In this document: one piece after another, positions 1 to 23,544 of the stretch
Layout of the letters: the number at the start of each line of letters is the position of its first letter
Numbering within the stretch: the stretch's first letter is position 1
UHGV virus genome: UHGV-0332110
Direction: 5' to 3' (one strand)
Length of the DNA: 23,544 bases
DNA from: a virus
Notes under the pieces: model-generated
Told to the model about the DNA's origin: nothing
The model's database searches: none
What the model saw: the letters and a program-made list of their open reading frames with translations, nothing else
Made by a program: the position numbers and the translations under genes

Positions 1-2470
1 CAGATTTGTCAAAAGTCTGCCCCTGCATCAGGGCATAACCAGACGGAACGGTATCTGATGGCCACGGGATTGGTGCACCGACTGGATAAAACTCTGCAGG
101 AGGATGAGCCGAGGTGTAAAGCTGCGCCCACGGCGACCAGTTTGCGTCGGTCATATCCCGTCGTGAACGAATAAATGCCGGAGCATGAGCACCGCTTGTA
201 CCACTCCAGCCGATGAGTAACTCACCTTCGCCAACGGCTGTCATCCCTTTCAGGTGAATGATATTTCCATACGCTGTTGGATATCCGTTGTTATACACCT
301 CGTATAACTCAAGACCTGTTGCCCCCTGTGTATTGTCTGTCAGCGCGGTTACCCGACCTTTTGAAGACAGATTAACTGATGATACTGCTGTTCCACCTGA
401 CGGTAACGCCCCGATCTCTGATGCCGTTGGCTTATTTCTGGAGTTATAGTCCCTTCGCCAGCCAGGTGAATAATCTGTTCCGTGATTAATATAGGTAAAC
501 TGGGCGTTAGTTGTTCCACCACCAGTGGAGGTGGTCGGTGTGGTAATGCGGATCGTCATCGCTGACTTTATCCCCATTACTTCAATGACAGCTCCGGCGA
601 GATGAATATTACCGCAGCCAGTATCAGTAATGATTTTATTATTGCCATAAGACCAGGAACCCTTGCACATCCAGTATGGATGGTTAAATGCTCCCTGAGA
701 ATCCAGCCACTCGATAAACTGTGCAGTCGTCCAGTTTCCTGTTGTTGTGCTTACTGACCCACCGAAGGCACGGCAGGCACCAATATTTTTCGTAAAGGTG
801 TCTTTGCCAGGGATATCCGCACCGTTCTGATCTTTCTGCAGACGTTTCTCAGCATTGTCATTGGCTGCTTTTACTGCCTTTGGCGTTGCCGCCAGCGTTT
901 CAGACGTGCTGTTGGTCGCGCTGCTTAGCTGGATTATCCCTTTCTGTGCTGTCGTTGCATCCTGTGCGGTGTATTTCCCGTTAGCCAGGTCATACGCGGC
1001 CTTAACGGCTTTTGGCGTTGCCGCCAGTGACTCGGAAGTGCTGTTGGTCGCACTGCTGAGCTGTACTATCCCCTTTTTCGTCGTGCTCGCATCCTCAAGC
1101 GCCACGGCGGATGTAATATCCTCTGCCCGTTTTGCCGCTGTCTCAGCGCGCGTTGCTGCAGATTCCGCCGTACTTTTGCTCTGAGCTGCTGCCGTCGCAC
1201 TGCCAGCTGCCTCTGTCGCCTTCGTGGATGCCGTCGTGGCGCTACCCTTCGCTGCTGACGCCTGTCTGGTCGCCTCATCTTTTGAAGCAGACGCAGATGA
1301 TGCCGATGACGACGCCGAACTGGCTGACGATGCGGCAGCCGTTTTTGAGGATTCTGCGCTGGTTTCCGACGCTTTCGCGTTCGTTTCGGATGTCTTCGCT
1401 GCGGAAGCTGACCTCGCTGCTGCGCTGGCCTGTTCAGTGGCTTCGCCAGCCTTCGTTGTGGCTGTTGAAGCGGATGATGCGGCGCTTTCTGCCGACTTTC
1501 CGGCAGCGGTGGCACTGGCTGAGGCCTGCCCGGCACTTGTTGACGCGGCACTGGCAGACGACGCAGCCGCTGTTTTTGAGCCTGCCGCAGCTGAGGCGCT
1601 CTGTCCCGCTGCCGTCTCAGAAGACCTGGCGTTCGTCTCGGACGTTTTTGCCGCCTTCGCGGAATTTGCTGCCGCCGTTGCCGAGGAAGCTGCGCTACTG
1701 GCGCTCGAGGATGCGTTCGTTTCTGATGATTTTGCCGCCTCTTTTGAAGCCGACGCATCCCGGGCTGAGGTGGCAGCTTCTGACGCTTTCGTAGTCGCGG
1801 TGGATGCAGAAGTGGCTGCTGATTGTTGTGACGCTGCCGCATTCGTTTCTGACGTTTTCGCGGCACTGGCACTGGTAGCTGCCGCGCTTTTTGAGGACTC
1901 TGCAGCGGCAGCACTTTTTTCCGCTTCAGTGGCCTTTGTTGATGCCGTTCCTGCGCTGGAAGACGCTGACTGAGCCGACGAAGCGGCCTGTCCGGCTGAC
2001 GTGCTGGCTGCGCGTGCTGAGCCTGCAGCATCAGTCGCATGGGTTGCCGCCTCACGGGCAGATGTGCCGGCATCGCCGGCTGACTTCTTCGCGGCTGCCG
2101 TGTTCTGTGCCACCGCGGACGCGTTACGCGCCACCTCTTCCACCATCAGTTCAAAACGGCGCAGAGCCTCAGGACGGGCATCATCCTCCGTCATGGCACC
2201 GAGAAAATCATTCAGCGTACCGGGTCGGGAATCTTCATACACGGTGATGGTCCCGGCATGTGACGGCGGGAATCCTTCCACCAACAGAATAACGCTGTAC
2301 TGACCGTACTCAACGTCCATGCTGTAACGCCCGGCTTCATCCGGATTTTCTGAGGCCAGCGTGTTCACCACCACCGCGGTGCTGTTACGTTTTGCTTTCA
2401 GCTGGATTGTGCAGTTCTGTACCGGTTTTCCTGTGCCGTCTTTCAGTACACCTGAAATCTTTACTGCCAT
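1..2470 (-). CDS. stf: Side tail fiber protein Stf, N-terminal ~823 codons; 3' end lies beyond the window start
   Basis: ATG at 2470..2468 (minus) with GGGG-rich SD upstream. Translation begins [30 protein letters not shown], as I recall for lambda Stf. A long Ala/Ser/Thr/Glu-rich shaft follows, then two tandem fiber repeats ([26 protein letters not shown]) and a conserved [26 protein letters not shown] motif at the window edge. The ORF track lists no stop-terminated minus ORF starting at 2470, consistent with an open frame to the edge. The listed 1066..2073(-) and 1224..1973(+) ORFs are other frames of the same GC-rich repeat DNA. Confidence 0.85.
868..1079 (-). repeat. Two tandem ~135-bp imperfect copies encoding the phage tail-fiber repeat motif inside stf
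   Basis: Plus-strand 878..945 (cctttggcgttgccgccagcgtttcagacgtgctgttggtcgcgctgcttagctgg...) recurs at 1013..1079 with a few substitutions. On the minus strand each copy encodes KGI(V/I)[11 protein letters not shown](S/T)[11 protein letters not shown]. Confidence 0.8.
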
Positions 2471-2481
2471 ATTCACCCCAC

Positions 2482-2507
2482 AAAAAAGCCCGCCTGAACA
2501 GGCGGGC
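2482..2507 (-). terminator. Candidate rho-independent terminator downstream of lom
   Basis: Minus-strand reading gives GCCCGCC-TGTTCA-GGCGGGC followed by TTTTTT (plus-strand A-run 2482..2487, stem arms 2488..2494 and 2501..2507). It sits 11 nt upstream of the stf start. Confidence 0.55.
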
Positions 2508-2534
2508 TGTCATAACACTGTGTTACCTGGCTAA

Positions 2535-3134
2535 TCAGAACTTATAACCGACACCCACGATGAAACCGTCAGTGCGCCAGTCACCACTGCCGGAGCCTTC
2601 ATAAGCAATATCAATGGCCACGGATTCGGTCGGGTTAAACTGCACGCCAGCCCCCCACGCCAGAGACGTGTTGCTGTGGCGACCGTCATCACTTCCGGTC
2701 AGCACATCGTGCTTTTTCCCCTTGTTGTCAGTTACGCGGAGATAATCCCCGGAGAAAGTCGACACACGGCTGTAAGCCACACCCGCCATCGCATACGCGC
2801 TGAACCATTCATTCACGCGCACAGACGGCCCCGCCATTACGCTGAACCAGCGGTTACGAACGGAATCTTCATGCCAGCGGGTATCGCTGTAACGGGTAAT
2901 CTGGCGATTCTTGTCTCCTGCATAGCTGAACGACGTCACCATCCCCAGTGTGTCCGTAAACTCATAACGGTATTTCACGTTAATCCCGTTCAGATCATCA
3001 CTGCCGGGAACGTTCGTCCGGGCATGAAGATACCCCGCGCTCAGCGTGGACTGATGTTCAGACGCCCATGCAGGCGCACCGGATACGGCCAGACAAATGG
3101 CTGCGGACAAAATGGCGGCATAAAGTTTACGCAT
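2535..3134 (-). CDS. lom: Lom/Ail/PagC-family outer-membrane beta-barrel protein (moron gene)
   Basis: 199 aa with an N-terminal signal peptide ([24 protein letters not shown]). The C-terminus [28 protein letters not shown] ends in aromatic-X-aromatic like an OMP and matches lambda Lom as I recall it. The N-terminal half differs from lambda Lom. Position between J and stf is as in lambda. Confidence 0.85.
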
Positions 3135-3158
3135 AATTACCTCTCGCTTTTCTGCAAT

Positions 3159-3182
3159 AAAAAAGGCGTCATTCCTGACGCC
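3159..3182 (-). terminator. Candidate rho-independent terminator downstream of J
   Basis: Minus-strand reading gives GGCGTCA-GGAA-TGACGCC followed by TTTTTT (plus-strand A-run 3159..3164, stem arms 3165..3171 and 3176..3182), between the J stop (3201) and the lom start (3134). Confidence 0.5.
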
Positions 3183-3200
3183 CGTTCTGGGTTATAAAAT

Positions 3201-6602
<3,402 letters not shown>

Positions 6603-6659
6603 TCACGCTCCATAAACGACAAAACCGCCCGCAGGCGGTTTCACATAAAACATTTTTCA

Positions 6660-7301
6660 TCAGCGACCAATCACCACAACCTGACCACCATCACCTTCAT
6701 CTGCTGTGCTGATCTCCTGAGATACCACCCGCGACCCCACACGCATTTCACCGTACAGAACGGGCAGGACATTGCCCTGGGCAACCATATTATCCAGTGA
6801 AGAAAAATAGGTGTTCTGTTTGCCGTTATCCGTTGTCTGTGTGCGGGGGGTTTTGGGTTTAGGGGCCAGCATCTGTGCAACACCGCCAAGCGTCATACTG
6901 GCACCGAGAGAAAACAGCAGATTACTCGCCATAATTCCTACCCCCGGCATCCATATAGCAACCGCCATAACAGCCGCCCCCAGCACAGCCTGAAACACAC
7001 CGCCACTTTTGGCTCCTGCCAGACGCGGCACGATATGGATCACAGCACCATTTGCCAGCGGTTCATTAAGACGGGCTGATAATTCATTTTCGCCTGCATC
7101 ACGCCCGGCAATCCGTACCTGATACCAGCCGTCGCTCAGTTTCTGACGAAACACCGGGAGCTGTGTGGCCAGTGCGCGGATGGCTTCAGCCCCCGTTTTC
7201 ACACGAAGGTCGATGCGGCGGCCAAATCGTTGCAAATCCCCGTAAAGGCAGATGCGCGCCATGCCCGGTGACGCCAGAGGGAGTGTGTGCGTCGCTGCCA
7301 T
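6660..7301 (-). CDS. I: Tail assembly protein I
   Basis: 213 aa beginning MAATHTLPLASPGMARICLYGDLQRFGRRIDLRVKTGAEAIRALATQLP, matching lambda gpI. It overlaps the 3' end of K by 103 nt in another frame, as in lambda. Confidence 0.9.
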   Translation of the reverse strand: MAATHTLPLASPGMARICLYGDLQRFGRRIDLRVKTGAEAIRALATQLPVFRQKLSDGWYQVRIAGRDAGENELSARLNEPLANGAVIHIVPRLAGAKSGGVFQAVLGAAVMAVAIWMPGVGIMASNLLFSLGASMTLGGVAQMLAPKPKTPRTQTTDNGKQNTYFSSLDNMVAQGNVLPVLYGEMRVGSRVVSQEISTADEGDGGQVVVIGR

Positions 7302-7942
7302 TTGTCGGTATACCTCTCTCGTTTGCTCAGTTGTTCAGGAATATGGTGCAGCAGCTCGCCATCACCACAGTAAATGGCGGCATGATTCGGCACCGATGAA
7401 CCAAAACAGCACAGCAGCACATCGCCCGGTTGTGCTGATGACAACGGTACCTGATACAGCCCTGTGGCCTCCAGATTATCCAGATAGAGATTCTGACCGT
7501 GACGCCACCAGTCATCCTCGCGATGAAAATCCGGCATCTCAATCCCCGCCAGATGATAAGCATCCCGGAACAGCGTGTAACAGTCCGTCACCCCGTGCTC
7601 AAAGCGCCGCCCGGTGAGATGCGGCACACAGCGGAACTTATGAATCGTCCCCCGGCAGACCAGCCACCACGGCAAATCACTCTGCACCTGCAGCCGCCGG
7701 TCGGCCTCACTCAGCCAGGGCAGACCACCGGGGTGGCTGTGGACCAGCGCCACAATCTCACCCTGCATTTCTGCCTGCAGCCAGTCTTCCGGCGACATAC
7801 GGAAATACGCCTCCGGCTCACCGGAGATATTCACGCAGGGGAAATATCTTTCCCCCTCCGGCGTGCTTACCACGAAGCCGCACGACTCCGCTGGCGCACA
7901 TCGCCGGGCGTGCGCCAGAATCGCTGATTCTGTCTGTGTCAT
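7199..7942 (-). CDS. K: Tail assembly protein K (MPN/JAMM-like plus NlpC/P60-like regions)
   Basis: 247-aa ORF starting MTQTESAILAHARRCAPAESCGFVV. It contains EIVALVHSHPGG (JAMM-type HxH motif) and a Cys/His-containing C-terminal half. The classical lambda annotation starts at the internal Met (MSPEDWLQ..., 199 aa); which start is used is not decidable from sequence. Confidence 0.88.
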   Translation of the reverse strand: MTQTESAILAHARRCAPAESCGFVVSTPEGERYFPCVNISGEPEAYFRMSPEDWLQAEMQGEIVALVHSHPGGLPWLSEADRRLQVQSDLPWWLVCRGTIHKFRCVPHLTGRRFEHGVTDCYTLFRDAYHLAGIEMPDFHREDDWWRHGQNLYLDNLEATGLYQVPLSSAQPGDVLLCCFGSSVPNHAAIYCGDGELLHHIPEQLSKRERYTDKWQRRTHSLWRHRAWRASAFTGICNDLAAASTFV

Positions 7943-7947
7943 GGGAT

Positions 7948-8646
7948 TTACTGCGAAAGTTTGTTAATGGAAAGGAAGCCGCCAAAGTTGCCGACGTTAT
8001 TGCGAAACTTACAGCCACTCAGGCATTTGCTGCATTTATCCTTCGTGATATCGGACGTTGTCTGGTCATATTCATCCGCGACCGCCGGACCGTGATAACC
8101 GCACTCATCGCCGCGATAGGTCCAGGTGCAGGTGTTGGCCAACATGATACGTCCCGGAAAAACAGCGCCATCTGTTTCCGTCGGCGTGGACAGTACAAAG
8201 GAGGCACTCACCGCGCTCAGTTCGCTGCACTGCTCGATGCGCCAGCGGCTGATCACCTCCTGCTCCGGATCGGCGTCACTGTTTCCGTTAACGAAGTTCA
8301 CCGCATCCAGAAAACGGGCGTAAACCTTACGCCGGACCACCGTTCCGCCGACCAGACTCTGCAGATCTTCCGCCATCCCGGTGACCATACCGTACAGGTT
8401 AGAAACCGTCAGCGTGGGGCGCGTACTGGTGCCTTTGCCATTCAGTTCAAAACCACTCCCCTGAATGGGATACGGCTGATACTGTCGCCCCTGCCAGGTG
8501 ACCGGCTCACCTTTTTCGTTCTGCTCATTACAGAAAAAATAACGTTCTCCACCGACCTCTGTCAGGTCGATTTCCCAGAGCACCACGCTGGCCGACTGCT
8601 CCGCACGGGTGCATTCATTCAGTGTTTCCTGCCGGATATCCTGCAT
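7948..8646 (-). CDS. L: Tail tip assembly protein L
   Basis: 232 aa, MQDIRQETLNECTRAEQSASVVLWEIDLTEVGGERYFFCNEQNEKGEPVTWQGRQYQPYPIQGSGFELNGKGT..., matching lambda gpL. Its start overlaps the M stop by 1 nt (ATGA). Confidence 0.93.
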   Translation of the reverse strand: MQDIRQETLNECTRAEQSASVVLWEIDLTEVGGERYFFCNEQNEKGEPVTWQGRQYQPYPIQGSGFELNGKGTSTRPTLTVSNLYGMVTGMAEDLQSLVGGTVVRRKVYARFLDAVNFVNGNSDADPEQEVISRWRIEQCSELSAVSASFVLSTPTETDGAVFPGRIMLANTCTWTYRGDECGYHGPAVADEYDQTTSDITKDKCSKCLSGCKFRNNVGNFGGFLSINKLSQ

Positions 8647-8975
8647 CAGTTCACCACCTGTTCAAACTCTGCGCTGAACTCAACACGCAGCATACTGACC
8701 CGCGACGACCATTTTGCGCAGGTCACCTTTATCTGCCGCCACTCATAAGGCGGCGTCCACAGAAAGGCTTTCCAGCCCCCGTGCTCTTCCAGAAACGACT
8801 CCAGTACCGTGGCCTCCTCACGGGGGACAGAAAGCGTCACGCTGTACGTTTTCAGGTTGGCATTCAGCCCGGCAGGCGCTCGCTGGGAATAGCCATCACC
8901 AAAGCGCACCTTTCTTACAGAAGGGGCCGAAGCCACATCCATACCGGGTTTCACTTTCCAGCGGAAGGTTTTCAT
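8646..8975 (-). CDS. M: Tail tip protein M
   Basis: 109 aa, MKTFRWKVKPGMDVASAPSVRKVRFGDGYSQRAPAGLNANLKTYSVTLSVPREEATVLESFLEEHGGWKAFLWTPPYEW..., matching lambda gpM. Confidence 0.93.
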   Translation of the reverse strand: MKTFRWKVKPGMDVASAPSVRKVRFGDGYSQRAPAGLNANLKTYSVTLSVPREEATVLESFLEEHGGWKAFLWTPPYEWRQIKVTCAKWSSRVSMLRVEFSAEFEQVVN

Positions 8976-11551
8976 CGTCCACCTCCGGAGAACAGGCCAC
9001 CATCACGCATCTGTGTCTGAATTTCATCACGGGCACCCTTGCGGGCCATGTCATACACTGCCTTCATCATCTGTGGACCTGGCAGACCATTCGTACCGTC
9101 GTTCTGAATCACCACGTGATTGTTCTGATTAAAATTAATGCCTTCAGCCCGCCGCATCTGCGCCGGACTTCCGGCACCGCCCACATAACCACCTTCCGCA
9201 TAGCCCCGCATCAGGCGGTACAGGTTGCCGACACCAATCCGGCTGGTTGCCTCCTTCGTGAAGACAAATTCACCACGGTGAACAATCCCCGCTGGCTCAT
9301 ATTTGCCGCCGGTTCCCGTAAATCCCCCGGTCGCAAAATGGAATTTCGCCGCAGCGGCCTGAATGGCTGTACCGCCTGACGCGGATGCTCCACCACTGGC
9401 AGCACCGCCAATGGCGCTGCCGATACTCCCGACAATCCCCACCATTGCCTGCTTAAGCAGAATTTCTGTCATCATGGACAGCACGGAACGGGTGAAGCTG
9501 CGCCAGTTCTGCTCACTGCCGGTCAGCATCGCCGCCATATTCTGTGCAATACCATCAAAGGTCTGCGTGGCTGCACTTTTAACCTGCGACATACTGTCCG
9601 TGGCGCTCTCTTCCCACTCACTCCAGCCGGACTTCAGGCCTGCCATCCAGCTCCCGCGAAGCTGGTCTTCAGCCGCCCAGGTCTTTTTCTGCTCTGACAT
9701 GACGTTATTCAGCGCCAGCGGATTATCGCCATACTGTTCCTTCAGGCGCTGTTCCGTGGCTTCCCGTTCTGCCTGCCGGTCAGTCAGCCCCCGGCTTTTC
9801 GCATCAATGGCGGCCCGTTTTGCCCGTTGCTGCTGTGCGAATTTATCCGCCTGCTGCGCCAGCGCGTTCAGGCGCTCCTGATACGTAACCTTGTCGCCAA
9901 GTGCAGCCAGCTGGCGTTTGTACTCCAGCGTCTCATCTTTATGCGCCAGCAGGGATTTCTCCTGTGCAGACAGCTGGCGACGTTGCGCCGCCTCCTCCAG
10001 TACCGCGAACTGACTCTCCGCCTTCCACAAATCCCGGCGCTGCTGGCTGATTTTCTCATTCGCTCCGGCATGCTTCTCCAGCGTCCGGAGTTCTGCCTGA
10101 AGCGTCAGCAGGGCAGCATGAGCACTGTCTTCCTGACGATCGCCCGCAGACACCTTCACGCCGGACTGTTTCGGCTTTTTCAGCGTCGCTTCATAATCCT
10201 TTTTCGCCGCCGCCATCAGCGTGTTGTAATCCGCCTGCAGGATTTTCCCGTCTTTCAGTGCCTTGTTCAGTTCTTCCTGACGGGCGGTATATTTCTCCAG
10301 CGGCGTCTGCAGCCGTTCGTAAGCCTTCTGCGCCTCTTCGGTATATTTCAGCCGTGATGCCTCAGACTCGGCCCAGTCCTTTGCTGCCATCTCTCTGGCC
10401 TTTTCAAGATCGGCCTGCAACGTGGCGGCTGAAAGTCCAAGTTGCGCATTCGCTCTGTCCTCCCATGCTCCCCGGAGATTGGCAAGAAATGCTGAGGTTT
10501 TACCGCGCCGGTGGCTCCGGCTCTGATACCACTGCCATTTTTTGTCCGCCTCATCAAAAGCCTTTTCTGCTTTCTCCAGCATTCCCTGGGCAGTGTCCGG
10601 GCGACCAATATCCAGCACCGAATCCCACATGGATTTGAATGCCCGTGCTGTCCTGTCTGCCCAGGTCTCCAGCGTGCCCATGTTCTCTTTCAGGCGGCGG
10701 GTCTGGTCATCAAACCCTTTCGTTGCGGCCTCGTTCGCCGCCTGCAATGCCCCGGCTTCATCTCCGGAACGCTGCAACTGAGCAACATACGCAATCTGCT
10801 CCGCCGTCACGTTATGGAACTGACGTGCCATCGCTGTCAGTCCCGACGTCGGGTCTGTGGTCAGCTTCCCGAAGGCTTCAGCGACCTTGTCCACCTCCAC
10901 GCCGGATGCAGAGGAGAAACGCGCCACACTCTGGCTGATCGCCTCAAACTGCTCACCACCACGCACACCGGCATTCACCAGCGCCGTCAGTGACTCGCTG
11001 GTCTGGTTAAACGTCAGCCCTGCCGCCTGCCCGGCTCTGGACAGGACCAGCATACGATCTGCCGTCAGTCCCGCCTGATTGCCGGAAAGGACCAGCGTTT
11101 TGTTGAAATCGGACAGGGTTGAGTTGCCCTGATACCAGGCATACGCCAGCGCACCGGTCGCTACCGCCAGCGAGGTGGCCCCCACCATCGGCAGGGTGAT
11201 CGCACCGGCAAGCCCCCTGAACATGGGGATCATCCCGCCGAAGGAGTCCTTAACCTGACCCCCCTGTTGCAGCAGGATCAGCCACGGGCTTTGCCCGCCT
11301 GCAAGCTGCGTGGCCACGTCGGTGAACTGTGCAGGCAGCATACGCATGGCGGCTTTATACTGTCCGACGGAAATCCCCGCTTTCTGTGCAGCCAGCGCCT
11401 GCCGGTTCATTGACTGTTCAACGACTGCCGCTGTTTTTTTCGCATCACTTTCCGTACCGGAAAAATGACGCCTGACTCTGGCCATCTGCTCGTCAAATCT
11501 GGCCGCATCCAGACTCAAATCAACGACCAGATCGCCTACCGGTTCAGCCAT
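8972..11551 (-). CDS. H: Tail tape measure protein H
   Basis: 859 aa (lambda gpH is about 853). Starts MAEPVGDLVVDLSLDAARFDEQMARVRRHFSGTESDAKK, is long and coiled-coil/Ala-Gln-rich in the middle, and has a Gly-rich C-terminal region with ...ARKGARDEIQTQMRDGGLFSGGGR. Sits between G/T and M. Confidence 0.95.
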   Translation of the reverse strand: MAEPVGDLVVDLSLDAARFDEQMARVRRHFSGTESDAKKTAAVVEQSMNRQALAAQKAGISVGQYKAAMRMLPAQFTDVATQLAGGQSPWLILLQQGGQVKDSFGGMIPMFRGLAGAITLPMVGATSLAVATGALAYAWYQGNSTLSDFNKTLVLSGNQAGLTADRMLVLSRAGQAAGLTFNQTSESLTALVNAGVRGGEQFEAISQSVARFSSASGVEVDKVAEAFGKLTTDPTSGLTAMARQFHNVTAEQIAYVAQLQRSGDEAGALQAANEAATKGFDDQTRRLKENMGTLETWADRTARAFKSMWDSVLDIGRPDTAQGMLEKAEKAFDEADKKWQWYQSRSHRRGKTSAFLANLRGAWEDRANAQLGLSAATLQADLEKAREMAAKDWAESEASRLKYTEEAQKAYERLQTPLEKYTARQEELNKALKDGKILQADYNTLMAAAKKDYEATLKKPKQSGVKVSAGDRQEDSAHAALLTLQAELRTLEKHAGANEKISQQRRDLWKAESQFAVLEEAAQRRQLSAQEKSLLAHKDETLEYKRQLAALGDKVTYQERLNALAQQADKFAQQQRAKRAAIDAKSRGLTDRQAEREATEQRLKEQYGDNPLALNNVMSEQKKTWAAEDQLRGSWMAGLKSGWSEWEESATDSMSQVKSAATQTFDGIAQNMAAMLTGSEQNWRSFTRSVLSMMTEILLKQAMVGIVGSIGSAIGGAASGGASASGGTAIQAAAAKFHFATGGFTGTGGKYEPAGIVHRGEFVFTKEATSRIGVGNLYRLMRGYAEGGYVGGAGSPAQMRRAEGINFNQNNHVVIQNDGTNGLPGPQMMKAVYDMARKGARDEIQTQMRDGGLFSGGGR

Positions 11552-11978
11552 ACCGGACTCCTCCTGCGATCCCTTCTGATACTGTCATCAGCATTACGTC
11601 ATCCTCCGTCATGTCCGCCACATCCGGGGAAGCGGGGATAACTTCATTCCCGTCCGGGCCAAAGCGGACGCCTCCGGCAAGCCCTGCCGCTTTCTGCATC
11701 AGCACATCATCTTCAGGCTCTTCGTCAGCCTCGCGCCGGTTCAGCAGACTGAAATCCAGCGGATGCATATCCGGATCGCTGAAAAACAGGCTGAGTACGG
11801 TGTACGTCAGCCCGGAAAAGTGCATATCCAGCAGAACATCATGAAAATAATGGGTACTGTAAAAGCGGTGCCAGTCGGCATACTCCGTGGATGACATCCC
11901 GGCAAGCATGGCGCGCCAGTCGGGTCGCCCCATCTCACGCGCCAGTTTCAGGGCAAAACTCAGCTCACCGTCGAACAC
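11544..11978 (-). CDS. T: T frame of the G-T tail assembly chaperone, expressed as a G-T fusion by -1 programmed frameshift
   Basis: Open frame translating (G K) VFDGELSFALKLAREMGRPDWRAMLAGMSSTEYADWHRFYSTHYFHDVLLDMHFSGLTYTV..., in the -1 frame relative to G and beginning exactly at the slippery heptamer. No independent ATG/SD; the track's first codon is GTG. Confidence 0.85.
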   Translation of the reverse strand: MFDGELSFALKLAREMGRPDWRAMLAGMSSTEYADWHRFYSTHYFHDVLLDMHFSGLTYTVLSLFFSDPDMHPLDFSLLNRREADEEPEDDVLMQKAAGLAGGVRFGPDGNEVIPASPDVADMTEDDVMLMTVSEGIAGGVRYG

Positions 11979-12382
11979 TTTCCCGCAGAAACAGGCTCTG
12001 CTGGCCCGGCGTCATCTGCCTGTTCAGGTGCATCATTCACAACAAACTCAGACATACCGGACAGACGCATTACCACATTTTCAGCCTGAGCAATTGCCTC
12101 TGTGGGCCAGGTGGTAAGCACTTCCTGCTCAATCTGTTTAACGGCTTCATTCATGGACGGCATCTTTGTCTTCTGCGGATGGCTATGCCACAGGGACATC
12201 GCCACCAGAAAAGCACCGGTTCTGATGGCGTCTTCCACAGTAAACTTCCGGTTGCTGTCTGACTCCGCCTGTTCTGCCTGCCGTTTCATCAGGGCGAGAT
12301 GCTCAATACGCTGCAGGGCTGACAGTTCAGAAAGCGTGACGGTCACACCGTTATGTTCAAATGATTCGGTTTTCAGGAACAT
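11960..12382 (-). CDS. G: Tail assembly chaperone G
   Basis: 140 aa, MFLKTESFEHNGVTVTLSELSALQRIEHLALMKRQAEQAESDSNRKFTVEDAIRTGAFLVAMSLWH..., matching lambda gpG. The slippery site lies 6 codons before its stop. Confidence 0.93.
   Translation of the reverse strand: MFLKTESFEHNGVTVTLSELSALQRIEHLALMKRQAEQAESDSNRKFTVEDAIRTGAFLVAMSLWHSHPQKTKMPSMNEAVKQIEQEVLTTWPTEAIAQAENVVMRLSGMSEFVVNDAPEQADDAGPAEPVSAGKCSTVS
11978..11984 (-). other. G-T -1 programmed ribosomal frameshift slippery heptamer G GGA AAG
   Basis: Minus-strand sequence 11984->11978 is GGGAAAG. In the G frame it reads G.GGA.AAG (Gly-Lys near the G C-terminus ...SAGKCSTVS); in the -1 frame it continues into the T ORF. This is the heptamer known for lambda G-T. 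Confidence 0.85.
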
Positions 12383-12397
12383 CTCTGACTCTCCGGA

Positions 12398-13138
12398 TTA
12401 ACTGGCGGTGACGGTGATTTCTGCAACCGCAGCAAACTCACCATTACCGGATACAATCGGAATGTTGACCTTGCCTGCAGCAACGCCATTCACGGTGATG
12501 GTCATACCACTGACCGACACGGTGGCTTTTGTTTTATCCGCTGACACCGCACGGAAGCTCTTGTCGGTTGCGCCTTCCGGCTGGAATGCCACGGTCAGCG
12601 TGGTGCTTTTCCCTTTCACTACGGAAGCGCTGGCTGGCGTCACGGTCATACCGGTTACCGCTGTTACCGTGCTGCGATCTTCTGCCATCGACGGACGTCC
12701 CACATTGGTGACTTTCACCGTGCGGGTGATCACTTCCTTCGCCGTCACCGCCTTACCGATACTGCTGACCCAGCCGCGGAACACATCGACCGTGCCGTTC
12801 GGGAAGCGGATTTTATAGGCACGGGTATCACCTTCATTAAACCACGCCAGCAGCGCCTGCTGCCCCTGCTCTCCGGGCATCCACGCCAGCGTGAAGCTGG
12901 TATCTCCGGCGGATTTCTGCCCCTGTCCGGTCGCGGTCCAGTCCGCATCTTCATCATCGAGATAACTGTCGTCATAGGACTCAGCGGTCAGTTCGCCGGG
13001 CGTCAGGTCTTTAACCTTTGCCAGACGCGACCAGTCATTGTCTGAAAGCGGGTTTGCATAAGGGTCGCCGCTCCCGTTATAAACCCACAGGGTGGTCCCG
13101 GCCCCTTTCACCGGTGCCAGAGGATTTGGTGTTGGCAT
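12398..13138 (-). CDS. V: Major tail tube protein V (with C-terminal Ig-like domain)
   Basis: Start chosen at ATG 13138 ([33 protein letters not shown]...), by analogy with the lambda gpV N-terminus. The longer track ORF from 13168 would overlap U. The C-terminal ~90 aa are Ig-like ([47 protein letters not shown]...). Confidence 0.9.
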
Positions 13139-13145
13139 ATCGTCC

Positions 13146-13541
13146 TCACATTTCATAGGTAATGACATAAGTCAGATCGGCTGAACTCCACAGGCCCGCA
13201 TCATCGTCGCGCCGGTAGTCATAGCCACTGGCCACCATACTGGTGATCAAATCTGACAGTGCCGGGATATCGCTCATCACCGGATAAATCCGGGACTCCA
13301 TCCACGAATCCAGCTCTGAATCCGGCACCTGAGCAGGCAGGAAAACTTCAATATGCAGCTCCGCCTGCCAGGTATCGCTGTCCAGCTCTTCGCCCGTGTA
13401 TTCAGCGCCGGTGAGATAAACGGCAATTGCCGGAAAATCCGCCTCATCAAAAACAGCGGGGCGACCATCAAAAAGCGTCGCCCCGGTGTCATGCTTCTCC
13501 AGTGCATCCAGTACGGCTGCACGGAGTTCAGTATGTTTCAT
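13146..13541 (-). CDS. U: Tail terminator protein U
   Basis: 131 aa, [131 protein letters not shown], matching lambda gpU. Confidence 0.95.
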
Positions 13542-14116
13542 CGCTTTATTACCATTCTCAGTTGATGCTGCAGCGCATAGCCCAGCTCTTTCGGAAGACG
13601 TTCACGCCGTATCCGTTCAATATTCTGTTTAAACGCCGTGGTCAGCGGCACCGCCATCGGGATTTTCACCACATCAATGGGGTAACGGTTTTTCCCGGCC
13701 ACACGCTGCATGACATGCCAGCGGCCATTTTTCAGTTGCTGAATAAACGCGCCGGGAATACGACGGTTTCCCACCACAAGCACGCTGCCGCCACCTTTCA
13801 GGGATGAACGCTGCCCCTTTTTACGACGTCTGCGGCGGGAAAGGACAACCCGCGCGTTACCCAGCTTGATTACGGGCAAATCCCCCCGGTTAACCCTGAT
13901 TCTGGCCTGCGGATTTTTGACCGTGGCCCTTTTCAGCCTGGCCCTTTCCTTTACCAGTTTCCGGCGTACCTTTGCCTCACGGGCAACCTGTGACGCCGAC
14001 TGCGATATCGCGGATGAAGCAACTCGGTTAATGGCCATTGCGGCGGCACCGGGCACCGCCGTTCTGCTGATACGGCTGAGGTTTTCAACGGCCTGCTCAA
14101 GACCTTTTATGGCCAT
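13538..14116 (-). CDS. Z: Tail completion protein Z
   Basis: 192 aa, MAIKGLEQAVENLSRISRTAVPGAAAMAINRVASSAISQSASQVAREAKVRRKLVKERARLKRATVKNPQARIRVNRGDLPVIKLGNARV..., matching lambda gpZ. 4-nt overlap with U. Confidence 0.95.
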   Translation of the reverse strand: MAIKGLEQAVENLSRISRTAVPGAAAMAINRVASSAISQSASQVAREAKVRRKLVKERARLKRATVKNPQARIRVNRGDLPVIKLGNARVVLSRRRRRKKGQRSSLKGGGSVLVVGNRRIPGAFIQQLKNGRWHVMQRVAGKNRYPIDVVKIPMAVPLTTAFKQNIERIRRERLPKELGYALQHQLRMVIKR

Positions 14117-14127
14117 ACATCCCCCTT

Positions 14128-14481
14128 TCAGCGGCGACGGTTAACGGCAGGCGGTACGCCCCGTCCAAGCCAGAGATGACAGCTTCCGCCATCATCCGGC
14201 GAAACCCGATCTACCCAGAAATTTTCCTCACCGATGGTCAGCGTGTCTCCACGCCGCAGCTGCCGCACCTCATCAGTCCGGACAAACAGGGACGGGCTGG
14301 AGCCTTCAACGCGCACGCCCTGTCCGGCATAGCTGATATTTTCAGGGTCATCAAAAACACCACGTATCACCGCACCTGACTGCTCACCGGATGTAATGGT
14401 GGCTGACGTTCCCATGTACCCGCGTATCGTTTCATCGGCGCGGGCAATGGCAGCATCGAACAGGTTATCGAAATCAGCCAC
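14128..14481 (-). CDS. FII: Head-tail joining protein FII
   Basis: 117 aa, MADFDNLFDAAIARADETIRGYMGTSATITSGEQSGAVIRGVFDDPENISYAGQGVRVEGSSPSLFVRTDEVRQLRRGDTLTIGEENFWVDRV..., matching lambda gpFII. Confidence 0.95.
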   Translation of the reverse strand: MADFDNLFDAAIARADETIRGYMGTSATITSGEQSGAVIRGVFDDPENISYAGQGVRVEGSSPSLFVRTDEVRQLRRGDTLTIGEENFWVDRVSPDDGGSCHLWLGRGVPPAVNRRR

Positions 14482-14492
14482 AGCGCCTCCCG

Positions 14493-14891
14493 TTATTGCA
14501 TTCTGGCCAGGCCGCGCTCTGTCATTTCGGCTGCCACACCGGCAGAGACACGAAACGCCGTTCCCGGCAGCACAAATGCCACAGGTTCATCCCGCGTGGC
14601 GTGAAGTGCATCAGTATGCAGCTTCACCAGTGCCACGACCGTGACCAGTTCAGACGTATCCAGAATCACGGTATCCGGCTGCGCTGATCCCACCTCATTT
14701 TCATGTCCGGTCAGCACATTTTCCCGGCTGAGAGGGGTGTCCTGACCGGCAGTTTCATCCGTGTCATCAAGCTCCTCTTTCAGCTCTGCCACACGGAGCG
14801 CCAGTTCTTCTTTCGTCCCCGTCAGGCTGACATCACGGTTCAGTTGTTCACCCAGCGAGCGGAGACGGGCAATCAGTTCATCTTTCGTCAT
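14493..14891 (-). CDS. FI: DNA packaging accessory protein FI
   Basis: Start at ATG 14891 (MTKDELIARLRSLGEQLNRDVSLTGTKEELALRVAELKEELDDTDETAGQDTPLSRENVLTGHENEV...), 132 aa as in lambda gpFI. The track's longer ORF from 14930 would run into E. Confidence 0.9.
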   Translation of the reverse strand: MTKDELIARLRSLGEQLNRDVSLTGTKEELALRVAELKEELDDTDETAGQDTPLSRENVLTGHENEVGSAQPDTVILDTSELVTVVALVKLHTDALHATRDEPVAFVLPGTAFRVSAGVAAEMTERGLARMQ

Positions 14892-14932
14892 GGACTCCTC
14901 CACAGAGAAACAATGGCCCCGAAGGGCCATGA

Positions 14933-15958
14933 TTACGCCAGTTGAACGGACACGAACTCATCAGGATCAGCCAGCAGCATCAGCGGTGCTGACTGAATCA
15001 TGGTGAACTCACGCGCCGGATCGCCGGTAGTCACCCAGTTTTTCGGGTAACGGGCAGAGGCGTTAATGCCTTCGCGCTGTGCGTCCGCATCCTGAATGCA
15101 GCCATAGGTGCGCAGACCGCGAGCCTGAGTGTTCCCCAGCACCATCGTGTTGTCCGGCAGGAAGTTCTTTTTGACGCCGTTTTCCACGTACTGTCCGGAA
15201 TACACGACGATGGCCACATCGCCATACATTCCCTTATAGGACACCGCTTTGCCCAGGTCTTTTACCGCTGTCTCCAGCTCGGAATGAGAGCCGCGACGGG
15301 TATCCAGCTTCTCCTTGACGGCTTTGAAGGAACGGAACAGCGCCCAGCCTTTCGGATCAAACACGATGATATTCACCACACCGCTGGCGTTCAGCGCGTA
15401 GGCTTCGATATCGTCGGTCGGGTCATACGTGGACTTGTCACGCTTGCTCCACTCCGTGCCGCCGGACTGCGTGATGTTATTCGCCTCACTGCGGCCCATA
15501 TCCACCTCAACCGGATCGAAGGCTTCACCGGTCATGGTATATTTGCCCTTAAGCACGGCAGAAACTGCCTGCATCTCTTCGACCTGAGCAATGGCCAGCT
15601 CTTCGTCACGCATGTTCTGCATGATGATGCGACGGCGGCGGTAAGCCGGGTCCGCCAGATTCTGCGGATCTTCATCCGGCAGGCGACGCAGGGTCATCTG
15701 CGGATTCACTTCATGCTTGGGTTTGACATATCCCGGCGTAAATTCAGAGGTGGAGCCGCCACGGGAACGGATAACCTCACCGGAAACAATCGGCGAAACG
15801 TACAGCGCCATGTTTACCAGTCCCGGAATTTGTGAGAGATAGACTTTCTCCGTAGTGAAGGGATAGCTCTCACGGAAAAAGAGACGCAGAAACAGCGGAT
15901 CAAACTTAAATTTCTGCTCATTTGCCGCCAGCAGCTGGGCGGTTGTGTACATCGACAT
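14933..15958 (-). CDS. E: Major capsid protein E
   Basis: Start at ATG 15958 (MSMYTTAQLLAANEQKFKFDPLFLRLFFRESYPFTTEKVYLSQIPGLVNMALYVSPIVSGEVIRSRGG...), 341 aa as in lambda gpE. Confidence 0.95.
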   Translation of the reverse strand: MSMYTTAQLLAANEQKFKFDPLFLRLFFRESYPFTTEKVYLSQIPGLVNMALYVSPIVSGEVIRSRGGSTSEFTPGYVKPKHEVNPQMTLRRLPDEDPQNLADPAYRRRRIIMQNMRDEELAIAQVEEMQAVSAVLKGKYTMTGEAFDPVEVDMGRSEANNITQSGGTEWSKRDKSTYDPTDDIEAYALNASGVVNIIVFDPKGWALFRSFKAVKEKLDTRRGSHSELETAVKDLGKAVSYKGMYGDVAIVVYSGQYVENGVKKNFLPDNTMVLGNTQARGLRTYGCIQDADAQREGINASARYPKNWVTTGDPAREFTMIQSAPLMLLADPDEFVSVQLA

Positions 15959-15971
15959 AAAAAAATCCCGT

Positions 15972-15992
15972 AAAAAAAGCCGCACAGGCGGC
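15972..15992 (-). terminator. Stem-loop plus U-run between D and E (possible attenuator or RNA-stability element)
   Basis: Minus-strand reading gives GCCGC-CTGT-GCGGC followed by TTTTTTT (plus-strand A-run 15972..15978, stem 15979..15992). The stem is only 5 bp and E must be transcribed through it, so full termination is unlikely. Confidence 0.3.
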
Positions 15993-16013
15993 CTTTAGTG
16001 ATGAAGGGTAAAG

Positions 16014-16346
16014 TTAAACGATGCTGATTGCCGTTCCGGCAAACGCGGTCCGTTTTTTCGTCTCGTCGCTGGCAGCCTCCGGCCAGAGCACATCCTCATA
16101 ACGGAACGTGCCGGACTTGTAGAACGTCAGCGTGGTGCTGGTCTGGTCAGCAGCAACCGCAAGAATGCCAACGGCAGCACCGTCGGTGGTGCCATCCCAC
16201 GCAACCAGCTTACGGCTGGAGGTGTCCAGCATCAGCGGGGTCATTGCAGGCGCTTTCGCACTCAATCCGCCGGGCGCGGTTGCGGTATGAGCCGGGTCAC
16301 TGTTGCCCTGCGGCTGGTAATGGGTAAAGGTTTCTTTGCTCGTCAT
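16014..16346 (-). CDS. D: Capsid decoration protein D
   Basis: Start at ATG 16346 ([110 protein letters not shown]), 110 aa as in lambda gpD. Confidence 0.95.
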
Positions 16347-16355
16347 AAACATCCC

Positions 16356-16961
16356 TTACACTGGTGTGTTCAGCAAATCGTTAACGGCATCAGATGCCGG
16401 GTTACCTGCAGCCAGCGGTGCCGGTGCCCCCTGCATCAGACGATCCAGCGCAGTGTCACTGCGCGCCTGTGCACTCTGTGGTGCTGCGGCCAGAATGCGG
16501 CGGGCCGTTTTCACGGTCATACCGGGGGTTTCTGCCAGCACGCGTGCCTGTTCTTCGCGTCCGTGAGCCTCCTCACAGTTGAGGATCCCCATAATGCGGC
16601 TGTTTTCTGCCGCAACCGCTGCGGTGATCTGCGCGTTCACGTCCGGCTGCGCCGCGCTGGCGTTCTCGCCCTCCGTCGCTGGCACCACGTCAGTAACGTC
16701 AGCCTGCGAAGCAGTGGCTGAAACAGTTGTTGATTGAGTCTCTTTGGTCATTCGCCCTCCTGAGAGACGGGATTTACGTGCATCCAGTGCATCACGCATG
16801 ACGGTGATCGCATCGGTGCTGTTAACAAGTTCATCAGCCAGTCCGGCATCAATGGCCTCCTGACCGCTGTACACTGCAGCCTCGGTATCCAGCACAGCCT
16901 GCACGGACAGGCCGGTATATGCCGACACCTTCTGTGCAAACATCCGGCGGGTTGCATCCAT
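16356..16961 (-). CDS. Nu3: Scaffolding protein Nu3, from an in-frame internal start nested in the 3' third of C
   Basis: ATG at 16961 in the C frame gives MDATRRMFAQKVSAYTGLSVQAVLDTEAAV... (201 aa to the shared stop), the arrangement known for lambda C/Nu3. Confidence 0.8.
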   Translation of the reverse strand: MDATRRMFAQKVSAYTGLSVQAVLDTEAAVYSGQEAIDAGLADELVNSTDAITVMRDALDARKSRLSGGRMTKETQSTTVSATASQADVTDVVPATEGENASAAQPDVNAQITAAVAAENSRIMGILNCEEAHGREEQARVLAETPGMTVKTARRILAAAPQSAQARSDTALDRLMQGAPAPLAAGNPASDAVNDLLNTPV

Positions 16962-17655
16962 CCGGGACTGCAGTGTTTCCCGGACATCATCCGGTAGATG
17001 GCTGTAGGGGTTGCCATCCACCTTATGGCTGCCGCTGTAAATCAGCGTGATTTCCACGCCCTGTTTCTCCAGCGCAGCACCGTAATTACTGTGAGCCATC
17101 ATGACGCCGATGGAGCCTGTCCGGGCGGTCTGCGTGACCAGACGCCGGGAGGCGGCGCTGGCAAGCAGCTGACCTGCACTGCAGTTCATGTCGTTGGCCA
17201 GCGCCCATACCGGTTTTATGTCTCGCACACGGGCGATGATGTCAGCACAGTCAAATGCTCCCGCCACCATCCCGCCCGGTGTGTCCATATCCAGCAGAAT
17301 GCCGTCCACCATCGGATCGCTGGCAGCCTGTTGCAGACGGGCGATAATGCCGTTGTAACCGGTCATTCCCGAATACGGCTGCAGCGCCCGCGTCCGGCTG
17401 ACCAGCGTACCGGACACCGGCAGCACGGCGATGCCGTTCATGACCTGATAACTGCGGGCCTGTCGTGGTCCGTCATCATCACCGGATAACGCCAGCGCCG
17501 CGGGTGCCTCTCCGGCAGTCAGGCTGTCGCCGGATACTGCATCCGTCAGGCGGCTGATCCCAAGCTGGCCTGCAAGCGCACAAAAGAAAACCCGCGCATA
17601 GGCGGGTTCAAGCATCAGCGGCTCATTAAAAGCCATGCTGGCAATATGCGGGAGA

Positions 17656-17675
<20 letters not shown>
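16356..17675 (-). CDS. C: Capsid assembly/maturation protease C (S49-family serine peptidase)
   Basis: GTG start at 17675 (minus) giving (M)TAELRNLPHIASMAFNEPLMLEPAYARVFFCALAGQLGIS..., 439 aa as in lambda gpC. The track's ATG-initiated 484-aa version (from 17810) would overlap 155 nt of B and is rejected. Confidence 0.9.
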
Positions 17676-21356
<3,681 letters not shown>

Positions 21357-21382
<26 letters not shown>

Positions 21383-21902
21383 TCAGCAACCCCGGTATCA
21401 GTTCATCCAGCGCGGCTGCTTTGTTCATGGCTTTGATGATATCCCGTTTCAGGAAATCAACATGTCGGTTTTCCAGTTCCGGAAAACGCCGCTGCACCGA
21501 CAGGGGGATCCCGTCGAGAATACTGGCAATTTCACCTGCGATCCGCGACAGCACGAAAGTACAGAATGCGGTTTCCACCACTTCAGCGGAGTCTCTGGCA
21601 TTTTTCAGCTCCTGTGCGTCGGCCTGCGCACGCGTAAGTCGATGGCGTTCGTACTCAATAGTCCCTGGCTGGAGATCTGTCTCGCTGGCCTGTCGCAGTT
21701 CTTCAACCTCCCGGCGCAGCTTTTCGTTCTCAATTTCAGCATCCCTTTCGGCATACCATTTTATGACGGCGGCAGAGTCATAAAGCACCTCATTACCCTT
21801 CCCACCGCCTCGCAGAACGGGCATTCCCTGCTCCTGCCAGTTCTGAATGGTACGGATACTCGCACCGAAAATGTCAGCCAGCTGCTTTTTGTTGACTTCC
21901 AT
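21357..21902 (-). CDS. Nu1: Terminase small subunit Nu1
   Basis: 181 aa, MEVNKKQLADIFGASIRTIQNWQEQGMPVLRGGGKGNEVLYDSAAVIKWYAERDAEIENEKLRREVEELRQ..., matching lambda gpNu1. N-terminal winged-HTH region that binds cosB. Confidence 0.97.
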
Positions 21903-22079
21903 TGTTCATTCCACGGACAAAAACAGAGAAAGGAAACGACAGAGGCCAAAAAGCCCGTTTTCAGCACCTGTCGCTTCCTTTCTTTTCAGAGGGTATTTTA
22001 AATAAAAACATTAAGTTATGACGAAGAAGAACGGAAACGCCTTAAACCGGAAAATTTTCATAAATAGCGAAAACCCGCG
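21903..22079 (-). promoter_or_regulatory. cosB terminase-binding region (Nu1 R-site repeats R1, R2, R3 and A/T-rich IHF-type site)
   Basis: Three copies of the Nu1 R element (CGTTTCC.TTCT family) seen directly: about 21924..21942 (cagagaaaggaaacgacag), 21967..21986 (ctgtcgcttcctttcttttc, opposite orientation) and 22022..22039 (cgaagaagaacggaaacg). An A/T-rich block (aataaaaacattaagttatgacg) lies between R3 and R2. The order and spacing match my recollection of the lambda left end. Confidence 0.85.
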
Positions 22080-22091
22080 AGGTCGCCGCCC
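22080..22091 (-). other. cosN cohesive-end site (12-nt overhang sequence GGGCGGCGACCT on the minus strand)
   Basis: Plus strand 22080..22091 is aggtcgccgccc, the reverse complement of the lambda cohesive end GGGCGGCGACCT. It is flanked by ...aaaacccgcg on one side and cgtaacctgtcggatc on the other, as at the joined lambda ends (cosQ-side sequence at roughly 22092..22125). Confidence 0.9.
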
Positions 22092-22290
22092 CGTAACCTG
22101 TCGGATCGCCGGAAAGGACCCGCAAAATGATAATAATTATCATCTGCATGTCACAACGTGCATCTACGCCATCAAACCACGTCAAATAATCAATTATGAC
22201 GCAGGTATCATATTAATTGATCTGCATCAACTTAACGTAAAAACAACTTCAGACAATACAAATCAGCGACACTGAATACGGAACAACCTC

Positions 22291-22524
22291 ATGTCAACGA
22301 AGAACAGAACCCGCAGAACAACAACCCGCAACATCCGCTTTCCTAACCAAATGATTGAACAAATTAACATCGCTCTTGATCAAAAAGGGTCCGGGAATTT
22401 CTCAGCCTGGGTCATTGAAGCCTGCCGCCGAAGACTGTGCTCAGAAAAAAGAGTTTCGCCTGAAGCAAACAAAGAAAAGAGTGACATTACTGAATTGCTC
22501 AGAAAGCAGGTCAGACCAGATTGA
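22291..22524 (+). CDS. Small ribbon-helix-helix-like protein, YlcI/YnfO-like (DUF3950)
   Basis: 77 aa, MSTKNRTRRTTTRNIRFPNQMIEQINIALDQKGSGNFSAWVIEACRRRLCSEKRVSPEANKEKSDITELLRKQVRPD. Basic N-terminus, then an RHH-type pattern (beta-strand IRFP, helix NQMIEQINIALDQ, G-x-S/N turn, helix FSAWVIEACRRRL). The family name is from recollection of E. coli cryptic-prophage ylcI/ynfO, which occupy the equivalent position next to the terminase genes. No strong SD. Confidence 0.7.
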   Translation: MSTKNRTRRTTTRNIRFPNQMIEQINIALDQKGSGNFSAWVIEACRRRLCSEKRVSPEANKEKSDITELLRKQVRPD

Positions 22525-22581
22525 AGCAATTTAGATAATCGTGCAGACTAGGTACCTTCATATCACATGGAAGGTACTACA

Positions 22582-22995
22582 ATGGCTCAGGTTGCCATTT
22601 TTAAACAAATATTCGATAAAGTGCGAAATAATTTAAACTATCACTGGTTTTATTCTGAACTAAAACGTCACAATGTCTCACATTACATTTACTATTTAGC
22701 CACAGAGAATATTCATCTTGTTCTTGAAAACGATAATACGGTTTTAATAAAAGGACAGGGTAAGGTTGTAAATGTAAGATTTTCAAAAAATAAATGCCTT
22801 ATAGAAGCCACCTTAAAAGGATTCAAATCAGGAGAGTTATCATTTTACGAATACAGGAAAAATCTTGCTACAGCAGGGGTTTTCAGATGGATTACAAATA
22901 TCCACGAAAACAAAAGGTATTACTATACCTTTGATAATTATTCGCGGGGCTTTTTATTGCCATTACAAAAGCCACTTCCTACAGAGTGGCTTTGA
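22582..22995 (+). CDS. Hypothetical protein, YbcV-like (DUF1398), with a variant C-terminal tail
   Basis: Start preferred at ATG 22582 ([18 protein letters not shown]...) with SD-like GGAAGG 7 nt upstream; the track's start is the in-frame ATG at 22567. 137 aa from 22582, AT-rich. The C-terminal 18 residues ([18 protein letters not shown]) are encoded by a 60-bp segment at 22940..22999, outside the repeat shared with the inverted cassette at 23250..23419. The family label rests on recalled similarity to E. coli DLP12 ybcV and is tentative. Confidence 0.65.
22823..22939. repeat. Inverted repeat A, left arm (117 bp, 100% identical to the reverse complement of 23303..23419)
   Basis: tcaaatcaggagagttatcattttacgaatacaggaaaaatcttgctacagcaggggttttcagatggattacaaatatccacgaaaacaaaaggtattactatacctttgataatt was compared base by base with the reverse complement of 23303..23419 and is identical. 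It lies inside the DUF1398-like CDS (codons ...[38 protein letters not shown]). Confidence 0.95.
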
Positions 22996-22999
22996 TAAT

Positions 23000-23124
23000 G
23001 GCTTATACCCTACACGGGATAACTTAACTGATATCCCTTTTAAAGGATAAAGGTATTCAAGCCTGACACATCATGCGCTGTATCGTCGCCGTATTCCCGT
23101 ATTAACAGAGACCGTAGCCCGACG
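23000..23124. repeat. Inverted repeat B, left arm (125 bp, 100% identical to the reverse complement of 23420..23544)
   Basis: ggcttataccctacacgggataacttaactgatatccc...gtattaacagagaccgtagcccgacg is the exact reverse complement of the last 125 bp of the window. It begins immediately after the second copy of the direct repeat ctttgataat. Confidence 0.95.
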
Positions 23125-23249
23125 GGGAACTCCTTCTGCGCGAGTGTGTGGGAATAATCAAAAACGATGCACACCGGGGTTACCGGGTACACATATTTCA
23201 TCATGCCAGCGAGTCCGGTTCTGGCACGGAAGAAACCGGACGTTATGAT

Positions 23250-23419
23250 TTAGTGCGGAAATATTTGTGTAGTGTTCTGAATGTTCTCAGTAAAGAGTAA
23301 TGAATTATCAAAGGTATAGTAATACCTTTTGTTTTCGTGGATATTTGTAATCCATCTGAAAACCCCTGCTGTAGCAAGATTTTTCCTGTATTCGTAAAAT
23401 GATAACTCTCCTGATTTGA
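23250..23419 (-). pseudogene. Silent inverted 3' cassette of the DUF1398-like gene encoding an alternative C-terminus (no start codon)
   Basis: The minus strand through A' and 51 nt beyond translates in the gene frame as (V)[55 protein letters not shown]-stop (TAA at 23252..23250, minus). Upstream in that frame, inside B', is an in-frame TAG only 3 codons before A', and there is no ATG, so the fragment cannot be translated on its own. Confidence 0.7.
23303..23419. repeat. Inverted repeat A', right arm (117 bp)
   Basis: aattatcaaaggtatagtaataccttttgttttcgtggatatttgtaatccatctgaaaacccctgctgtagcaagatttttcctgtattcgtaaaatgataactctcctgatttga is the exact reverse complement of 22823..22939. Identity stops on both flanks. 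Confidence 0.95.
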
Positions 23420-23544
23420 CGTCGGGCTACGGTCTCTGTTAATACGGGAATACGGCGACGATACAGCGCATGATGTGTCAGGCTTGAATACCTTTATCCT
23501 TTAAAAGGGATATCAGTTAAGTTATCCCGTGTAGGGTATAAGCC
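23420..23544. repeat. Inverted repeat B', right arm (125 bp; reaches the window edge, so its true extent is unknown)
   Basis: Exact reverse complement of 23000..23124. It directly abuts A' with no spacer, whereas on the left A and B are separated by 60 bp and are in the opposite relative order. Confidence 0.9.

Follow-up and report, generated by a model that had tools for sequence, protein, structure and literature searches.

A predicted lambda-type side tail fibre with two knob-like domains in place of the lambda distal coiled coil

The window, meaning the whole stretch of 23,544 nt of virus genome UHGV-0332110 that we analyzed, begins with one uninterrupted minus-strand reading frame of 823 codons, which spans positions 1–2470 and runs off the start of the window. 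Over these 2470 bases the sequence matches a prophage of E. coli 30EVA1 without a single difference (100% identity). In this identical genome the full-length protein has 1007 aa, of which the window codes for aa 1–823, i.e. the N-terminal 82%. A preliminary description of the window, made from its letters alone, had placed the receptor-binding tip and the tfa chaperone gene outside it, and the last 184 aa as well as tfa were indeed found in 30EVA1; the Tfa product matches Pfam Caudo_TAP with 146.9 bits. Directly upstream of the fibre gene lies lom (2535..3134, minus strand), the gene of an Ail/Lom outer-membrane protein, and beyond it J (3201..6599, minus strand), which codes for the central tail fibre or host specificity protein of 1132 aa. 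Both were assigned from the ORFs of the window and the annotation of the identical genome, which together give the gene order J-lom-stf-tfa with J, lom and stf on the same strand. The remainder of the window holds a lambda-like set of head and tail genes. In 30EVA1 a GGDEF gene, ybhB and bioA come after tfa, and the prophage is therefore located at the lambda attachment region, on its bio side. Judged by its sequence, the gene at 1–2470 is the lambda-type side tail fibre gene (stf) of a lambda-like prophage.

As reference for the comparison with lambda we reconstructed an Ur-lambda Stf of 774 aa, fusing the two lambda frames across the known frameshift. According to the cryo-EM/AF3 model of Ur-lambda Stf, residues 1–91 make up StfN, residues 92–101 a linker and residues 102–393 a trimeric proximal coiled coil; the distal half comprises a hinge (aa 394–422), a distal coiled coil (aa 423–525) and then a gp37-like receptor-binding part (PMC12617516). 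We observed that the window DNA is collinear with lambda and 87% identical to it from upstream of the start codon through aa 303. The N-terminal tail-attachment domain (aa 1–134, 2069..2470, minus strand) is ~90% identical to lambda Stf and is matched by Pfam PF08400 (phage_tail_N) over profile positions 1–134 of 134 (238.7 bits, cutoff 26.6, E 2e-71). Its residues 1–91 are the counterpart of lambda StfN, which in the Ur-lambda structure forms the collar on the tail (PMC12617516). At aa 102–460 (1091..2167, minus strand) lies an Ala/Ser/Thr/Glu-rich proximal coiled-coil shaft, as judged from protein alignment and blastn against lambda; within it the alignment with lambda Stf reveals an expansion of 105 aa (aa 304–408, 1247–1561, minus strand). 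Long alternative-frame and antisense ORFs are also present in the shaft-coding DNA, and we treated them as composition artefacts. The distal shaft shows 79% DNA identity to lambda, and the distal shaft together with the fibre repeats following it 79–83%. Two such repeats are matched by Pfam PF03406 (Phage_fiber_2, E 3e-37). By regular-expression search the first copy lies at aa 466–490 (1001..1075, minus strand), at the start of the equivalent of the lambda hinge, and the second copy, which lambda and phage PhiR29_1 do not have, at aa 510–534 (869..943, minus strand). Both match the single lambda copy, with 79 and 83% DNA identity, respectively. The lambda-type N-terminus and shaft and the duplicated fibre repeat, all recognized in the preliminary description, are thereby borne out.

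Downstream of the second repeat the DNA homology to lambda breaks off sharply at aa 534/535, and a second sharp break lies at aa 797/798. Between them (aa 535–797, stf nt 1602–2391, window 80–868) neither the DNA comparison nor the protein alignment gave any homology to lambda Stf, and the homology returns exactly at the motif GAPIPWPSD (aa 798–806), with 87% DNA identity from there onward. The segment had beforehand been estimated to reach from about 86 to 860, with a conserved motif returning at the window edge, which agrees well with the measured span; in the alignment with the rebuilt lambda Stf the segment is not collinear, and the claim of a mosaic fibre stands. The part of lambda that is replaced comprises aa ~394–528, that is the end of the hinge and the distal coiled coil, and the segment therefore lies in the middle of the fibre and not at its distal end. 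For this reason the label ‘distal domain’ that it had been given has to be dropped: it is a gp37-like needle, collinear with that of lambda, that forms the distal end. The lambda-type distal coiled coil (lambda aa 423–525) is absent and two globular domains occupy its place, which makes the protein an Stf variant that still belongs to the lambda-type Stf proteins. Both natural junctions, one after the fibre repeat and one before GAPIPWPSD, coincide with the engineered fusion points R393 and S528, which gave working lambda-P2, -K1F, -K5 and -KL106 Stf chimeras used for DNA delivery (PMC11338833), and they enclose the hinge and the distal coiled coil of the Ur-lambda structure (PMC12617516).

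The window ends within the collar domain, whose start (aa 798–823, 2..79, minus strand, GAPIPWPSD...) gives a partial Pfam Collar match that is cut by the window edge; in the full-length protein Collar scores above the Pfam cutoff (42.9 bits). Over its last 210 aa the full-length protein can be aligned with the T4 gp37 tip from one end to the other (2XGF, E 2e-86), and the matching part lies almost wholly outside the window. Compared with Ur-lambda, the J-lom-stf-tfa locus, the N-terminus, the coiled-coil shaft, the fibre repeat, the collar, the His-rich gp37-like needle and tfa are all alike. In contrast, the shaft is 105 aa longer, the repeat is doubled and two knobs replace aa ~394–528, and the tip loop is much shorter than that of lambda and unrelated to it in sequence.

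The first of the two globular domains, here called knob A (aa 544–690, 401..841, minus strand), is an alpha/beta domain containing Cys566, Cys602 and Cys619. It is followed by the beta-rich knob B (aa ~700–790, 101..373, minus strand), which ends in W..WAQLYTS and is supported by its DNA match to the K-12 Qin prophage, its match to P1 Sv' and PHROG tail-fibre families. In an AlphaFold2 monomer model knob A reaches a pLDDT of 80–93 and knob B of 65–77, and the linker between them (aa ~685–715) is of low confidence and disordered. The preliminary description had characterized the whole segment as containing several Cys. The Cys motifs it quoted are present, with GACRAFGG at aa 564–571, a second quoted motif at aa 599–612 and DTGCGNIHL at aa 616–624, but the 823-aa fragment holds only Cys20 and the three Cys of knob A, and these three are confined to the first half of the non-lambda segment.

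Knob A matches residues 178–334 of the phage Mu G(-) fibre S' (PDB 8JU3) in sequence, with ~80% identity (E 1e-77), and in fold. This structure is reportedly the one described by Mori et al. in Virology 593:110017 (2024; cited in PMC11915804). Furthermore, knob A is 81% identical to residues 215–358 of P1 Sv', and its DNA is 73–78% identical to P2 H (78%), to the S' genes of Mu and D108 and to S of P1, P7 and D6. Mu S', P1 Sv' and P2 H share knob A with the protein studied here; however, they are myovirus baseplate fibres with other N-termini and other C-terminal receptor-binding domains. Knob B DNA is 98.9% identical to the stf remnant of the K-12 Qin prophage, which adjoins nohA, and the knob B protein shows 64% identity to residues 47–153 of P1 Sv'. 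In K-12 Qin StfQ knob B, collar and needle are nearly identical to those of the window's Stf, but Qin keeps only the part of stf from inside knob B onward, and its tip loop is of another type. P1 Sv' carries B and then A, in reverse of the order found here, and Qin, Mu and P2 each have just one of the two knobs. A reading of aa 535–797 as one single module was ruled out by this reversed order and by the lone knobs. Of the swapped middle module that had been proposed at the outset, the mosaic relative to lambda was confirmed, but it consists of two cassettes and not of one; aa 535–797 are two independently shuffled cassettes, and the two knobs are separable as such.

Other fold matches are weak and include the C-terminal region of T4 gp34, R-pyocin fibres, phage K gp144 and further fibre knob domains. 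Foldseek with the monomer model, which is of moderate confidence, gave 4UXG (E 2e-3) and 6CL6 (E 4e-2), and PF21446 (Gp34_trimer) reached 19.1 bits on the isolated module, which is below the cutoff of 27 and was not used for classification. The likeness to the T4 gp34 and R-type pyocin knobs thus stays below family thresholds. The same set of relatives has been reported for R-pyocin knob domains (PMC6116203). We classify A and B as knob-like domains whose firm relation is to 8JU3 only.

Next, we compared seven Stf proteins that all share the A+B architecture, namely that of the window and those of mEp460 (mEp460_ev081), PhiR26_1, PhiR68_2, PhiR42_1, PhiR29_1 and the ‘Salmonella phage’ SPF_0923. 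The six phage records have the same full architecture, and their DNA is 96.5–97.8% identical to the window over the fragment; the first five are phages that have been propagated. Segment by segment the seven proteins are 93–100% identical (98.6–99.3% in knob A and 95–99% in knob B), with two exceptions. One is PhiR29_1, which has a single fibre repeat where the window's Stf has two. The other is the stretch between the His-rich blocks of the tip, where the tip loops of the set fall into three unrelated types. Moreover, the C-terminal parts of mEp460 and PhiR34_1 are 99% identical and their middle cassettes are different, and the window's protein has its cassette in common with mEp460 but not its tip. 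A shared tip with another module and a shared module with another tip show that module and tip assort independently. The comparison places recent diversification among close relatives at the tip, outside the window. The segment had initially been regarded as a sign of host-range diversification, which the comparison does not bear out: the knobs are 95–99% identical across seven Stf proteins with three tip-loop types. Independent assortment together with tip variation fits a structural role of the knobs, and the A+B module is most likely a shaft or spacer segment and not a host-range determinant. However, A+B might also be so well conserved among relatives because they bind a ligand that is itself conserved.

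Taken together, we consider it probable that the Stf is intact and functional, that the knobs are structural and that specificity resides in the tip loop outside the window. Four trimeric Stf fibres per virion speed the adsorption of Ur-lambda through the outer-membrane receptor OmpC (PMC12617516), and by analogy with Ur-lambda we infer that the protein studied here would likewise trimerise, with its N-terminal domain docking on the tail just above the tip of the tail. The Ala/Ser-rich coiled coil would form a proximal shaft 105 aa longer than that of lambda, and the fibre-repeat region with its doubled repeat would act as a hinge. Knobs A and B, replacing the lambda distal coiled coil, may trimerise and space the distal arm and in this way set its length and stiffness; knob domains such as those of T4 gp34 and R-pyocins have been proposed to aid trimer folding (PMC6116203). 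The distal arm would end in the T4-gp37-like, His-rich needle, presumably folded by the Tfa chaperone, and the tip loop would reversibly bind an outer-membrane receptor, so that adsorption could be faster before J engages its own receptor. The finding that the tip loop and not the knobs varies among close relatives may guide which part to swap when retargeting such particles.

A different role of the knobs has to be weighed against this structural one. The A/B pair might form an additional receptor-binding site on the side of the fibre, e.g. for sugars of the LPS core or the O-antigen, so that a swap of the middle would change host range and the fibre would attach at two points together with the tip. 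Knob-like domains do occur in saccharide-binding fibres, and Knob2 of the R-type pyocins has been proposed to contribute to target or surface binding (PMC6116203); in addition, Mu S' and P1 Sv' carry knob A in their variable parts, which switch host range, and several alternative cassettes fill this slot among lambdoid Stf proteins. However, knob A does not form the distal end of the Mu S', P1 Sv' and P2 H fibres, in which C-terminal domains differing from phage to phage come after it, the conserved A+B module is combined with different tips, and what lambda has in this place is a plain coiled coil (PMC12617516). We therefore regard a lateral binding site as unlikely, and a version in which both knobs form a conserved site on the side of the fibre, e.g. 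for a conserved sugar of the LPS core, as a shade less likely again. If such a second site existed, attachment would be two-point, by knob and gp37-like tip, in the way that has been proposed for R-type pyocin fibres, and host range would be tuned through the choice of the middle cassette without regard to the tip. Far less probable is that the gene is a decaying, functionless prophage remnant, comparable to stf of laboratory lambda, which carries a frameshift, or to stfQ of Qin, which is truncated. It is true that lambda Stf is dispensable for plaque formation (PMC12617516) and that K-12 Qin holds truncated remnants of exactly this module, but no stop interrupts the 823 codons of the window, the gene of the identical genome codes for all 1007 aa and is followed by an intact tfa, the lambda-like tail genes of the prophage are complete, and near-identical genes occur in phages that are propagated on hosts. 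An intact fibre with structural knobs is the reading that we retain.

Closely connected with this is the question of how the knobs came into the slot. In Mu and P1 the homologous region sits in an invertible segment, and the module studied here might accordingly lie within a segment switched by Gin, Cin or Pin, with the fibre alternating between two C-terminal halves; the homology of knob A to Sv' sequences encoded by the invertible segment and the Pin-type recombinase genes located after tfa in mEp460, PhiR34_1, PhiR68_2 and PhiR42_1 speak for such an arrangement. However, neither the annotated P1 cixL site nor a Mu gix sequence gave a match in the window at up to 3 mismatches, and the AAACCNNGGTTT core was not found in stf. 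Downstream of tfa in 30EVA1, where the GGDEF gene and ybhB follow, there is neither an invertase gene nor a further, inverted stf/tfa pair. An invertible segment was ruled out on these grounds, and we give it a probability close to nil. With neither a cix/gix-type site nor an invertase, homologous recombination at conserved linkers is the more likely route. In the Stf of PhiR34_1 the same left and right junction motifs enclose an unrelated cassette of ~350 aa, and at the right junction a knob ends in W..VYTS, followed by the conserved junction motif; since these motifs can thus flank another cassette, the slot appears to be a recombination site with several alternative fillings. Recombination of this kind between lambda and the stf-tfa regions of Qin and Rac has been demonstrated experimentally (PMC3945230), and homologous recombination at the conserved junction motifs is the most likely way in which the knob cassettes were exchanged.

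Mosaicism of lambda stf, T4 gene 37, Mu S/S', P1 S/S' and P2 H has been called ‘a well documented case’, with Montag 1989, Haggard-Ljungquist 1992 and Sandmeier 1992 credited for tail-fibre mosaicism (PMC3945230). The gene at 1–2470 is a common, already annotated allele and a tail-fibre mosaic of this long-known kind; it carries little weight as a discovery and illustrates textbook mosaicism among the tail fibres of lambda, Mu, P1, P2 and T4. The module itself is not unusual: of 5426 complete E. coli genomes, 800 contain A+B with at least 80% query coverage, strain W and ST131 isolates among them, and the whole 2470-nt fragment is at least 80% covered in 662 genomes. Seven phage records likewise cover the fragment to 80% or more, and their annotation reads side tail fibre or tail fibre protein. 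With the module as protein query, 716 relatives were retrieved, in contexts with P2-H-type (PF12571), gp37_C (PF12604) or Collar domains; among the genera they come from are Photorhabdus, Xenorhabdus, Yersinia, Edwardsiella, Enterobacter and Acinetobacter.

The two knobs of the mid-fibre module, A (aa 544-690 of the window Stf) and B (aa ~700-790), behave as independent shuffling units, because their order is reversed in the Sv' fibre of phage P1 (L004:2790-4347): there a knob B homologue (aa 47-153) lies upstream of knob A (aa 215-358), whereas the window Stf carries A before B. In the Qin prophage of E. coli K-12 the stf remnant (L006:3001-3273), which has a DNA identity of 98.9% to window positions 80-352, starts inside knob B and adjoins nohA directly; the truncating deletion in Qin stf had its endpoint inside knob B. 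The gp37-like tip has two His-rich blocks, and the loop that joins them lies outside the window (8700-8850 in L001, the prophage of E. coli strain 30EVA1, and equivalent positions in L002 and L007-L011); we observed at least three unrelated types of this loop among Stfs with the same A+B module. The loop of the 30EVA1 prophage is much shorter than that of lambda. Fibre-repeat copy number is likewise variable among close relatives, since the 964-aa Stf of PhiR29_1 (L011:1495-4395) has a single fibre repeat instead of two but is near-identical elsewhere.

We also regarded the genes beyond the tfa chaperone gene. In mEp460 (L002:8745-9335), PhiR34_1 (L005:6572-7162), PhiR68_2 and PhiR42_1 (L008 and L009, both at ~5245), the next gene after tfa encodes a serine recombinase of the PinQ/PinR type; 30EVA1, PhiR26_1 and PhiR29_1 have no such gene after tfa. 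No second, inverted fibre gene was seen beside the recombinase gene in the stretches examined. In strain 30EVA1, whose prophage is 100% identical over window positions 1-2470, a GGDEF-domain gene is found between tfa and ybhB/bioA (L001:9682-11013; outside the window, just past its start). It occupies the slot of the lambda b region adjoining the attachment site and may therefore be prophage cargo. The 35-kb record ON032529.1 (L010), labelled as Salmonella phage SPF_0923, contains an stf that shares 96.5% identity with the E. coli gene, and has the transporter gene sitD in a flanking position; the record may therefore represent a prophage segment cut out of a genome, not the genome of a packaged phage.

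Three further ORFs overlap the Ala/Ser-rich shaft DNA of the window: one of 335 aa on the minus strand (1066-2073, in a different frame from stf) and two of 249 aa (1224-1973) and 220 aa (1132-1794) on the plus strand. All three are most likely artefacts of composition; a comparable antisense ORF, ‘orf206b’, is annotated over the corresponding region in the lambda record.

Follow-up and report, generated by a model that had tools for sequence, protein, structure and literature searches.

The window analyzed here, the whole 23,544-nucleotide stretch of UHGV virus genome UHGV-0332110, is a lambda-type prophage arm in which all open reading frames (ORFs) of at least 100 amino acids for Nu1, terminase A, portal, head, and tail lie on the minus strand. 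The flanking genes, Nu1 (21357-21902, minus strand) and terminase A (19457-21382, minus strand), are 99-100% identical to lambda-type proteins, and an exact string match places a lambda-type cosN at 22080-22091, reading AGGTCGCCGCCC on the plus strand and GGGCGGCGACCT on the minus strand. To the right of cosN, at a distance of 200 nt, begins ORF1 (22291-22524, plus strand, 77 aa), followed on the same strand by ORF2 (22582-22995, 137 aa), which starts 57 nt past the ORF1 stop. An alternative start at 22567 would extend ORF2 to 142 aa, but the start at 22582 is favored because a GGAAGG Shine-Dalgarno sequence lies 8 nt ahead of it and because it is the PGAP start in the native locus. These coordinates confirm the two small co-directional ORFs, 57 nt apart, that were described in the first-pass annotation of this DNA.

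The pair lies antisense to the packaging genes in the lysis-to-cos gap. As had been noted, its orientation is opposite to that of the structural genes, and its DNA is richer in A/T, with a GC content of 0.32-0.43 over 22200-22999 versus 0.51-0.63 over 17000-21999. The moron character suggested earlier is thus borne out: the GC content is deviant, the orientation is independent of the flanking late operon, and the site is a hot spot with exchangeable content, where alternative cargo consists of a PerC homolog, a TonB_C-domain protein, or ybcW, ybcV, and bor together. An 85-aa ORF at 22018-22275, which overlies cosN and matches no family, was taken as spurious, and an Rfam search of 21800-23544 returned nothing credible.

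ORF1 matches Pfam PF13132 (DUF3950) at 74.6 bits against a cutoff of 25, and NCBIfam NF041551 ('YlcI/YnfO family protein') at 35.7 bits against a cutoff of 30. ORF2 matches Pfam PF07166 (DUF1398) at 135.3 bits (cutoff 22) and aligns over residues 1-125 with the NMR structure of Escherichia coli YdfO (PDB 2HH8, entry 2hh8_A; E = 2.3e-60). Both family assignments, first proposed without database searches, score above curated cutoffs in an HMM search. The YlcI/YnfO core IRFP...NFSAWV(I/L)(E/D)AC is present in ORF1, and residues I15, R16, F37, W40, and C45 are invariant in 24 diverse DUF3950 members, ORF1 included. Within the gene, a conserved core of codons 1-55 (22291-22455) is followed by a variable tail of codons 56-77. 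Among catalogued YlcI/YnfO proteins, the nearest have 96-97% identity to ORF1.

Neither gene is rare. Of 5426 complete E. coli genomes, 4883 were matched by positions 21900-23544 in a Megablast search, the best matches showing 99.3-99.9% identity over 71% of the query, at loci annotated as nohD / YlcI-YnfO / DUF1398. The adjacent, intact two-gene arrangement, counted at a query coverage of at least 80%, occurs in 2677 of the 5426 genomes, and in some of these the RefSeq loci are named ynfO and ydfO after the genes of the K-12 Qin prophage. The pair is accordingly an already known one, made up of catalogued ynfO/ydfO-type genes and present in roughly every second complete E. coli genome. As a discovery it carries little weight, being annotated in thousands of genomes, K-12 included. 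Since DUF3950 and DUF1398 genes are present in most E. coli, however, any function, once found, would be very widely applicable.

Both genes are under purifying selection. The DUF3950 core has a pN/pS of 0.08 across 57 distinct alleles, with 11, 10, and 39 variable sites at codon positions 1, 2, and 3, respectively, and DUF1398 has a pN/pS of 0.21. For the 27-codon tail of the 77-aa variant, pN/pS is 0.14, calculated on only 7 variable sites. An AF2 model of DUF1398 built on a 15-sequence alignment failed (pLDDT 44).

The end of ORF2 and everything to its right depart from this picture. In comparison with a native locus (L001, CP138423), the window is colinear over 21900-22942, after which a 480-nt inverted copy at 22940-23419 (minus strand) is the reverse complement of L001 5403-4924. 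This is followed by a forward copy of L001 5219-5343 at 23420-23544 (plus strand), which duplicates 23000-23124 in inverted orientation and runs to the end of the window. ORF2 consequently retains native codons 1-119 (to approximately 22939), after which 18 foreign codons take the place of the 17 codons of the conserved native end; in 15 relatives, an invariant SLLFTE (within an SLLFTE.IQ terminus) stands where ORF2 diverges. The Pfam DUF1398 match ends at profile position 112 of 119, short of a complete domain, and the stretch 23250-23419 (minus strand) contains the true 3′ end of DUF1398, stop codon included, in inverted orientation. A 3-nt microhomology is present at junction 1, which maps to a terminator-hairpin loop in the native locus. 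Neither junction was found in 81 related loci, IMG/VR, a metagenome collection, or the complete E. coli genomes, and the chimeric ORF2 protein has no exact-sequence record. Positions 22940-23544 stem either from a private template-switch (fold-back) rearrangement or from chimerism during assembly or amplification; in both cases, the copy of DUF1398 in the window is probably inactivated by the replacement of its conserved C-terminus. What had been described as a cassette structure at the 3′ end of the module is, thus, no feature of the module, but a fold-back rearrangement or artifact that truncates ORF2.

A second question is whether the two genes belong together. We sampled 230 non-redundant IMG/VR loci covering the main C-terminal tail variants of the DUF3950 protein. 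In 68 of the 69 loci with the 77-aa tail variant, DUF1398 came next after 56-58 nt, whereas it followed none of the approximately 143 loci of other variants (66, 74, 61, and 79 aa, and minor tail classes) that had at least 1.3 kb of downstream sequence; in these, a PerC homolog, a TonB_C-domain protein, or nothing precedes Rz. Beyond Escherichia, DUF3950 homologs of 36-57% identity were located in 37 genomes, including Serratia, Pectobacterium, Xenorhabdus, Pantoea, and Klebsiella. Neither DUF1398 nor Nu1 lies within 5 kb of the homolog in any of the 37, and the genes adjoining these homologs include integrases, AlpA-like genes, and antirepressors. DUF1398, in turn, occurs alone as ycgX, beside bluR.

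The mosaic joints of the locus are sharp. Identity to lambda stops at about codon 55 of ORF1 and starts again at 22504, a position 78 nt upstream of the DUF1398 start that marks the left edge of a DUF1398 block shared with lambda. The last 7 codons of the ORF1 tail fall inside this block. The linkage between tail and cargo can therefore be explained, with no need for functional coupling, by a mosaic junction that lies inside the first gene, the last 7 codons of ORF1 being derived from the upstream block of DUF1398. The 77-aa tail, moreover, pairs with DUF1398 proteins that are only 76% identical to one another. The two genes thus behave as independent accessory genes without obligate pairing, and the toxin-antitoxin-like look of the module is a by-product of mosaic joining. 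One seeming DUF3950-DUF1398 fusion (P0238) was discarded, as its gene call reads a TGA stop codon as tryptophan.

ORF1 had also been described as a ribbon-helix-helix (RHH) protein, a claim for which several weak lines of evidence agree. The AF2 monomer (core pLDDT 74-86) has an extended segment at residues 14-18, a helix at 19-32, a GSGN turn, and a second helix at 37-54, with an additional weak helix at residues 64-72. In a Foldseek search of the PDB, the four best matches to this model were RHH proteins (CdbA, VapB), at weak E-values of 1.7-7. Of the 24 DUF3950 family members, 15 match a HicB-like PHROG (best 8e-5) and 3 match an Arc-like repressor PHROG (7e-4). The NIRFP of the ORF1 family aligns in register with NLRWP of Arc and NFRMP of Mnt, and the family profile alignment is likewise in the correct register (NIRFPNQMIEQI... 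versus NLRWPREVLDLV... of Arc and NFRMPMEV... of Mnt). Sequence-based searches gave less: a Pfam scan of the 24 members at E-values up to 10 found no RHH family, and the DUF3950 profile matched no PDB sequence. Comparison of that profile by hhalign with single RHH sequences, among them Arc and Mnt, yielded probabilities of 11% or lower that separated poorly from controls, with the non-RHH control MazE scoring as high as Mnt. The predicted monomer shows an extended segment and two helices, whereas the ribbon of an RHH protein can form only in a dimer. AF2, Foldseek, and PHROG concur weakly, but the Foldseek matches have E-values above 1 and the Pfam and PDB sequence searches are empty. On balance we consider an RHH-type fold for ORF1 to be likely.

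The cos-proximal region also contains recognizable host regulatory sites. A perfect 7-1-7 Fur box (TGATAAT-A-ATTATCA) is located at 22128-22142, with 0 mismatches where 0.03 boxes would be expected at 2 or fewer mismatches. It overlaps the -10 element of a promoter-like site (GTGACA-16-TATCAT) at 22154-22127 on the minus strand, which reads across cos into Nu1. This arrangement fits published work in which nohA is listed as Fur-repressed (PMC3688515). Further toward ORF1, at 22217-22230, lies a perfect FNR box (TTGAT-CTGC-ATCAA), the only perfect one in the window, centered 67 nt before the ORF1 ATG and found at the same distance in 72 of 72 loci of the 77-aa variant. In K-12, ChIP-chip and EMSA have shown binding of FNR to the identical 24-mer at nohA/ydfO and nohB (PMC1802558), and an FNR ChIP-seq peak at nohA corresponds to the same site (PMC3688515). 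A candidate -10 hexamer, GACAAT, can be read at 22252-22257 on the plus strand; if transcription were to start near 22265, the FNR box would be centered at approximately -41.5, in class-II geometry. Beyond the Fur and FNR palindromes, no convincing short operator-like repeats were detected before ORF1. Finally, a PdhR-type box at 22506-22522, with the core GGTCAGACC, marks where the DUF1398 block begins (22504). Its published counterpart is the PdhR site AAcaGGTcagACCAgaT, identified by gSELEX between ynfO and ydfO (PMC7660256). For all three regulators, then, binding to the identical K-12 sequences has been shown in published studies.

Earlier studies credited the FNR and Fur sites only to noh, and these sites also stand just upstream of the divergent ORF1. 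The older FNR study used a lacZ fusion in the noh direction only (PMC1802558). In the later work, the ChIP-seq peak is listed only under nohA, among operons without FNR-dependent change in glucose minimal medium, and ynfO and ydfO are not named in the main text (PMC3688515). Published expression data also bear on the DUF1398 genes and their neighbors: mutation of pdhR lowers ybcV and ybcW about 10-fold, ionic-liquid shock raises ydfO 116-fold, and ybcV and ybcW rise more than 1000-fold on overexpression of T4 MotB, in a paper whose title links MotB to altered H-NS-dependent repression. The one function published for YdfO, an often-repeated claim that its overexpression leads to oxidative-stress resistance, proved to be a mis-citation, as the paper cited names YfdK, YfdO, and YfdS of CPS-53.

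How, then, should this locus be explained? That the two are chance ORFs in AT-rich non-coding DNA beside cos would be suggested by their shortness and by the first gene being unannotated in the lambda RefSeq record. This reading is refuted by the selection analysis, and we regard it as next to impossible: pN/pS values of 0.08 and 0.21 are accompanied by large synonymous divergence, the homologs in other genera keep the IRFP...NFSAWV motif at 36-57% identity, and YdfO has an NMR structure. The proposal made in the first-pass annotation, of an antitoxin/toxin or repressor/effector pair, takes a more specific form as a two-component system in which an RHH antitoxin or repressor autoregulates and uses its C-terminal tail to neutralize or control a DUF1398 effector. 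It draws on the co-directional layout, the 57-nt gap, the RHH-like first gene, the near-constant DUF1398 behind the 77-aa tail, the purifying selection on that tail, and the weak helix predicted within it. The co-occurrence across prophages on which the proposal had been made to depend, however, breaks down beyond a single mosaic variant (68/69 loci versus 0/~143 and 0/37): DUF3950 lacks a DUF1398 neighbor in all remaining tail variants as well as in 37 of 37 non-Escherichia loci, and DUF1398 exists without DUF3950 as ycgX. In lambda and DLP12, DUF1398 is split off by an opposite-strand gene and accompanied by a different DUF3950 tail, the junction inside ORF1 accounts for the linkage of tail and cargo, the same tail is found with divergent DUF1398 proteins, and PADLOC returned no meaningful match for either ORF. 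We therefore consider such a system unlikely. A residual doubt attaches to the 77-aa variant itself, in which the tail may interact with DUF1398, given that it is constrained and always travels with that gene.

An equally unlikely possibility is that YlcI/YnfO is tied to DNA packaging or to phage-satellite conflict and that DUF1398 is a bystander, with a DNA binder close to cos and terS modulating the Fur-box promoter into the terminase genes or the access of terminase to cos. Consistent with this, the DUF3950 gene and terS are divergent in every case, for terS of both the Nu1 and the Terminase_2 type, and the 200 nt next to cos contain both the Fur and the FNR box. In two relatives, DUF3950 is fused to the DNA-binding N-terminal part of Terminase_2, and these fusions sit in a P4-like satellite beside a second DUF3950 gene. 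The fusions permit, without showing, a packaging- or satellite-related role. DUF3950 genes are also listed in capsid-forming PICIs (PMC13612085). Simple linkage at a moron hot spot would, however, also give a constant position, and near 41 distant DUF3950 loci no lambda-type cosN was found. To our knowledge, moreover, lambda packaging does not depend on a YlcI/YnfO-like protein, either in vitro or in cosmids. It is only a long shot, then, that the constant partner of the locus is the small-terminase gene together with cos and that YlcI/YnfO is a conserved Arc-like DNA binder of cos phages and satellites. It would then act either on the control elements beside cos, namely the FNR box and the Fur-box promoter into Nu1, or on the recognition between terminase and cos itself. 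Were this true, iron and oxygen sensing or phage-satellite conflict would be tied to DNA packaging, and the far right end of lambda would prove to contain a functional gene that had escaped annotation.

The explanation that we favor, with rather better than even confidence, is that ORF1 and ORF2 are two ordinary, independently evolving moron genes, adjacent by chance in one mosaic variant of the lysis-to-cos region. The YlcI/YnfO (DUF3950) gene is the constant occupant of the lysis-to-cos position, always divergent from the small-terminase gene, and its product would most likely be an Arc/Mnt-like RHH dimer that binds DNA. We postulate that it is a small regulator of transcription whose target is probably its own promoter region, located between its start codon and cos. 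DUF1398 is one of several exchangeable downstream cargo genes, arriving with its own upstream block of about 80 nt that carries the PdhR box. Expression of both is probably under host control, the AT-rich module being presumably silenced by H-NS, with an FNR box in putative class-II geometry before the first gene, where it would serve the candidate promoter, and a PdhR box before the second. What our analysis clarifies is that DUF3950 is strongly constrained, probably Arc-like, and missing from the lambda RefSeq annotation.

Several known systems help to place this pair. With Arc and Mnt of phage P22, ORF1 shares a small size, a phage origin, and the succession of an N-x-R-x-P strand motif, a helix, a G-x-x-N/S loop, and a second helix; it differs in having no significant match to Pfam RHH profiles, and its dimerization and DNA binding are predictions. 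Type II toxin-antitoxin systems with RHH antitoxins (ParD/ParE, RelB/RelE, CcdA/CcdB, HicB/HicA) resemble the module in their small, basic, RHH-like first gene, their slightly larger co-directional second gene, and their presence on mobile elements. The ynfO-ydfO pair, in contrast, is not conserved as a pair, DUF1398 brings a regulatory block of its own upstream and also occurs in other genomic contexts, the genes are spaced by 57 nt here instead of overlapping, and DUF1398 is absent from the toxin and defense catalogues searched. The lambda morons bor and lom are similar in being AT-rich and dispensable for lytic growth, in occupying the same gap between the lysis genes and cos, either antisense to late transcription or outside it, and in being expected to be expressed from the prophage. 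The products of ORF1 and ORF2 are, however, neither lipoproteins nor outer-membrane proteins, and, unlike for bor and lom, we know of no lysogenic-conversion phenotype for them.

The closest relatives are in lambda itself and in the K-12 prophages. Phage lambda carries both genes, a 64-aa DUF3950 ORF at complement(48109..48303), without annotation in NC_001416, and the DUF1398 homolog lambdap78. At the right end of lambda and in DLP12, the order is ylcI - ybcW (lambdap79) - ybcV (lambdap78) - bor. The DUF3950 core is identical to that of the window through about codon 55, the region of cos, the Fur box, and the FNR box is identical as well, and the DUF1398 block has 82% DNA identity from the PdhR box onward; the lambda DUF3950 protein differs in its tail, and DUF1398 lies about 650 nt away from DUF3950, behind the opposite-strand ybcW, in both lambda and DLP12. 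The layout in the window is that of the ynfO-ydfO locus of the K-12 Qin prophage. The DUF1398 allele of the window is about 76% identical to the K-12 type and 100% identical to another common allele, and its last 17 native codons have been replaced. Over the two-gene segment, DNA identity to a Qin-type ynfO-ydfO locus is 87.5%, and Qin has the same two families in the same order, on the same strand, and at the same spacing of about 57-60 nt, between nohA (a Nu1 homolog) and the lysis genes, with the same FNR 24-mer and PdhR box.

The interval between the DUF3950 gene (ORF1 in the window, 22291-22524, plus strand) and Rz, which marks the lysis cassette, is a hot spot for cargo with sharp mosaic joints, as seen when this stretch was compared among the IMG/VR loci L160-L395. 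The cargo may be DUF1398, the family of ORF2 (22582-22995, plus strand), a homologue of the PerC family, a TonB_C-domain protein of 113 aa whose N-terminus is lipoprotein-like, or the combination of ybcW, ybcV and bor. On the left, the joint falls within the DUF3950 gene, near codon 55, and each cargo therefore brings its own DUF3950 C-terminal tail. Although purifying selection acts strongly on the DUF3950 family (pN/pS 0.08), lambda's own member, a 64-aa ORF on the minus strand of its locus (2210-2404, equal to lambda complement(48109..48303)), is left without annotation in the RefSeq record (NC_001416). DUF3950 genes are also carried by a P4-like satellite with an integrase, an AlpA-like gene and a D5_N primase in E. 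coli CP027459 (locus L396, 3590-4363; P0186/P0211), where two of them stand in tandem. The second forms a fusion with the N-terminal portion, the DNA-binding one, of a Terminase_2 small terminase. A prophage adjoining this satellite at the same locus has a further DUF3950 gene, next to an HNH gene and a Terminase_2 fragment.

The right end of lambda also occurs in contigs of dozens of genomes assigned to unrelated taxa, including Streptomyces, Pedobacter, Cohnella and Shewanella (L088-L119, L133 and L140), the DUF3950 ORF lying some 200-400 nt from a contig end. A length of about 3.5 kb is common among the contigs, and the lambda DNA in them looks like contamination by control or spike-in material. 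In the window, an 85-aa plus-strand ORF (22018-22275) spans cosN and would be split in linear virion DNA; it has no family match and we regard it as spurious.

The statement that overexpression of YdfO raises oxidative-stress resistance (PMC4077768, citing PMC3105296) is a mix-up of gene names, as the cited paper, whose main text does not mention ydfO, deals with the CPS-53 prophage proteins YfdK, YfdO and YfdS.

The end of the window (22940-23544) folds back on itself relative to the native locus (CP138423), running forward as far as native position 5044, then in reverse from 5403 to 4924, and forward once more from 5219 to 5343, precisely where the window stops. Junction 1 falls within the loop of a terminator hairpin. 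This zig-zag was absent from all other sequences searched (81 related loci, IMG/VR, a metagenome collection and complete E. coli genomes), and represents either a template-switch rearrangement or an assembly or amplification chimera.

About 40-60 nt to the right of cosN (22080-22091) lies a perfect 7-1-7 Fur box, TGATAAT-A-ATTATCA (22128-22142), which overlaps the -10 element of a putative sigma70-like promoter on the minus strand (22154-22127) that would read across cos into Nu1 and the terminase genes; the equivalent place in lambda reads TGATAATGATTATCA. This overlap implies that, in lambda-type phages, a putative promoter ahead of the terminase genes is under iron control, and the box agrees with the published Fur repression of nohA, a Nu1 homologue of the K-12 Qin prophage (PMC3688515).

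Follow-up and report, generated by a model that had tools for sequence, protein, structure and literature searches.

The right end of the prophage and its DUF1398 gene

The window, meaning the whole stretch of 23,544 nucleotides that was analysed, ends on its right in a DUF1398 gene with a replaced C-terminus and in DNA that repeats parts of the same locus in both orientations. Positions 1-22939 correspond to positions 1002-23940 of a complete lambdoid prophage in E. coli 30EVA1 (L002), with two mismatches and no gap; this prophage and the equivalent locus of E. coli PSS-08-1 (L001) served as the canonical references. Judged by its sequence, the host of the feature is an ordinary lambda-like E. 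coli prophage, and the right window end is an ordinary region of such a prophage. The genes that define the neighbourhood are the following:

17656-19257, minus strand: portal
19457-21382, minus strand: large terminase
21357-21902, minus strand: small terminase, nohD-like
22291-22524, plus strand: YlcI/DUF3950 gene
22567..22995, plus strand: DUF1398 (YbcV/YdfO-like) gene, an ORF matching PF07166, with its C-terminus replaced

Further to the left of the terminase and portal genes lies the remainder of a lambda-type head and tail module, and to the right of the terminases the cos region is followed by the YlcI/DUF3950 gene and then by the DUF1398 gene. Positions 16810 and 20489 are the sole differences from the 30EVA1 prophage across these 22.9 kb: at one of them the S49 head protease has A as residue 289 in the window but V in 30EVA1, and the other is silent and lies in the large terminase. 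A 107-nt direct repeat with 77% identity (857-963 and 989-1095), located in the tail-fibre region near the left end, is also found in the 30EVA1 prophage. Past the part shared with the window, 30EVA1 carries a porin gene annotated as ompC (L002 26235-27317) between the lysis genes and the Q antiterminator, a placement that is also seen in DLP12-type prophages, and the PSS-08-1 copy of the prophage is degraded and adjoins appY.

The DUF1398 ORF matches positions 1-112 of the 119-position PF07166 profile with E = 1.3e-39 and a score of 135 bits, where the cutoff is 22, and relatives of the gene have their start annotated at the ATG that lies at 22582. The canonical form of the protein (P0001) matches YdfO (PDB 2hh8) with E = 1.8e-68. 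Residues 1-125 of the window protein are canonical, and the final 17-18 residues are read from antisense intergenic DNA; the gene is a normal DUF1398 member with an accidental tail. The original prediction had regarded the present C-terminus as derived and the original tail as surviving only in an inverted cassette, and both points were borne out: aligned homologues carry SLLFTE[N/S]IQ[N/K]TTQI[F/L]P[H/R] where the window protein has its replacement, and within the window the canonical tail is encoded solely at 23250-23419 on the minus strand. None of the 120 DUF1398 matches listed, out of 1189, covers the last 18 residues, and the variant protein, looked up as an exact match from each of the two start codons, is not on record.

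Other aberrant forms of the gene were also encountered. The endings of two database proteins (P0003 and P0063) and of a window ORF at 23243-23377 on the minus strand are a +1-frame reading of the canonical 3' end, and frameshifted copies of the gene therefore circulate in public assemblies. Dozens of ENA contigs of about 3.5 kb (P0022-P0044 and others) encode DUF1398 variants of 135-205 aa with about 74% identity and varying C-terminal lengths; we would guess these contigs to be error-laden assemblies of nanopore lambda control DNA and not natural diversity.

Decomposition into three pieces of one locus

Comparison with the canonical locus decomposed the right end of the window into three pieces, which run forward, in reverse and forward again, with the following parts:

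22823..22939, plus strand: repeat A, the left arm of inverted repeat I2 and the final 117 nt of the forward gene copy that are still canonical
22939..22940: junction J1, L001 3400 (forward) joined to the reverse complement that starts at L001 3763
22940..23419, minus strand: segment 2, 480 bp, the exact reverse complement of L001 3284-3763 and of L002 23824-24303 (100% identity)
23000..23124, minus strand: repeat B, the left arm of inverted repeat I1, canonical DNA from downstream of the gene, reversed
23250..23419, minus strand: inverted, promoterless 3' gene fragment with the canonical tail, directly preceded by stops and lacking a Met
23419..23420: junction J2, the reverse copy (L001 3284) joined to forward DNA at L001 3579
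23420..23544, plus strand: segment 3, the right arm of I1, L001 3579-3703 (100% identity), cut by the window end

The window runs forward as far as L001 3400, which is codon 125 of the gene (...TFDN). Segment 2 derives from a stretch that begins 117 nt inside the DUF1398 (ybcV-like) gene and ends 363 nt past the break, and the jumps amount to 363 nt at J1 and 295 nt at J2. Both joins are blunt (gataatt/attcgcg at J1 and gatttga/cgtcggg at J2), with 0 nt of shared sequence and no base of ambiguous assignment, and no common restriction site or motif was found at the four breakpoints (AATT/C, GAAT/G, GGAT/T and CCC/C). Two forward copies that do not overlap are left by this arrangement, and 178 bp are present in the inverted copy only.

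Two perfect inverted repeats result, I2 of 117 nt (22823-22939 and 23303-23419) and I1 of 125 nt (23000-23124 and 23420-23544), the latter bounded by the window end. The cassettes are the overlaps between the three pieces, which is why A and A' as well as B and B' are 100% identical and interleave in the order A..B'..A'..B, a pattern that is beyond any simple inversion. In canonical order, repeat A closes the gene body and is followed by the canonical tail and a spacer of about 130 bp, then by repeat B and by attatcaaag, which opens a long hairpin; the terminator of the lysis operon, on the opposite strand, comes next. The annotation of ev099 lists a hypothetical 54-aa ORF with which repeat B overlaps.

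Alignment to the two references shows this forward-reverse-forward decomposition, and it accounts for all that the original prediction had described here, the pair of 10-mers included. The canonical arrangement is present in E. coli genomes and phages among the best matches listed, and the arrangement of the window in no record. The joins were sought in complete E. coli genomes, INPHARED phages, IMG/VR contigs, GTDB genomes and JGI metagenomes: BLAST of 81-mers across J1 and J2 gave 0 matches in 5426 complete E. coli genomes, and exact-pattern scans of viral contigs, GTDB genome contigs and metagenome contigs found neither join. Of the traits of fold-back rearrangements, the structure has the forward-reverse-forward order from one locus and has neither microhomology nor a quasi-palindrome at its joins.

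The 10-bp repeat, the hairpin and the terminator

The original prediction had singled out a 60-bp segment flanked by a 10-bp direct repeat and holding a hairpin at the stop codon. The features concerned are these:

22929..22938, plus strand: copy 1 of the 10-mer, coding for the conserved T-F-D-N of the DUF1398 gene
22940..22958, plus strand: 3' half of a terminator, attc-GCGGGGCT-TTTTATT, its 5' stem arm removed by J1
22959..23002, plus strand: native long hairpin of 7 + 10 bp, which holds the 8-bp stem; copy 2 of the 10-mer (22990-22999) is its outer 3' arm

Much of what had been seen was confirmed. The 10-mer CTTTGATAAT occurs at 22929-22938 and at 22990-22999, as had been reported, and the further copy that had been noticed at the border of the inverted cassette is its reverse complement at 23304-23313, that is, the gene's own copy within the inverted duplicate. 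The motifs aagccact (22969-22976) and agtggctt (22985-22992) are complementary, and the ORF at 22567..22995 ends with TGA (22993-22995) straight after this stem. A hairpin is therefore present at the stop codon as predicted, but it is larger than described: its arms (22959-22976 and 22985-23002) comprise 18 nt, not 8, with 89% complementarity, and the RNA is predicted to fold into a stem of 7 + 10 bp at -26.3 kcal/mol (z = -4.7). The same hairpin lies at L001 3701-3744 in the canonical locus. That it stands at the stop codon is an accident: the new frame ends at the first TGA it meets.

A 10-nt direct repeat at such spacing is unremarkable and on its own weak evidence; the window holds nine exact direct repeats of at least 10 nt at a spacing of at most 100 nt, against 2.2 +/- 1.4 in dinucleotide shuffles. 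Another of the nine pairs, TGCTCAGAAA at 22438-22447 and 22496-22505, lies 58 nt apart within the YlcI/DUF3950 gene and is probably meaningless. The gene carries the 10-mer in all of L001-L004, and in lambda (L005) it appears there as the reverse complement. The DLP12-type canonical locus has the 10-mer twice, as two inverted copies at a distance of 304 bp that bracket the gene tail, and in ev099, PhiR70_1 and lambda it occurs in the gene copy only. A hairpin sits at the same place in ev099 and PhiR70_1, where the stem is AAGCCCA/TGGGCTT instead of AAAGCCACT/AGTGGCTTT; this second hairpin behind the lysis-operon terminator hints, from three sequences compared, at a conserved structure between the convergent late operon and the DUF1398 gene. 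An Rfam search for a known RNA family returned just two chance matches to miRNA hairpins, far under their gathering scores.

The proposal that the 60 bp arrived as a small, possibly repetitive element with duplication of a 10-bp target site had an understandable basis, since 10-bp direct repeats do flank a 51-bp segment that is missing at the same position in homologues. A short direct repeat on both sides of DNA that homologues lack there is indeed what IS elements and MITEs leave behind. The likeness ends at this point. The 60-mer is the reverse complement of L001 3704-3763, which is native DNA starting 304 bp downstream of the first copy of the 10-mer, and it is no discrete insert, because another 420 bases of reverse-complemented canonical DNA follow it without a break. 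What comes after the second repeat is this inverted downstream region and not the gene tail. Nor is the second copy of the 10-mer a duplicated target, since it is an arm of the native hairpin and is already joined to the 60-mer at the native site (L001 3704-3713), so that the repeat pre-exists at the donor site. Comparison with homologues, one of the checks that had been suggested, thus gave a divided answer: the 60 bp are absent from them at this position, as expected for an insertion, but belong 304 bp downstream on the other strand. The search for other copies gave a plain one, the 60-mer being found in 996 of 5426 complete E. coli genomes at a median of one place per genome and a maximum of four, which is not the behaviour of a repetitive element; in the 12 records listed it lies in unannotated space. 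Read directly, the sequence of the 60-mer has no terminal inverted repeats. Whereas IS elements and MITEs are foreign DNA in multiple copies with a repeat created by insertion, the DNA in the window is local and single-copy and continues as inverted native sequence. The insertion reading is refuted by the decomposition, and we give it next to no chance of being correct.

The same 10-mer had also been suggested as a recombination core site, which would make it the crossover point of a programmed, shufflon-like inversion that swaps DUF1398 C-termini. Invertase-driven switching of C-termini is familiar from the Gin, Cin and Pin tail-fibre switches. The inverted pair that brackets the gene tail in the DLP12-type locus would suit such a switch, and intragenic inversions that recode proteins are known to exist (bioRxiv 10.1101/2023.03.11.532203). 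These invertons share with the window an inverted cassette that carries an alternative gene 3' end and short inverted repeats at its borders. In the window, however, the arms are duplicated (117 and 125 nt), which is not the product of an inversion between cores and cannot be reached by inversion alone. The joins also lie outside the 10-mers, J1 being 1 nt past copy 1 and leading to a point 50 nt beyond the other copy. The junction predicted for a simple inversion was found in 0 of the 5426 complete E. coli genomes, so that none of them showed the second orientation; in ev099, PhiR70_1 and lambda the 10-mer is confined to the gene. Finally, the annotation of the near-identical 30EVA1 prophage lists no recombinase gene within 40 kb of sequence around the locus, where the only recombination functions are Bet, Exo, NinB and RusA. 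A crossover at the 10-mer is very improbable on these grounds, and even taken together the insertion and inversion readings are highly unlikely. The 60-bp element bounded by direct repeats, or the core site, is not a real entity as described.

The 60-mer consists of the 3' half of the lysis-operon terminator and the conserved long hairpin. The intact intrinsic terminator reads AGCCTCGC-ATTC-GCGGGGCT followed by TTTTATT (L001 3771-3752, minus strand); J1 falls at the start of its loop, and the terminator was not detected in the window. The long hairpin had been put forward as a possible terminator of its own, and here folding spoke against it: the structure at 22959-23002 is stable and has no U-tract, and no terminator-like site was found there on either strand. 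Snap-back priming at the terminator hairpin was considered as an origin of J1 and rejected. Priming of the join by the hairpin would have kept the forward arm GCGAGGCT, but the arm that remains is GCGGGGCT, which is the far arm in reverse complement.

Origin of the rearrangement and its meaning

Read against its canonical relatives, the structure is a one-off fold-back rearrangement or a sequencing chimera and not a mobile element or a recombination site. The sequence is normal through the DUF1398 gene to codon 125, where it jumps 363 nt ahead onto the opposite strand, runs 480 nt backwards through the hairpins, the intergenic DNA and the 3' end of the gene, and after a second jump of 295 nt continues forward to the window end. 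We infer one event, in which a single molecule underwent two strand switches or was joined bluntly at two points; alternatively, a local fragment of 480 bp may have been captured in inverted orientation. The second copy of the 10-mer is the outer arm of the hairpin and only by coincidence the reverse complement of the T-F-D-N codons, and the new C-terminus is an accidental read-through to the first TGA.

We lean slightly towards a chimera, formed in vitro or during assembly at a putative contig end, over a natural feature of the phage, and would put its chances at about even. Two mismatches in 22,939 nt are followed by 480 nt at 100% identity on the minus strand and 125 nt at 100% on the plus strand, the rearrangement is confined to the last 605 nt, and its third segment is cut by the window end. 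J1 and J2 were found nowhere else in the collections searched, and the variant protein is likewise absent from the record, its tail being unmatched among the 120 homologues listed of 1189. The geometry is that of the predominant artefact of phi29 amplification, in which inverted, nearby, multi-switch chimeras prevail; inversion together with an intervening deletion accounts for more than 85% of the chimeras (PMC1855051). Chimeras of multiple displacement amplification (MDA; Lasken and Stockwell 2007, PMC1855051) resemble the window in their local intramolecular switches, in the inverted sequence, in the skip of a few hundred bases, in that several switches per molecule are possible and in copies identical to the template. 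The likeness is one of geometry and does not extend to the joins: both are blunt and without microhomology in the window, whereas complementarity of 2-21 nt marks over 70% of the junctions in MDA (PMC1855051). It also counts against a chimera that random library chimeras do not normally place two junctions in the same 500-bp locus, nor do they normally survive assembly. The position at the window end does not discriminate, because real inverted repeats of 117-185 nt also break short-read assembly. Hairpin-telomere read-through and a template/complement artefact of long reads were rejected as sources, since both give symmetric palindromes and the turn-rounds here are offset by 363 and 295 nt.

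The competing explanation, to which we would grant somewhat less than an even chance, is a genuine, recent and private fold-back in vivo, arising by a template switch during replication or by end-joining repair of a break in which a 480-bp sister fragment was captured in inverted orientation. A template switch would resemble an asymmetric tandem inversion duplication (TID) or a DUP-INV-DUP rearrangement, and a forward-reverse-forward order with switches within about 360 nt is the output of a two-step template switch at a fork. Both joins were assembled together in a 23.5-kb sequence that is otherwise near-identical to a finished genome (2 mismatches), which suggests good support for them in the sequenced DNA; an assembly would be expected to stop at inverted repeats this long; and the contig crosses cos, as would fit an origin from a prophage or a bacterium more than from amplified virions. 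In bacteria, template switching normally relies on microhomology or a quasi-palindrome, and neither was found at either join, which weighs against an event in vivo. TIDs have reportedly been described in Salmonella and E. coli by Kugelberg and colleagues; they usually measure kilobases, start from quasi-palindromes and turn up where copy number is under selection. The window shares with TIDs and DUP-INV-DUP the three segments of one locus in forward-reverse-forward order and the asymmetric join points, and it differs from TIDs in that its unit is 480 bp, its forward copies do not overlap and its joins show no palindrome or homology. The arrangement is, moreover, absent from the 5426 complete E. 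coli genomes and the other collections searched. The inverted arms show zero divergence, and the event was therefore very recent or not biological. A functional gain is not apparent either: the outcome is a dead gene fragment and a broken terminator, and there is therefore no sign of selection.

The main value of the locus is as a caution. Direct repeats around "extra" DNA, together with a hairpin at a stop codon, can mimic a mobile element or a recombination site, and one canonical relative was enough to expose these signs as by-products of a local fold-back at a sequence end. Annotators should accordingly take no new DUF1398 isoform, repeat element or invertible cassette from this record without read-level support. 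If the event did occur in vivo, the result would be a structural variant of minor weight, private to this prophage and affecting an uncharacterised gene, in which a homology-free double strand switch or fragment capture of less than a kilobase recoded the C-terminus of a DUF1398 protein and removed the lysis-operon terminator. It may then be, though we rate this as a little less probable than its opposite, a natural gene-scale rearrangement of the DUP-INV-DUP type in a bacterium.
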